NCBI GenBank assembly: GCA_963664305.2
Contig: CAXXLV010000002.1
Location: forward strand, 1,312,001-1,376,000
Length of the DNA: 64,000 nucleotides
Direction of reading: 5' to 3'
DNA from: an uncultured Aliarcobacter sp.
Lineage (GTDB): Bacteria > Campylobacterota > Campylobacteria > Campylobacterales > Arcobacteraceae
The position numbers and the translations under genes were made by a program. Below are positions 1-64,000 of this stretch, one piece after another. Numbering within the stretch: position 1 is the first letter of the stretch; the number at the start of each line of letters is the position of its first letter. The notes under the pieces were generated by a model. It ran no database searches and was not told the origin of the DNA. It saw only the letters and a list, made by a program, of their open reading frames with translations.

Positions 1-479
1 GCTATTGGAAGTCCAATTAGTAGTGGTGCCACAGAGATTAATAATATCCAAGTAATTATTCCACTTCTTTGAGCTCTATCATAATATGCAACATATCCTA
101 AAATTGCACAAATAGCTCCTGAAGCTCCAACTAAATTAACTTGATTATCTAAATAATAGATATATAAGAAAGATAATAAAGAAGTGATAATCCCTGTTAT
201 AAAATATAAAAGAACTATCTCTTTTTTACCTCTAAATCTCTCTATTAGATTTCCAAACTGCCAAAGTACAAACATATTCATTCCAAGATGAGCTATTCCA
301 CCGTGTGCAAAAATTGTAGTTAATGGCTGCCACCAAAAGTCATAAACCATAAAATATAAATTTAATCCAAATAATAATCCACCTTGAGGTATGTTTATTT
401 GAATAATATACATTATTACAGTTATTAATATAATCACATTTGTTGCTGTGAAATCTTTTTTACTAAATCTTTTTAACAT
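1..479 (-). CDS. Rhomboid family intramembrane serine protease (3' end runs off the window)
   Basis: Not in the ORF track. Manual translation from ATG 479: MLKRFSKKDFTATNVII...WWQPLTTIFAHGGIAHLGMNMFVLWQFG...VGASGAICAILG. The HxxxxHxxxN and GASG rhomboid motifs are present. Confidence 0.9.
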   Translation of the reverse strand, partial: MLKRFSKKDFTATNVIILITVIMYIIQINIPQGGLLFGLNLYFMVYDFWWQPLTTIFAHGGIAHLGMNMFVLWQFGNLIERFRGKKEIVLLYFITGIITSLLSFLYIYYLDNQVNLVGASGAICAILGYVAYYDRAQRSGIITWILLISVAPLLIGLPI

Positions 480-1050
480 TGTTTTCATAAGCCTTTATAG
501 TACAATCTATTCTTCTTTTTATTTCATCTTTATCATATAAATTAAAATCTATATAAAATCTAAAAATCTCTGTTTTATCTGCTTTGAATGAAGTCATTAT
601 ACTTCCAGAACAAATTTTACACTCTTTTGATTTTTTATTTGGGTCTTTTTTGTCATTTTCAATTATTTCGTAATCTATAGTTAAAAATTTGTTTATATCT
701 TCTTTTGGCTTAGATGAAATTGCATCAATATAAAAACTATTGATTTCATTTAAACTAACAAACTCTTCAATAATTGATTTTGAATATACAGATTTAACAT
801 ATTGACCATTTAGTTTATAAAAACCTTTATCTAAAGCTTTTATTGAATCATTTAAAAGTTTTTGATTGAATACTTTTGAAGTAGAATAAATCTCTTTTTC
901 GCAAGAAAGAGGAATAACTTCCTCTTTTGTTATTGGTCTATCACCAACGATATACGTTGAATATAAAACAATGATTATAGAAATCATTGCGATAGAGGCT
1001 AATGTAAAAAAATTATTTACAACTAGACTCTGTCGTCTTATTTTCTTCAT
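463..1050 (-). CDS. Hypothetical membrane-anchored protein
   Basis: 195-aa ORF with one N-terminal hydrophobic helix, tightly coupled between lon and the rhomboid gene; contains CKIC. Confidence 0.7.
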   Translation of the reverse strand: MKKIRRQSLVVNNFFTLASIAMISIIIVLYSTYIVGDRPITKEEVIPLSCEKEIYSTSKVFNQKLLNDSIKALDKGFYKLNGQYVKSVYSKSIIEEFVSLNEINSFYIDAISSKPKEDINKFLTIDYEIIENDKKDPNKKSKECKICSGSIMTSFKADKTEIFRFYIDFNLYDKDEIKRRIDCTIKAYENNVKKI

Positions 1051-1051
1051 T

Positions 1052-3472
1052 TTAATTTTCCAAAGCCTCTTTTAATACATCTTCGATTGTATCAACAGCT
1101 TTTATTTCCATTGCACTTTTAACTTCTTCAGGAATTTCATCTAAATCTCTGTCAAAGTTCTTTCTTGGAACTAAGGCTTTTTTCATTTTTGCTTTATATG
1201 CTGCAATTAGTTTCTCTTTTAATCCACCAATTGGTAAAACTTTACCAGAAAGTGTAAGTTCTCCTGTCATTGCAACATCAGCTTTTATAGCTTTTTCACT
1301 TAAAACTGAAGCCATTGCAAGTGCCATTGTTATACCAGCACTTGGTCCATCTTTAGGTGTCGCACCTTCTGGAATATGTAAGTGAATATCGTATCTTTTA
1401 TAAACTTCACTTGAATCAATTTTTTCTTTTTCTTCCTCTTCTTTGAAAGATTTTGGAATTATTTTATCATTGATTTTTAGAGTTTTATTATCAATTAATA
1501 CTTTTACAACTGAATAAGAAATTCTTGAAGATTCTTTCATTACATCACCAAGATTTCCTGTTACACTTAAACTACCTTTTCCTTTTAGTTTAATTGCTTC
1601 AATTTTTAAAACATCTCCACCAACTGCTGTCCAAGCTAGTCCATTTGCAATTCCAACAGAATTTTTCTTTTCAGCTGGGTCAATTTCAAAAATTGGATTA
1701 TCTAAATATGTTTTTAAATCTTTTGTTCCAATAGTTACTTTTTCAATTGTTGAATCATTTAAAATTTGTTTTACTACTTTTCTAAATAATTTAGAGAAAA
1801 CTCTTCTTAAATTTCTAACTCCAGCTTCTCTTGTATATTTTGAAATAATCATCTCAATAGTAGCTTTATTTAAACTAACCTCAGTTTTTTTAAGTCCATG
1901 TTTTTCTAACTCTTGAGGAATTAAATAATCTTTTGCAATGTGATATTTTTCATTTGGTGTATATGAAGAAATTTCAATGAACTCCATTCTATCTCTAAGT
2001 GGTGCTGGAATTCTTCTAGCATCATTTGCCGTTGAAACAAAAATTACTTGAGATAAATCAACTGGGAAATTTAAATATAAATCTCTAAATTCATGATTTT
2101 GCTCAGGGTCTAAAATTTCAAGCATTACTGCTGTTGGGTCACCTCTATGGTTAGCTCCTAGTTTATCAATTTCATCTAAAACCATAACTGGATTCATTTT
2201 TTTAGCGTCAATTAATCCTTTGATTAATCTTCCTGGCATCGCTCCAACATATGTTCTTCTATGTCCTCTTAATTCATTAACATCTTCCATTCCACCTAAA
2301 GCTATTCTAATAAGTGGTCTTTGTAATGCTTTTGCAATAGAGTTTGCTAAAGAAGTTTTACCAACACCTGGAGGTCCCACAAAACATAAAACAGTACCTT
2401 TTGATTTTAAATCTTCAATTTTTCTTTGTTCTAATAACTGTTTTACTGCGAAATATTCTGAAATTCTCTCTTTTGGTTTTAATAAAGAGTAATGATCTTC
2501 ATTTAATTGATCTTCAACGCTTTTTACTGATATTTTTTCATTTGCATATTCACCAAATGGAATATCTAAAACTTGTTCTACATAAGTTTGTAAAAGCGAA
2601 GCATCAGGAGAATCTTGATTCATTCTACTTAATTTTTCAATCTGTTTTTTTGTCTCTTTATATGCTTCTCTTGGCATAAACTCTTTTTTAGATTTTAATC
2701 TCTTTTTATAAGCTTTTATCTCTTCATCTTTTTGGTTATCACCACCAAGCTCTTTTTGAATAGCTTTTATTTGCTCTTTTAAGAAATAATCTTTATGAGT
2801 TTTTTCTATTTTTGAGTTAACTTTTTGTGTTATCTCTTTTTGGATTTTAAATGATTCTATCTCTTTTTTAATCTCTTCAATAATATCAAGTAATCTTTGT
2901 TCTACATTTGTTTGTGAGAAAAGTTTATAAGCTTCATCTTTTTTTACTTTTAAAACTGATGAAATTAAATCTGCAATTCTTGTAGCATCATCATTTTCTT
3001 CAATTGTTTTTACTAAATCAGCGGGGAATTTTGTATTTAATCTTGATAATTTTTTAACATTTTCAATTAAAACTTCAATTACTGATTTAATATTTTCTTC
3101 ATTTATCTCTTCAGTTTTTAAAATATCAACTTTTGCAAAAAGTGCATCTTCTGTATTAAAATCTAAAATTCTACCTTTTGCTAAACCTTGGAAAAGTACT
3201 TTTATTTTACCATCTGGTAAAGATACTTTTCTCATAATATTTCCAACTACTCCAACATCGTAAAAAGAATCAGTTTCTCTTTTGCCTTCTTTTCCGTGTT
3301 TAGAAACAGTAACCATAACTAATTTATTGTGTTCTATTGCATACTCAACTGCTTTTATATTATGCTCATTGCTTAAAAAAAGAGGAGCAATCATAAAAGG
3401 GTATAAAAATATATCATCTTCAATAATTAAAGGTATAGTTTGTGGAAATTCATCATAATTTTCTAATTCCAT
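1052..3472 (-). CDS. lon: ATP-dependent protease La (Lon)
   Basis: LON N domain, Walker A GPPGVGKTS, RRTYVGAMPG, catalytic PKDGPSAG and GGLKEK. Confidence 0.98.
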   Translation of the reverse strand: MELENYDEFPQTIPLIIEDDIFLYPFMIAPLFLSNEHNIKAVEYAIEHNKLVMVTVSKHGKEGKRETDSFYDVGVVGNIMRKVSLPDGKIKVLFQGLAKGRILDFNTEDALFAKVDILKTEEINEENIKSVIEVLIENVKKLSRLNTKFPADLVKTIEENDDATRIADLISSVLKVKKDEAYKLFSQTNVEQRLLDIIEEIKKEIESFKIQKEITQKVNSKIEKTHKDYFLKEQIKAIQKELGGDNQKDEEIKAYKKRLKSKKEFMPREAYKETKKQIEKLSRMNQDSPDASLLQTYVEQVLDIPFGEYANEKISVKSVEDQLNEDHYSLLKPKERISEYFAVKQLLEQRKIEDLKSKGTVLCFVGPPGVGKTSLANSIAKALQRPLIRIALGGMEDVNELRGHRRTYVGAMPGRLIKGLIDAKKMNPVMVLDEIDKLGANHRGDPTAVMLEILDPEQNHEFRDLYLNFPVDLSQVIFVSTANDARRIPAPLRDRMEFIEISSYTPNEKYHIAKDYLIPQELEKHGLKKTEVSLNKATIEMIISKYTREAGVRNLRRVFSKLFRKVVKQILNDSTIEKVTIGTKDLKTYLDNPIFEIDPAEKKNSVGIANGLAWTAVGGDVLKIEAIKLKGKGSLSVTGNLGDVMKESSRISYSVVKVLIDNKTLKINDKIIPKSFKEEEEKEKIDSSEVYKRYDIHLHIPEGATPKDGPSAGITMALAMASVLSEKAIKADVAMTGELTLSGKVLPIGGLKEKLIAAYKAKMKKALVPRKNFDRDLDEIPEEVKSAMEIKAVDTIEDVLKEALEN

Positions 3473-3513
3473 TTTTATTTAACTCCTAAAATCTTTATTA
3501 TTCCGTTTTGAAA

Positions 3514-4185
3514 TTATTCAAAAATTGATCTGTAGAAAGGAACTTTTACTGGTTCAATTTCTGCAGGATTTATCCAAGATTCTTTAACTTTTTGATCATA
3601 AAATGCTGCTGCTGCTTCTTTATCTCTTCTTACATAAAGTTCAGCAATTTCATTATCAAATGATGCTTTTGCCATAAATAATCTTGAATTTATTGTATCA
3701 ACTAAAGGCATATATGGTGAGTTTCTATATTTAGATTTAAACTCTTGAATTTGAGCGATTGTATCATCAACTAATTGTTGATCTCTAAATTGGTATTTAA
3801 ATCCTAAAAAGTTCGCTTTAATTTTTAAATATCTTGCATAATCTATATCTTTACTTAAACTAAATCTCTTGATATATTCATCTAAATAGAAGTTTGCTAA
3901 TGCATACTCTTCTTCATCTATATGTCCATTTACTAAAATAAGTATAGCACTTGGAATAAAAGGAGAATTTCTATGTTCACTCTCTAAAGAAGTATAAGTA
4001 TCATCTGCTTTATCTAAGTCGCCTGATGCAATTTGCTTCATCATTTTGTTATACCAATATATTGCAGGTTTATTATATTCTTCTTCCTCTTTTGAAGAAC
4101 AAGCAGATAAAACAAAGGCTGTACAAGCTATCAATAATAAATTTTTAAACTTCAAACTTTTTATCATTTTAATATCCTTTCTCAT
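3514..4185 (-). CDS. bamD: Outer membrane protein assembly factor BamD (ComL) lipoprotein; real start probably near 4167
   Basis: Lipobox LSAC, TPR-like helices, FRDQQL and Y-P-x-S-P-Y-like (YRNSPY) motifs. Confidence 0.88.
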   Translation of the reverse strand: MRKDIKMIKSLKFKNLLLIACTAFVLSACSSKEEEEYNKPAIYWYNKMMKQIASGDLDKADDTYTSLESEHRNSPFIPSAILILVNGHIDEEEYALANFYLDEYIKRFSLSKDIDYARYLKIKANFLGFKYQFRDQQLVDDTIAQIQEFKSKYRNSPYMPLVDTINSRLFMAKASFDNEIAELYVRRDKEAAAAFYDQKVKESWINPAEIEPVKVPFYRSIFE

Positions 4186-4272
4186 AAAAGTAGTATTCTA
4201 TCTAATAGTTGCTTATTATTTTGGTTATTCAATTTATATAAAAGAAATTTAATAAGAATAATTGATAAATAA

Positions 4273-6264
4273 TTAGTTTTTATAATTAAAATTATGTAAT
4301 TTATCATACTCTTCAACAAAAACTATATTTTTACCATTTACTTTTGCTTTATAAAGTAATTCATCTGAATATTTATATAAAACAGATTGTTCTATACTTT
4401 GGAAATATTTTGTAAAATCAACATAAACAACTCCTATTGAAACAGTAACAAATTGTGATGCTAGATTTTTTTCATGTTTTATTTCTAATTCTTCTACAGA
4501 TTTTCTTAATTTATCAGAAAATAAAAATATATTATCCTTTTGAGATGTTGTAAAGATTGCACTAAACTCTTCACCACCCATTCTAAATGCAAAATCACCT
4601 TCTCTTTTAAAGTTTTCTAATAATACTTTACTTATAGATTCAAGGACAACATCTCCTTCTTGATGCCCAAATGTATCATTATAAAGTTTAAAATAATCCA
4701 CATCCATTGTAAGTAAACAAAAAATTGTTCTATCATTTTTTGCTCTATTTAACTCTTTATAAAATATTTCATTAAAATATCTTCTATTATACAGTTTTGT
4801 TAATGGGTCAGTTATTGAAAGATTTTCAATATATTTTTTATCTGTTATATCATGTCTAATTGCATAATATCCAATAATATTTCCATTATTATCATAATCA
4901 GGATAAATCGTAGAATCTGTCCAATAAAAACTTCCCCCTTTCGTTTTATTTTTTACTTCTGATTTCCATATATTACCACTTGTAATTGTTTTCCATAAAT
5001 CTTCATAAACTTCAATTGGTGTATCTTCATGCCTCATTACAACATGAGATTGACCCAATAATTCATCAATTGAGAAACCTGAAATTCTACAAAATGCTTT
5101 ACTTACACTTGTAATTTTTCCTTCCAAATCTGTTCTTGAAATCATTATATTTTCATTCACAAGAGTTACATATTTTTTTAATTTTTGATGAACTTCTTTT
5201 ATTGCAGAAATATCAATACCAATTGAAACTATATACTCTACTTTCCCATATTCATCAAATATAAAACTATTTGACCAAGTATGTAAAGGACTATCTTCAA
5301 ATTTTGAAATTAATGAATTTTCATACTCTTTTGGATAATTTTCAATATTTTGTTCTGTAATCTTTTGTTTTACATTTTTATTTATATAAATATCCCATAC
5401 AAATTTCTCTTCTAATTCAGATTTTGTATATCCTGTTAGATTATTAACCCTTTCATTTATACTTACAACTTTATAGTTGTTATCTAAAATTATTATTGCA
5501 CAGTTTGTGTTATTAAAAAGAGCATTATGAAAACTTATTTCTTGCCTTAAATTTTTTGCTGTTTGTTTAAGTTGATAATTTCTTTCAAAAATTTTTTCTT
5601 GCATTGTTGATAATGCATTTGTTAAAATAGAAACTTCATCTATTATTTTCATATCTTTTTGTATATATAACTTTTCATTATTTGAAATTTTTTCAGCCAA
5701 ATTTGTCAAAACAGTAAGTCTTTTTGTAAGCCTATAACCTACAAGAAAAGCAATTAATGTACTAAATAAAATTTCTAATATTATTAGAAAAAAAGTCCTA
5801 TTTTCATTATCTGTAATAATTTTATTTATATCTGACAATTCATATAAAACTTGTACATTTGCTAATTTTTGTTCATCTAAAATTATTGGAAAAGATTTTA
5901 ATTGAAATATTCTTCCTTCTTTTTGAATATTTGAAATATTTTCATCAAAAATATTTTTAAATTCATTATTATCATTGAAATGCGAAAGTAAAATATTTTT
6001 TGTATTTACAATCCTAACTGCAACAATATGATTTAACTTACTAAAGCTACTAACTGCATTATCAATAGTTGCTAAATCATTTACTAATAAAGGAGTTTTT
6101 ATAATTTCAGCAAATAATTTACTACTTGATTCAATATTTACATTTGTAAGAGAATCTGATAAACTTTTTGATGAAGAAAAGTTATAAAATACAATTAAAG
6201 AGATAAAAAACAACTCAATTGTTACAAAAGATAAAATAAATTTGTATTTAAAAGATAATCTCAT
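4273..6264 (-). CDS. Membrane sensor diguanylate cyclase (periplasmic domain-HAMP-PAS-PAS-GGDEF)
   Basis: Two TM helices, HAMP, two PAS-like segments, DPLTKLYNRR, DVDYFKLYND, intact GGEEF with RxxD (REGD) I-site. Confidence 0.92.
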   Translation of the reverse strand: MRLSFKYKFILSFVTIELFFISLIVFYNFSSSKSLSDSLTNVNIESSSKLFAEIIKTPLLVNDLATIDNAVSSFSKLNHIVAVRIVNTKNILLSHFNDNNEFKNIFDENISNIQKEGRIFQLKSFPIILDEQKLANVQVLYELSDINKIITDNENRTFFLIILEILFSTLIAFLVGYRLTKRLTVLTNLAEKISNNEKLYIQKDMKIIDEVSILTNALSTMQEKIFERNYQLKQTAKNLRQEISFHNALFNNTNCAIIILDNNYKVVSINERVNNLTGYTKSELEEKFVWDIYINKNVKQKITEQNIENYPKEYENSLISKFEDSPLHTWSNSFIFDEYGKVEYIVSIGIDISAIKEVHQKLKKYVTLVNENIMISRTDLEGKITSVSKAFCRISGFSIDELLGQSHVVMRHEDTPIEVYEDLWKTITSGNIWKSEVKNKTKGGSFYWTDSTIYPDYDNNGNIIGYYAIRHDITDKKYIENLSITDPLTKLYNRRYFNEIFYKELNRAKNDRTIFCLLTMDVDYFKLYNDTFGHQEGDVVLESISKVLLENFKREGDFAFRMGGEEFSAIFTTSQKDNIFLFSDKLRKSVEELEIKHEKNLASQFVTVSIGVVYVDFTKYFQSIEQSVLYKYSDELLYKAKVNGKNIVFVEEYDKLHNFNYKN

Positions 6265-6265
6265 T

Positions 6266-7081
6266 TTACTCTTTTGGTAAAGTTAATTTTTCAGCTAAAT
6301 CTCTTATTATATCGTACTTATTATCATCTGTTTTGATAATATTTTCTATATTAATTTTTTCTAATAAATTTTGAGGAATATTAAGAAATGCTTTCTCAAA
6401 TTTTTTTTCCAAATTTTCTGAAATAGATGAATTATAAGCTATTGGATGACTTGGATATGATTGTGTTGTATAAAGAATTTTTAGCGAATCTTTCGTATCA
6501 ATATCAGTTAATGCATTAAAGGTTCTTTCAATTCCTCCACCAACATCCCCTATACCTCTTGATACACCTTTATAAACTGAATCATGAGAATTTACATACT
6601 CAAAAGTTTCATCTTTCTCAATATTAATATCATATTTTTTAAGTAGTTCATATTTTGTAATTATTGTTGCTGCTAATGCATTTGGAGAGGGGAAAAGGAA
6701 TCTTTTCCCTTTTAAATCATTTATATCTTTTATATTACTAGATTTATTTACAACTAAAATACCAACCAAATCTTTAGTTGCTTTAAATTTTGCGATATAT
6801 TTTTGTCTCTTATTTGCGATAACATAATGATAAGGATTCATATATGCAATGTCATAATATCCAGAATAAAGTTTTTCTTCAAATTTAGAAATAGAAGTCT
6901 CAATTTTTAAATCTATCTTTTCTCCTGTTTGTTTTTCCAAATATTGGATAACAGGTTCCCAAGATTTTATAAGAGCCAATGGACTTTGTTGAGGAACAAC
7001 ACCAAATGTTAATGCAAATAAATTTATAGAGATAAATTGTGAGATAAAAAGATAAAAAAGCATTTTTTCCACGAAAAACAA
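6266..7081 (-). CDS. PhnD/phosphate-phosphite-phosphonate-type periplasmic substrate-binding protein
   Basis: Signal-like N-terminus, TFGVVPQQSP, DIAYMNPYHY, FPSPNALAAT, SHDSVY motifs typical of the PhnD-like family. Start is uncertain (7081, 7072 or 7063). Confidence 0.85.
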   Translation of the reverse strand: MFFVEKMLFYLFISQFISINLFALTFGVVPQQSPLALIKSWEPVIQYLEKQTGEKIDLKIETSISKFEEKLYSGYYDIAYMNPYHYVIANKRQKYIAKFKATKDLVGILVVNKSSNIKDINDLKGKRFLFPSPNALAATIITKYELLKKYDINIEKDETFEYVNSHDSVYKGVSRGIGDVGGGIERTFNALTDIDTKDSLKILYTTQSYPSHPIAYNSSISENLEKKFEKAFLNIPQNLLEKINIENIIKTDDNKYDIIRDLAEKLTLPKE

Positions 7082-7284
7082 CCAAATAATTAATTTTATT
7101 TTATGATAACATATATCTAAAAAATTATAACTAAAATATAAAAATGTCTCTCCCTAAATATAATAATTATTACTTATCATAGATTTTTCTATAAGAAATC
7201 CTTTGTTTTCAAATATTATTTACTTATAGTTAATTAGGTATTATCTGATATAATAATTCAAAAATAATTTAAAAGGCAATATAA

Positions 7285-8049
7285 ATGAAACTTACATTAA
7301 TTGGTAATGGAATTATGGCTCAATCATTAGCAAGAGGACTTATCAAAAATCACGAGGTTGAGATAATAGGTAGAGATGTAGAAAAATTAAAAGTTATTCA
7401 AGAGAAAATGCCTCAAATTACTATAAAAGTTTTAGATGATCAAGAAGATATAACAGGAAAAAATATTTTATTTTGTGTAAAACCTTATGCTTTACAAAGT
7501 GTTTCAGCACGACTTGTTGGAAATGCAAATGTATTATTATCTATTTTAGCTGGAACAAAACTTGAAACTTTAAGAAAACAAATCAAAGCAAAACATTATA
7601 TTAGAACTATGCCAAATATTGCTGCTTCAGTTCAAAATTCAATGACAACTATCACAGGTGACAATGAAGCAAAAACAATTGCAGTAGAAATTTTTTCTAG
7701 TATTGGTCAAGCAATATGGGTTAATACAGAAATTCAACTTGATATTGCAACAGCAATTGCAGGAAGTGGACCAGCTTATTTAGCATTAGTAGCTGAAGCT
7801 TTAGCTGATGGTGCAGTAAAAGCAGGTTTAGAAAGACATTTAAGTATGCAACTAGTTCAAGGTTTATTTAGTGGAACATCTAGTTTACTAAAACATTCTC
7901 ATCCTGCGATTTTAAAAGATTCAGTTATGAGTCCAGGTGGAACAACTGCTGCTGGTTACGCGGAACTTGAAAAAGCTGGTGTAAGAAATGCTATGATAAG
8001 TGCTGTTGAAGCTGCTTTTGAAAAAGCTATCGAACTTGGGAAAAAGTAG
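7285..8049 (+). CDS. proC: Pyrroline-5-carboxylate reductase
   Basis: IGNGIM Rossmann start, VKP, RTMPN, GSGPAY, SPGGTT; extended -10 TGATATAAT at 7246-7254. Confidence 0.96.
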   Translation: MKLTLIGNGIMAQSLARGLIKNHEVEIIGRDVEKLKVIQEKMPQITIKVLDDQEDITGKNILFCVKPYALQSVSARLVGNANVLLSILAGTKLETLRKQIKAKHYIRTMPNIAASVQNSMTTITGDNEAKTIAVEIFSSIGQAIWVNTEIQLDIATAIAGSGPAYLALVAEALADGAVKAGLERHLSMQLVQGLFSGTSSLLKHSHPAILKDSVMSPGGTTAAGYAELEKAGVRNAMISAVEAAFEKAIELGKK

Positions 8050-8323
8050 TTTTACACTACTTGAAACCTTAATCAGTATCACTTTTTTAATTATTGTCAT
8101 AAGTGGTTTTAAATTTTCCACTTATGATGATGAACAAGAACAAAAAAATTTTATGCTTCTAAATAATTTAGAAAATAGATTTGATACAAATGATTACTCA
8201 CTTTTCTCTAAAAGTACAAAAAATCTCAAAATCATAAAAAATTCAACTATTGTTGAAACTATTACTGTTTCTAAGTATCAATTTGAAAATGAACAAATAA
8301 AGATTTTTAAGTATGAAAAATAG
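8036..8323 (+). CDS. Prepilin-like (pseudopilin) protein, CtsT-like position
   Basis: Probable TTG start at 8036 gives MGKSS|FTLLETLISITFLII, a type IV pilin-like N-terminus with E at +5. Confidence 0.7.
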   Translation: MGKSSFTLLETLISITFLIIVISGFKFSTYDDEQEQKNFMLLNNLENRFDTNDYSLFSKSTKNLKIIKNSTIVETITVSKYQFENEQIKIFKYEK

Positions 8324-8654
8324 TTTTTCTTTATTTGAAATAATTTTAACTTTAATAATTTCATCAATAGTTATAATCTATTCGACTATTTTTACAAAAG
8401 AGTTACTTTTTCAAAATAAACAAAACCAACAAATAGAAATTGATAAAATAAATTTTCTAGCTACAAAAATCTTTTTTGAAAAACATAAAAATGAATTACA
8501 TAAATTTTCATTTGAAAATAGTAATCTATACTTTGATAATAACTTACTTTTAAAAGATGTAAAAGAGTTTACATTAGATATTAATTCTCAAAAAGTTTCA
8601 ATTTATATAAATTTGAAAAACAATATTATTCAAACATGGGAATTTAATCTATGA
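8313..8654 (+). CDS. Prepilin-like (pseudopilin) protein
   Basis: MKNS|FSLFEIILTLIISSIVI: basic leader, F+1, E+5, hydrophobic helix. Confidence 0.75.
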   Translation: MKNSFSLFEIILTLIISSIVIIYSTIFTKELLFQNKQNQQIEIDKINFLATKIFFEKHKNELHKFSFENSNLYFDNNLLLKDVKEFTLDINSQKVSIYINLKNNIIQTWEFNL

Positions 8655-8977
8655 AAAAAGCTTATACACTTTTAATAACTATTATTTTAGTTACACTTTT
8701 TTCTTATGTTAGTATTTTGATTTTAGAGACAAAAGCATTAAGAAATGTAAATTTATCTAATCAATATTTATATATTCAAGCAAAAAATCATATAAATTTT
8801 TTTAAATCTTATGTTAAAGATTTAGATTTAACAAATATAAACCATCTTCAAATAGAAGATGATTTATTTGATATTTATGCAAATATAATTCATGAAAATA
8901 AAACTCAAAAAATCAACTTTTATGTAAAAGCAAAAGATTATGATATTTCATTTCATGAAGAGGTTATTAAAGAATAA
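8651..8977 (+). CDS. Pseudopilin-like protein lacking E+5 (GspK/PilX-like pattern)
   Basis: [22 protein letters not shown] overlap with the previous gene. Confidence 0.6.
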
Positions 8978-9566
8978 CGTCTAAAACTTTTTTTGCTAGA
9001 CTCAAAGCCTTACTTCTATGAGAAAATTCTTTTTTTACTTCATGTGGAAGTTCTCCTAAAGTCTTATCAAATCCATTAGGAATAAACATCGGGTCATAAC
9101 CAAAACCACCCTCACCTATCTCTTTATTTATAACATTTCCATGCATCCAACCATGAACAGTATAAACTTCATTTTTATAAACAATTGCTATACATGCTGT
9201 GTAAAAAGCTGGTGTTTTTTCAATATTTTTAGCATTTAAATTTTCTATTAATTTTGCGTTATTTGATTTATCCGTTGCATTAGCTCCTGAATAACGAGCA
9301 CTATAAACACCTGGTTCATTATTAAGTACAGGAACTGAAATTCCTGAATCATCTGAAATTACAACAACATCTTCATAACCTATTTTTTTAAGTTCATCAA
9401 ATATTGTTTGTGCTTTTTTTATTGCATTTCCTTTGAAAGTATCTTTATCTTCTTCTATTTCAAGAGGTCCTAAAATTTCACTGAAAGCTATTACTTCATC
9501 ATTTGGAAGAAGTTTTTGGAACTCTGCAATTTTACCTTTATTTGCTGATGCTAAAACTATTTTCAC
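8967..9566 (-). CDS. rdgB: Non-canonical purine NTP pyrophosphatase (RdgB/HAM1)
   Basis: [32 protein letters not shown] motifs. Confidence 0.96.
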
Positions 9567-9642
9567 AATTTTTCCTTTTAACCTATTATTAACTAATATT
9601 AACTATAATCTGCCCAAAATTATATTATGTTTAGGATTATAG

Positions 9643-10953
9643 ATGATTAAATCAGTTTTGCCTCTTAGTGCAATTATTGCTCTAAGATTTTTCGGTTTAT
9701 TTTTAGTTTTACCTATTATTTCAGTTTATGCTATAAATTTAGAAGGTGCAACACCAACACTTGTTGGTATTGTAATTGGTGGTTATGCATTAACTCAAAT
9801 GATTTTTCAAGTTCCATTTGGAGTAATAAGTGACAAATTAGGAAGAAAAGGTACGATTATTATGGGATTATTGCTTTTTGCAGTTGGTTCTTTAATCTGT
9901 GCTGTTTCTAATGATATTTACAGCTTATTATTTGGTAGATTACTTCAAGGTGCAGGTGCTATTGGAGCAGTTGTTACTGCAACAATTAGTGATTTAGTAA
10001 AAGAAGAACAAAGACCAAAAGCTATGGCTTTAATGGGTTCATCAATTGCTATTGCATTTGCAGTTTCTATGATTGCTGGTCCTACAATAGGGGCTGCATT
10101 TGGTGTTCACTCTTTATTTTATATTACAATGGTTATAGCTTTAGGTTCTATTTTTGTTTTAATCAAAATGGTTCCAAATCCTCCACATATAACTCACACT
10201 TATAATAAAAAAGCAAATTTAGGTGAAGTTTTAGGAAATACAAATTTGATTAAAATGAATATTACAAACTTTTTACAAAAAGGTTTAATGACATTTGCTT
10301 TTATGATTATTCCAATCACTTTAGTAAATCACTTTGAATGGACAATGGGTGAATTATGGAAAGTATATCTTCCAGCTATGATTTGTGGTGTTATTGCTAT
10401 GGGACCTGCTGCTGTTATTGCAGAGAAAAAAGGAAAATTTAAAGAGATATTAATCATCGGGATTATATTTTTTGCTATCTCTTATTTAGTAATTGGATTA
10501 AGTTCAAGTGCTGTTGTTTTTGTAGTAGGTGTTGTTATATTCTTTATTGGATTTAACATGCATGAACCAATTATGCAATCACTTGCTTCAAAATTTGCAA
10601 AAGTTCATCAAAGAGGTTTAGTTTTAGGAATCTTCAACTCTGCTGGTTATTTAGGAACATTCCTTGGTGGAATGATTGGAGGAATGTTTTATAAAAATGT
10701 AACTCTATCAACTTTAGTTATTACAATTGCGATTATTTGCGTTTTATGGGCTATTTTAATTTTCACTATGCCAAATCCTGCTAAAAAAAGATTTTTATAT
10801 CTTTCTTTAGATGAATATCATTTAGAAAATAGCAAAAATCTAAATAATCAAGCAATTGATGAATGGTATATCAACAATACTGAAAATATAATTGCAATTA
10901 AATATGATAATGAAAAAATAAGTGAAGAAGAGATAAAAAATCTTCTAAAATAA
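9643..10953 (+). CDS. MFS transporter (YajR-like)
   Basis: About 12 TM helices, motif A SDKLGRK, small soluble C-terminal domain. Confidence 0.9.
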   Translation: MIKSVLPLSAIIALRFFGLFLVLPIISVYAINLEGATPTLVGIVIGGYALTQMIFQVPFGVISDKLGRKGTIIMGLLLFAVGSLICAVSNDIYSLLFGRLLQGAGAIGAVVTATISDLVKEEQRPKAMALMGSSIAIAFAVSMIAGPTIGAAFGVHSLFYITMVIALGSIFVLIKMVPNPPHITHTYNKKANLGEVLGNTNLIKMNITNFLQKGLMTFAFMIIPITLVNHFEWTMGELWKVYLPAMICGVIAMGPAAVIAEKKGKFKEILIIGIIFFAISYLVIGLSSSAVVFVVGVVIFFIGFNMHEPIMQSLASKFAKVHQRGLVLGIFNSAGYLGTFLGGMIGGMFYKNVTLSTLVITIAIICVLWAILIFTMPNPAKKRFLYLSLDEYHLENSKNLNNQAIDEWYINNTENIIAIKYDNEKISEEEIKNLLK

Positions 10954-11010
10954 CTTCTTTAATTTTAATTAAATATTAGATAATATATGTAATAAAAAAA
11001 AGGAGATAAG

Positions 11011-11652
11011 ATGAAAAAAATGTTATTCATTTTAATTTTTCTTATCCCCTTTTTATCTCTATTTGTAACTGCCTCAAAAACATTCAATATTGACCCAGCT
11101 CAACTAGCTTCCATAGAAAATAAATATGGTTCAAGTGCTAAAAAAAGAGTTGAAATGTGGGACTCTATGATGGAAGCTTCTAAAGATGAATCTGTTTTAA
11201 ATAAACTTAAAAATGTTAATGATTTTTTTAATAGATTAACATATAAAACCGATTTAGCACACTGGAAGAAAAAAGATTATTGGGCTACACCTATTGAATT
11301 TATGGGAACTGGAGCTGGAGATTGTGAAGATTATGCAATTGCAAAATATTTTTCACTAATTAAACTAGGTGTTCCTGATGACAAGTTAAGAATTACCTAC
11401 GTTACTTATTCAAAAGCAAATAGTAAATTTGACCAAGCTCACATGGTTTTAACATATTATCATCAAGCTGGGGCAATTCCTGTAGTTTTAGATAATATTA
11501 ATCAAAGTTTACAACTTGCTACAAAAAGACCTGACTTAAAACCTGTTTATAGTTTTAATGCAACTGGATTATGGCAAGCACAAACAAAAGGTGAAAAACG
11601 AATTGGTGAGAATAATCTTAAATCTTGGAAAGATTTAATGAGTAGATTTTAA
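11011..11652 (+). CDS. lapG: LapG-like periplasmic transglutaminase-like cysteine protease
   Basis: Signal peptide; DYWATPIEF, GDCEDYAIAKY (Cys), HMVL (His), LDN (Asp); PVYSFN; directly upstream of a lapD-like gene. Confidence 0.9.
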   Translation: MKKMLFILIFLIPFLSLFVTASKTFNIDPAQLASIENKYGSSAKKRVEMWDSMMEASKDESVLNKLKNVNDFFNRLTYKTDLAHWKKKDYWATPIEFMGTGAGDCEDYAIAKYFSLIKLGVPDDKLRITYVTYSKANSKFDQAHMVLTYYHQAGAIPVVLDNINQSLQLATKRPDLKPVYSFNATGLWQAQTKGEKRIGENNLKSWKDLMSRF

Positions 11653-11666
11653 AAAAGGAAGAAAAA

Positions 11667-13895
11667 ATGTCTTTATCTAAACAGCTATATATAATCATAT
11701 CAATAATATTTTTTATGATTTTTACTGGTAATTTTATAATTAGTGTTAAAAATACTAAAGAGTATTTAGAAGTTGAATCTCAAACAAAAGCACAAGATAC
11801 TGCAACATCTTTGGGAATGAGTTTAAAAAATCTTTTAAAAGATAAAACAAATCCTGAAATTGAATCAGTAATTAATGCTATTGCAAATAGAGGTTTTTAT
11901 AAAGAAATCCGTTTAGAAGATGCTTTATTTACAATAAAAGAGAGTGATTTAATAAAAGCTTCAAAAGATTTAGACAATTCAATGTGGGAAATTTCTAATT
12001 TAACAATAGATGAAAAATTAGGAAAAATTGAAGTAAATACTTTAAGTGATGATTTTGAAAAAGAGTTATTGTCTTTAGAAAATCCAACAGAAGAAGTTGT
12101 AAAAAAACCTACAATAAAAAATCCAAGTGAAAATATTTATAACTTTATTCCTAGTGTAAAAACAGATGGAAAAATCACTTTAACTTTTAATTTTACAGCA
12201 ACTAACCAATTTGATAAAAAGATAGAAACAAGTGCAACCATAACTTTAAATAAAATATTAGTTCAAGTTAGTAGAGAGATAAGATTTGATTCTGTTCCAG
12301 AATGGTTTATACATTTAATCCCAATTGAACTTGATGAACAAGTAAGTGAAATAAGTAATGGTTGGCAAACAAGTGCTATTATTTATGTAAGTGCAAATCC
12401 TGGTGACGCTTACGACAAACTATATAGTCAAGCAAAAAGCGCAATTATTTATGCAATTATTGCTTTCATAATTTCAATTGTGATTTTATTTGTATTTGTT
12501 CAATATCTATTAAAACCATTAAAAAAACTTGAAAAATTAGCTCATAGTATTGCAAGTGGTAAATTTGGTAAAATCGATCATCTTCCTTGGACAACTGAGA
12601 TAAAAGCTGTTGCAATTGCATTTAATGACATGTCAACTAAAATTGAAAATATTATCAATAGATTAAATTCAACACTTGAAAATCTTACAAGAAAATTATC
12701 ACTTGATGAATTAACAGGATTAGCTTTAAAACAAAGTTTTGAAACAGATATGAAACATATGTTTATTCACAAATCAACTGGATACATTTTCGTAATCAAA
12801 ATATTTGATTTAGCATCTTTTGCAAAAGCTCATACAAATACAGAGGTAAACAACTTTATTAAAAAATTTGCAAAAGTTTTAGCAACTACAAAATTAAATG
12901 ATAAATCAAAAGTAACAGCTTATAGATTTTTTGGTTCAGAATTTGCTTTAATTGCGCAAAATTTCTCTTATGAAGATGCAGTAAATTTTACAAAATTACT
13001 GCAAAAAGGTTTTGAAGAAGTATCAACAGAATTTAATAAAAATGACATTGTTCATATTGGTGCAACTCCATTTAATCCAATTGGAACAACTCCTGAAATT
13101 TTACAAAGTGCAAATCAAGCCTATGAAAAAGCAACAGTAATTGGTCCAAATGAATTCTTTATAACTGATACTAATGAATTAGTAAAAGATATGGAAAGCT
13201 GGAGAGAGTTAATTTTTGATATTATTGATAATTCTAAGTTTGATGTAAATTATATTAGTGATTGTAAAAAACTTGATGAATCACATGATAATATCGTAAT
13301 GCAAGAGGCATTCACATCAATAAAAGATAAAGATAATAACAATATTCCTATTGGAACATTTGTTTCAATTGCCGAAAAATATGAAAAAATCGTTGATTTT
13401 GATAAAAAAGTTATCCAAAAAGTAATGAATTATATTTTAATCAATAATATAAAACATGATATTTCAATCAATCTATCTTTAGAGTCAATAAACAATACTG
13501 CATTTATTGCTTGGTTAGAGAAAAAATTAGTTGAAAATAAAAATATTGCTTCTCAACTTGTATTTAGTGCAACTGCTTATGCGGTTGCAAAAGATGTTGA
13601 TAAATTCAAATTCTTTGCAGATGAAATGCATCAATGTGGAGCAAAAATTATTATAAAAAGATTTGAAACTAAATTTATACCATTAAATAATATTAAAGAT
13701 TTTAATTTAGATTATATAAGATTGGCAAGAGATTATACAAGTGAAATATCAAATGATTATTCTAAACAAAGTTTTGTTGAATCAATCTCTGAATTAGCAA
13801 CTTTACTAAATATAAAACTATTAGCTGAAAATGTTCAAAAAGATGAAGATTTAGCATTTATAAAAAAACACAACTTATATGCTGCAAGTAGATAA
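11667..13895 (+). CDS. lapD: LapD-like c-di-GMP receptor (LapD/MoxY periplasmic domain-HAMP-degenerate GGDEF-degenerate EAL)
   Basis: MSLSKQL start, AQDTATSLG, VPEWF, GWQ LapG-anchor Trp; GGDEF degenerated to FGSEF, EAL to QEAF, DDFG to KRFE. Confidence 0.88.
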   Translation: MSLSKQLYIIISIIFFMIFTGNFIISVKNTKEYLEVESQTKAQDTATSLGMSLKNLLKDKTNPEIESVINAIANRGFYKEIRLEDALFTIKESDLIKASKDLDNSMWEISNLTIDEKLGKIEVNTLSDDFEKELLSLENPTEEVVKKPTIKNPSENIYNFIPSVKTDGKITLTFNFTATNQFDKKIETSATITLNKILVQVSREIRFDSVPEWFIHLIPIELDEQVSEISNGWQTSAIIYVSANPGDAYDKLYSQAKSAIIYAIIAFIISIVILFVFVQYLLKPLKKLEKLAHSIASGKFGKIDHLPWTTEIKAVAIAFNDMSTKIENIINRLNSTLENLTRKLSLDELTGLALKQSFETDMKHMFIHKSTGYIFVIKIFDLASFAKAHTNTEVNNFIKKFAKVLATTKLNDKSKVTAYRFFGSEFALIAQNFSYEDAVNFTKLLQKGFEEVSTEFNKNDIVHIGATPFNPIGTTPEILQSANQAYEKATVIGPNEFFITDTNELVKDMESWRELIFDIIDNSKFDVNYISDCKKLDESHDNIVMQEAFTSIKDKDNNNIPIGTFVSIAEKYEKIVDFDKKVIQKVMNYILINNIKHDISINLSLESINNTAFIAWLEKKLVENKNIASQLVFSATAYAVAKDVDKFKFFADEMHQCGAKIIIKRFETKFIPLNNIKDFNLDYIRLARDYTSEISNDYSKQSFVESISELATLLNIKLLAENVQKDEDLAFIKKHNLYAASR

Positions 13896-13908
13896 TTTCT
13901 ACTTGTAG
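13882..13908 (+). terminator. Hairpin over the lapD stop codon
   Basis: CTGCAAGTAGA-TAATT-TCTACTTGTAG inverted repeat; weak U-tract. Confidence 0.5.
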
Positions 13909-13975
13909 TAACATGTATTAATTTATCATTTATACTTTTACACTATGATACTGTTTTTTATTTCTAAGGAATTTA

Positions 13976-16900
13976 ATGTTTGAAAAGATTTTAAGATTTT
14001 TTGTTGAAAATTCAAGAATAAATTATACTTTTTTTATTTTAGTTTTTGCTGTTGGGATTTGGTCTTATAGTAAAACACCAAAGGAAATTTTTCCTAGTTT
14101 TGATTTAGATATGATTTCAATCAAAGGTTCATATAGTGGAGCTAGTGTTGATATCTTAGATAAAATGGCTGTTTCTGAAATCGAAGATAAAATCAAAAAT
14201 TATGACTCAATTGATACTATGTCAACAATAATAAGCCCAGGAAAATTTACGATTGTTTTAGAACTAAAAAAAGGTTTTAACAAATATGTAGAAGCGGATA
14301 AATTAAAAGATGCAATTACTTTAATAAAAACAAATTTACCTTCTGATATGGATGAACCTTCGGTTAATACACTAGATAGAACTAGATCTTTAGTTGATAT
14401 TTCTGTTACATCTAAGAAATTCTCTGTTGATGAATTAAAACCTTTTGCAGATAATTTAAAAAGTAAACTTTTAACAATAAATGGAATAAATGAAATTACT
14501 GTCTTTGGGGATTCTGATAAATATTTTGAAGTATTACTTGATGAAAAAAAGATTGATGCATTAGGGTTAAATAAAAGTGATGTATTTACTGTTATTTCTA
14601 ACTTATCTTACATTTTTCCCATTGGAAAAATTGAAGACCCAAAAAAGCACTACTATGTTTCTACAAACAATGGAGCTAAAACAGCTTTAGAATTTGAAAA
14701 TACAAAAGTAAAAATTTCTGGAAAAACTCTTTATGTAAAAGATATTGCGATTATTTCAAAAAAATATGAAGACTCTTCAACTTTATACTCTTTCAACGGA
14801 GAAAATGCCTTATCTTTAGAAATAGTTCAAGCAGATACAGCAGATGCAATAAAAATAGTAAAAGAGATAAAAAAACTATTACCAAATATTCAAAAAAACA
14901 ATCCAGATATAAATATCTCAATTGCTGATGATAATAGTGAAAGAATTATTGATAGATTAAATGTTGTTTCTTCAAATATCTTTCTTGGAATAATTTTAAT
15001 TACAATTCTTGTAACTCTATTGATAAATGCAAGAATGTCATTTATTATTGGACTTGGAATTCCAACTTCATTTGTTATTGCTTCAATTTATATCTATTTT
15101 TCTGGATATACAATAAATATGATTTCACTTGTTGGTGTATTAATTGCAATTGGAATTGTTGTTGATGATGCGATTGTTGTTAGTGAAAATATCCAACAAC
15201 ATATAGAAGAAGGTTATTCACCAAAAGAAGCTGCAATTATGGGAGCAAAAGAGATGGTTGAACCAGTAACTGTTGCCTCACTTACAACTCTTTTTTCTTT
15301 TTTACCAATTTTAATGATAAGTGGAACAATGGGTGAAGTTATGAAATTAATTCCTATTGCATTAAGTGCTTTAGTTATTGCATCTTTAATTGAATCTTTT
15401 ATTTTCCTTCCAATACATGCTGCTCATACTTTAAAAAATGGCTCAAAGGTTACATCATGGGAAAAAGCAAATAAGATTTACAATAAAATCATTCATTTTT
15501 TCATGAATTGGAAAAAAACATTTATTACAATATTTATAATACTTGTTCCTTTTTTAACATTTGAATATATAAAAAGTTCTAGATTCCAAATGTTCCCACA
15601 GTTTGACTCAACAGATGTAAAAATAACTCTAAAAGCAAATGCAAATACTACACTTGAAGAAGCTTTTAAAATTGTAAGTTCAATTGAAGCTGACTTGTTA
15701 CAAAAAAGTGATGAATTTTATATTAGAAATATAAACTCAATTGCTGGATATAGAAAAGATGTAGGAAATAATACTGAAAATTTCCCATATGCTATGTATA
15801 TGACTGTTGAATTACAAAAACTAAAAGAGATGAATTTTTTAGATAAATATATTACCCCTAATTTAAGTTTATATTATGATAAAGAGGGAAGAACTAGAGA
15901 AGATACTTCTAATAATATTTCACAAAAATTAAAAGAATTTTTAAATCACCAAGATTATAAATCTAAATACAATCTTGATGAAATAGAAGTGCTTGAGAAA
16001 AAAGTTGGTCCTATAAAATCTGATATTCAAATAGGTATTGTAACTTCTGATAATCAAAAAGCTATAGCTTCTGTAGAAAAAATAGATGAAGCTTTAAAAA
16101 ATATAAAAGGTATTAAATCCTCTTCAAACTCATTAAAATTTGGAATTGATGAGATAAAAATAAAAGTAAATTCTTATGGAGAACAACTAGGACTTACTGA
16201 ATCATTTATAGGAAATTATCTTTCAAATTTATATTTACTAAAGAAAAAAGCTGTATCTTTTGATGAAGAAGAGATGCTTGATATAAAAATACAATCTCAA
16301 AATAAAGATGATTTTGAAAGTTTTAAAAACACAAAAATTCCATTATCAGATAATACAAATGTGAGTTTATATGAAGTTGTTGAGTTAAATACATTAAGAG
16401 CTTTTGAACAACTTCTAAAAGACAATGGAATTAAAAACTTTTATGTTTTTGCAAATGTAAATCCAGAAATTATAACGGCATCTGAAGTTCTAAAAAAACT
16501 ACAACCTACATTAGATGAGATTGAAGAAAAAGGGGTAAAAATAGTTTTAAAAGGTGAAGCAGAAAAAAATGCTGAATTAGGAAGAGATATGTTACTTGCA
16601 ACTGCTTTAGCCTTAATTCTGATTATGTTATCTATGCTTTATTTATTTAACTCTTTTAGAGAAACATTTATTGTAATGAGTGTTATTCCTTTTTCATTAT
16701 TAGGTGTTTTAATTGGTCATCAAATCATGGGACTAAATCTATCAATGCCTTCATTAATAGGTTCTTTAGGATTAGCAGGAGTTGTTATCAATGATGGAAT
16801 TATTATGATGACATATCTTAAAAAAGCAAAAACTTTAAATGAAATTTTTGAAAGAGCAACAAAAAGATTTAGACCTATTATAATTACATCTGTAACAACT

Positions 16901-17071
16901 TTAATAGGTATGTTATCTTTGATTTTATATCCAAGTGGAGAAGCTGTTATTTTCCAACCAATTGCTATTGCTTTAGGTTTTGGACTTGCTTGGGGAACTG
17001 TTTTAAATCTTATTTATCTACCTGTTTTATTTACTTTAACTCACAAACTAAGAAAAATGCCTAGAGAGTAA
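13976..17071 (+). CDS. RND family efflux transporter permease (AcrB-like)
   Basis: 1031 aa, GIVVDDAIVVSENI, RFRPIIITS, two large periplasmic loops. Confidence 0.93.
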   Translation: MFEKILRFFVENSRINYTFFILVFAVGIWSYSKTPKEIFPSFDLDMISIKGSYSGASVDILDKMAVSEIEDKIKNYDSIDTMSTIISPGKFTIVLELKKGFNKYVEADKLKDAITLIKTNLPSDMDEPSVNTLDRTRSLVDISVTSKKFSVDELKPFADNLKSKLLTINGINEITVFGDSDKYFEVLLDEKKIDALGLNKSDVFTVISNLSYIFPIGKIEDPKKHYYVSTNNGAKTALEFENTKVKISGKTLYVKDIAIISKKYEDSSTLYSFNGENALSLEIVQADTADAIKIVKEIKKLLPNIQKNNPDINISIADDNSERIIDRLNVVSSNIFLGIILITILVTLLINARMSFIIGLGIPTSFVIASIYIYFSGYTINMISLVGVLIAIGIVVDDAIVVSENIQQHIEEGYSPKEAAIMGAKEMVEPVTVASLTTLFSFLPILMISGTMGEVMKLIPIALSALVIASLIESFIFLPIHAAHTLKNGSKVTSWEKANKIYNKIIHFFMNWKKTFITIFIILVPFLTFEYIKSSRFQMFPQFDSTDVKITLKANANTTLEEAFKIVSSIEADLLQKSDEFYIRNINSIAGYRKDVGNNTENFPYAMYMTVELQKLKEMNFLDKYITPNLSLYYDKEGRTREDTSNNISQKLKEFLNHQDYKSKYNLDEIEVLEKKVGPIKSDIQIGIVTSDNQKAIASVEKIDEALKNIKGIKSSSNSLKFGIDEIKIKVNSYGEQLGLTESFIGNYLSNLYLLKKKAVSFDEEEMLDIKIQSQNKDDFESFKNTKIPLSDNTNVSLYEVVELNTLRAFEQLLKDNGIKNFYVFANVNPEIITASEVLKKLQPTLDEIEEKGVKIVLKGEAEKNAELGRDMLLATALALILIMLSMLYLFNSFRETFIVMSVIPFSLLGVLIGHQIMGLNLSMPSLIGSLGLAGVVINDGIIMMTYLKKAKTLNEIFERATKRFRPIIITSVTTLIGMLSLILYPSGEAVIFQPIAIALGFGLAWGTVLNLIYLPVLFTLTHKLRKMPRE

Positions 17072-17081
17072 AATCTTTAGG

Positions 17082-17843
17082 CTAAATTATAAAAATAAAA
17101 CTTTTTAAAGCTGTTAAACTCATTTCATAAGGTTCAACATTTATTTTTCTAAGTGTATGTTCTACATTTGTAATCATTTTAGAAAAAACAATCTCATAAG
17201 AAAAATTTGATGGGTCTAAAACACTTTCTCGATTTGCTTTTATATAAAGTAAATCATTTATGATATTGTAATCACCTTGATATTTCTTCTCAAATTCTAA
17301 CTGCCAATTATTTTGCCAAGTATTAAATAAATAATCTCCATATTCATCTTTTGCAGTTCTTATTTTCCAACGTGCAACTTGTAGATATTCATAAAGTTTT
17401 TTCATCTCTTCTTGATCATATGAAATTGCAGAAAATTGATGATTTTCATCCATCATAAAAGCTTTGTGAATCATCTTATATAAACCTAAAATCAGAAGGT
17501 CATTTCGATTTTCAATCTTTTTTGGAGAAAATGCATAATAAAAATATTCATTTGATTTTTCTAAAACTTGCCCATTTTGAACTAAATTTATAAAATTTTT
17601 TTTCGTTATTATTTCTTGAACAATACTACTTTGAAGATTTTTATTATAAGCATTTGGATTTCGTAAATCCAACTTCTTTTTATATCGAATTAAATCTTTT
17701 AATATCTCTTCTTTAAACTCATCTACTTGCGTTGCAGCGTTGGTTTGAGCTACACTTTTTATAGAGCTTTGGTCTAAAGTACAAGCCTGAATGAAAAAAG
17801 ATAAACTTAATAAAAAAATAACTTGAACCTTATTTATTTTCAT
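17082..17843 (-). CDS. Hypothetical lipoprotein
   Basis: Lipobox IQAC after a hydrophobic signal; no family recognised. Confidence 0.65.
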   Translation of the reverse strand: MKINKVQVIFLLSLSFFIQACTLDQSSIKSVAQTNAATQVDEFKEEILKDLIRYKKKLDLRNPNAYNKNLQSSIVQEIITKKNFINLVQNGQVLEKSNEYFYYAFSPKKIENRNDLLILGLYKMIHKAFMMDENHQFSAISYDQEEMKKLYEYLQVARWKIRTAKDEYGDYLFNTWQNNWQLEFEKKYQGDYNIINDLLYIKANRESVLDPSNFSYEIVFSKMITNVEHTLRKINVEPYEMSLTALKSFIFII

Positions 17844-17948
17844 AAATTTCCTTTTTATTTTATTATATAAAAAAATTTATTATTTGCAAAGCCTATTTGA
17901 TATTTTATTTTTAATACTATATAGTTCAGAAAAAAAATAAGGGATAAT

Positions 17949-18371
17949 ATGCCAATAGAGATTAACCAAACAGTTAAAATTATGTTTGAAGTGAGAGTTG
18001 ATGGTGTTTTAGTAGATGGAAGTAGAAGTAATAAACCATTTGAATTTCAATTTGGAGTAGGACAAGTAATTGCAGGACTTGAAAAAAGAATTATAAATAT
18101 GAAAGCAGGAGAAGCTGCTGATATTTTAGTTCCAGCTGCTGAAGCTTATGGAGAATATGACCCCTCAGGAGTTCAAACACTTCCTGTAGAACAATTTGTA
18201 GGAATTGATGATTTAAAAGTTGGTATGCAAATTCAAGCTCAAGATGAAAATGACCAACCAATTCAATTTATTGTAAAAGAAATTGGAGAAAAAGAAGTAA
18301 CAGTTGATTTTAATCATCCACTAGCTGGAAAAGATTTAGAATATAAAATAAAAATTGACTCACTTCTATAA
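17949..18371 (+). CDS. FKBP-type peptidyl-prolyl isomerase (SlyD/FkpB-like, no His-rich tail)
   Basis: GQVIAGLE, AYGEYD, VDFNHPLAGKDL. Confidence 0.93.
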   Translation: MPIEINQTVKIMFEVRVDGVLVDGSRSNKPFEFQFGVGQVIAGLEKRIINMKAGEAADILVPAAEAYGEYDPSGVQTLPVEQFVGIDDLKVGMQIQAQDENDQPIQFIVKEIGEKEVTVDFNHPLAGKDLEYKIKIDSLL

Positions 18372-18404
18372 AATAAAAAGATTTAATCTTTTTATTTTAT
18401 TACA

Positions 18405-18602
18405 TTACTGTAATATTTCCTGAACTCTTCCAACTTGCCCATCTTGAAGACGCACTTTTATTCCATGTGGATGTGTAGGTGAATTTGTAAGTATATTTTT
18501 TACAATCCCACTTGTAAATTTTCCTGTTCTTTGGTCTTCTTTTAGCACAATATTTACTTTTAGACCTGCTTTTATATTTATTCTTTTTTTAGCATCAAGC
18601 AT
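18405..18602 (-). CDS. YwbE family protein (DUF2196)
   Basis: VLKEDQRTG...LTNSPTHPHGIKVRLQDGQVGRV signature. Confidence 0.9.
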   Translation of the reverse strand: MLDAKKRINIKAGLKVNIVLKEDQRTGKFTSGIVKNILTNSPTHPHGIKVRLQDGQVGRVQEILQ

Positions 18603-18732
18603 TTTTTTCCTTAGTTAAAGATAATCTATTGTACTAGATTTAGAACATATACACAAGGAAATGTAGATTAAAATAACAAGTTTTTTAGTCAAAATATCTT
18701 AATATAATTTCAAAATATAATATGGATAATAA

Positions 18733-19329
18733 ATGCCAAAAATAGTTAATTCTAGTGAAAAAATTGATTTTATATGTGAAAAAGCCTATGAAGAATTTAT
18801 AAACAATGGAGTAAACAATTTTTCTTTAAATAAATTTATTGAATCTTTAAATATGTCAAAAGGGCAGTTTTATCATTATTTCAAAACTAAAGAAGAGTTA
18901 ATTTTTGAAGTAATTGATAAAAAAAGTGAAAAGTTTTTTATCGATACAGAAAAAAAGATAAATGAAGTTCAAACATTTTCGCAAAAACTTTTAGCTCTTT
19001 TTTCTTTTTATTTAGTTCTATCAGACCCTGAAAATAAATCTTTTGATAAATTGATGAAAGATACGTTTTATATGTATTTGAATATTGAAAATGAATTTAT
19101 AAAACAGAAAAATGCCGAGTGTTACAATTATTTATTTAGTGCTACAAATGAAATCTTTGATGAAATGATTGCTAAAAAATTTTTACAAGAAAATGCTAAA
19201 AAATTCATTCCAAGTTTAATCGCAACTGCTGATGGTATGTATTTACAATCTATCACTTTAGAAAATTACAATCTAAAAGAAAATCTAGTTGATTATATTA
19301 AAATGTTAGAAGATTTATTAAAAAAATAA
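18733..19329 (+). CDS. TetR/AcrR family transcriptional regulator
   Basis: N-terminal HTH with MSKGQFYHYFKTKEEL. Confidence 0.92.
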   Translation: MPKIVNSSEKIDFICEKAYEEFINNGVNNFSLNKFIESLNMSKGQFYHYFKTKEELIFEVIDKKSEKFFIDTEKKINEVQTFSQKLLALFSFYLVLSDPENKSFDKLMKDTFYMYLNIENEFIKQKNAECYNYLFSATNEIFDEMIAKKFLQENAKKFIPSLIATADGMYLQSITLENYNLKENLVDYIKMLEDLLKK

Positions 19330-19341
19330 GAAAGAAAAGAT

Positions 19342-20679
19342 TTATTTTCTTTCTTTATAATTTATTTTTTTTGGGCTAAATTTTCTATATAAAACCACTG
19401 CAATGATGCAAGTAATAAATTCAGCCATTGGTATTGCCATAAATATTCCATTTTTATCAAATAAAATTGGTAAAGTGAATACAAAAAATACAGGAAAAAT
19501 AAAACTTCTAGACAATGCAATAATCATCGATGCTAAAGGTTTATGAATTGCTGTTAAATATGAAGAAATAACCAGACTAACACCATCAAAAAGAAAAATT
19601 ATCCATATAAATGTAGCAAAATTTAAAACTAATTGTTTGGTTTTATAATTAGTATCTTCTAAAAAAATATTTGCCAAGCTATCTGGTATAAATAGAATCA
19701 GTATTATCATTATAAAACCAACTAAACTTGTACATATAAAAGCAAATTTTAAAAATTCTTCTATTCTTTTACTCTGTTTTGCACCAAAATTTTTGCTAAT
19801 AATTGGTTGTAAAGAGTCACTTATTCCAAAACTTATCATTATTCCAATAAATAATAGATATTCAATAACTGTAAATGCAGCAATACCCTCTACACCAAAA
19901 TTTTTTATCATAACATAGTTAAAAATTAAAGTCATTATTCCTATTGAAATTTCATTTACAAACTCTGAAGCTCCATTGTAAGAGGCTCTTATAATTTGAA
20001 TATAATTTCCAATTGGTTTTACAAATTTAAGTGTTGCTTTTTTTGAATAAAAATGAGGCAATAAAATAAATATTAAAGCAAGTTGAGAAATACCAGTAGC
20101 TAACGATGCTCCCAAAATGCCTTTTTCTAAATATACAATCATAAACCAATCTAATACAACATTTATAAGAGCGCTTGAAAGTAAAGCAATAAAAGCAAGA
20201 TTTGGCCTATTATCAACTCTTACAAAATAATCTAAAACAACTCCAATCATCAAAAAAGGAATAAAAATCAACATAATAGATAAATACTCTATTGCAATTT
20301 TCGTTAAATTCTCATCTGCTCCAAAAAGATGTAAAATAGTTTCAATATTTAAAAATAAAATAGTAGAAGATATAAAACTAAATAAAGTAATACAAACAAT
20401 AGCTTTACTAAAAATCATAGAAGCACTTTTACTATCTCCTTCTCCTATCAGCTTTCCAGAAACAACACTACTACCAATTGCCAACATTAAAGCAAAGCCA
20501 AAAAGTAAAGAGAAAATAGGAAAAGTTATATTAATTGCTGCAAGTCCAAAATCGCCTACATAATTTCCTATAAAAAATCCATCAACGATACTTGCTGATG
20601 AAATTGCCAACATTCCTAATACAGAAGGTATTGAATATTGGAAAAAAACAGATAATATTTTATCTTTTGTTACGTTCAT
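19342..20679 (-). CDS. MATE family efflux transporter
   Basis: 445 aa, about 12 TM, IVDGFFIGNYVG, INVVLDWF, QPIISKNFGA. Confidence 0.92.
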   Translation of the reverse strand: MNVTKDKILSVFFQYSIPSVLGMLAISSASIVDGFFIGNYVGDFGLAAINITFPIFSLLFGFALMLAIGSSVVSGKLIGEGDSKSASMIFSKAIVCITLFSFISSTILFLNIETILHLFGADENLTKIAIEYLSIMLIFIPFLMIGVVLDYFVRVDNRPNLAFIALLSSALINVVLDWFMIVYLEKGILGASLATGISQLALIFILLPHFYSKKATLKFVKPIGNYIQIIRASYNGASEFVNEISIGIMTLIFNYVMIKNFGVEGIAAFTVIEYLLFIGIMISFGISDSLQPIISKNFGAKQSKRIEEFLKFAFICTSLVGFIMIILILFIPDSLANIFLEDTNYKTKQLVLNFATFIWIIFLFDGVSLVISSYLTAIHKPLASMIIALSRSFIFPVFFVFTLPILFDKNGIFMAIPMAEFITCIIAVVLYRKFSPKKINYKERK

Positions 20680-20874
20680 GAAATTTCTTTTTAATAATTT
20701 TTTAAATTTAAAAAATACTTTATTAATTTTGTTTTAAGAATTGTAATTGATTATAAAATTTTTAGGATCTAATACTCATATGTATTATGTAAGTTTTATT
20801 TTTCTTTGTTCAAAATTATATAAATTTATTTTTATAAACTAGTGGTCTAATCTTATCAAAAGAAAACTTTTTTT

Positions 20875-20897
20875 TAAATAAACTAGTAGTTTATTTA
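20875..20897. promoter_or_regulatory. TetR-type operator palindrome upstream of the MATE gene (second degenerate copy at 20834-20850)
   Basis: Perfect 11-1-11 inverted repeat TAAATAAACTA-G-TAGTTTATTTA; related ATAAACTAGTGGTCTAA about 40 bp away. Confidence 0.6.
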
Positions 20898-20970
20898 GTT
20901 TGATTATTCATAATTTACTTTATGATTTAGAAAAAGAAGTGAAATAAAATAGCTTTAATTTTTTAATATT

Positions 20971-21003
20971 AAAAAAGCCCCATCAAAAAATTGACAGGGC
21001 TTT
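20971..21003 (-). terminator. Rho-independent terminator of valS
   Basis: Minus strand AAAGCCCTGTCAA-TTTT-TTGATGGGGCTTTTTT: stem plus U-tract. Confidence 0.8.
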
Positions 21004-21027
21004 AAAAAATCTGATACAAAATCTTTT

Positions 21028-23643
21028 TTAACTTAAAGATTTAAGTTCAGCCTCTATTTTTTCAAGTCTAGTTTTTACTTCTTCTAATGCTTTTCTATTT
21101 TCTGCAATAACTGCTTCAGGAGCATTTGCTACAAATCTTTCATTTGATAACATACCATTTAGTTTATCAAACTCTTTTTGTGTTTTTTCTTGTTGTTTAG
21201 TTAATTTATCAATGATTGGTTTCATATCAATTTCACTTGTTGGAAGATATACTTCTAAGTTATCAGAAACATCAGTGATACTATTTTCAACTTTCGCATC
21301 TACAAACTCTATATCTTCAACTTTTGCAAGTTTTTCAATAAATGGTTTTGCAACAGCTGTATCAATTGATTTATCAAGTTTGATATATGCTTTTGCAATT
21401 TTTGAGTTACCCATATCAATAATAACTTTTGCTCTTCTAATAGCTGTAATTGCTTCTTCAATAATAGCAAACATAGATTCAATATTTTCATCTTTTTTTA
21501 CATCTTTAGGGAAGTTCATTATCATTAAAGAATCACCCTCTTCTAAAGTTGTTCCACTTAATTTGTGATATAAATAATCAGAAATAAATGGCATAAATGG
21601 AGAAACCATTTTTAAAGTTTCTTTGAAAATTGCCCCAAGTTCAACGATACTATCTTTGCTAGCTTTTGAGTACTCAATTCCCCAGTCACAGAATTCAGTC
21701 CATACAAATCTATATAAAACTGAAGCCGCTTCATTGAATTTATAAGACTCTAATGCACCTCTTACTTCATCAATAGCATCACTTAGTCTGCTTTGCATAT
21801 ATAATCCAAGAGGAGATTTAATTTCGATATCTTTTAAATCTGGGAATGTATCAACATTTAGGCTTAAGAAATTAGATGCATTATAAAGTTTATTTGTAAA
21901 GTTTCTAAATTGCTCTAAATTTTTTGCACCTAACTTAATATCTCTTCCTTGAACTGCTAAATATGCAAGTGTAAATCTAATGATATCAGCACTATGTTCT
22001 TCAACCATGTCAAGTGGGTCGATTACATTTCCTTTTGATTTAGACATTTTTGCACCATGCTCATCTCTTACTAATGCGTGCATATAAATATCTTTAAATG
22101 GTAATTCACCTCTAAAGTGCTCACCCATCATCATCATTCTTGCAACCCAGAAGAACATAATATCAAAACCAGTGATTAATAAAGAGTTTGGATAAAAATC
22201 TTTTAAATCCGATTCATTAAATGTTCCTTGCATATTTCCATTATTTCCCCATCCTAGTGGTGAAAATGCCCATAAAGCAGATGAGAACCAAGTATCAAGA
22301 ACATCTGGGTCTTGGTGAATATTTTTACTTGAACAATGTGGACAAGCTTCTGGCTCATCTTTTTTATCTGCCCATTGGTGTCCGCAATCATCACAATAAA
22401 ATACTGGAATTCTATGTCCCCACCATAATTGTCTAGAAATACACCAATCTCTTAACTCATCCATCCAAGCTCTATATGAATTTAACCAATGACTTGGGTG
22501 GAATTTAGTTTCACCTTCATATGTTTTTCTAATAGATTCAGCTGCTACTTCTTTTCTTACAAACCATTGCTTAGAGATATATGGTTCAACGATATTTTTA
22601 CATCTGTAACAGTGTCCTACTTGATGATTATGCTCTTCAATTTTTACAACAAATCCTTCATCTTGAAGTTTTTGCACAATAATTGGTCTAGCTTCTAATC
22701 TTTCAAGTCCAGCAAACTCTCCACAGAAGTCATTTAAAATACCTTTTTCATCAAAACAAGTAATAAATTCTAAATCATGTCTTTTTCCAACTTCGTAGTC
22801 GTTTTGGTCATGAGCAGGAGTAACTTTTACAACACCCGTTCCAAATTCCATATCAACATGCTCATCAGTAATTACTTTGATTTTTCTGTCAGTTAATGGT
22901 AAAACTACTTCTTTTCCAACTATATCTTTATATCTTTCATCATTTGGATGAACCATAATAGCTGTATCCCCAAAATATGTTTCAGGTCTTGTAGTTGCTA
23001 CTGTTACAAACCCAGAACCATCAGCAAAGTGATAGTTCATGTGATAGAATTTACCATTTACCTCATCATGTTCAACTTCGATATCTGATAATGCACCATC
23101 ATGTGTACACCAGTTAACCATATAGTTATTTTGAACAATCATTCCTTCATTATATAGATGAACAAAAGCTTCTTTTACAGCTTCTTTTAGTCCTTCATCC
23201 ATAGTAAATCTTTCTCTAGACCAAGCTGGACTTACTCCTAATTTTCTCATTTGATGAACAATAGTTCCACCAGAGAACTCTTTCCATTTCCAAACTCTTT
23301 CAAGAAACTTTTCTCTACCTAATTCTTCTTTTGTAGTACCTTCAGCTAAAAGTTGTTTTTCAACAACATTTTGAGTTGCAATTCCTGCATGGTCTGTTCC
23401 TGGTTGCCAAAGTGTTTTGAAACCATCCATTCTTTTATATCTAGTAATAATATCTTGTAAAGTAAATGTCAATGCATGCCCAATATGTAAACTACCTGTT
23501 ACATTTGGTGGTGGCATCATAATAGCAAAGTTTTTTCCTTCTTCCTGAATAGATTTATTTCCATCTATTTCAAAATATCCTCTGCTTTCCCAAATTTTAT
23601 AAAAACTATCTTCTACCTTTGATGGTTCATATTTTTCGCTCAT
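21028..23643 (-). CDS. valS: Valine--tRNA ligase
   Basis: PPPNVTGSLHIGH, DWCISRQLWWGH, KMSKS, C-terminal coiled-coil arm. Confidence 0.99.
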   Translation of the reverse strand: MSEKYEPSKVEDSFYKIWESRGYFEIDGNKSIQEEGKNFAIMMPPPNVTGSLHIGHALTFTLQDIITRYKRMDGFKTLWQPGTDHAGIATQNVVEKQLLAEGTTKEELGREKFLERVWKWKEFSGGTIVHQMRKLGVSPAWSRERFTMDEGLKEAVKEAFVHLYNEGMIVQNNYMVNWCTHDGALSDIEVEHDEVNGKFYHMNYHFADGSGFVTVATTRPETYFGDTAIMVHPNDERYKDIVGKEVVLPLTDRKIKVITDEHVDMEFGTGVVKVTPAHDQNDYEVGKRHDLEFITCFDEKGILNDFCGEFAGLERLEARPIIVQKLQDEGFVVKIEEHNHQVGHCYRCKNIVEPYISKQWFVRKEVAAESIRKTYEGETKFHPSHWLNSYRAWMDELRDWCISRQLWWGHRIPVFYCDDCGHQWADKKDEPEACPHCSSKNIHQDPDVLDTWFSSALWAFSPLGWGNNGNMQGTFNESDLKDFYPNSLLITGFDIMFFWVARMMMMGEHFRGELPFKDIYMHALVRDEHGAKMSKSKGNVIDPLDMVEEHSADIIRFTLAYLAVQGRDIKLGAKNLEQFRNFTNKLYNASNFLSLNVDTFPDLKDIEIKSPLGLYMQSRLSDAIDEVRGALESYKFNEAASVLYRFVWTEFCDWGIEYSKASKDSIVELGAIFKETLKMVSPFMPFISDYLYHKLSGTTLEEGDSLMIMNFPKDVKKDENIESMFAIIEEAITAIRRAKVIIDMGNSKIAKAYIKLDKSIDTAVAKPFIEKLAKVEDIEFVDAKVENSITDVSDNLEVYLPTSEIDMKPIIDKLTKQQEKTQKEFDKLNGMLSNERFVANAPEAVIAENRKALEEVKTRLEKIEAELKSLS

Positions 23644-23797
23644 TAAAAATCCTATAATTTTCTTAAATATACGCGATTATATCCACTTTTTACTTAGGTT
23701 GTCTTTTTGCTAAATTTTATTTAACATCAGAAATATTATTTTTTCTAATATTGTGTTATAATCTTTTCCTATATATTTCAATTATTAAGGAGAGAAA

Positions 23798-24472
23798 ATG
23801 ATTAAAATAATTTTAGGAAGTTTTGTTTTAGCATCATCAATTTTTGCAGTTGATTTACAATCAACAGGAGTAGAAGTAACTTATAAAAATTCAAGCGATG
23901 AAGATAAAACAATTACAATAAAAAGAGAAAAACCTGAAGAGTGTAAAGATGTAAAGTTTGATCCAAAAACTGTTTATGGTGGTAATGGTCAAGCTGCTGA
24001 ATCTATAAATGCAAATTGTAAAAGAGCATTTGTTACATATATGGGGAAAATTTCTCCTATCAAATTTTCTGATAAAGTTGAAACTTATGGAGAAGTTGAA
24101 GTTTTAGAATTTATGGAAAAAGCAAAAACAAATAAAAATTTAATGCTTGTAGATTCAAGAACTGAAAACTGGTTTTATCATGAAACAATTCCAGGAGCAG
24201 TTAATGTTCCATATATTTATTTAAAACAATCACAATATCCAGATGAATTTGAAGAATATTTAGGAATTCTTGGGGTAAAAAAAGTTAATGGAAAATATGA
24301 TTTTTCAAATGCTAAAGAAGTTCTTATGTTTTGTAATGGAGCATGGTGTGGACAATCACCTGAATCTATGAAAGCATTAACAGCTATTGGTTATCCAGAA
24401 GAAAAATTAAAATGGTATAGAGGTGGAATGCAATCTTGGTTAAGTTTAGGACTTACAACTGTAAAACCTTAA
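23798..24472 (+). CDS. Periplasmic rhodanese-like sulfurtransferase
   Basis: Signal peptide, VDSR, TIPGAVNVP, active loop FCNGAWCGQS, WYRGGMQSW; extended -10 TGTTATAAT at 23754-23762. Confidence 0.9.
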   Translation: MIKIILGSFVLASSIFAVDLQSTGVEVTYKNSSDEDKTITIKREKPEECKDVKFDPKTVYGGNGQAAESINANCKRAFVTYMGKISPIKFSDKVETYGEVEVLEFMEKAKTNKNLMLVDSRTENWFYHETIPGAVNVPYIYLKQSQYPDEFEEYLGILGVKKVNGKYDFSNAKEVLMFCNGAWCGQSPESMKALTAIGYPEEKLKWYRGGMQSWLSLGLTTVKP

Positions 24473-24499
24473 TAAAAGTGGAGAAAATCTCCACTTTTA
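24473..24499. terminator. Bidirectional terminator between convergent genes
   Basis: TAAAAGTGGAGA-AAA-TCTCCACTTTTA. Confidence 0.75.
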
Positions 24500-25555
24500 C
24501 TCAAAAATATTTTCAAATATTTCTACTAAACTTTCATCAATTTTTCCAAGTTTTGCTTCTTCTTTCATAATTTCAATTGCTTTTGTATGTTCAAATGCTT
24601 TTCTATAAACTCTATCTTCTCTTAAAGCATTATAAATTACTAAACAACTAAGTAACCTATCTTTCAAACTCAAACTTTTTCCATCAAAATTATAAATATA
24701 ACCACTTCCATCTAATCTTTCTTGCACTTTTATTGCAATAGATAAGATATCATTAAATCCCATGATTGCAGTTAGTATTTTTTTTGTATGGTAAGGATAA
24801 GATTTTATTAGTTCAAATTCTTCAGAAGATAGTTTCTCTTTTTTATTTAAAATTGAATTAGGTATCAACATCTTTCCTATATTTTGTAAAGAGGTAGCTA
24901 TTAAAAATATTTGTTTATCTTTATGTTCAAAATTAAATTCATCAGCTATTTTTGAAGCTCTTTCTATGATTCTTGAATTTTTATTCTCAAGCTTATGAAA
25001 AATTGTTGTCAAATTTAAAATTTCTTCAAAATCTAAAACCGTAGTAAAGTCGTGTAAAGATGAATAAATATACATCAAAATCTCATTTTCATATTGTAAA
25101 TCCAACCAAAAAGATATTTGTGATGAAACAGTTAAAAAATTGTCTATTAAATCTTTTGAAAAATTTTCTTTATTCTCTTTTACAAATTCTATTGCTTTAA
25201 ATCTATTTTCTATTTGATTATTTCCCAAATTAAACATTTTGTCTAATTTTGAAGAAAATTCAATAATCTCTTTTATCAAACTATCTTCTAAAAACTCTTT
25301 TGTATTTAAAAAAGGAATTTTTTCTAACTCTTTTTTTTCTAAATTATAAATCAACGATAAAGAACATAAATCTGCCATCATTTTTGGTTCGAGATTAAAT
25401 TTTGCACCTAAATTTAAAGCTATATATGAAACTCTTTTAAAATGATTTAATGGTGTTCCCTCTAAATCAAACTCTTTAAAATCTAAAATTGCACTCATTG
25501 ATAAAAGGAAATTATTTAGGTTAAATGCCATTTGTTTTTTCTTATCCATATCCAT
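24497..25555 (-). CDS. Degenerate HD-GYP domain protein (probably catalytically inactive)
   Basis: HD-GYP scaffold (IGKMLIPNSILNK, ERLDGSGY, REDRVYRK) but HD changed to QN, HHE to VQE and GYP to GYI. Confidence 0.85.
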   Translation of the reverse strand: MDMDKKKQMAFNLNNFLLSMSAILDFKEFDLEGTPLNHFKRVSYIALNLGAKFNLEPKMMADLCSLSLIYNLEKKELEKIPFLNTKEFLEDSLIKEIIEFSSKLDKMFNLGNNQIENRFKAIEFVKENKENFSKDLIDNFLTVSSQISFWLDLQYENEILMYIYSSLHDFTTVLDFEEILNLTTIFHKLENKNSRIIERASKIADEFNFEHKDKQIFLIATSLQNIGKMLIPNSILNKKEKLSSEEFELIKSYPYHTKKILTAIMGFNDILSIAIKVQERLDGSGYIYNFDGKSLSLKDRLLSCLVIYNALREDRVYRKAFEHTKAIEIMKEEAKLGKIDESLVEIFENIFE

Positions 25556-25641
25556 CCTATTTGAATTAAAATTAAAACTATTACTTATATAAAAGTGATA
25601 TTACAATATAATTTTTAATTATAAAATAAAAAAGGAGTTTT

Positions 25642-26559
25642 ATGTTTAAAAATATTCTATTTTCACTTTTACTGTCAATATATGCTTTTGCATTTGATTA
25701 TAATTTAAAACCTATAAAAGTATCTTCTGATGTTTGGTGTTTTTTTGGAAAACTTGAAGCACCAACAAAAGAAAATGGTGGTTTTATGTCAAATAGTTGT
25801 TATATTAAAACAAATAAAAGTTATGTTTTGATTGATTCAGGAGCAAGTTATGATTTTGCAAATCAAGCTTATAAAGCTATGGAAAAAATAGAAAAACTAC
25901 CAGTTAATACAGTAATTACAACTCATGCTCATGATGACCATTGGTTAGGAAATAATTTTTATAAAGAAAAATTTAATGCAAAAATTTATGGTCCATCTCT
26001 TATAAATAAAGAATTTAATACAAATTCAGAAATAAGAGGAGTTAAAATTCTTTCAGAAGAGAATAAAAAAAATACAAAATTTGTAGCAGTTGATGAAATC
26101 ATAAATGAAACTAAAACTTTAAATATAGATGGTAAAGAAATAATAGTTATCCCAACAGGAGTAAAAGCTCATACATCAGATGATTTATTTGTTTATTTAC
26201 CAAATGATAAAGTTTTATTTTCAGGTGATATTGTAATGAATGGAAGAGTTACATCAAATAGAGATGGTTCTGTTATTGGTTCATTAAAAGCACTTGAGAT
26301 GATAAATTCAAAAAAATGGGATGTTTTAGTGCCTGGTCATGGAGTTGATACTTCAAAAACAGCAGCAGATGAAACAATAAAATATTTTACTTTATTAAAA
26401 CAAAGAGTTCTTGAAGCTATTGAAAATGAAGTTACAGGAAATGATATAACAAAAATTGTAACAATGGATGAATACAAAAACAAAGCTTTATATGATGAAT
26501 TAAATAGTAAAAATGTTTTTGATGCATTTAGAGAATTAGAATTTTACGAGGAGAATTAA
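25642..26559 (+). CDS. SoxH-like periplasmic metallo-beta-lactamase-fold hydrolase
   Basis: Signal peptide, NGGFMSNS, THAHDDHWLGN, AHT, FSGD, VPGHG; lies near the sox cluster. Confidence 0.8.
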   Translation: MFKNILFSLLLSIYAFAFDYNLKPIKVSSDVWCFFGKLEAPTKENGGFMSNSCYIKTNKSYVLIDSGASYDFANQAYKAMEKIEKLPVNTVITTHAHDDHWLGNNFYKEKFNAKIYGPSLINKEFNTNSEIRGVKILSEENKKNTKFVAVDEIINETKTLNIDGKEIIVIPTGVKAHTSDDLFVYLPNDKVLFSGDIVMNGRVTSNRDGSVIGSLKALEMINSKKWDVLVPGHGVDTSKTAADETIKYFTLLKQRVLEAIENEVTGNDITKIVTMDEYKNKALYDELNSKNVFDAFRELEFYEEN

Positions 26560-26577
26560 TCTCCTCTTTTCTTTCTT

Positions 26578-26594
26578 GTTTCACTATGTGAAAC
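26578..26594. promoter_or_regulatory. IclR-type operator palindrome
   Basis: Perfect GTTTCAC-TAT-GTGAAAC upstream of the pfpI-iclR pair. Confidence 0.6.
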
Positions 26595-26679
26595 TAAAAA
26601 AAACTAACTTTTAAATAAATATTATTTTAATACAACTTCCTATAAAATCTTTGCTAATTTAAAAATTTAAGGAGAACTT

Positions 26680-27246
26680 ATGTCAAAAAAAATTTTAATA
26701 TTAGCAGGTGATTTTGTAGAAGATTATGAACTTATGGTTCCTTTTCAATGTCTAAAAATGTTAGGTTATAGTGTTGATGTTGTTTGTCCTAATAAAAAAG
26801 CAAATGAGCAAATAAAAACTGCAATTCATGATTTTGAGGGTGACCAAACTTATACAGAAAAACCAGGTCATAACTTCACTTTAAATGCCTCATTTGACGA
26901 GATTAATGAAGCAACTTATGATGCGCTACTTATTCCAGGTGGTAGAGCTCCTGAATATATTAGATTAAATCCTAGAGTTATTGAAATCGTTCAAAATTTC
27001 AACAAAGCTAATAAACCAATTGCATCTGTTTGCCATGGTATTTTAGTTTTAGCAGCTGCTGGAATTATCGCAAATAAAACTTGTTCTTGTTATCCAGCTT
27101 GTGCACCTGATGTTGGTTTAAGTGGTGGTAAATGGGCAGATATTGGATTTGAAAGTGCAATAGTTGATGGAAACTTAGTTACAGCTGCTGCTTGGCCTGC
27201 ACATCCTGAATGGTTAGCAAAATTTAATGAGTTATTAACAAAATAA
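26680..27246 (+). CDS. DJ-1/PfpI family protein (glyoxalase III/deglycase-like)
   Basis: GDFVEDYE, TYTEKPGHNF, PGGRAPEYIR, nucleophile SVCHG. Confidence 0.92.
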   Translation: MSKKILILAGDFVEDYELMVPFQCLKMLGYSVDVVCPNKKANEQIKTAIHDFEGDQTYTEKPGHNFTLNASFDEINEATYDALLIPGGRAPEYIRLNPRVIEIVQNFNKANKPIASVCHGILVLAAAGIIANKTCSCYPACAPDVGLSGGKWADIGFESAIVDGNLVTAAAWPAHPEWLAKFNELLTK

Positions 27247-27250
27247 TTTT

Positions 27251-27985
27251 ATGTCTAATCAATTAAAATCTTTATCTAAGGGTTTAAATGTTTATAGGTT
27301 TATCATAGATTATGGTAAACCTATTTTAGCCGTTACTTTGTGTGAAAAATTAAATATTGACAAAAGTACAATGTCTAGAATTTTAAAAACTTTAAAAGAA
27401 GAAGATTTTATCTCATATTTAGAAAATTCAAATGAAATCATTGCAAATGATTTATCTAATAAAACAAATCAATCTACAAAAATTGAACTACTTATCAAAG
27501 CAACTAAATTTTTACTTGAAGAAATTTCTACAAAAACAAATGAATGTGCATATTTAGGTATTTTTGATGATTATAAAATCTCTTATATAAATCAAATTGA
27601 TTTATCAAATCAAAAATTAAAAACAAGAAACAACATAGGTATTAAAACAAATCTACATACAAGTGCTTTGGGAAAATCTATTTTAGCTTTTGGTAATTAT
27701 GATTTAGAAAAAATTAAATTTAATCAATATACAACAAACACTATTACAGATATAAAAACACTAAACAATGAATTAAGTATGATAAAAAACAAAGGTTTTG
27801 CTATTGATAATAAAGAGTACCAAGATGGAATGTCTTGTGTTGCCGTTCCACTTTTTAATAAAGAAAATATTTTAATAGGTGCAGTTGGAATATCAGGAAA
27901 TTCATCTAGATTAAAAGATAATAAACTAAATGAAATTGGAGAACTTATCTCAGATATTGTCTCAAAATATTCAATAGTTTATTAA
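27251..27985 (+). CDS. IclR family transcriptional regulator
   Basis: HTH DKSTMSRILKTL; C-terminal LHTSALGKSIL, GFAIDNKE, CVAVP, GAVGISG. Confidence 0.92.
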   Translation: MSNQLKSLSKGLNVYRFIIDYGKPILAVTLCEKLNIDKSTMSRILKTLKEEDFISYLENSNEIIANDLSNKTNQSTKIELLIKATKFLLEEISTKTNECAYLGIFDDYKISYINQIDLSNQKLKTRNNIGIKTNLHTSALGKSILAFGNYDLEKIKFNQYTTNTITDIKTLNNELSMIKNKGFAIDNKEYQDGMSCVAVPLFNKENILIGAVGISGNSSRLKDNKLNEIGELISDIVSKYSIVY

Positions 27986-27996
27986 CTCTTTTTTAT

Positions 27997-28785
27997 TTAG
28001 TCTGCAACAATTTCTTCTATTGCATCTTTTGATTCAGTTGTCATATCTAAATCGATATGTGGTGCATCTACAGCTTCCACAAGTTTTACATCAAAACCTT
28101 TTTCTTTTGCTAATTTATAAAAATCTTTTGTAACTTCTGGTTTTGAAATATCATCTGCTGTTCCATAAACAAGTACAAACTTAGTATTTTTAGATACATT
28201 ATCTAAAACATCAACAATTGAAATTAAACCTTTTTCTTTACTTTTTTCATGTACATTATAAACTCCACCAGCACAAACAATATTGTTTATTAAATCAGGT
28301 TTTACTCCAGTTAAAGTTGCACCCATCATACAACCAGCACTATGACCAATATATGTAAGTTTATTTGCTTTATATTTTTCTTTTAAAGCTTCAACTAATG
28401 AACCTAAAAATTCAACATACTCTTTTTTAGCAGCTAAATTTTCTACACCATCATGAGATAATGAAGTAAATTTATTTGTAGAACTTCCTGAATATCCCGG
28501 AAGAGCAACTGCAATTGTAGTTATATCTGTTCTCATTGCTAAATCTTCTGCAAAAGGAGCATAACGAGCAAGTGTGTCAGTTCCATCTTTCCAAGTTCCA
28601 TGAACTATGATATTTAAAGCACCTTCTTCTTCACCTGAAAATTTTTTATATTGGATACATTCATTTCCTGCAAATATAAAATTTTCACCTTTATTAGAAC
28701 ATTCATCTTTTGATATAGTTGCTGCATTCAAAGACAATGTAACAAGGGCAGGTAAAAAACCTAAAAAATATTTTTTATTTATCAT
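27997..28785 (-). CDS. Exported alpha/beta hydrolase
   Basis: Signal peptide, HG oxyanion motif, nucleophile GHSAG, GTADD acid residue, APH His. Confidence 0.8.
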   Translation of the reverse strand: MINKKYFLGFLPALVTLSLNAATISKDECSNKGENFIFAGNECIQYKKFSGEEEGALNIIVHGTWKDGTDTLARYAPFAEDLAMRTDITTIAVALPGYSGSSTNKFTSLSHDGVENLAAKKEYVEFLGSLVEALKEKYKANKLTYIGHSAGCMMGATLTGVKPDLINNIVCAGGVYNVHEKSKEKGLISIVDVLDNVSKNTKFVLVYGTADDISKPEVTKDFYKLAKEKGFDVKLVEAVDAPHIDLDMTTESKDAIEEIVAD

Positions 28786-28841
28786 TGCTTCTCCTTTAAA
28801 AATATTAAATTTTATTATAGCTTGTTTATTTATAATTCTAA

Positions 28842-30317
28842 TTACTTATTTTTATCAATGGAAAAAATTATTCTGTTTTTATTGATTTTTTGGGCAATAA
28901 TTCCATAATTTTCCAACTTTTTAAAGTCTAAAACTTGTTCATCATTTACAGTGTAATGGATATAATAATCTGCATTAACATACTTTATAAATTTATAAAG
29001 TTCTTCTTCATTTAAACTATCTTTTTGTAATTTTACATACAAATCTTTCATCTGTTTATCTCTATTATCAAACCAACCTATTCCACAACTTGGAACAAAA
29101 TGTAAAGTTGGATTGAAATATAAAGCTTTATAAATATCAATGTTCATTCTATTTAATAAAATTGTTTTATTATTAAACTCTTCTGCTTTAAAAATTTTTC
29201 CATCATTTAGTTCTGTTTTAAAAGAGTATGTACTAAATCCATATGCAAACATAAAAATAGAATATGGGATTACTATAAAATAAAAAATTTTTGCTTTTGA
29301 AGAGTAATTAACATATTTTTTTGCAAATATTAAATATTTTCTTATTTGATTAAAAAATTGTTTTTTATCACAATCAATAACATAAGCCATAAAAACTATA
29401 ATAATTATTGGTAAAAAAAGATAAAAAAATCTTCCTTGATTTATCCATAAAATAGAACTTACTAACAAAAATAGTTCTAAAATTTTATCTTTGAAAAAAC
29501 TATATTTATAATATAAAGTGATTGAAACAATCAATACAAATATTATTAATAATAGTTTAGAATTGATATTAGTTAAAAATTTAAATAATGGCATACTTTC
29601 TGAAACATTTAAACCGCTTCTTAGTTGTTGGTCTGTTAAAACATATTTCACAATATCTATAAAACCACTTCCATCATTTATTAAATAATAAATCAAAACA
29701 AGAATTGAAGCTAAAAAAATCCCAAAGAATTGTTTATATTTTTTTTGTATTAAAAAAGTCAAACCTAAAAATGCACTATAAATATAATAGACATAATAAA
29801 AAGGTCCATAAATTAGAGTGATTATAAAAACTGGCCAAAATTTATTTCGTAATAACAACACAAATAAAACATATAAACCTGATAATAAATCTGGTCTCAC
29901 ATTTAAGTATCTTAAAAATGAAAAAATCACCACACTAAATACAACTAAATATATCAAGGTTTTAAAATCATAATTTATTTTTCTTCTTATATGTGAATCT
30001 ATTAAAAGCATCAAAACAAATAAAACGACCGTATTTATTGCTATATGAACAGTTTCATAAGAAAATATTTTCAAAAATAAAGCAATAAGTAAATGCCAAT
30101 TATGCCAAGGGTCATATTCACTAAATAAAGATTTTGGGAATACTTCTCCCCAATTTTTCATAACATCAAGATTAGCTGCAAAAGAGATATGTCTTAAACC
30201 ATCATCAATCATACTTACATCAATACTAAATGAAAACAAAAATGCTGCAACAAAATAGATAACAACACTTACATAAATTGGTAAATAACTTTTGTATTTA
30301 ATATCTGAAAAAATCAT
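28842..30317 (-). CDS. Polytopic membrane protein, putative GT-C fold glycosyltransferase
   Basis: About 10-12 TM helices, acidic DD pair (MIDDGLRH) right after TM1, RPD motif, soluble C-terminal domain; divergent from gtrA. Confidence 0.55.
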   Translation of the reverse strand: MIFSDIKYKSYLPIYVSVVIYFVAAFLFSFSIDVSMIDDGLRHISFAANLDVMKNWGEVFPKSLFSEYDPWHNWHLLIALFLKIFSYETVHIAINTVVLFVLMLLIDSHIRRKINYDFKTLIYLVVFSVVIFSFLRYLNVRPDLLSGLYVLFVLLLRNKFWPVFIITLIYGPFYYVYYIYSAFLGLTFLIQKKYKQFFGIFLASILVLIYYLINDGSGFIDIVKYVLTDQQLRSGLNVSESMPLFKFLTNINSKLLLIIFVLIVSITLYYKYSFFKDKILELFLLVSSILWINQGRFFYLFLPIIIIVFMAYVIDCDKKQFFNQIRKYLIFAKKYVNYSSKAKIFYFIVIPYSIFMFAYGFSTYSFKTELNDGKIFKAEEFNNKTILLNRMNIDIYKALYFNPTLHFVPSCGIGWFDNRDKQMKDLYVKLQKDSLNEEELYKFIKYVNADYYIHYTVNDEQVLDFKKLENYGIIAQKINKNRIIFSIDKNK

Positions 30318-30395
30318 TTTTCTCCTATAAAACCGAATTTAAACTTATCTTATGATATACTAAATTGATTTTAAATTATATTATGAAAGTTTGAT

Positions 30396-30803
30396 TTGTT
30401 AAAAAATTTTATACTCAATAAGTCTAATTGTAAAAAAAATCAATTTATTAAATATTTTTTTGTAAGTGGAATATCATTTATTGTTGATTTTTCAATATTC
30501 TTTTTTTTTGTTAATTATTTAGATGTTCATTATCTAATTTCTAATGTTCTTGCATTTTTATTTGGATTAACGACAAATTATATTTTAAGTATTAGTTTTG
30601 TTTTTACAAACAGAAAAATTAATCACAAAATGAAAGAATATATTTTATTTGCAAATATTGGAATTATTGGTTTATTAATAAATCAAGTTACATTATTTGT
30701 TTGTATTGAAAAATTTGAAGAGAGTTTAATTGTAAGTAAAATTTTATCAACAATTATAGTTTTTCTTTGGAATTTCTCTGCTAGAAAAATATTATTATTT
30801 TAA
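30396..30803 (+). CDS. GtrA family lipid-linked sugar flippase
   Basis: Four TM helices, QFIKYFFVSG..SFIVDF, NYILS..FVF, WNFSARK. Confidence 0.9.
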   Translation: MLKNFILNKSNCKKNQFIKYFFVSGISFIVDFSIFFFFVNYLDVHYLISNVLAFLFGLTTNYILSISFVFTNRKINHKMKEYILFANIGIIGLLINQVTLFVCIEKFEESLIVSKILSTIIVFLWNFSARKILLF

Positions 30804-30815
30804 TTAAGGTTTTAA

Positions 30816-32372
30816 ATGAAAAAAAAAGTATTAATCATTGGGGCAGGACCAGCAGGTTTAACAGCAGCCTACGAACTATCACTTGATGATAAATATGATA
30901 TTACTATTTTAGAAGCTTCAGATGAAATTGGTGGAATTTCAAGAACTATTCTTTACAACGGAAATAGAATAGATATTGGTGGACATAGATTTTTTTCTAA
31001 ATCTGATAGAGTTATGAATTGGTGGCAAAATATTTTACCAATTCAAGGAAGTTTAGCAAAAGACTACAAACAAACAAAAACTATCACTGAAGTTTCAACT
31101 TTAAAAAATGCACCCGATCCAGATATTGAAGATAAAGTTTTATTAATTAGAAATAGATTATCAAGAATTTTATTTTTAAGAAAGTTTTTTGATTATCCAA
31201 TCTCTTTGTCTTTAAAAACCATAAAGAACTTAGGAATTATAAGAATAGTAAAAATTGGAATGAGTTATATTTATAGAACTTTTTTCCCTTTAAAAGATGA
31301 ATCAACATTAGAAAACTTTTTTATCAATAGATTTGGAAATGAACTTTATAAAACATTTTTCAAAGATTATACACAAAAAGTTTGGGGTGTACCTTGTGAT
31401 AAAATCAGCTCACAATGGGGTGCTCAAAGAATAAAAGGTTTATCAATTACAAAAACTATAATTCATGCTTTAAAGAAAAATTTTAAATCAAAAGAGAACA
31501 TAAATCAAAAAAATATAGAAACAACTTTGATTGAAAAATTCTTTTATCCTAAGTTTGGTCCAGGACAACTTTGGGAAGAAGTTTTAAATATCTGTTTATC
31601 AAACGGTGTAAAAATTGAAAAGTTTTCAAAAGTAGATAAATTAACTATTGAAAATAACCAAATTAAAAAAATATTCTCATCATCAAAAGAGTATGAAGCA
31701 AATCACATCATATCTACAATGGCAATAAAAGATTTGATAAATTCAATAGAAGATAAAAAGCTTGATAATAAAGTAAAAGATATTGCCCAAAATTTAGTTT
31801 ATAGAGATTTTATAACTGTTGGAATTCTTTTAGAAAAACTAAAAATCAATAATGACACAAATTTTAAAACTATAAATAACATCATCCCTGATAACTGGAT
31901 TTATATTCAAGAATCAGATGTAAAAGTTGGACGTATCCAAGTTTTTAATAACTGGAGTCCATATATGATTGAAAATCCAGATAAAATTTGGATTGGATTA
32001 GAATATTTTTGTAATGTTGGAGATGAAATTTGGAATTTATCAAAAGATGAATTAAAAGAGTTTGCAATAAATGAACTTGTTAAAATTGATTTAATTGATA
32101 AAAAAGATGTACTTGATTCAACAGTTATAAAAGTAGAAAAAGCTTATCCTGCATACTTTGGAAGTTATGATAATTTTGATGAAATCAAAAAATATATAAA
32201 TACTATTGAAAATCTTTATTGTGTTGGAAGAAATGGAATGCATAGATACAATAACATGGACCATTCAATGCTAAGTGCAATGGAAGCTGTTAAGAATATA
32301 AAAAACAATATAAAATCAAAAGATAATATTTGGTCTGTAAATACAGAAGAAGAGTATCACGAAAGTAAATAA
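30816..32372 (+). CDS. FAD-dependent oxidoreductase (protoporphyrinogen oxidase/UDP-galactopyranose mutase-like superfamily)
   Basis: [45 protein letters not shown]. Confidence 0.85.
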
Positions 32373-32392
32373 ATCCTAAAAAGGATTTATTT

Positions 32393-32833
32393 TTAATAAG
32401 CAGTTATACCTATGTAACCTTCTTGTTGTTTTTCAATAACTTCAACAATTCCAGCTTGAGTATAAGAAATGCCATCTATAAAATCGCTTTCTTTCCATTT
32501 CATTGTTTCCATTGTATTTCTACAAGCAACAAATTCCACGTCGTATTCCATCAAAGATTTTACTCTATTTAAAGTATTTGCATCATAATCTTTTTTTAAA
32601 ACTCTTAAACCTTTACCATAAGCAACAACAACTATTTTTAAACTCTCACTTGGATACTCTTTTAAAATATTATACATTGAACCAATTGTATGATTTACAG
32701 TTTCTAAATCACCTACATATAAAGAATATACAACTTTTCTGGGATTATCAAAAGTTGGTTGAGGGTCACTAAATTTTGATTCAGCAAATGAAAATATTGC
32801 CAATAAAGAAATTAATAAAATTTTTTTAATCAT
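32393..32833 (-). CDS. DsrE family protein (exported)
   Basis: Signal peptide, VVAYGKG, FVACRNTM, AGIVEV. Confidence 0.85.
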   Translation of the reverse strand: MIKKILLISLLAIFSFAESKFSDPQPTFDNPRKVVYSLYVGDLETVNHTIGSMYNILKEYPSESLKIVVVAYGKGLRVLKKDYDANTLNRVKSLMEYDVEFVACRNTMETMKWKESDFIDGISYTQAGIVEVIEKQQEGYIGITAY

Positions 32834-32835
32834 TT

Positions 32836-33282
32836 TTATCCTTTGATTTTTACTTCCATATCTTTAAATATGAAGCCACTTTTAATTATCTTACAATAAA
32901 GTCCCCTATGAGCTTTTAATAGTTGTGGTAAATTTTTACCAAAAACACTCAAATGATTACAAACAGTACAAACTTGTGTTATTTCAATAATAGCATCACC
33001 TATTATTAGATTTGTTCCAACTTCTAAATCGTGTGGGTCAAAATCTAATAAAATATTTTCTCCTAAACTCCCAAACTCTAAATTTATACCTTCTTCAAGT
33101 GCTATTTCATAAGATTTCAATCCTACAATCATAACTGTTTGCTCAAGTTTTTTTCCAGCAAATTTATCATTTTCTATTCCAAAATTTTCTATTAGATTTA
33201 ACTCTTTTACCTTTGGTCTTGGAAGTCCACTTGACTCTTTTGTAGCACTAAATATTTCTAATACTTTTCCTAATTTTTTCAT
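32836..33282 (-). CDS. MOSC domain protein
   Basis: GIENDKFAG, GSLGENI, ITQVCTVC, RGLYCKIIKSG. Confidence 0.88.
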   Translation of the reverse strand: MKKLGKVLEIFSATKESSGLPRPKVKELNLIENFGIENDKFAGKKLEQTVMIVGLKSYEIALEEGINLEFGSLGENILLDFDPHDLEVGTNLIIGDAIIEITQVCTVCNHLSVFGKNLPQLLKAHRGLYCKIIKSGFIFKDMEVKIKG

Positions 33283-34077
33283 TTATTTCACATTCTCTTT
33301 TAAAATTTCTAAAAAATCATCTTTTACCCAAGCACCTGGATACTGTTTTATAAAAGTTCCATCTTTTGATAAAATAAAAAATGTTGGTGTTATCTTTTTA
33401 TAAACTTTTTGTAAATCAAAAGGTAGAGAAGATTCGTCCATATCATTTTTTACAAAAACATAATTTTTATCCATCTCTTTTTTTACTTCATCTAGATTTA
33501 AAACATCCCTATCCATTCTTTTACAAAAGAAACATGATTTTGATGTTGCATAAACTATGATTTTTTTATTTTCCAATTTTGCTTTTTCTAAAATTTTCTT
33601 TTCATCTACAAATGAAGATTTTAAAACTCTTTTATCTATTTGATTTGAATTATTACTATATTCCATAAAATAAATTGCTAGATTTTTATAATCATCATCT
33701 GATAATAAACCTTTCATCGAAAGTTTCGTTTCATAAAAAGGTAAAATATGTTCATCACAAATTGAATTAAATCTATCAGGATTTTCTAAATAGGATTTTA
33801 AATAATTTTCTATTTCTATTTCTTGCATCTCAACATCACTTGAATCACCTATTTTTTTAGGACTTTCCATAATTGCATAAGCTATCATATTTGCTGTTGG
33901 AGCTTTTAAATTAAGTAACTTATTATTCTTTTCAAAGAAATTCTCTTTTATAGTATTCATTGAAATATAATCAATATGACAAGATGAACATTTGCTTTTA
34001 AAAACAATTTCACCTTCTTTGAAATCTGCAAATAGATTAAGAATAAAAAAAAGAGTTAAACATAAAATTTTTATCAA
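33283..34077 (-). CDS. Cytochrome c / SoxW-like thioredoxin fusion protein
   Basis: Signal peptide, CSSCH heme motif near the N-terminus, C-terminal thioredoxin fold with SCFFCKRM and TPTFF. Confidence 0.8.
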   Translation of the reverse strand: MIKILCLTLFFILNLFADFKEGEIVFKSKCSSCHIDYISMNTIKENFFEKNNKLLNLKAPTANMIAYAIMESPKKIGDSSDVEMQEIEIENYLKSYLENPDRFNSICDEHILPFYETKLSMKGLLSDDDYKNLAIYFMEYSNNSNQIDKRVLKSSFVDEKKILEKAKLENKKIIVYATSKSCFFCKRMDRDVLNLDEVKKEMDKNYVFVKNDMDESSLPFDLQKVYKKITPTFFILSKDGTFIKQYPGAWVKDDFLEILKENVK

Positions 34078-34170
34078 AATAAAATCCTTTTCAACTTAAA
34101 AAATATTTTGATAAAAATATCTATTAAATTGAAAAAGTATAAAGAATATCTTTATACTTTCTCTTTGAAA

Positions 34171-35937
34171 TTAGATAATTCCAGGATTACCTTTTACTCC
34201 AATAATATCAGGAGTATCAACTTTGATATTACTAATATGTTTTACATTTTTTAAATATGTTTCAACAGTTTCCCAAACAGGTTCACCCTCACTTTGAGCT
34301 CCAACAGTTGACCAACCAGCAACTTTATATGCTTTAGAAGCATCAAGTTTTTCACCAGTTTTTGTAAGAACAATGTCAGAAATTCTTTCACCCATTTTTG
34401 CTTTTGGATTAATTTTATATGAAATTCCACCTGTTCTTACCATATCTCCACCTTGTTGATAGAATGGATCTTCGTTAAATAAGTTATCAGCAACATCTTC
34501 TAAAATGTTTTTAATATCAGCACCTTTGATATCTCTTGCATAAGTTTCTGGATATGTCATAGCTGTTTGAGTCATTAAATCATCAAATGTGATTGTTTGA
34601 CCTGGCATTACAGACGTTCCCCATCTAAATCCTGGAGATAATGAAATTTGTGCTTCTTTAACTTCTAAAAGTGCATCACAAATAATTTGGTCCCAAGAAC
34701 CATTAAAGTTCCCTCTTCTAAATAGAGTTTGTTCCGTTGTAGCTATTTCTCTTGTCAGTTCTTTTAAGAAAGGAAGTCTTACATCTTCGATATATTTTTT
34801 CATATCTTTATCTTCTGTAATTAAATCAGAGAAAATAGGTAATAAAGTAAATTTAAAGTCTTTGATTTTTCCATTTTGAATATCTAAATCTAGAACATTT
34901 AAGAATTTACCATTTGATCCAGCGTTACAAACATAAGTTGTTCCACTTGCATTTTTAACTGGAACTGCTTCTGGAACACCATCATGAGTATGTCCACCCA
35001 TAATAAAATCTATTCCTGTACAAACTTCAGCCATTTTTTTATCTGTATCAAATCCGTTGTGAGATAAAACAATAATTGCATCTGGTTTTTCTTCAGCTTT
35101 AATTTTGTTTACAATCTCTTGCATTTTGTCATCTTTAATACCAAATGTCCAATCAGGGATAAATCTTTGAGGATTTGCAATAGTTGTATATGGGAATGCT
35201 TGACCAATAATAGCAACTCTTGCTTTTCCTAATTGTTTGATAGTATAAGGTTTAAATGCTAATCCACTATCTTCATCATAAGCTTCTGCACCATTCATAA
35301 GTGCATCTTCTTTAACAAAAACATTTTGAGCTAAAAACTCAGCATTTAATGCTTTTACATTTTCTAAAACTTCTTCAGCTTTATATGTAAATTCCCAGTG
35401 ACCAACAGCAACATCAACACCAAGTAAATTCATAGCACCAACCATGTCTTTTCCTCTTGTCCAAAGTGCTGTTGCAGTTCCTTGCCAAGTATCTCCACCA
35501 TCTAATAAAAGAGTTTTTTCTTTTCCAAAACTATTTCTTAAAAAATCAACAACAGTTTTAATTTGAGCAAAACCACCTGTTTTTCCCATTACTTTTGCAT
35601 GTTCTTCAAAATTTACACATGAATATGCATACTCTAATCTTTTATTACCTTTGATTCCATAATAATCAAGGAATTTTTCACCAACAATATGAGGTGGTTT
35701 TCCTAAATTACCAAATAATCCAAGATTAACACTTGGTTCTCTAAAATACACAGGTAACAACTGTGCATGAGAATCTGTCATATGTAATAATCTTGCATTC
35801 CCAAATGGCTTTAATTTATAATAATCTTCTAACTTGTTTATTGTTTCAACCATTCTTGTATGTGAATTTGCAAACACAGGAGCAGCACCAAGTACAGCCA
35901 TCATATAAACAAATTCTCTTCTACTTAATTTACTCAT
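34171..35937 (-). CDS. soxB: Thiosulfohydrolase SoxB
   Basis: Tat signal SRREF, TDSHAQL, REPSVNLG, DGGDTWQG, GHWEF, GGHTHD, QQGGDMVR. Confidence 0.97.
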   Translation of the reverse strand: MSKLSRREFVYMMAVLGAAPVFANSHTRMVETINKLEDYYKLKPFGNARLLHMTDSHAQLLPVYFREPSVNLGLFGNLGKPPHIVGEKFLDYYGIKGNKRLEYAYSCVNFEEHAKVMGKTGGFAQIKTVVDFLRNSFGKEKTLLLDGGDTWQGTATALWTRGKDMVGAMNLLGVDVAVGHWEFTYKAEEVLENVKALNAEFLAQNVFVKEDALMNGAEAYDEDSGLAFKPYTIKQLGKARVAIIGQAFPYTTIANPQRFIPDWTFGIKDDKMQEIVNKIKAEEKPDAIIVLSHNGFDTDKKMAEVCTGIDFIMGGHTHDGVPEAVPVKNASGTTYVCNAGSNGKFLNVLDLDIQNGKIKDFKFTLLPIFSDLITEDKDMKKYIEDVRLPFLKELTREIATTEQTLFRRGNFNGSWDQIICDALLEVKEAQISLSPGFRWGTSVMPGQTITFDDLMTQTAMTYPETYARDIKGADIKNILEDVADNLFNEDPFYQQGGDMVRTGGISYKINPKAKMGERISDIVLTKTGEKLDASKAYKVAGWSTVGAQSEGEPVWETVETYLKNVKHISNIKVDTPDIIGVKGNPGII

Positions 35938-36043
35938 TTTTTTACCTTATTTATTATTAATATACATAAATATGAACTTGAAAAAAAGCTCAAATTTATA
36001 TAAAAATTTCTATTTTCAGCAAGTTTTACTATTTTTTGACAAT

Positions 36044-36072
36044 AAAAAAAGCCAAGAGTTAAATCTTGACTT
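36044..36072 (-). terminator. Terminator between the soxA-associated orf and soxB
   Basis: Minus strand AAGTCAAGA...TCTTGGCTTTTTTT stem plus U-tract. Confidence 0.65.
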
Positions 36073-36101
36073 CTTTTAAAGTAGACATATTGACTAAAAT
36101 A

Positions 36102-36524
36102 TTAATATTTATAGCCGTCACTTGGACTAGCTAATTTCCAAGTTGTTTTTGCTTCTTCTTCTTGAACTAAAGCACTAATTGCAAAAGAACAAGCTCTCCA
36201 AGCACCAAACTCTATTGTTGCTTCTTCAGTTTTTTTACCTTTGTTATCAACAATATCAATTGTTTTTGCACCACTTTTTAAAGAGTTATTAACTGCTTCA
36301 ATATATTGGCTAGCTTTCATCCCAAGTCTCATAAATTCAACTTTGTGTTTTACAGCAATTTCATTATATTTTGCAGCTGTTTCAATAACTTTTTCTATAC
36401 CATTAGCTTGAACATTACACTCTTTTTTAACATCTAATTTAGATATTTCAGAAGCACCTAAAGTTGTTAGTCCTAAAGTTGATAATGCTGTAACTGTTGC
36501 GAATTTTAAAATTGTTTTTTTCAT
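36102..36524 (-). CDS. Exported Sox-associated hypothetical protein
   Basis: Likely start ATG 36524 (AAGGTG RBS), MKKTILKFATVTALSTLGL signal peptide; two Cys; lies between soxA and soxB. Confidence 0.75.
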   Translation of the reverse strand: MKKTILKFATVTALSTLGLTTLGASEISKLDVKKECNVQANGIEKVIETAAKYNEIAVKHKVEFMRLGMKASQYIEAVNNSLKSGAKTIDIVDNKGKKTEEATIEFGAWRACSFAISALVQEEEAKTTWKLASPSDGYKY

Positions 36525-36537
36525 AATCTTCACCTTA

Positions 36538-37452
36538 TTACTTTCTAATATCTGGACCGTCAATTGCCATTCCATTTGACATATAAGCCATGAAATAGAT
36601 TAACTCTTTCATTTGTGTACTTTCGTCTTTTGGAGCAACTTGCCCTTGGTCAACTATACAACCTGATAATCTTCTCTCTAATGTACCTAAATCTTCCCAT
36701 TTTAATCTATGAACAGGGAATTGAGTTATTTGTCCAGTTAATGGAGAAAGTTTTTCATTTCTAACTCTTTGTCCTGCACCTTGAACGTGACAAGTTGCAC
36801 AAGATAATTTTAGATAACCTCTTTGAGTATAGTAATATTCTTTACCATTTTCGTATGCTTTTTTAGCTGCTTCACTTTGAATTTTAATGTCAAATTTTTT
36901 ACCAGCTTCAGTTGTAGCATTTACTAAATATGCTTGAATATTAGCCATATCACCTTTTTGAGTATTAAACTCTTTTTCGCCATTGTCTCTTAAACAATCA
37001 TTAACTGCTGATGTTAAAGAAACAACATCTTTTTTCTTTTCATCATAATATGGGTAAAGATTTGCTACAGCTGGATCAGGGAAACAAGTTGCAAATGAAT
37101 TACCATTAGCAAATTTTTTGTTATATAACTCTTCACCTGCATCAATAGCATCTTCATAAGGTGGCATCTCTTTTATAGCTTCATATTGAGCTTTAGCATC
37201 TTTTGAAAATGCATAAGTTCCAATGTTAAAATCATTATGTTTTAAACCTTTTGCATAATCATTTTTTAATTCTTCACTTGTTGAATAAGGAAAGAATTTA
37301 TCTTTATTTTTTTCTGGATCTTCAAATTTTGCTTCAAAATATTTGATCATTGCAATTCTGTCTTTTTCAGCTCCAGCACTAAAATCTGCAGCATTTAAAG
37401 AATATGCTGCTAGAACTAAAAGTGCAGTTGATTTAGCAATTTTTAATAACAT
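36538..37452 (-). CDS. soxA: L-cysteine S-thiosulfotransferase subunit SoxA (monoheme type)
   Basis: RGYLKLSCATCH, FPVHRLKW, ERRLSGC active-site Cys; first heme site degenerate (FATCF). Confidence 0.95.
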   Translation of the reverse strand: MLLKIAKSTALLVLAAYSLNAADFSAGAEKDRIAMIKYFEAKFEDPEKNKDKFFPYSTSEELKNDYAKGLKHNDFNIGTYAFSKDAKAQYEAIKEMPPYEDAIDAGEELYNKKFANGNSFATCFPDPAVANLYPYYDEKKKDVVSLTSAVNDCLRDNGEKEFNTQKGDMANIQAYLVNATTEAGKKFDIKIQSEAAKKAYENGKEYYYTQRGYLKLSCATCHVQGAGQRVRNEKLSPLTGQITQFPVHRLKWEDLGTLERRLSGCIVDQGQVAPKDESTQMKELIYFMAYMSNGMAIDGPDIRK

Positions 37453-37488
37453 GGTTTCTCTCCTTTTTGATTTAATTACTTGAAGTAA

Positions 37489-37794
37489 TTATTTGATTTT
37501 CTCACTACTTACGTCAGTATTACCTTTTAAATCTTTCCATGTTAATTCAATTTCATCACCAACATTTGCACCTTTAAATGAGAATTTTAAATAAGGGTCT
37601 TTTGATAAAAATTGAGAAGTTGATGCTTCATATACAACTTTATCTCCAACTTTTGCAACAACATAAGTGATGAAGTTTGCTTCTTTTTTTGCTCTTTCAG
37701 CTTCTTGATAACTTAACATTGGGTGAGATGCTAATGCTTTAACTTCAACAATTCCATCTTTTAATTTTGCTTTAATTTTTGTAGTACCTGCCAT
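37489..37794 (-). CDS. soxZ: Sulfur carrier complex protein SoxZ
   Basis: VKALASHPM, SKDPYLKFSF, WKDLKG. Confidence 0.93.
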   Translation of the reverse strand: MAGTTKIKAKLKDGIVEVKALASHPMLSYQEAERAKKEANFITYVVAKVGDKVVYEASTSQFLSKDPYLKFSFKGANVGDEIELTWKDLKGNTDVSSEKIK

Positions 37795-37857
37795 TTTATT
37801 TTCCTTTAAATTTTTTATTTTTCTATATTAATTAAATGATAATTTAGTTGAGTTAAA

Positions 37858-38310
37858 TCAACCACCACATCCACCAATAGTAACTTTTACTAATTTAGAA
37901 ACTGCGTGTAATTTACCTTCTGCTTCAGCAACAACTGTTACAGTTCCTGTTTTTGCCATTTTAATTCTGATTGCATAATCTGCAACGCTAAATTCATTTA
38001 AAGAGAATATAGCAACAGCACTTTCTGGGTTTGCATCTTGGAATACTGCAATTTTTGTAGCTTTTAATTGAGTATCAAAAGATACAGGAATAACTGCACC
38101 ATTTTCAGCAATATCAGGAGCACTTAAATTAATTCCACCTTCAACAGTAGCTGATGTTCCAAAAAGTTCTTTTATAGCTTCATCAACTTTAGTTGCTTTC
38201 CATGCATTTGGTTTTGTTTCTCTAAAATCAACCGCACTTAATTTACCTGGAATTGCAGCAATTGCAATTGCACCTAATCCTAAACCTAAAAAATTTCTTC
38301 TATTAATCAT
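37858..38310 (-). CDS. soxY: Sulfur carrier protein SoxY
   Basis: Tat signal NRRNFL, APDIAENGAVIPV, C-terminal VKVTIGGCGG arm. Confidence 0.97.
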   Translation of the reverse strand: MINRRNFLGLGLGAIAIAAIPGKLSAVDFRETKPNAWKATKVDEAIKELFGTSATVEGGINLSAPDIAENGAVIPVSFDTQLKATKIAVFQDANPESAVAIFSLNEFSVADYAIRIKMAKTGTVTVVAEAEGKLHAVSKLVKVTIGGCGG

Positions 38311-38326
38311 TTCAATTTCCTTTTTA

Positions 38327-38680
38327 TTAATTTATCGTTTTTAAATATGCAACAACTGCTTTAATTTCTTCATCAGTTAACCATCCATTTTTACCAAATG
38401 CAGGCATAGCAGAAATAGGATTTGAAGTATATGGATCAAATACTTTTTCATATAATGCTTCTTCAGGCCAAGCTGCTAAATATTGTAATACTGGTCCCAT
38501 TGTTCCTGGTCCATCTAATGTTTTACCATTAATTGCGTGGCAAGCTATACAATTTCCCTTAGTATTAGTTGTAAAGATTTTTTCACCTTTTTTAACTAAT
38601 TCATCATCAGCTGCAAAACCACTTACAGCAATAAAACCACTTATTGCTGTTGCTGTTATTAAATTCTTGATTATATTCAT
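38327..38680 (-). CDS. soxX: Cytochrome c SoxX
   Basis: KGNCIACH, GTMGP, SAMPAFG; position in the sox cluster. Confidence 0.93.
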   Translation of the reverse strand: MNIIKNLITATAISGFIAVSGFAADDELVKKGEKIFTTNTKGNCIACHAINGKTLDGPGTMGPVLQYLAAWPEEALYEKVFDPYTSNPISAMPAFGKNGWLTDEEIKAVVAYLKTIN

Positions 38681-38695
38681 AGCACTCTCCTTTAA

Positions 38696-39901
38696 TTATT
38701 TACTAGAATTAATCATGTAATCGATTATTTCTTTTATTTTTTCATCACTAAAGTCTGTTCCACCTTTAGGAGGCATAGCATTTATACCATTTATTGCATT
38801 ATGATAAACTTTATCCACTCCCTTTTCTGTCACTTTAGCCCATGCCACTTTGTCACCTACTACAGGTGCCCCAATAGCAGGGTTTCCATGACATGCAGAA
38901 CAACTAGCTTCATAATCAGCTTGTCCTGGTTTTACAGAATTTGCATCAACTTTTGGTAAACTTCTTTCAACTGACATCGGTTGATTTGAGTTAGCTGTTA
39001 AATCTATATTAATTTTCATTAAAAGATTATTTACATCTTCTTTTATACAATCTTTCATACATCTTGTACCTGTTCCATAAATTTTTGGATCAGATAATAA
39101 TGCTGTCATATTTTTAACTCCATCTCTTGGATTTGGAGTATCAACTTCTGGATAGAAACCATCATGATTTGGCATGATAACTTTCATTAGTTTTTCTTTA
39201 TCTAAAACATATTCATCATCAAGTTCTTCACCATCAATAGTAATATTATTTACAGATAATAAATAAGCTGTAATTGCATATGTTTCACTATTTGTTAAAC
39301 TTTTTGGATGTGGGAATGGCATTGAATCTTGAACATACCAATAAAGTGTACTTGCAAATGGCCAATATGAACCAATTGTTCTAACTGGTGTATCAGGATT
39401 TGGATGTTCATCCGCTGGATTTAATCTTTGAATTTTTAATGATTCTTTTGAACCACCAGCAAGCGTTGGATAACCTTTACCTCCTGAACCAAAATCTCCA
39501 TGACACATAGCACATTGAGCATCATATAATTCATTTCCAAGTTCTACTGAACCTTCAGCTTTTTTAGGTTTTCCATCATCACCAAGTACAACTTCACCCT
39601 CTTTCATATCAAATTCAGGTAAACCTGTTCCATCTGGTTTTACATCTACATTCCAAGCTGTGATTTCTCTTTTTGTAGGAGTTCTTCCAATAGCTGAATT
39701 TTTTACTTCTTGTGTATTCACATAATAAGAAGAATATTTTCCATCTTTTGTTGGATATTTTACTGCTCCATCAACTGATGTCTCTTTTGTTGCAGCCATT
39801 GCAGAAGTTGCTAGTAAAGTTGATAAACCAACACTAAGAAGAGTAGTTTTAAGCTTTTTTGTGTTTTCTAATTTGAACATTATTACACTCTCCTTTTTCA
39901 T
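38696..39901 (-). CDS. soxD: Sulfur dehydrogenase cytochrome subunit SoxD (diheme; start probably 39880)
   Basis: WNVDVKPDGTGLP, CAMCH, TIGSYWPFA, MPFPHP, CMKDC, second heme CSACH with MPPKGG. Confidence 0.93.
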   Translation of the reverse strand: MKKESVIMFKLENTKKLKTTLLSVGLSTLLATSAMAATKETSVDGAVKYPTKDGKYSSYYVNTQEVKNSAIGRTPTKREITAWNVDVKPDGTGLPEFDMKEGEVVLGDDGKPKKAEGSVELGNELYDAQCAMCHGDFGSGGKGYPTLAGGSKESLKIQRLNPADEHPNPDTPVRTIGSYWPFASTLYWYVQDSMPFPHPKSLTNSETYAITAYLLSVNNITIDGEELDDEYVLDKEKLMKVIMPNHDGFYPEVDTPNPRDGVKNMTALLSDPKIYGTGTRCMKDCIKEDVNNLLMKINIDLTANSNQPMSVERSLPKVDANSVKPGQADYEASCSACHGNPAIGAPVVGDKVAWAKVTEKGVDKVYHNAINGINAMPPKGGTDFSDEKIKEIIDYMINSSK

Positions 39902-41186
39902 TAATTTCCCAAGTTACAATTGCATTTCTATGATAAACTGATTCAACACCAACAGCAGATGTTTCTTGGTCGATTGTAGGTTGGATATTTCCAAAATCAT
40001 CATAAGATCTACTTGCTAATAATAAAGGTTTTCCATTCCATCTCATCACATAACTAAATCTTGTCCAAGATTTTGGTAATACTAAACCTTTTAATTTAGC
40101 TTCAACCCAATTATCTCCACCATCAAATGAGATATCAACACCTTTGATTGTTCCATGACCAGACCAAGCAATTCCTTCAATTTCTACTAACTCACCTTTT
40201 TTCAAGTTTGTCCATGGTTTTTCAGGACATGGGCTAGTAATTACCGAGTTAACTTCATTTACCCAGAAATATCTTATTGCTTTTCCAGATTTTTGAAGCA
40301 TTGTATATTTAGAAGTTTCTTCTTTTGAATGCCAAGGTTTATCACTAAATTCTAATCTTCTTAACCATTTAGTATTTAAGTTACCTTCCCATCCTGGAAC
40401 GATTAATCTTACAGGATATCCTTGTTCAGGTCTTAATGCTTCACCATTTTGTCCCCAAACTACCATTACGTCATCTAAAGCTTTATCAACAGGAATTGAT
40501 CTAGGATTAGAAGCATTATCGCTTCCTTCAGCTAACATCCAAACAGCATCTTTTTCTAAACCTAAGTCATCTAAAATAGTTTTTAACATAACTCCAGTCC
40601 ATTGAGCAGCACTCATAAGACCTTTCATAAATTGTAAACTGTTAAATTGTGGACCTCTCCACTCTGGACTTCCATTTGCAGGACACTCTATAAAGTAAAT
40701 TCTTGTTTCACTTGGATATTTTTTTAAATCATCTAAAGTTAAAACTATCTCTTTTTTAACTTTTCCATGAATCATTAATCTCCACTCATTTGGATCTACA
40801 TGAGCTGTTCCACCATGATCTCTTGTAAAGAATAAACCATTTGGTGTAATAATTCCTTCTGATTCATGAATTGGACACATAGATACAGAAGCATAAGAAT
40901 CCCCTGAAGAGAATAAATCATGTGTTCTTCTGATGTTATTATGTTCATAAGGTGATGGTACACCATATAAATTTTTATCTACTGGATCTCCTAATTTTTG
41001 TCCCCAAGGTGCATCATTTATAATTGCAGGATCGTCAGCTTTTGCTAAAACTGGTGATAATACAGACGCAGCACTTAAGGCTCCAGCAGAATAAATAGCA
41101 GTTTTTTTAAAAAATTCTCTTCTACTTGTTGTTTTTTCAACTGCATTAGAATTTTCTTTTATTTCTAAAACTTCGCTGTTTTTCAA
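39849..41186 (-). CDS. soxC: Sulfur dehydrogenase molybdoprotein SoxC
   Basis: Tat SRREFF, GIITPNGLFF, FIECPANG (Mo-Cys), PEQGYPVRL..PGWEGN, AWSG. Confidence 0.96.
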   Translation of the reverse strand: MKNSEVLEIKENSNAVEKTTSRREFFKKTAIYSAGALSAASVLSPVLAKADDPAIINDAPWGQKLGDPVDKNLYGVPSPYEHNNIRRTHDLFSSGDSYASVSMCPIHESEGIITPNGLFFTRDHGGTAHVDPNEWRLMIHGKVKKEIVLTLDDLKKYPSETRIYFIECPANGSPEWRGPQFNSLQFMKGLMSAAQWTGVMLKTILDDLGLEKDAVWMLAEGSDNASNPRSIPVDKALDDVMVVWGQNGEALRPEQGYPVRLIVPGWEGNLNTKWLRRLEFSDKPWHSKEETSKYTMLQKSGKAIRYFWVNEVNSVITSPCPEKPWTNLKKGELVEIEGIAWSGHGTIKGVDISFDGGDNWVEAKLKGLVLPKSWTRFSYVMRWNGKPLLLASRSYDDFGNIQPTIDQETSAVGVESVYHRNAIVTWEINEKGECNNVQIRKHKKA

Positions 41187-41422
41187 CTTTAACCTCCTAT
41201 AAAATTTGACTATATTTATAAAAATTCTTCATCACAATAATTATAGATTTTATAAGTTAAAACAAAACTTAAAATATTAATTTATCTTATATTTTGATAG
41301 ATAAAATATTACTGATGGTAGCATTAAAGTAGCACGGATAATTGGGCATTATAGGATATATTTGTTTTAGTTATAATAGGATATTTTTATGAATAATCAT
41401 TCATAAAAATATCATTTTTTTA

Positions 41423-42589
41423 TTAAATAATTTTAGTTTTTATATCAAAAAATTTATACAATTTTCTAATAAATATCATCAAAAATAATCCATCAATCAT
41501 ACTTGCAATTATAAAAGAAAAATATTCAGATTGAGTGATTAAACCGTAGTTAAATGAAAGCATTGCAATTGCTACCATAAAGGTTAAAGGCATAGAATCA
41601 CTTAGAGCAAAAAGTGTAGTTTGTTTAAATTTTAGATACTTAAAAAAAGACAAATATGAGCTAATAAGTCTTATCATAATAATTGCACACATAATAAAAA
41701 TTGCATGTTTTAAAATATCTAAAGTTATCATATCAAGCTTTACAGTTGAACCTGTATAAATAAAAAAAATGGGAACGAAAAAACCAAAACCAAAAGATTC
41801 AATTTTTTCAAGAAGTTCATGTTTTTGATTAAAAAACATTTTAAAAAATAGACCTGCCGCAAAAGCTCCTAATACAACATCTATTTTTAACACAAGCATA
41901 ATTGCTACCAAAATTAATAAACTTGAAATTGAAAAACGAATATCTTGATTGTATCTATCATGTTGTGAATCAGGAATTAAAAAGTTTCTTAATTCGGGAA
42001 ACCACCAAAATAAAAGATAAGAAATTCTTAAACCTAAAATACTAACTATAATTACACTAAATATTGTAAGAAGAGAAAGAAAAAATTGAATATTAAAACC
42101 ATACTCAATCCAACCACTAAATAAAGTAAGAGCTAAAATACTTATAACTTCACCAACAACACCAATTGATAAAGCAAGATTTAACCAAGGTTCATCTTTT
42201 CCGTACTCTTTTATAAGCATCATAATCATACCTAAAGAGAAAATTGGTAAAGCAACAAAATATGTAATACCTAAATTAAAAATCCAACAAACAAGACCTG
42301 AAATTGTATATAAAAATATAAAATATAAAATCACATTAACTGCAAGAGTTGCTTTTATGATTTTTACAAGTTTTAGATTTATTTCAAGACCTGCTAAAAA
42401 CATCAAATAAACAAAGCCAAATTTTGCAACAAGTTTTAAGGTTTCATCATCATATAATAAGCCTAAATATCCAGCAAATAGACCTAAAAATATCTCAACT
42501 ACAACTACAGGTGTTCTAGTTAATTTAGAGACTCCGGGAGAAATCATAATTATAGTACATACAGTTATGATTAAAAAAAATTTTTCCAT
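41423..42589 (-). CDS. CPA2 cation:proton antiporter (NapA-like)
   Basis: Polytopic protein; LMFLAGLE, LGAFAAG, GFFVPIFFIYTG. Confidence 0.9.
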   Translation of the reverse strand: MEKFFLIITVCTIIMISPGVSKLTRTPVVVVEIFLGLFAGYLGLLYDDETLKLVAKFGFVYLMFLAGLEINLKLVKIIKATLAVNVILYFIFLYTISGLVCWIFNLGITYFVALPIFSLGMIMMLIKEYGKDEPWLNLALSIGVVGEVISILALTLFSGWIEYGFNIQFFLSLLTIFSVIIVSILGLRISYLLFWWFPELRNFLIPDSQHDRYNQDIRFSISSLLILVAIMLVLKIDVVLGAFAAGLFFKMFFNQKHELLEKIESFGFGFFVPIFFIYTGSTVKLDMITLDILKHAIFIMCAIIMIRLISSYLSFFKYLKFKQTTLFALSDSMPLTFMVAIAMLSFNYGLITQSEYFSFIIASMIDGLFLMIFIRKLYKFFDIKTKII

Positions 42590-42633
42590 TTTATTTCCAA
42601 TGTAAATCTAATAAAACGGAGTATTTTATAACA

Positions 42634-44694
42634 TTACTCTTGAATTTGAGATTCTTCGTCGTCTTTTATTTGCATACCTGCTTCTTTTAGAAATGGACTA
42701 GCTACAAATGTAAGTTTTTTTATCTTGTCATACTTTGCATATGAAAGATATAAGATATCTTTTGCCCTTGTAACTGCAACGTAAAAAAGACGTCTTTCTT
42801 CTTCAATACTTCCACCTTTACTCATAAGTTTTCGATTTGGGAATCTTCCATCCATTAAATCTATTACATAAACTTCTTTGAACTCCAAACCTTTACTTGC
42901 ATGAATTGAAAGTAGATTTACTCCATCACCTTCACTCATCTCACTTCCACCTAAAATCATAGAGTTAATGAATTTTGAAAGGTCGTTAAAATTTCTTGAT
43001 AAATTCTTTAAAAGCATACCTTTTCTATTTATTTTCGCTAATGCTTTTGTTTTTTGCATTGGATTTATAGTTCCATCTTTTTGTGTTGCTCTTTTTGTAG
43101 ATAAAAAATCTTTTAACTTAGAATAAGCCATAGAAGATATGATATTTCCAACTAATGTTTCTGGATTTTTTGTTCTTCTTAAATGTTTCATCAACAAATA
43201 TATATCATAAAGATATTTTCCACCATCAACATTTAATTTTGGATGTTTTAGTATAGGATTTCCTAAAAATGCCTCTTCAAAATTACAATCTTTAAATTTT
43301 GAAACAGAACCTAACTCTATAAAATCATCAAAAAGCCCTAACTGCTGATTTTTCATTCTTCCTGTTTCATAAGGATTGTTCATGTCACTTCTTGGTTGAA
43401 ATAAACCTCTTAAAATATCTCCATCACCAAGTCTAATCAAAGCATCAAATACATCTTTTGCTATTGCTTTTCCAATACCTTTTCCATGTTCAACAACATG
43501 GATAAAAGCCATCATATCATTGTGAGAAAGTTGCATAACTAAAATATCAAGTATAAATTTCACTTCCACAGAATCAAAAAAGCTCATTCCACCTTTTCGT
43601 TTAGCAGGAATTGAGAACTCCCTCAAATTTGCTTCTATACCATCTGCACTTGAATTATTTCTATAAATAATTGCAATTTCACTGTGTGGAGTTTCACTTT
43701 TTGAAATTAATTGTGAGATATATTCATATTGAGAAAAAAGCTCATTAAAAGCCAATAATTTTGGTTTATGTTCATCTTGTGTTCTTACAACTTCAAGTTT
43801 TTTTTCATAAACCCTTTCATTAAATTCAATAACTTTTGTTGCCAAATCTAAAATTGGTTTTGTTGAACGATAATTTTTTCTAAGTGTAAATACTTTTGCA
43901 TTTTCATATCTTTTTGCAAAAGTTGAAATAATTCCAATATCTGAACCATTAAAAGCATAAATACTTTGGTCATAATCACCTACACAAAAAAGTGATTTTG
44001 GTCTAAATCCATCAAGTAATCTTCCTTGTAATGGATTTGTATCTTGATATTCATCTACTAAAATTTCTTTAAAATCAAACTCTTTCTCTTTTAAAGTTTC
44101 AAGCATAATTGTTAATAAATCATCAAAATTTGCATAACCATATTTTGTTTTTAATTCATGAAATTCAGCAACTACATCTTCATAAATTAAAGTATAAATT
44201 TCATGACTTGCATTTTTTGATTTTATCCATGAAGCAAAATCTTCTCCATCATTTGAATTTAGATATAAAGAATACATATCATATAAATATCCACCGTCAT
44301 ATGGATTAGCTTCATCATCTCTTTCCATAAAAACTCTTTTTTCATAAATAGATTTAAAAAGTGTTTTTAATTCATTTGGCTGTTTCAAAGTGATATTTAC
44401 ATTTAATTCTTTTAATAATTTGTATGAAACAGAATGAAAAGTTCCTGCCATAATCTGTTTTGCGATATCTTTTCCAAAAAATTTAGCAACCCTTGCTACC
44501 ATTTCAGCAGCTGCTTTATTTGTAAAAGTTAAAAGTAAAATTTGATTTGGTTTAACGCCATTATTTATTAAGTTTGCAATTCGTCCAACTATTGTAGAAG
44601 TTTTTCCTGTTCCAGCACTTGCAATAATAAGGTTAAAACCATAGGGACAAGTTGCCGCTTCTAGTTGTTCTTGATTTAGATTTGATAAAGGCAT
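42634..44694 (-). CDS. ATP-dependent DNA helicase, UvrD/Rep/PcrA family
   Basis: ASAGTGKT, LTFTNKAA, VDEYQDTN, VGDYDQSIY, NYRS, SIHASKGLEF, EERRLFYVAVTRAK; extended -10 TGATACTAT at 44747-44739. Confidence 0.95.
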   Translation of the reverse strand: MPLSNLNQEQLEAATCPYGFNLIIASAGTGKTSTIVGRIANLINNGVKPNQILLLTFTNKAAAEMVARVAKFFGKDIAKQIMAGTFHSVSYKLLKELNVNITLKQPNELKTLFKSIYEKRVFMERDDEANPYDGGYLYDMYSLYLNSNDGEDFASWIKSKNASHEIYTLIYEDVVAEFHELKTKYGYANFDDLLTIMLETLKEKEFDFKEILVDEYQDTNPLQGRLLDGFRPKSLFCVGDYDQSIYAFNGSDIGIISTFAKRYENAKVFTLRKNYRSTKPILDLATKVIEFNERVYEKKLEVVRTQDEHKPKLLAFNELFSQYEYISQLISKSETPHSEIAIIYRNNSSADGIEANLREFSIPAKRKGGMSFFDSVEVKFILDILVMQLSHNDMMAFIHVVEHGKGIGKAIAKDVFDALIRLGDGDILRGLFQPRSDMNNPYETGRMKNQQLGLFDDFIELGSVSKFKDCNFEEAFLGNPILKHPKLNVDGGKYLYDIYLLMKHLRRTKNPETLVGNIISSMAYSKLKDFLSTKRATQKDGTINPMQKTKALAKINRKGMLLKNLSRNFNDLSKFINSMILGGSEMSEGDGVNLLSIHASKGLEFKEVYVIDLMDGRFPNRKLMSKGGSIEEERRLFYVAVTRAKDILYLSYAKYDKIKKLTFVASPFLKEAGMQIKDDEESQIQE

Positions 44695-44773
44695 TGGATT
44701 TAGTTATTTGTATTTTTTAAAAGTGTAATCATTTCGAAATAGTATCATAAAAGATTTAAGAAAGATTGAAAAT

Positions 44774-44893
44774 AAAAAAGGATGCCCAGGGGAGGCATCC
44801 TTCTTTACACAAGGAAACATAAAAAATTATCTATTTAAGAAATCTTATCTTAAAAATATTCTTATAAATAAGCCGCTGCGTCAACTTATCTAT
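44774..44893 (-). ncRNA. Candidate trans-acting small RNA (~120 nt)
   Basis: TATAAT at 44905-44900; predicted +1 at 44893 coincides with a 5' hairpin; C/U-rich single-stranded UUUCCUU; GC-rich terminator AAGGATGCCT-CCCCT-GGGCATCCTT followed by a U6 tract; no RBS-led ORF. Confidence 0.65.
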
Positions 44894-44916
44894 AAAGAAA
44901 TTATAATCACTCATCA

Positions 44917-44953
44917 TTAACTAAAATCTAATCGAAAATTAACAAAGAGTTAA
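44917..44953 (-). promoter_or_regulatory. Four 11-bp-phased direct repeats (OmpR/PhoB-type site) upstream of the sRNA candidate
   Basis: TTAA at 44917, CTAA at 44928, TTAA at 44939, TTAA at 44950; minus strand reads GTTAAC-N5-GTTAAT-N5-ATTAGA-N5-GTTAAT. Confidence 0.5.
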
Positions 44954-44971
44954 CTTGACTATAATTTGCAA

Positions 44972-46861
44972 TTAAATCACATAATTGTTTTTAAAACTTA
45001 ACTCGATATTATCACCTATTGCTTTATTTCTTCCATTTTCTTTTGCTATATATAGGTAATTATCAGCTCTTTCTATAACTTGTTCTATTTTTTTATCTTC
45101 TTTTTGTATTTGAGTAAAACCAATACAACAAGTTTTACGATTTACATATTTAAACTTGAGATTTTCTACATTATCTTTTATTTTTAATGCTAAAGTTTTC
45201 ATCGCTTCAATATTTGTATTTGGAGCTATAATAATAAACTCTTCACCACCCCATCTACCAACCAAATCACTTTTTCTTGTACTATCTTTTAATATATTTG
45301 AAAATTCAACTAATAAATTATCTCCAACATTATGTCCAAATTTATCATTTACAGCTTTGAAAAAGTCTATATCTAAAATCATAATTGATACTTCTTCATT
45401 GTATCTACTTACATTATACATAGCTTTTTCTAACTCTTCATTTATTCTATTTCTATTTGCTAAATTTGTTAAACTATCTGTTTTAGCTAATTTCTCTATT
45501 AATTTTTTATCACTTATATTATAAGAAAAAGAAACATATTCATAAGAATCATTTTTTAGATTCTTTTTAGGTGTTATTTTCATATTTATCCAATATGTTT
45601 GACCATTCTTTTTCTTATTTTCTAATTCACCTTCCCAAACTTTTCCATCTTTTATTGTTTTCCATAAACTATTGTAAGTCTCTTTTTGTATATTATCACT
45701 TTTTAATTTACTGTGAGTAAATCCAATTAATTCATCTTTTTCATAACCTGTTAAGTCACAAAAAGCATCATTTACATAAATTATTATTCCTTTTTCATTT
45801 GTAATTGATATTGGAATATATCTATTTGTGATTTTAGTATTTTCTTTAATTTTTAATAAACTATCTTCTAATTTGCTTCTAATTCTACTTGGATAAACTG
45901 CTAAAATAAGTCCTAAAATAAGAACAAAAGGAATAATTATAGAAATTAACAATGTATTTGAATTGCCTAAAATTTCTGTTAAATATTTTTCATCTAGAAA
46001 AAATATCAACTTTAAATCTTGATTATTATTTGCAACTGTTTCCAAAGAATAACTATATAAAAAGTCTTTGTTATATTCATCATTTTTAGAAATTGCTTCA
46101 AAATCAAAGTTTCTAAATTCATTCTTAAAATTAAAATTTGTTTTTAAATCTTTTGACCATCTTTTTGAAGATTCAGGATGAAACAGATAATTCCCATCTT
46201 TATCTATCAAATAAACTTTTAAATGTCCAAACTCTTCTAAACTTTGAATAAATGATTTTAAATTTAGATTTAATACTAATAATCCTCTTTTTTCACCATT
46301 ATTACTAAAAACAGATTTTATGATACGAATTGTAGGATAATAAGGAATTTGTATTTTTCCAAATTCACTATTTAGATTTAATTCACTTATAAAAAAATCA
46401 TTAACAGTCATTTTTAAAGCATCTGCCATATATTTACTATTTTTTTTATTTTGTAATTGCTCAATTTTTAAAATTTCTGGTTTCTGATTTGTATAATATT
46501 TTTGGACTCTAATTAATTCATTTCCATCTAAATCAATAAATCTTAATTGAAGAATTTCATCTTTTGAAGAAGCATAATTATAAAAAAGTGTTTCTACAGA
46601 ATCTTTATACTTTGAATCTTCTATAAAATTTATAAATATTTTTTCCTCTAAAATATTATCAATATTTCTTTTACCCTCGTCTATTATTTTTGATAAATAT
46701 TTATTTTCAAATTTATAACTATTTTTTGTTGAGTTGTATTCATGTTCTTTTAGTTCAAATCTTAATATATTACTATTTACAACATAAATCACAGAAACAA
46801 TTAAAAATCCAAAAATAAGAAAAAGTAGAAAGAATTGAATATATAAACTTCTAAATGTCAC
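44972..46861 (-). CDS. Sensor diguanylate cyclase (Cache-like periplasmic domain-PAS-GGDEF)
   Basis: QLRFIDLDGNELIRV and PYYPTIR Cache-type motifs, PAS, DIDFFKAVND, RKSD I-site, GRWGGEEF. Confidence 0.92.
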   Translation of the reverse strand: MTFRSLYIQFFLLFLIFGFLIVSVIYVVNSNILRFELKEHEYNSTKNSYKFENKYLSKIIDEGKRNIDNILEEKIFINFIEDSKYKDSVETLFYNYASSKDEILQLRFIDLDGNELIRVQKYYTNQKPEILKIEQLQNKKNSKYMADALKMTVNDFFISELNLNSEFGKIQIPYYPTIRIIKSVFSNNGEKRGLLVLNLNLKSFIQSLEEFGHLKVYLIDKDGNYLFHPESSKRWSKDLKTNFNFKNEFRNFDFEAISKNDEYNKDFLYSYSLETVANNNQDLKLIFFLDEKYLTEILGNSNTLLISIIIPFVLILGLILAVYPSRIRSKLEDSLLKIKENTKITNRYIPISITNEKGIIIYVNDAFCDLTGYEKDELIGFTHSKLKSDNIQKETYNSLWKTIKDGKVWEGELENKKKNGQTYWINMKITPKKNLKNDSYEYVSFSYNISDKKLIEKLAKTDSLTNLANRNRINEELEKAMYNVSRYNEEVSIMILDIDFFKAVNDKFGHNVGDNLLVEFSNILKDSTRKSDLVGRWGGEEFIIIAPNTNIEAMKTLALKIKDNVENLKFKYVNRKTCCIGFTQIQKEDKKIEQVIERADNYLYIAKENGRNKAIGDNIELSFKNNYVI

Positions 46862-46908
46862 CTAATAACCTCAATTGTAAAGCTTTATGTATGATTACAT
46901 TTATTAAC

Positions 46909-47463
46909 TTAATTATTTATATTTTTTACTATTTGTTGAACTAATTTATAATATCCAATTATCAAAATCATAACTAAATATAAATATTGAGAAATATTTA
47001 CAGATTTTTGAGCCATAATCCAATGAATTGTAATAAGTATTAAAGCTAAATATATAAATTTATGATATTTGTTATATTTTCTAAAAAGTTGTTTTGTTGA
47101 AGTTATTGCCATAAATAAAACTATAAAAAAAGCAATCATTCCAAGATAAATAAATGGTTTTTCTAAAGTCTCTTTTAAAATAAACTCTAAATCAAAAGAA
47201 GCATCTAAAACTATAAAGTTCAGAAGATGTAATAAAGCATAAAAAAATCCTAAAAGTCCTACTTCTTTTCTATATTTTATTAAATTTATTTTCTCTTTTA
47301 TTAGTGAAATAGATATTGTAAAAAATAGTATTACAGTTGCTGTTCCACCAGTTATTGTATAGATATATTTTATTGGGTCATTTACATTATCAAATATAAA
47401 TAACCTAATATTTAAATAAACAAGAGGAGCTAAACTTAATAAATATATAAAAAATCGTACCAT
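46909..47463 (-). CDS. msrQ: Methionine sulfoxide reductase heme-binding membrane subunit MsrQ
   Basis: RKEVGLLGFFYALLH, AITS, HKFIYL..LITIHW; coupled to msrP. Confidence 0.9.
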   Translation of the reverse strand: MVRFFIYLLSLAPLVYLNIRLFIFDNVNDPIKYIYTITGGTATVILFFTISISLIKEKINLIKYRKEVGLLGFFYALLHLLNFIVLDASFDLEFILKETLEKPFIYLGMIAFFIVLFMAITSTKQLFRKYNKYHKFIYLALILITIHWIMAQKSVNISQYLYLVMILIIGYYKLVQQIVKNINN

Positions 47464-48422
47464 TAGAAATACTTTGTTAAATCCATATTTTTATACAAAC
47501 TTGCAACTTCATTTTCATAACCATTAAACATCAATGTATTTTGTTTTAAGAAACTTCCTAAAACTCGCTCTTTTTTTTGAGACCATCTTGGATGGTCAAC
47601 ATTTGGATTTACATTTGCATAAAATCCATACTCTTTTGGATTTTCTTTTTGCCAAGTATTAAGTGGTTCTTTTTCTACAAAAGAGATTTTTACTATTGAT
47701 TTTATAGATTTAAAACCATATTTCCATGGAACTACAAGTCTAATTGGGGCACCATTTTGTTTTGGCATAACATCTCCATATAAACCAATAGCTAAAAAAG
47801 ATAAATCATTCATAGCTTCATCTATTCGTAAACCTTCAACATATGGATAATCTAAAGTTGCAAATACACCTCTACTTTGGTCTGGAAAACTATCCTTATC
47901 AACTAAAGTCTCAAATCTTAAATATTTTGCATTTGAAAGTGGTTTTACTTTTTTTATTAAACTAGAAAGTGTAAATCCATTCCAAGGAACAACCATAGAC
48001 CAACCTTCAACACATCTAAATCTGTAAATTCTCTCTTCAATATCAAACATTTTTACTAAATCATCTAAATCAACTTCCATAGGATTTTCAACTAAACCAT
48101 CAATAGTTACTTTCCAATTTTCAGTCTTCAAAGTATGTGCCATGTCTTTAACATCTCTTTGATTTGTAGTAAATTCATAAAAATTATTGTGAGAAGTTAT
48201 TTGCTCGTATGTATTTAATTTTAGATTATTTATATTTTTATCTTTTATATAATTTAGAGTTTGTATAGGTAATTTTTCATTTGCTAAAAGTTCCATAATC
48301 GCTCCACTTGATACAAGTGTTGCAGCTCCAAGTTTTATAAAACTTCTTCTTTTTTCAAAAAACTCTTTTGGAGTTACTAAGTTTTCAGTTATCTGCCAAG
48401 ATTTTTTTCTAATAAGTTTCAT
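47463..48422 (-). CDS. msrP: Periplasmic protein-methionine-sulfoxide reductase catalytic subunit MsrP
   Basis: Tat RRSFIK, NNFYEF, FRCVEGWS, QNGAPIRLVVPWKYGFKSIKS, EYGFYANVNP. Confidence 0.96.
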   Translation of the reverse strand: MKLIRKKSWQITENLVTPKEFFEKRRSFIKLGAATLVSSGAIMELLANEKLPIQTLNYIKDKNINNLKLNTYEQITSHNNFYEFTTNQRDVKDMAHTLKTENWKVTIDGLVENPMEVDLDDLVKMFDIEERIYRFRCVEGWSMVVPWNGFTLSSLIKKVKPLSNAKYLRFETLVDKDSFPDQSRGVFATLDYPYVEGLRIDEAMNDLSFLAIGLYGDVMPKQNGAPIRLVVPWKYGFKSIKSIVKISFVEKEPLNTWQKENPKEYGFYANVNPNVDHPRWSQKKERVLGSFLKQNTLMFNGYENEVASLYKNMDLTKYF

Positions 48423-48491
48423 AACATATCCTTTATATTTCTAATCAAATTATAGAAATTTTCTGTAAAGGATATGTTTAGAATAAATTTT

Positions 48492-49685
48492 CTATTTTCC
48501 TTTTATTAAAATAGTTACATATTTACTTGACCAAACAAGTAAAACTAAAATTAGTAAAATAGCTGTTAGATTTATAAAAAATGAATAATCTAAAGCAAAA
48601 TTTGAACAAATTGAAGAAAAAAGTCTTAATAACACAATAAATTGTAAAGCTATAAAAATTATAACTGTAAATTTATTTGCAACTATTCGATTTCCTGAAT
48701 GTCCTAAAATTACCCTAGTTCCAAAACCTATAAGTAAAGTCAAAAAATATCCCAAAGCAAAACTATGAACTACTATTTTTTCAAAATAAATACTAGAGTT
48801 ATAAATAGCAAAAAAGCTCTCAATAATTGATATGAAAAAGCCAATTACAATCCAAAATAGTCCTAAATATAATATCCAAAGAATTGCGTCAACTTTAAAT
48901 AAAGGAAGTTTCCATTTTATAAACTCTTTTGAAATTATAAAAAGTAATGGAATATCACTAATAAAATTAAATCTACTATCATCAAAAGATAAGATTATCA
49001 CTTTTAAAATAAGTAGATAAAAAACAATATTTAAAAATTTTAGACTTTTATATGCAACATGAGATGGGACTTTTGCCCTTGTAAAAAATGGAATCATTCT
49101 TTGAGAAATAGTCAAAAATATCATAAATAAAAATAGATAAAATCCTATATTTATTGAAATTTTTGATAAAAGATATGAATACTTAAAATCTATATTTGAA
49201 ACTATAAATAAAAGATGTGCAAAAAGTCCGATAAAAAAAGCTATTAAAATCCATTTTGTATCATTTTTTATTGGAACTAAACTTTTTTTATGAATTTCAT
49301 AAAGTAATTTAAAACAAAAAACTTGTGTAATTAAAAGTAAGATTTGAAATATAAAAGTGATTTTTGAATAAAAAATCAAACTTAATAAAATAAACAGTGA
49401 ATTAAAAAAATAACTTTGAAAAAGTTTCATATAAGTTGATTGATTTATCTCTTTTTCATTTAGAAATCTAGGAAAAACAACAAACAAAAATCCTAAAAAG
49501 AATTGTAAAAAAACGACATAAACCATAGTATAAGCATGATAAATTAAGATTGAAGTATCTAAATTTAAAATATTTGTATGAGATAAAACAAAAAGTATCA
49601 TAAAAAGAGTAAAAAACAAAATTCCACTTACAAAAAATGGTTGATGTGGTTGGGATGAAAATCTTTTATACCAAGAAAATAACAT
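48492..49685 (-). CDS. nnrS: NnrS family membrane protein
   Basis: QPHQPFF, HAYTM...FFLGFLF..FPRF, RMIPFFT, H..ALG, TRVILGHSG. Confidence 0.85.
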   Translation of the reverse strand: MLFSWYKRFSSQPHQPFFVSGILFFTLFMILFVLSHTNILNLDTSILIYHAYTMVYVVFLQFFLGFLFVVFPRFLNEKEINQSTYMKLFQSYFFNSLFILLSLIFYSKITFIFQILLLITQVFCFKLLYEIHKKSLVPIKNDTKWILIAFFIGLFAHLLFIVSNIDFKYSYLLSKISINIGFYLFLFMIFLTISQRMIPFFTRAKVPSHVAYKSLKFLNIVFYLLILKVIILSFDDSRFNFISDIPLLFIISKEFIKWKLPLFKVDAILWILYLGLFWIVIGFFISIIESFFAIYNSSIYFEKIVVHSFALGYFLTLLIGFGTRVILGHSGNRIVANKFTVIIFIALQFIVLLRLFSSICSNFALDYSFFINLTAILLILVLLVWSSKYVTILIKGK

Positions 49686-49736
49686 AAAATCTCCTAAAAT
49701 TTTTAAGAGATTTTAACTGTTATAAAAAAATAAAAC

Positions 49737-49752
49737 CTTGATTCTAAACAAG
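49737..49752 (-). promoter_or_regulatory. Crp/Fnr-family (NssR/DNR/NnrR-like) box upstream of nnrS
   Basis: CTTGAT-TCTA-AACAAG, one mismatch to TTGAT-N4-ATCAA; centred about -41.5 from a +1 inferred from TAAAAT at 49715-49710. Confidence 0.65.
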
Positions 49753-49754
49753 AG

Positions 49755-50489
49755 TTATTTTTTTAGATTTGAATAAGCCTCACATGCAACATCAAGATTC
49801 ATATCACAAGCTTTTTTAAATAGTTTTGCTGCTAATTCATTGTTTTTTGTAAAATACTCACCATCAAAATACATCACACCTAAATTATAACAAGCATTTG
49901 AATAACCTAAATCACAAGATTTTTGATAAAGATTTGCAGCTCTTAATGGATTTTTTTCGACTCCATCTTCATTTGTAAATCTAACTGCCAAGTTATAACA
50001 AGCTTTTGCATGATTCATACTACAAGCTTGAGTTAAATAATCAACAGTTTTAAATAAATCTTTTTCAACACCATCACCTACTTCATACATATTAGCAATG
50101 TTATAACAACCTGCACTTATTCCTGCTTTACAAGTTTTGTCATATAACTCTATTGCTTTTTGTGAATTAAGTAATGTTCCTTGTGCATTTTGATACATAT
50201 ATGCTAAATTATAACAAGCTCCAATATGGTCATTTTCACAAGCTTTTGAGAAATAATCAAATGCCTTTGAATAATTTTTTGCTATTTTATCACCCTTATA
50301 ATATAAAAGTCCAAGATTATAACAACCAGATGATGCACCTTCATTACAACTATTTTGAAAAATATTTGCTGCTTCAAGAATATTTCCTTTTTTTAATTCT
50401 TCAAAACCATCATTTACAACTGATGCTGCATTTAACATTTGAAAACCTAAAAATGAAAACAATAAGATTTTAACTAGATTTTTAAGCAT
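49755..50489 (-). CDS. Sel1-like repeat cysteine-rich exported protein (Hcp-like)
   Basis: Signal peptide and about six 36-aa repeats of the form KAC...ACYNLG.MY..G.GV.KN. Confidence 0.92.
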   Translation of the reverse strand: MLKNLVKILLFSFLGFQMLNAASVVNDGFEELKKGNILEAANIFQNSCNEGASSGCYNLGLLYYKGDKIAKNYSKAFDYFSKACENDHIGACYNLAYMYQNAQGTLLNSQKAIELYDKTCKAGISAGCYNIANMYEVGDGVEKDLFKTVDYLTQACSMNHAKACYNLAVRFTNEDGVEKNPLRAANLYQKSCDLGYSNACYNLGVMYFDGEYFTKNNELAAKLFKKACDMNLDVACEAYSNLKK

Positions 50490-50581
50490 AATTACTCCTC
50501 ATAATAAAATTACCTGAGACTATTATACTACTGTTTTAGAATTTTAAAATTAAGAGAGAAAGAAATAAGAAGAAAAATAAT

Positions 50582-50611
50582 AAAAAAAAGCCACTAAAAA
50601 GTGACTTTTTT
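50582..50611 (-). terminator. Terminator of tpx
   Basis: Minus strand AAAAGTCAC-TTTTTA-GTGGCTTTTTTTT. Confidence 0.7.
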
Positions 50612-50616
50612 AAAGA

Positions 50617-51159
50617 TTAGTGACAACCACATCCTGTTCCACAAGAACCACCAGTTACACCTTTAGCTGCTGCTAATGCTGCTTCATAATTTGGCTCTTC
50701 AGTAATTTCTGGACAAATTTCTTTATAAGTTACTTTTCCAGATTCATTGATAACGAATACTGCTCTACAAGCAACACCTGCTAATGGTCCAGAAGAAATT
50801 AATACACCGTAAGATTTAGCAAAAGCTTTTGCTCTAAAATCTGAACCAACTGTTAAATTTTCGATTCCTTCAGTTGTACAAAATCTTTTCATTGCAAATG
50901 GTAAATCCATAGAAACTACGATTACTTCTGCATTTTCAACTTTTGCTGCTTCTACATTGAATTTTCTAGTTTCTGCTGCACATACAGGAGTATCTAAAGA
51001 TGGAACTACAACTACGATTTGAGTTTTACCTTTTTCTCCACCAACTTGAACTTCTGATAAATCTTGTGCTACAACTGTAACAACAGGAGCGATATCTCCT
51101 ACATTGATTTCTGTTCCACTTAAAGTTACTTCATTACCTTTTAATTTTGTTGTTGCCAT
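50617..51159 (-). CDS. tpx: Thiol peroxidase (atypical 2-Cys peroxiredoxin)
   Basis: PSLDTPVC, SMDLPFAMKRFC, EITEEPNYE. Confidence 0.96.
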   Translation of the reverse strand: MATTKLKGNEVTLSGTEINVGDIAPVVTVVAQDLSEVQVGGEKGKTQIVVVVPSLDTPVCAAETRKFNVEAAKVENAEVIVVSMDLPFAMKRFCTTEGIENLTVGSDFRAKAFAKSYGVLISSGPLAGVACRAVFVINESGKVTYKEICPEITEEPNYEAALAAAKGVTGGSCGTGCGCH

Positions 51160-51263
51160 TATAATTTTCCTTTAATTTTTTTAAATATTTCCGAAATTAT
51201 ATTCAAATAGGATAAAAGATGTCTTAATTATTTGCAATCAAGATGTAATTCTTTTATCTGTTA

Positions 51264-52088
51264 CTATTTAACCCTAATACAACTTTCTTCAAGCACTATT
51301 TTATCTTCACTAATAAGTTTTGTCAATGATGCTTTAAAGGCTTTTTTACTAAGTCCGAATACTTCATTTATATCAGAAGCTTCACTCTTATATGTAAAAT
51401 CTAATTTTCCACCATTTTGTACTAAAACATCAAAAACTTTATCACCTGAAATTTTAACACCAATTTTTTGTAAAGATAAATCAATTTTATTATCAGCTCT
51501 AATATTTTTTATGTAAGCTCTTTTTTTATCACCAATTCTTAGATTTTCAAAAATCTCTGTATGATAAATCATTCCTTCATATCTATCATTTACTATTACT
51601 TTATAACCTAGAGGTGTTTTTGAATAAAGTATTATTTCAACCTCATCATTTTTTTCTAAGTTTTTAACAGATTTTAGTAAATCATATTTTTCAGAAGCTA
51701 TTAATCTATTTGTTCTATCATCTAATTGAAGTTGTAAAACTTTTCTTTTTCCAACTTCATATGTTCCTTTTTGTTTGTTTTTTGGAACTAAAATATGTTT
51801 TGGCAGTCCAATGTCTACAAATGACCCAAATTTTGCATTATCAACTATCTCTAAAGATGCAAATTCATATAAATAAACATAAGGTTTTAATGTAGTTGCA
51901 ACAAGTCTATCTTCACTATCTGTATAAATAAATACATCAAGTAAAGTATCAATTTCCATAGATTTATTTACATATGCATTTGGAAGTAAAACCTCAGTTT
52001 CATCTTCACTTATTAGATAAATTCCAGGTTCACTAACTCTATTTACTCTTAAAGTGTTTAATCTTCCTACTTCTATTTTTTCATTCAT
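51264..52088 (-). CDS. CvfB/YitL family S1 RNA-binding protein
   Basis: EVLLP, VFIYTDSEDRL, tandem S1 domains, FGLSKKAFK winged-helix end. Confidence 0.9.
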   Translation of the reverse strand: MNEKIEVGRLNTLRVNRVSEPGIYLISEDETEVLLPNAYVNKSMEIDTLLDVFIYTDSEDRLVATTLKPYVYLYEFASLEIVDNAKFGSFVDIGLPKHILVPKNKQKGTYEVGKRKVLQLQLDDRTNRLIASEKYDLLKSVKNLEKNDEVEIILYSKTPLGYKVIVNDRYEGMIYHTEIFENLRIGDKKRAYIKNIRADNKIDLSLQKIGVKISGDKVFDVLVQNGGKLDFTYKSEASDINEVFGLSKKAFKASLTKLISEDKIVLEESCIRVK

Positions 52089-52111
52089 TTGGTTTTTCCG
52101 TTTCTTTTAAT

Positions 52112-52912
52112 TTATTTTTTAAAATTCAAAAATTTCACTGCTGCTAAAATAATAACAGCTACCATAATAATACTAGCACCAGAGCTAATATCATACATAT
52201 ATGAAACTATAAGTCCTAAAATTGTAAACATTGTAGCTAAAATTGAGCTAATTATCATCATTGTTGATAATTTTGATGCAAAAGTTTCAGCTAAATAAGT
52301 TGGTATTGTTAAAAGTGCAATAACTAAAATCAATCCCACAGCTTTGATTGCAGCAACAACACAAAGAGCAGCTAAGATTAGAATAAGTGTATAAAAAAAC
52401 TTAACATTTATACCTCTTAAACTTGCAAATTCACTATCATATGAAACTGCTAATATCTCTTTATAAAAAAATACAACTATTGAGATAATAAAAATATCTA
52501 AACATGTCATATATAAAATATCATCATTTGAAACAGCAATAATTGAACCAAACAGATATGACATTAAATCTACATTATATCCAGGTGTTAAATCAACAAA
52601 TATAATACCAATAGCCATACCACTAGCCCACATCATTCCAATAATCGCATCAATTCTAGTTCGATTTTTTAAAGTTATAATTGCAATTATGATTGCCGTT
52701 ATAATTGCAAAAACTGTTGCTCCAAAAAGTACTGGAAGTCCTAAATAAATAGCAAGTCCAATTCCACCATAAGAACTATGTGCAATCCCACCAGTTAAAA
52801 ATGTAATCTTATTCACAACTACAAGTGAGCCAATAATTCCAGCAGCAATCGAAATTAATACTCCTGCAATTAAAGCATTTTGAATAAATTCATATTGTAA
52901 AACTTCTAACAT
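52112..52912 (-). CDS. znuB: Zn/Mn ABC transporter permease (ZnuB-like)
   Basis: IAHSSYGG, SYLFGSI, VGLILVIALLTIP. Confidence 0.85.
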   Translation of the reverse strand: MLEVLQYEFIQNALIAGVLISIAAGIIGSLVVVNKITFLTGGIAHSSYGGIGLAIYLGLPVLFGATVFAIITAIIIAIITLKNRTRIDAIIGMMWASGMAIGIIFVDLTPGYNVDLMSYLFGSIIAVSNDDILYMTCLDIFIISIVVFFYKEILAVSYDSEFASLRGINVKFFYTLILILAALCVVAAIKAVGLILVIALLTIPTYLAETFASKLSTMMIISSILATMFTILGLIVSYMYDISSGASIIMVAVIILAAVKFLNFKK

Positions 52913-52921
52913 CTCTTACCT

Positions 52922-53662
52922 TTAGTGATTGTGATTACAACAAATTTGAGTTTTTCCTAATGCTGATAGGAGTTCAACTTCACATAAATGTTCATTTTGT
53001 GTATCTATATTTTTTTGTATATTTTCTAAAGAGTGATAAACTAAATTTTTATTTATGTGTGCAACATTTTTTGCATAGTTTAATAAAACTGAAATATCAT
53101 GGCTAACTACTACTATACAAATTGATTTATTAAGTTCTTTTAACAACTCGTAAATCTCCCTTTGACCTTTTACATCGATACTTGCTGTTGGTTCATCAAG
53201 CAACATAATTTTTGGATTTGAACATAAAGCTCGTGCAATAAAAACCCTTTGTCTTTGTCCTCCACTTAAATCACCTATTTTACTATTAGCAAATTTTGAC
53301 ATTCCAACTTTTTCTAAAGAACTCATTGCACAAGATATATCTTCTTTTGAATATCCAAATATCCTTTTTTTAGAAGTTGTATGACCCATTAGAACTATTT
53401 CTAAAGCAGTAATTGGGAAATCTGTATTTAAATTTGTATTTTGAGGAACATATCCTACTTGATTATTTTTTATTTTTTTCTCAATTTTTCCATTTTGAGG
53501 AATTAACAATCCTAAAATTAATTTTAGTAAAGTTGATTTTCCTCCACCATTTGGACCAATTATTGCTAAAAAGTCATTTTCACTTATTGATAAATTTATA
53601 TTTTCTAATACATCTGTTTTATTATATCGATAAGACAAATTACTTATATTTATTATTTCCAC
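52922..53662 (-). CDS. znuC: Zn/Mn ABC transporter ATP-binding protein (ZnuC-like; probable GTG start 53662)
   Basis: GPNGGGKST, GYVPQ, LSGGQRQR, LLDEPT, His/Cys C-terminal tail (HLCEVEL...CCNHNH). Confidence 0.85.
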   Translation of the reverse strand: MEIINISNLSYRYNKTDVLENINLSISENDFLAIIGPNGGGKSTLLKLILGLLIPQNGKIEKKIKNNQVGYVPQNTNLNTDFPITALEIVLMGHTTSKKRIFGYSKEDISCAMSSLEKVGMSKFANSKIGDLSGGQRQRVFIARALCSNPKIMLLDEPTASIDVKGQREIYELLKELNKSICIVVVSHDISVLLNYAKNVAHINKNLVYHSLENIQKNIDTQNEHLCEVELLSALGKTQICCNHNH

Positions 53663-53674
53663 TAAAACCCTCAT

Positions 53675-53691
53675 TTGCAACTTTGTTGCAA
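53675..53691. promoter_or_regulatory. Zur-like operator overlapping the znuC promoter
   Basis: Perfect TTGCAAC-TTT-GTTGCAA abutting extended -10 TGATAATAT (53699-53691, minus strand). Confidence 0.7.
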
Positions 53692-53719
53692 TATTATCAA
53701 ATATTGGATTAATCCAATA

Positions 53720-54463
53720 TCAAATCTCATCTCTTAACCAAGAATAAACTAATCCTAAATATTCATGAATTGCTATTTCACATTTTCTTAAATTTTTTGC
53801 AGAAAAATAAGAACTATATGAATCATCTTCATATGCCATATGATTTGTTGGGCTTGCTATTATTTTTAGTCCCTCTTTTTCAAATAAAAGGACTGAACGT
53901 TTCATATGTGAAGCTGAAGTAACTAAAATCAAAGGTTCTGTTCCAACTATTTTTTTTGTTTCAACTGCTTCCTCTTTTGTATCTTTTGTTGTATCAAGTC
54001 TTATAATATCCTCTTTTTTTACACCTAAACTAATTGCTAGTTGCTCTTGCATAAATGCATGAGAATTTTTATCACTAAAACTATAACCAGAAACTATAAG
54101 TTTTGCATTTTCTAGATTTTTATAATGTCGTATTCCCTCAACTAATCTATTTATTGCTGTCATTTTAACTTGAGAAGTTATACTTAAATCTTCATCACTT
54201 TTATGTCCACTTCCTAAAACTAAAATATAATTAACTTTTGGTGTTTGAATTAAAGCTGGATATGAATTTTCAAGCGGATATAAAATTGCATTTGAAACAG
54301 TTTGATTTGATAAAAGAGCAAACCATAAAAATGTTAAAAATAGAAAAAATTTAGCTTTTTTATATGAATTAAACATCAAATAAATAAAAGATAAAAAAAG
54401 TAAAAAAAGACCAATAGGAATTGGCAACAAAAAAGCTGAAACAATTTTTTTAAATATAAACAT
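53720..54463 (-). CDS. ElyC/SanA/YdcF (DUF218) envelope protein
   Basis: Two N-terminal TM helices, VLGSG, RLVEG, DTKEEA, LVTSASHMKRS, HEYLG. Confidence 0.9.
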   Translation of the reverse strand: MFIFKKIVSAFLLPIPIGLFLLFLSFIYLMFNSYKKAKFFLFLTFLWFALLSNQTVSNAILYPLENSYPALIQTPKVNYILVLGSGHKSDEDLSITSQVKMTAINRLVEGIRHYKNLENAKLIVSGYSFSDKNSHAFMQEQLAISLGVKKEDIIRLDTTKDTKEEAVETKKIVGTEPLILVTSASHMKRSVLLFEKEGLKIIASPTNHMAYEDDSYSSYFSAKNLRKCEIAIHEYLGLVYSWLRDEI

Positions 54464-55255
54464 CTAAACTCCAATAAGAGCTGAAGTATATCCAACAACC
54501 CTACTTTTGTCTTTTGTTACATCAGCACTTGTGCAATAATTTAAAATGTTTGTTTTATAATCATTTTGTATAGCCCAATCAATTATCGCTTTAACTCCTG
54601 TTTTTCCACAAGCTTCGCAATAATCAAACATCTCTAAATTTTTTCTTTCAATTGCATTTAAACAAATATTATCAAGTTTATTTGCTTCTTCTAAAGTATA
54701 AAAATGACTTAAATCTGTACTAATTACTACAAAATTATCAACATCGGCTAAAACCTCATCAATCACTTTTGATAAATCTTTATAATCAACTTCTCCATAA
54801 ACTATCTCAACTAATTGAATATTTTCAAAATAGTGTTTTATAAATGGAGCTTGCGTTTCAGTTGAATGCTCAAATTCACACTCAACATTAAAATCTAAAA
54901 AATCATATTTATCTATTAAGTTTTGAGAAAATTCTTTATCAATTTTTAAATTTCCAAGTGGCGTTTCATATTCATCATACAAAGCAACACTTGCACCTTT
55001 TAGATAAACTCTATGAGATGGACCAATTACAACTACTCTTTTTATATCTTTTTTTGAAGCTGAAACTAACTTGTAAGCCATATTTGCAGTAAAACCACTA
55101 TAAATATATCCAGCATGTGGAACTATTATGGCTTTAATATTTTCAAATGTTTCAGCATTTATAGCAAAACTATTAAAATGTTCAAAAAACTTTAAAATCT
55201 CTTCTTTTTTATTTGGATAAAAACTTCCACTTACAACTGCTTTTCTTATACTCAT
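54464..55255 (-). CDS. amrB: AmmeMemoRadiSam system protein B (MEMO1 family)
   Basis: GSFYP, PHAGYIYSG, GPSH, EHSTETQ, STDLSH, ACG, VVGY. Confidence 0.93.
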   Translation of the reverse strand: MSIRKAVVSGSFYPNKKEEILKFFEHFNSFAINAETFENIKAIIVPHAGYIYSGFTANMAYKLVSASKKDIKRVVVIGPSHRVYLKGASVALYDEYETPLGNLKIDKEFSQNLIDKYDFLDFNVECEFEHSTETQAPFIKHYFENIQLVEIVYGEVDYKDLSKVIDEVLADVDNFVVISTDLSHFYTLEEANKLDNICLNAIERKNLEMFDYCEACGKTGVKAIIDWAIQNDYKTNILNYCTSADVTKDKSRVVGYTSALIGV

Positions 55256-56238
55256 TTGAAAACTCCATCAAGTTTTGTTTTACATTTTGAACAACATCCA
55301 TCAATAACTTTGTTTTCTAAAACATTAAAATATTCTCTTCTTATCAATATTTCACCACAATTTTTGCAAACGGTGTCATTTTCAAAAATGCTATTTCCCA
55401 TGTAAACATAGTTTAATCCATGACCTTTTGCAATATCAAATGCCATTTGTAGAGTTTCATCTTTTGTTCGCTCTAAATTTTGTTCTTTATAATCAGGATG
55501 AAAGGCACTAATATGCCAAGGAACATTTACTCCAAGATTTTCTTTTATAAATTTAACTATATTTTCTAACTCTTGTTTTGAGTCATTAATTGTGGGAACT
55601 ATCAAAGTTGTAATTTCTAAATGAATATCGTTTTTTTTGATATTTATCAAATTATCACAAACAACTTTTAAATCACCACCTAAAGATTTTTTATAATAGT
55701 TTTTATCAAAAGATTTCAAATCAATATTAGCTGCATCAATAACACCTTTCATATCAGCTATTACTTCACTACTTTCAAATCCATTTGAAACAAAAACAGA
55801 TTTTATATCAAATTCTTTTGCCTTTAAAGCTATATCTTTAGCAAATGGATAAAAAATTGTTGGTTCATTATAGGTATATGAAATTGATTCACATTTTTTT
55901 TCTCTTGCAAGATTTACAATTTCTTCTACACTAAAATAGTTGTTTTTATTTATATTAGAAGTTTGCGAGATTTGCCAATTTTGACAAAATGAACATCTAA
56001 AATTACAACCAACTGTTCCTAAACTAAGAGATTTTGAGGAAGGTAAAAAATGATAAAGAGGTTTTTTTTCTATTGGGTCAATATTTAAAGCACTTAAATA
56101 TCCATAAACTAAACACTCTATTTTATCCCCAACATTTTTATTTACTCCACAAACTCCTGTTTGATTCTCTTTTAATTTACAATAATATGAACATAATAGA
56201 CAAACTAATCGCTCTTTTTCTTGTTTATAAAATTTCAT
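55252..56238 (-). CDS. amrS: AmmeMemoRadiSam system radical SAM enzyme
   Basis: CLLC..YC, DPIEKKPLYHF, GCNFRCSFCQNW, YTYNEP, C-terminal CKNC/CSKC. Confidence 0.94.
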   Translation of the reverse strand: MKFYKQEKERLVCLLCSYYCKLKENQTGVCGVNKNVGDKIECLVYGYLSALNIDPIEKKPLYHFLPSSKSLSLGTVGCNFRCSFCQNWQISQTSNINKNNYFSVEEIVNLAREKKCESISYTYNEPTIFYPFAKDIALKAKEFDIKSVFVSNGFESSEVIADMKGVIDAANIDLKSFDKNYYKKSLGGDLKVVCDNLINIKKNDIHLEITTLIVPTINDSKQELENIVKFIKENLGVNVPWHISAFHPDYKEQNLERTKDETLQMAFDIAKGHGLNYVYMGNSIFENDTVCKNCGEILIRREYFNVLENKVIDGCCSKCKTKLDGVFK

Positions 56239-56780
56239 TTTATCTTCTTAACTTCATAAGTAAAGATTTGAGGATGAAACTCCAAACAATTTACTTCAAA
56301 ACTTCCTTTATAACAAAGATGTGCAAAAAATTCTTTAAAACTAGGAAGTTGTTCCCAAACTTGTGGCAAAAAAGTACTTCTTCTTCCATCTTTTTGTAAA
56401 ATAACCCCATGGATATTTGGTTTGATTTTTGATTTTAAATCTTCTATATTTGTATAAATTACTTCAACTGGCGTTGTTAAAATAGAGATTTCTATATTTA
56501 CTTTTTTAAACTCTAAAGGCGTTAATTCATAAAATCTTGGGTCTTCAAAAGCAGCTGCATTTGCATTTGAAATCAAATCATCAAGAAGTGGTCTATAAGC
56601 TTGTAAACTTCCAATACAACCTCTTAGTTGTCCATCAAGAGTCAAAGTAACAAAAGTTGCACCATTTTCTTTTAATTCTGGAAAATCAGATAAAAGTTTT
56701 GTTTTATCAATCTTTATATTTGAATCAAACTTCTTTTCAATAGATTTTTTTGTTATGTCCAATAAAACCTGATTTTCCAT
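56235..56780 (-). CDS. amrA: AmmeMemoRadiSam system protein A (AMMECR1 family)
   Basis: ATFVTL, LRGCIG, AAAFEDPRF, EISILT, TFLPQVW. Confidence 0.94.
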   Translation of the reverse strand: MENQVLLDITKKSIEKKFDSNIKIDKTKLLSDFPELKENGATFVTLTLDGQLRGCIGSLQAYRPLLDDLISNANAAAFEDPRFYELTPLEFKKVNIEISILTTPVEVIYTNIEDLKSKIKPNIHGVILQKDGRRSTFLPQVWEQLPSFKEFFAHLCYKGSFEVNCLEFHPQIFTYEVKKIK

Positions 56781-56789
56781 ATTAACTCC

Positions 56790-57728
56790 TTAGTTTTTAA
56801 TAATATCCTTTATTGCTTCAACAAATTCATCACTATCATTTACACAACGACATACTTTATATTCACTAATTTCTAATTCATGTGCAATTTCTCTATACTC
56901 AATATCAAGCTCAAAATCTGTTTCTGAATTATCAACTATAAATGCAATTGGATAGATAATAACTTTTTCATTTTTAAAATTTTTCAACATATCTTCAAGT
57001 GACGGTTCTAACCATTTTAGAGGTCCAACTTTTGATTGATATGCTAAATTTACAGATTTAAAATTTTTTCCTTTTAGTTCAAGTTTTTCACTTAAAATTT
57101 TAACATGTTCAATCATTTGTTGCTCATATGGATCACCTGCATCAACTATTTTTTGAGGAAGCCCATGAGCTGAAAAAATCAGATTATATTCACTAGGATT
57201 TTCAACATTTTTTAAAATCTCATTTATAATACATTCATTAAATTTTTCATTTTTATAAAAAGTTTCAATATATCTGATATTTTTACCAAAAGTATAAGGT
57301 AAATAATCTACAAAATCTTCAATAGAAGATTTTGTAGTTGTTGTTGAATATTGAGGATATAAAGGCAATAATACTATTTCATTTATTCCATCATCTAACA
57401 TTTGTTTTATCACATCTTGTGCAAATGGTGGCGTATAACGCATCACTTGATAAGTTTTAAAATCTTCAATTTTTTCATTACATTTTTCTACTAACTTTTC
57501 AGTTAATGGATTAATAGGTGATGCATTTCCTATATGTTCATAATTTTCCCATGCACTATCCAATCGTTTTGTAACTATAAAATATGCAATCATTTTTCTT
57601 ATTAATGGATTTTTTATAGTTAAAATATTTTTATCATTAAACATATTTGTTAAAAACATTTTTAATTCAGACTTATTTCTGGCTCCACCCATATTTAGTA
57701 ATACTAACGCTTTTTTATTTTCTTGCAT
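56790..57728 (-). CDS. hemH: Ferrochelatase
   Basis: LLNMGG, MRYTPP, PLYPQYSTTT, FSAHGLP, YQSKVGPLKWLEP, DNSETDFELD. Confidence 0.96.
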   Translation of the reverse strand: MQENKKALVLLNMGGARNKSELKMFLTNMFNDKNILTIKNPLIRKMIAYFIVTKRLDSAWENYEHIGNASPINPLTEKLVEKCNEKIEDFKTYQVMRYTPPFAQDVIKQMLDDGINEIVLLPLYPQYSTTTTKSSIEDFVDYLPYTFGKNIRYIETFYKNEKFNECIINEILKNVENPSEYNLIFSAHGLPQKIVDAGDPYEQQMIEHVKILSEKLELKGKNFKSVNLAYQSKVGPLKWLEPSLEDMLKNFKNEKVIIYPIAFIVDNSETDFELDIEYREIAHELEISEYKVCRCVNDSDEFVEAIKDIIKN

Positions 57729-58317
57729 TCTCTTCTAACCTTATAATTTTATCACTACACCACGAAGCCATATCTAAATCGTGTGTTATTAGTAAAATAG
57801 CACATTTGTCTAAAAGTGTAATTAATAGTTTCATCACATCATATGCTATTATATTATCTAAAGCTGATGTTGGTTCATCAACTAAAAGTAAGTCTGGTTT
57901 CATCAAAAGTGCTCTTAAAATTGAACATCTTTGAAGTTGCCCTCCACTTAACTGATATGTCCTTTTCTCTAAAATCTCTTTTTCCAAACTAAGTTTTGGT
58001 AAAAGTTCTTTCATCTCTTCATAAAAATCTCTTTTTACAACATCTTTTATTTGTTCAATAATTGAATATGTTGGATGAAAAGAGTTAAATGGATCTTGAA
58101 ATATCATAGCAATATTTGATTTTTTTATTGTTCCATTTATTGGTTTTAAATTTCCACAAATCAATTCAAAAAGTGTTGTTTTCCCTGTACCACTTTTTCC
58201 AAATATTGTGACTAATTCGCCTTTGTTTAACTCTAAAGAAAAATCTTTATAAATAGGGTTTTCTTTTTTATAATAAAATGTTAAATTATTTATATTTAAA
58301 ACTGACTCTTTATTCAA
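57715..58317 (-). CDS. ABC transporter ATP-binding protein (dipeptide/nickel-like), no adjacent permease
   Basis: GKSGTGKT, FQDP, LSGGQLQR, DEPTSALD, ITHD. Confidence 0.88.
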   Translation of the reverse strand: MNKESVLNINNLTFYYKKENPIYKDFSLELNKGELVTIFGKSGTGKTTLFELICGNLKPINGTIKKSNIAMIFQDPFNSFHPTYSIIEQIKDVVKRDFYEEMKELLPKLSLEKEILEKRTYQLSGGQLQRCSILRALLMKPDLLLVDEPTSALDNIIAYDVMKLLITLLDKCAILLITHDLDMASWCSDKIIRLEENARK

Positions 58318-58515
58318 TTTTTCACCTTTTTTTTAATCCTAATACTATATAAAAAAAATGCTTTATCTTCCCACTGTATAGTATTTGAAAGCTTTCACAA
58401 TTTTTATACAATAATAAGTAAAACTTACATTGAATATTTAATAAAAAAAGAAAATATTAAGCATAAAAAAAGAAAAAAAAGCTACAATATTTTTCTTAAA
58501 AATTAAGGAGAAAAA

Positions 58516-58809
58516 ATGAAAAAAATCGTATTAAGTACAATCATTGTTGCTGCAACTGCTGCTTCTTTATCTGCTGCTTCAATTGCTGCATGTGCTGGAT
58601 GCCACGGTGCAAATTTTGATAAACCTGCTATGGGTAAATCTGAAATCGTAAAAGGTTGGGATGAAGCTAAAATTATTGCATCTTTAAACGGATACAAAGC
58701 TGGAACTTTAAATGTTCACGGTATGGGTGCTGTTATGAAAGGTCAAACTGCTAAATTAAGTGATGCTGATATCGCTGATATTGCAAAACAAATCGCAGCA
58801 ATCAAATAA
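58516..58809 (+). CDS. Periplasmic monoheme cytochrome c553
   Basis: Signal peptide, CAGCHG, axial Met in GAVMKGQ; AAGGAG RBS. Confidence 0.92.
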   Translation: MKKIVLSTIIVAATAASLSAASIAACAGCHGANFDKPAMGKSEIVKGWDEAKIIASLNGYKAGTLNVHGMGAVMKGQTAKLSDADIADIAKQIAAIK

Positions 58810-58837
58810 TTTTTCTAAACTAGTCAAGTAAAATTGA

Positions 58838-59086
58838 CTAGTTTAATTCTTTACTATCTTCTTTTTTCTTTTCACTTTCAAGTTTTGATTCTTTTGCTTC
58901 TTTTAAATTTTTTTCTTTTTTAATAGCATCATTTAAATCTTCAATACTGTCATATAAAGGATTATTTAACATTTTATTTGCATCATCAAATTGACCAGTT
59001 TTTGCTGCCCAAACAAAAAGAAGTAATAATCCTGCTGAGATTATAATTCCAACTATTAACATAAAAAAAAGCGTATCATTTATCAT
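58838..59086 (-). CDS. ccoS: cbb3-type cytochrome oxidase assembly protein CcoS
   Basis: Single TM followed by WAAKTGQFDD; follows a ccoI-type ATPase. Confidence 0.9.
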   Translation of the reverse strand: MINDTLFFMLIVGIIISAGLLLLFVWAAKTGQFDDANKMLNNPLYDSIEDLNDAIKKEKNLKEAKESKLESEKKKEDSKELN

Positions 59087-59096
59087 TTAAAAACTC

Positions 59097-61535
59097 CTAT
59101 TTCATCTTTATTCTAAGTGAATTTAATACAACCATCAATGAACTTAAACTCATTGATAAAGCAGCCACCAGTGGAATAACAAAACCAGCCATTGCTAAAG
59201 GTATTGTAACCATGTTATAAATTATTGATAAAGATAGATTTTGTTTAATATATTTATATGTTTTATTTGAAATTATAAAAGCTTCTTGTAAAGATTTTAA
59301 TGTTGAATTTAATAAAACTATATCAGAAACAGCCAAAGAAATATCTGCAGAAGTTCCCATAGCAACTGCAACATCTGCATTTGTTAAAGCAACACTATCA
59401 TTTACTCCATCACCAACCATAATGACAATTTTATTCTCTTTTTTTAACTCTTTTATATAATTTGCTTTTGAAATTGGAGTTTGAGAAGAGAAATATTTTT
59501 TTATATTTAATTCATTTGCTATTTTTAAAGCTACTTGTTCATTGTCCCCTGTTAACATTACAACATCAATATTTTTATTTTGTAAATAAGTTATTAATTC
59601 TTGTGCATCATCTTTTATTTTATCTTCAAGTTCAAAAGTTGCAATTACTTTTTTATTTATTGCAAATAAATAAACTGTTTTTGATGAATCAAATTTATAG
59701 AAAATCCCAAATTGTCTTAATAATTCAACATTCCCTCCAATTAATTCAAACTCTTTCCCTTCAATATTTTTATAAGTGGCACTCATTCCTTTTGCTTCAA
59801 TATTTTTTACATTTTCAAGTTTTTTAATATCTAAGCTATATTTTGTTTCTAAATATTTTTTAATTGAAACACTTACAGGATGAGTTGAAGCATCTAATAA
59901 AGAGTAAAGAAGATACATTTTATGAATATTATCATCCATAATTCTAGCTTTAGTTACATTTAACTCACCCTTTGTTAAAGTTCCAGTTTTATCAAAAACA
60001 ATAGTTGTTGCAACAGCCATTGTTTCAATAAATTTCGCCTCTTTAAAAAGTAAACCTTTTTTTGCAAGTTCAGAAATTCCTATCAAACTTGCCATTGGTG
60101 TAGCAAGTGCCAATGCACAAGGACAAGCAATTACAACAACAGAAACTGCAACAATAAATGATTTTTCAAATTGTGTTGTTCCTTCATAATCAAAACCTAA
60201 ATCTATTCCTAAAAAATACCAAACTAAAAAAGTCGTTAAAGCAAGACTTAAAATAGTTACACTAAAACCTTTTGATATTTCTGCTGCTTTTGTTTGAATA
60301 GTTGGCTTAGAATTTAAAGAATCTTCTAATAATGAAACAATAGATGAAAAAGTTGAATTTTTAAAACTTTTTGTCACTTCAAATTGGATTAGTGAATCTA
60401 AATTTATAGTCCCACTATAAACAAAATCTTTTACTTTTTTATAAATAGGAATAGATTCACCAGTTAATGTTGACTCGTCAAATGAACCATTTCCCAAGAT
60501 TATTTTCCCATCAACTGGAACTTTTTCCCCAGGTTTTATCTCAACAATATCACCAATATTTATACTATTTAAAGCAATAACCTTTCTCTCGTTATCTTTT
60601 ACAACAACAGCTTCCAAAGGTAAACTTGATTTGATTTTGTCTAAAGTATCAATAGCTGATTTTTTACCTATTACTTCTAAATATTTTCCCACTAATACAA
60701 AGGTTATTATCATAGAAACTGAATCAAAATAACTCTCACCTTTTGCACCAAAAAGAATGAATAGTGAATAAATATATGTTGACGTAGCACCAAAAGCAAC
60801 TAAAAAATCCATATTTAACATACGATTTTTTAGACCAAAATATGCACCTTTGAAAAATATCCATCCACTATAAAATAAAACAGGTGTTGAAAGAATAAAT
60901 TCACCTATATGAATCATATCCTTTACTTCTTTTGAAATCCCCGTAAAAAATCCCGTATATTTTGCAACACTTAACATCATAATATTCATACTGCAAACAA
61001 CAGCAACCATCATCTTAACAAAATATTCTCTTTTTGCTTTTGAAGCTTGGGCATCAGCAACACTTGAATCATATGCATATGCATTGTAACCAATAGAACG
61101 GATTTTTAAAATAATTTCAGAAAGCTTTAGTTTTTCTTCATCCCAAACTATTCTTGCTTTATTAGTAGTAAAATTGATATTTGCTTCAACTATACCTTTT
61201 GTGTCATGAAGTATTTTTTCATTTAACCAAACACAAGCAGCACAATGAATTCCTTCGATAATTAAATCTATTTGAGAGAAACCATCTTTTGTTTTACTTA
61301 CATAATTATCCAAGAAGTTTTCTGAATCAAATTTTGTAATATCATCATTTTCTAATTTTACAGGTGGTGTTAGAGTTCTATTCCCTAATTTATCATAAAA
61401 AGAATCTAATCCATCACTTTTTAAAAGATGGTAAACCCCTTGACAACCTTTACAACAAAAATTTAAATTTTGCTCCTTAATCATTATATTATCTTCAAAC
61501 TCTAAATGACAGTGATTACACTTGACTTTCGACAA
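59097..61535 (-). CDS. ccoI: Heavy-metal (Cu) P1B-type ATPase CcoI/FixI (probable TTG start 61535)
   Basis: CNHCH...FCCKGC N-domain, HCAAC HMA, TGES, ACPCAL, DKTGT, GDGVND; AGGAG RBS. Confidence 0.92.
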   Translation of the reverse strand: MSKVKCNHCHLEFEDNIMIKEQNLNFCCKGCQGVYHLLKSDGLDSFYDKLGNRTLTPPVKLENDDITKFDSENFLDNYVSKTKDGFSQIDLIIEGIHCAACVWLNEKILHDTKGIVEANINFTTNKARIVWDEEKLKLSEIILKIRSIGYNAYAYDSSVADAQASKAKREYFVKMMVAVVCSMNIMMLSVAKYTGFFTGISKEVKDMIHIGEFILSTPVLFYSGWIFFKGAYFGLKNRMLNMDFLVAFGATSTYIYSLFILFGAKGESYFDSVSMIITFVLVGKYLEVIGKKSAIDTLDKIKSSLPLEAVVVKDNERKVIALNSINIGDIVEIKPGEKVPVDGKIILGNGSFDESTLTGESIPIYKKVKDFVYSGTINLDSLIQFEVTKSFKNSTFSSIVSLLEDSLNSKPTIQTKAAEISKGFSVTILSLALTTFLVWYFLGIDLGFDYEGTTQFEKSFIVAVSVVVIACPCALALATPMASLIGISELAKKGLLFKEAKFIETMAVATTIVFDKTGTLTKGELNVTKARIMDDNIHKMYLLYSLLDASTHPVSVSIKKYLETKYSLDIKKLENVKNIEAKGMSATYKNIEGKEFELIGGNVELLRQFGIFYKFDSSKTVYLFAINKKVIATFELEDKIKDDAQELITYLQNKNIDVVMLTGDNEQVALKIANELNIKKYFSSQTPISKANYIKELKKENKIVIMVGDGVNDSVALTNADVAVAMGTSADISLAVSDIVLLNSTLKSLQEAFIISNKTYKYIKQNLSLSIIYNMVTIPLAMAGFVIPLVAALSMSLSSLMVVLNSLRIKMK

Positions 61536-61643
61536 AAAAACTCCTAGCAGACCCAAATAGATTAATTCTTACTTTTTTTATTACTTAGATATTATGTTTA
61601 TTTATGTTATTATATCTTAATAATTTTGGAGAGAGTCTTAATA

Positions 61644-63266
61644 ATGATAAATAATATTTCAATACTGAAAAATATAACTATTTTATATGCTGAAGATGAA
61701 AAAGACTTAAGAGAAGTTACACATCAAATATTAAAAGGCTTTACCAAAAAGCAATATGTTGCACAAAATGGACAAGAAGGTTTAGAACTTTTTAAGAAAT
61801 ATGAAAATGAAATTGATTTAATCATTACTGATGTTAATATGCCTATTTTAAATGGTTTAGACATGGTAAAAGAGATAAAAAAAATTAATATGAATATTCC
61901 AATTATTGTAGCAACTGCATTTTCAAATAAAGAGTATTTACTAGAAGCAATTGACATTGGTGTTGATAAATATGTATTAAAACCTATTGATATTGCAAAA
62001 CTTTTACAAGTTATGTCACAATCTCTTGTTTATCATGAATTAAAAGATTTATACACAGATAAACTTACAAACCTACCAAATAGAAACAAACTAAAAAAAG
62101 ATTTAGATGAAAACAATATCGACTTAATGGCTCTATTAGATATCGATGAATTTTCAACTGTAAATGACCTTTTTGGTGAAAAGATTGGTGATACAATTTT
62201 ATATGAATTAGCAAATAAATTAAAGAACTATTTTAGTGATGAAGAATATTTTGTATATAGAATTGAAGCTGATAAATTTGCCATTGTTGCTAAGCAAAAT
62301 AACAAAGATATCAATGAATTTTATGATATTTGTAAAACATTTGCAGATAAAATTGAAAAAGAATCATTACTTATTGATGAAGATGAAATTGATATAAATA
62401 TTACTATTGGAATAGCTCAAGGTGACGGAGCAAGAGCATATAAATATTCTCAAAGAGTTATAAACTATGCAAGAACAAAACTTCAAAGAATTATGATTTA
62501 TAATGAGTCATTTAAAATTCAACAATCTTTTGAAGAAAACATAAAATGGGTAAAACAATTAAAAGTTGGTTTTAGAGAAAACTTATTTCAAGCCTATTTT
62601 CAACCAATTGTTGATACTCAAACAAAAGAAGTTCATAAATATGAAGCACTAATAAGATATGTTACAAAAGAAGGTGTTGAAATAGCTCCATATAACTTTA
62701 TAAATGTTGCTAAAAAGACTAAACTTTATCCAAATATCATAAAAATTGTAATCCAAGACTCTTTTAAATTAATAAAAAATAAAAATAAAAGAGTATCTGT
62801 AAATATCTCTTTTGATGATATAGCAAATAGTGAAACAACATCATTTATTTATGAGATATTAGAACAAAATAGAGAATATACTCAATTTTTAGAATTTGAG
62901 ATTTTAGAATCAGAAGAAATTTCAGATTTCAATGAAGTTTCTAAATTCATTTCTGAAATTAAAAAATTTGATTGTATAGTTGGAGTTGACGATTTTGGTG
63001 CAGGATACTCTAACTTCAATCTTCTAACTCTTCTTGATATTGACTTTGTTAAGATTGATGGTTCTTTAATTGAAAGAATTAATACATCAAAAGATTTAGA
63101 AATTATTGTAAATACAATTGCAAATTTCTCAAAAGAATTTAAAGTTAAAACTGTAGCTGAATATGTGTCAAATGAGGATATTTACAATAAAATTAAAGAG
63201 TTAAATATTGATTATTGCCAAGGTTATTACTTCGAAAAACCTATAAGCTACGACAGTATAAAATAG
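61644..63266 (+). CDS. Response regulator with degenerate GGDEF and intact EAL (c-di-GMP phosphodiesterase); probable start 61644
   Basis: REC (AEDE, TDVNMP, KP), GGDEF changed to EADKF, YEALIR and DDFGAGYS intact. Confidence 0.9.
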   Translation: MINNISILKNITILYAEDEKDLREVTHQILKGFTKKQYVAQNGQEGLELFKKYENEIDLIITDVNMPILNGLDMVKEIKKINMNIPIIVATAFSNKEYLLEAIDIGVDKYVLKPIDIAKLLQVMSQSLVYHELKDLYTDKLTNLPNRNKLKKDLDENNIDLMALLDIDEFSTVNDLFGEKIGDTILYELANKLKNYFSDEEYFVYRIEADKFAIVAKQNNKDINEFYDICKTFADKIEKESLLIDEDEIDINITIGIAQGDGARAYKYSQRVINYARTKLQRIMIYNESFKIQQSFEENIKWVKQLKVGFRENLFQAYFQPIVDTQTKEVHKYEALIRYVTKEGVEIAPYNFINVAKKTKLYPNIIKIVIQDSFKLIKNKNKRVSVNISFDDIANSETTSFIYEILEQNREYTQFLEFEILESEEISDFNEVSKFISEIKKFDCIVGVDDFGAGYSNFNLLTLLDIDFVKIDGSLIERINTSKDLEIIVNTIANFSKEFKVKTVAEYVSNEDIYNKIKELNIDYCQGYYFEKPISYDSIK

Positions 63267-63274
63267 GTTAAGTG

Positions 63275-63898
63275 TTAATTACTTAACCAATTTGATACAA
63301 TCTTTTCTTTTTCAAAAAGTTTTGTTTTTATTCTTGTAATATTTGCGATACAAACCAACTCTTTTGCTGCTGTTTGTAAATCATCATTAATAATTAAATA
63401 GTCATAATCTTGAAAGAATTCAACTTCAGCCTTAGCATTTTTAATTCTTTTTTCAATTATCTCAATACTATCTGTATTTCGACTATTTAATCTCTCTTCT
63501 AAAACCTTTAAAGATGGTGTAGTGATAAATACTGATGTAACTAAAGCATTTATCTTATTTCTTACTATTTCATGTCCTTGAACATCTATATCAAAAATCA
63601 CTAATTTGCCCTCTTCTAAAGCCTTATTTATAGGTTTTAGAGATGTACCATAATAATTATCATGTACTTTTGCATATTCTAAAAAGTCATCATTTTTTAT
63701 ATCTTCTTCAAACTCTTCTTTTGATACAAAAAAGTAATCAACACCATTTACTTCTCCAACTCTTGGAGCTCTTGTTGTTGTTGAAATAGAAAAATAGTAA
63801 TTGTCAATATCTTTATATACTTCTTTTAGTAAAGTAGATTTTCCACAACCACTTGGTCCTGAGATGATTAAGATTGCACCTTTTTTCTCATTTATCAT
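63275..63898 (-). CDS. gmk: Guanylate kinase
   Basis: SGPSGCGKST, TTRAPRVGEVNGVDYFF, NYYGT, DIDVQG. Confidence 0.97.
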   Translation of the reverse strand: MINEKKGAILIISGPSGCGKSTLLKEVYKDIDNYYFSISTTTRAPRVGEVNGVDYFFVSKEEFEEDIKNDDFLEYAKVHDNYYGTSLKPINKALEEGKLVIFDIDVQGHEIVRNKINALVTSVFITTPSLKVLEERLNSRNTDSIEIIEKRIKNAKAEVEFFQDYDYLIINDDLQTAAKELVCIANITRIKTKLFEKEKIVSNWLSN

Positions 63899-64000
63899 CT
63901 ATTTATCCTTTAATGTAATTGTAATATCAACTGTTTCACCACTTGATAGTTTATCAATTACACTTTGGTCAAACTTCTCTAATAATGGTCTTAATTCATT
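63899..64000 (-). CDS. C-terminal fragment of an upstream hypothetical protein (enters from the window edge)
   Basis: Open frame ...NELRPLLEKFDQSVIDKLSSGETVDITITLKDK* with TAG at 63901-63899, abutting the gmk ATG. Confidence 0.7.
   Translation of the reverse strand, partial: NELRPLLEKFDQSVIDKLSSGETVDITITLKDK

Follow-up and report, generated by a model that had tools for sequence, protein, structure and literature searches.

The 277-nt spacer upstream of a UvrD/PcrA-like helicase gene in an uncultured Aliarcobacter sp. raised the question of whether it contains a small RNA gene of its own or only regulatory parts of the neighbouring genes. The window, i.e., the whole stretch of DNA that was analysed, was 64,000 nucleotides long, and the positions given below refer to it unless a contig is named. 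The spacer extended from 44695 to 44971, and the elements of the putative sRNA were located on the minus strand. Its upstream neighbour was a PAS-GGDEF cyclase gene encoding a Cache-type sensor domain (44972-46861, minus strand), and its downstream neighbour was the helicase gene, which was assigned by Pfam and NCBIfam (42634-44694, minus strand, with its ATG at 44694).

The initial annotation had described a TATAAT hexamer, a 12-bp hairpin, an AU-rich hairpin, an unpaired stretch, a terminator and a separate -10 element of the helicase gene in this region, and we found all of these where it had placed them. On the minus strand, four phased boxes of the type (A/G)TTAA(C/T) (44954-44949, 44943-44938, 44932-44928 and 44921-44916) were followed by the -10 hexamer TATAAT of the sRNA promoter (44905-44900). 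Transcription would start approximately 7 nt past this sigma-70-type -10, at A 44893, and the predicted sRNA of ~120 nt (44893-44774) would end within a U-run (44779-44774). The RNA was divided into the following components: a 5' hairpin of 12 bp that included G-U pairs and had a 6-nt loop (44893-44864), a second, AU-rich hairpin (UUAAGA/UCUUAA; 44853-44835), a putative seed, UGUUUCCUUGUGU (44819-44807), which was single-stranded in both the MFE and the centroid folds, and an intrinsic terminator with a 10-bp GC-rich stem, the loop CCCCU and six U residues (44802-44774; stem 44802-44778). The extended -10 TGATACTAT (44747-44739, minus strand) belonged to the helicase gene and was not part of the sRNA. 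The 124-nt RNA folded at -36.2 kcal/mol, compared with -20.3 +/- 3.0 kcal/mol for 200 shuffled sequences (z -5.3), none of which reached a value as low. The terminator was not listed by a simple terminator scan, presumably because its stem runs into flanking A- and U-tracts.

We found that both hairpins and the terminator were conserved and covaried in relatives. RNAalifold, applied to a 30-species alignment that was made without the covariance model, predicted the same three helices as those originally proposed, and compensatory changes, likewise independent of the model, were present in 13 of the 26 pairs. Numerous G-U pairs were compatible with the minus strand alone. In an alignment of 52 copies, which was fitted to the covariance model and is hence biased towards the model structure, 25 of the 26 pairs showed changes on both sides, and 93.8% of the cells were paired versus 33-68% with slid partners; this level of pairing was reached by none of 500 shuffles. 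In particular, all 10 modelled pairs of the 5' hairpin varied on both sides among the 52 copies, and the G-U pairs of this hairpin fitted the minus strand only. The AU-rich hairpin contained no pair with a two-sided change and two pairs with a one-sided change within the genus, whereas two-sided changes were observed in five of its six pairs across genera. In the terminator, compensatory changes were present in all eight main stem pairs, with 99.5% of the cells paired in the 52 copies, and a U-run followed it in all of the copies shown.

The spacer was single-copy in its own genome, and it was present, again as a single copy, in all 36 genomes of the genus (Aliarcobacter/Arcobacter), with identities of 71-94%. 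In the MAFFT alignment of 30 species of the genus, TTTTTATGTTTCCTTGT was identical in every species, the helicase gene was always located downstream on the same strand and the upstream gene was variable. These 30 copies kept the -10 of the sRNA as TA.AAT, and the TGnTAnnAT of the helicase gene was also kept. Searches with the spacer in the other families of the order returned short, chance-level matches only. As judged from these comparisons, the conservation of the spacer is gene-like and far above that of an ordinary spacer.

To describe the distribution of the element, we used covariance models. Model hits scored 134 bits in the window and 33-122 bits in relatives, and the first model matched 73 of the 151 genomes of the family. 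By this model, the predicted sRNA family reached seven of the 22 sampled Arcobacteraceae genera, with 21/21, 6/6, 11/11, 7/7, 2/2, 3/3 and 19/21 genomes matched per genus (69/71 genomes), and 14 genera gave no match. One further genus, in which three of 21 genomes were weakly matched, was dropped; the two matches that were inspected consisted of the 3' end of a gene and its terminator, and the seed was absent. A convincing copy was lacking in 15 of the 22 genera under the same model. A second model, which was built from the 52 copies, matched none of 140 genomes from 25 other families of the order. A scan of all species genomes with a 17-mer gave, among the matches listed, many chance ones in unrelated phyla beside those in Arcobacteraceae. 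The predicted family is confined to part of the Arcobacteraceae. Two genera had two to four copies per genome, often in tandem at a spacing of 70-100 nt, and every tandem or extra copy had its own promoter and terminator. Where copies were separated by approximately 1 kb, the intervening DNA contained a gene for a MarR-family regulator and an 81-aa ORF in one genome, and a 240-aa ORF that had no Pfam match in a second genome of the same genus.

The phased-repeat promoter described in the initial annotation was borne out by a family consensus. The four boxes were spaced exactly 11 bp apart from centre to centre, and the last one ended 10 nt before the -10. When the upstream DNA was aligned on the -10, 50 of the 52 copies gave the full stretch, and the -10 and the box array were conserved in these readable copies (50/52), including each member of the tandem pairs. 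Seven copies of the genus retained the two proximal boxes only. OmpR/PhoB-type activators use direct repeats that are spaced by one helical turn and take the place of the -35 element, and we infer that the box array would be the binding site of a response regulator of this type.

To locate further promoters of this kind in the genome, we built a matrix from 30 sRNA promoters, for which the whole-genome mean was -56.5 (sd 14.1). The promoter of this sRNA (44916-44954, minus strand) scored 49.7, and it was followed by the promoter of htrA, which encodes an HtrA/DegP protease (26.1; array 47 nt upstream of the gene), by a site in the spacer between genes for a TonB-dependent receptor and an AhpC-type peroxiredoxin (20.4; contig 2, 686146-686186, plus strand) and by the promoter of a second sRNA (17.0; contig 2, ~281.1 kb). 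All remaining sites in the genome scored 13.0 or less. At the site on contig 2, 686146-686186, the receptor and peroxiredoxin genes both lay on the opposite strand, and no -10 was present behind the array. When an explicit pattern was allowed at most one mismatch, exactly three sites remained in the genome, namely htrA, this sRNA and the second sRNA at 281 kb. A strict genome search for the last box together with the -10 returned chance sites inside genes only. Across the family, 83 matches to the explicit pattern were present in 37 of 61 genomes, compared with two for the reversed control.

The sRNA promoter thus shared its box architecture with that of htrA, by both matrix and pattern. The htrA gene was the first of an operon on contig 1 of the same genome (513583-516587) that carried the box array in its promoter; its product passed the cut-off of the Do family, and it was followed by the gene of an OmpR-family regulator and then by that of a HAMP/HisKA kinase, which overlapped the end of the regulator gene. 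In 27 of 30 loci of the family, including genera without this sRNA, the array was located 43-62 nt before the htrA start codon. Three htrA loci of one genus had matrix scores below zero, yet phased TTAAC/TTAAT boxes were visible in them. Because the sRNA and htrA share the array, the htrA-linked OmpR-type system is most likely the regulator of the predicted sRNA, the shared promoter array being the one line of evidence for this link.

The second candidate sRNA was ~108 nt long and was located on contig 2 (~281131-280960, minus strand), behind a four-box promoter, and was flanked by genes for a lysine-decarboxylase-like protein and a HAD hydrolase. It comprised a 5' hairpin, a single-stranded CUCCUCC and a covarying terminator, and it was present in 37 of 40 genomes of the genus with its promoter boxes kept. 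We then selected by eye 20 pattern matches from 11 genera that belonged neither to htrA nor to this sRNA. A terminator-like hairpin with a U-run ended 88-122 nt past the -10 at 18 of these 20 sites, in contrast to none of 17 pattern-matching htrA promoters; one of the two sites without a terminator was masked by N. The sibling RNAs predicted in this way were ~90-120 nt long, numbered two to five per genome and included some from genera without the sRNA family of the window. By eye, nearly all 20 had a UCUCCU-type stretch that was CU-rich and single-stranded, and 14 of the 18 terminated siblings had such a stretch ahead of the terminator by a strict pattern. Many of the sibling 5' hairpins had GCGAA-type loops.

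As for the putative seed of the sRNA itself, TTTCCTTGT was kept in all 52 copies, and GTTTCCTTGTG was exact in 48 of them. Two seeds had originally been proposed. The first, UUUCCUU(GU), was upheld, being kept in 52 of 52 copies. The second, the terminator loop CUCCCCU, was not; a CU-rich 4-mer was present in the loop region of only 18 of the 52 copies, and the loop differed between genera. The first seed lies in a single-stranded stretch that is complementary to AAGGAAA-type ribosome-binding sites, and because of this complementarity occlusion of the translation start is most likely the action of the predicted sRNA.

Based on these results, we propose the following course of events. An OmpR/PhoB-type response regulator would bind the four TTAA(C/T) boxes, one helical turn apart, in place of a -35 element, and the resulting RNA would pair through its single-stranded stretch with the AAGGAAA-type ribosome-binding regions of target mRNAs and block their translation. 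This pairing would proceed without Hfq or ProQ, neither of which was found in this genome (99.96% complete; 8000 bases were outside the search), which agreed with the earlier claim that Hfq is lacking. Together with the second sRNA and the siblings, the sRNA would supply the post-transcriptional side of a response to envelope or protein-folding stress, and the regulon would consist of three parts, the htrA-regulator-kinase operon, this sRNA and one or more siblings. The shared array suggests that one stress sensor may control htrA, this sRNA and the siblings. We consider this explanation as a whole, i.e., a ~120-nt sRNA with an OmpR/PhoB-type promoter that belongs to an htrA-linked stress regulon and pairs with ribosome-binding sites, to be somewhat more probable than not. 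A more general form of it, in which the htrA-linked two-component system commands two to five anti-ribosome-binding-site sRNAs through the four-box promoter without Hfq or ProQ, is offered tentatively, as a reading with slightly less than an even chance of being correct.

The position of the element between two genes allows two other explanations. It might act in cis on the UvrD/PcrA-like helicase gene, as a leader or attenuator, whereby transcripts from the TATAAT would stop at the terminator unless a signal intervened. This is consistent with its position in the genus, where it was always directly upstream of the helicase gene on the same strand behind a varying upstream neighbour, with the same linkage in most loci of other genera, and with one contig from an RNA library that spanned the terminator into the helicase gene, although such a contig need not mean a single transcript. 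However, an extended -10 (TGnTAnnAT) was conserved between the terminator and the helicase gene, both in the genus and in 15 of the 16 helicase-linked loci of other genera. Moreover, the same promoter and terminator were found in tandem or beside unrelated genes. Whereas most copies were located between a gene for an MsrQ-like protein, a chemoreceptor or a CobW/UreG-like protein and the helicase gene, others lay beside SDR, FtsX/hydrolase, SelO or DUF1924 genes. The element was thus neither always upstream of the helicase gene nor free of an intervening promoter, as a leader or riboswitch would be. In addition, no alternative antiterminator pairing was noticed, and the same type of promoter drives further short terminated RNAs elsewhere, so far as these can be predicted. 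We regard a helicase leader as very improbable. Alternatively, the hairpin and U-run might merely terminate the upstream gene, in the window that of the PAS-GGDEF cyclase, and any small RNA might be a fragment of its 3'-UTR. Since no other terminator was present between the cyclase stop (44972) and 44802, read-through from upstream, i.e., the cyclase transcripts, probably ends at the sRNA terminator as well. The upstream gene varied (cyclase, MsrQ-like, chemoreceptor or CobW/UreG-like), whereas the element and its promoter were constant; the -10 and the box array were conserved, and the body of the RNA was more conserved than a terminator requires. An upstream terminator as the whole explanation is, in our estimation, even less probable than a helicase leader. 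The displaced and tandem copies, the varying upstream neighbours and the -10 of the helicase gene together argue that the element is neither a helicase leader nor a mere upstream terminator. Because tandem and displaced copies carry their own promoter and terminator, we conclude that the predicted sRNA gene is an independent gene and not a leader of the helicase gene. Both of the corresponding points of the initial annotation, a self-contained gene and the absence of a leader relationship, were therefore retained, with promoter and terminator each conserved.

The invariant stretch itself could also be read differently, as a mini-ORF (ATG TTT CCT TGT G..) that encodes a leader peptide. Most copies had an ATG or TTG in front of the same four codons, and a stop codon followed four to five codons on in several genera. 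Nevertheless, no Shine-Dalgarno sequence was located upstream, the stop was not conserved, the frame entered the terminator in the window and in others, and one copy was without a start codon. The seed was invariant even at positions that are synonymous in a reading frame, and as the third-codon positions were as invariant as the rest, selection on the RNA is indicated; we find a leader peptide scarcely credible. Another reading accepts a real sRNA under the same promoter and assigns it a role other than blocking ribosome-binding sites, i.e., titration of a protein, sponging of an RNA or activation of a target. The target predictions lend this some support, as no convincing or conserved target emerged and the seed pairs with almost any AAGGA-type ribosome-binding site in an AT-rich genome. 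When the seed was run by RNAduplex against 2748 predicted start regions, without a shuffled-seed control, the energies formed a continuous distribution, in which 319 of the 2748 regions of this AT-rich genome reached -12 kcal/mol or better. No common functional theme was recognised by Pfam among 20 hand-picked candidates, no gene stood out when the longest run of complementarity was sought, and the exact 11-nt complement of the seed showed no enrichment (41 genomes of the genus contained 21 matches beyond the sRNA gene, versus 31 for the control). The htrA, regulator, kinase, helicase and cyclase genes had average scores and were not predicted as targets. Signal-peptide-like N-termini were found in 30 of the top 100 regions versus 22% overall (p 0.03), a difference that is confounded by lysine codons at the start. 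On the other hand, the invariant stretch is single-stranded between hairpins, as in known pairing sRNAs, the CU-rich stretch in nearly all 20 siblings under the same promoter fits a common anti-ribosome-binding-site logic, and no repeated protein-binding motif such as GGA was seen. We therefore consider a role of this other kind unlikely and retain pairing with ribosome-binding sites as the preferred reading.

Public RNA data gave no more than a weak hint of a transcript. Part of the stretch was present in assembled contigs of metagenomic RNA libraries from wastewater and compost, which also covered the helicase gene and possibly derive from DNA. In a wastewater metatranscriptome (Logan), a 104-nt contig of the copy of a relative had a depth of 117.6 versus 24.6 for the flanking contig, although contigs cannot show the ends or levels of an RNA. 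This contig covered the sRNA of the relative from behind the 5' hairpin to the terminator (over 44806-44842 of the window), and the flanking contig corresponded to the start of the helicase gene. The depth of 117.6 may sum over several species, the invariant core being common to many.

We also compared the element with described RNAs. With permissive filters, the best Rfam 15 match in the window region 44400-45300 was Phe_leader, whose score was 20.3 bits compared with a threshold of 55 and which covered the terminator only, and no match reached the gathering threshold in 20 loci with copies of the family and sibling sRNAs. The earlier suggestion that the family is undescribed agreed with both searches. 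Full-text literature searches returned no publication on sRNAs of Arcobacter or Aliarcobacter. Spacers of Arcobacter sp. L were analysed systematically by Stav et al. 2019 (PMC6429828), and table S1d of that work gives 14 spacers, none of which adjoins a helicase gene; the present spacer is not among them. Taken together, the element very probably represents a genuine gene for a small regulatory RNA of Arcobacteraceae that has not been described before. The predicted sRNA family is new and in our view well-supported, and its promoter link to htrA and to sibling sRNAs is added here.

Several known systems are similar to the proposed one, but none is identical. OmrA and OmrB of enterobacteria are EnvZ-OmpR-dependent sRNAs that occur as adjacent duplicates, have intrinsic terminators and pair through a seed near the ribosome-binding sites of envelope mRNAs. 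The predicted sRNA resembles them in its small size, intrinsic termination, adjacent duplicates and conserved single-stranded seed, and in a class of regulator that is here deduced from the promoter. In contrast, its seed is internal whereas that of OmrA/OmrB is at the 5' end, no Hfq was found here, no sequence relation was seen, and OmrA-B was absent among the Rfam matches listed. The Qrr sRNAs of Vibrio depend on sigma-54/LuxO promoters, and the siblings are close paralogues. The present set is comparable in having two to five siblings per genome, one unusual promoter architecture and related seeds, whereas the sibling bodies differ and the seeds differ in part (UUUCCUUGUGU versus UCUCCU types). 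RepG of Helicobacter pylori and CJnc190 of Campylobacter jejuni are independent of Hfq, come from the same phylum and have a C/U-rich unpaired stretch, by which they pair with G-rich or ribosome-binding-site sequences. Their pairing stretch is located in a loop, whereas the one described here connects hairpins and the loop of the terminator varies, and no homology was apparent, with 0/140 matches in genomes of the order outside Arcobacteraceae and no Rfam match. MicA, RybB and MicL (sigma-E) and CpxQ (Cpx) are similar to the proposed sRNA as the non-coding arm of an envelope-stress response with a promoter type shared with degP/htrA. FoxI and FoxJ of Fusobacterium are presented as envelope-stress sRNAs in the accessible part of a further report (PMC11005410). 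The predicted sRNA differs from these sigma-E-, Cpx- and FoxI-type systems in that its promoter has direct repeats of the response-regulator type instead of an alternative-sigma promoter, and its induction by stress is presumed.

With regard to the regulator, the closest likeness was to the CprRS circuit. In Campylobacter jejuni, htrA and cprRS are adjacent in the order htrA-cprRS, and here too the genes for an OmpR-type regulator and a kinase lay behind htrA. According to the accessible text of a preprint (bioRxiv 10.64898/2026.10.05.755907), CprR acts in C. jejuni as an activator of htrA and of its own promoter, and a review, in the portion at hand, refers to CprRS as a cell-surface regulator. 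The two circuits are likened by gene order, orthology with the Arcobacteraceae regulator being an assumption; our regulator search in named genomes returned Arcobacteraceae only and did not reach Campylobacter. A CprRS-dependent sRNA was not found in full-text literature searches.

If the proposed circuit is correct, it would represent an envelope-stress sRNA regulon that operates without Hfq or ProQ, a type for which no example from this phylum was described in the literature searched. A regulator is known for very few sRNAs of Campylobacterota, and for Arcobacter and its relatives our literature searches returned no described case. The Arcobacteraceae include emerging food- and water-borne pathogens that are abundant in wastewater. 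For each genome, the promoter signature predicts one regulator, one protein operon and one set of sRNAs, so that both the input of the circuit (the stress signal) and its output (the targets) would be directly testable. The covariance models and the promoter pattern could also serve for the annotation of these RNAs throughout the family.

Finally, we noted two features of the neighbouring helicase gene. Its start was without an obvious Shine-Dalgarno sequence. Right behind its extended -10, a motif that read ATTTCGAAATGA in the window (44729-44741, minus strand) and TATTCGCAAATGA in relatives was kept across genera, and it may serve as an operator or mark the region in which the helicase mRNA begins.
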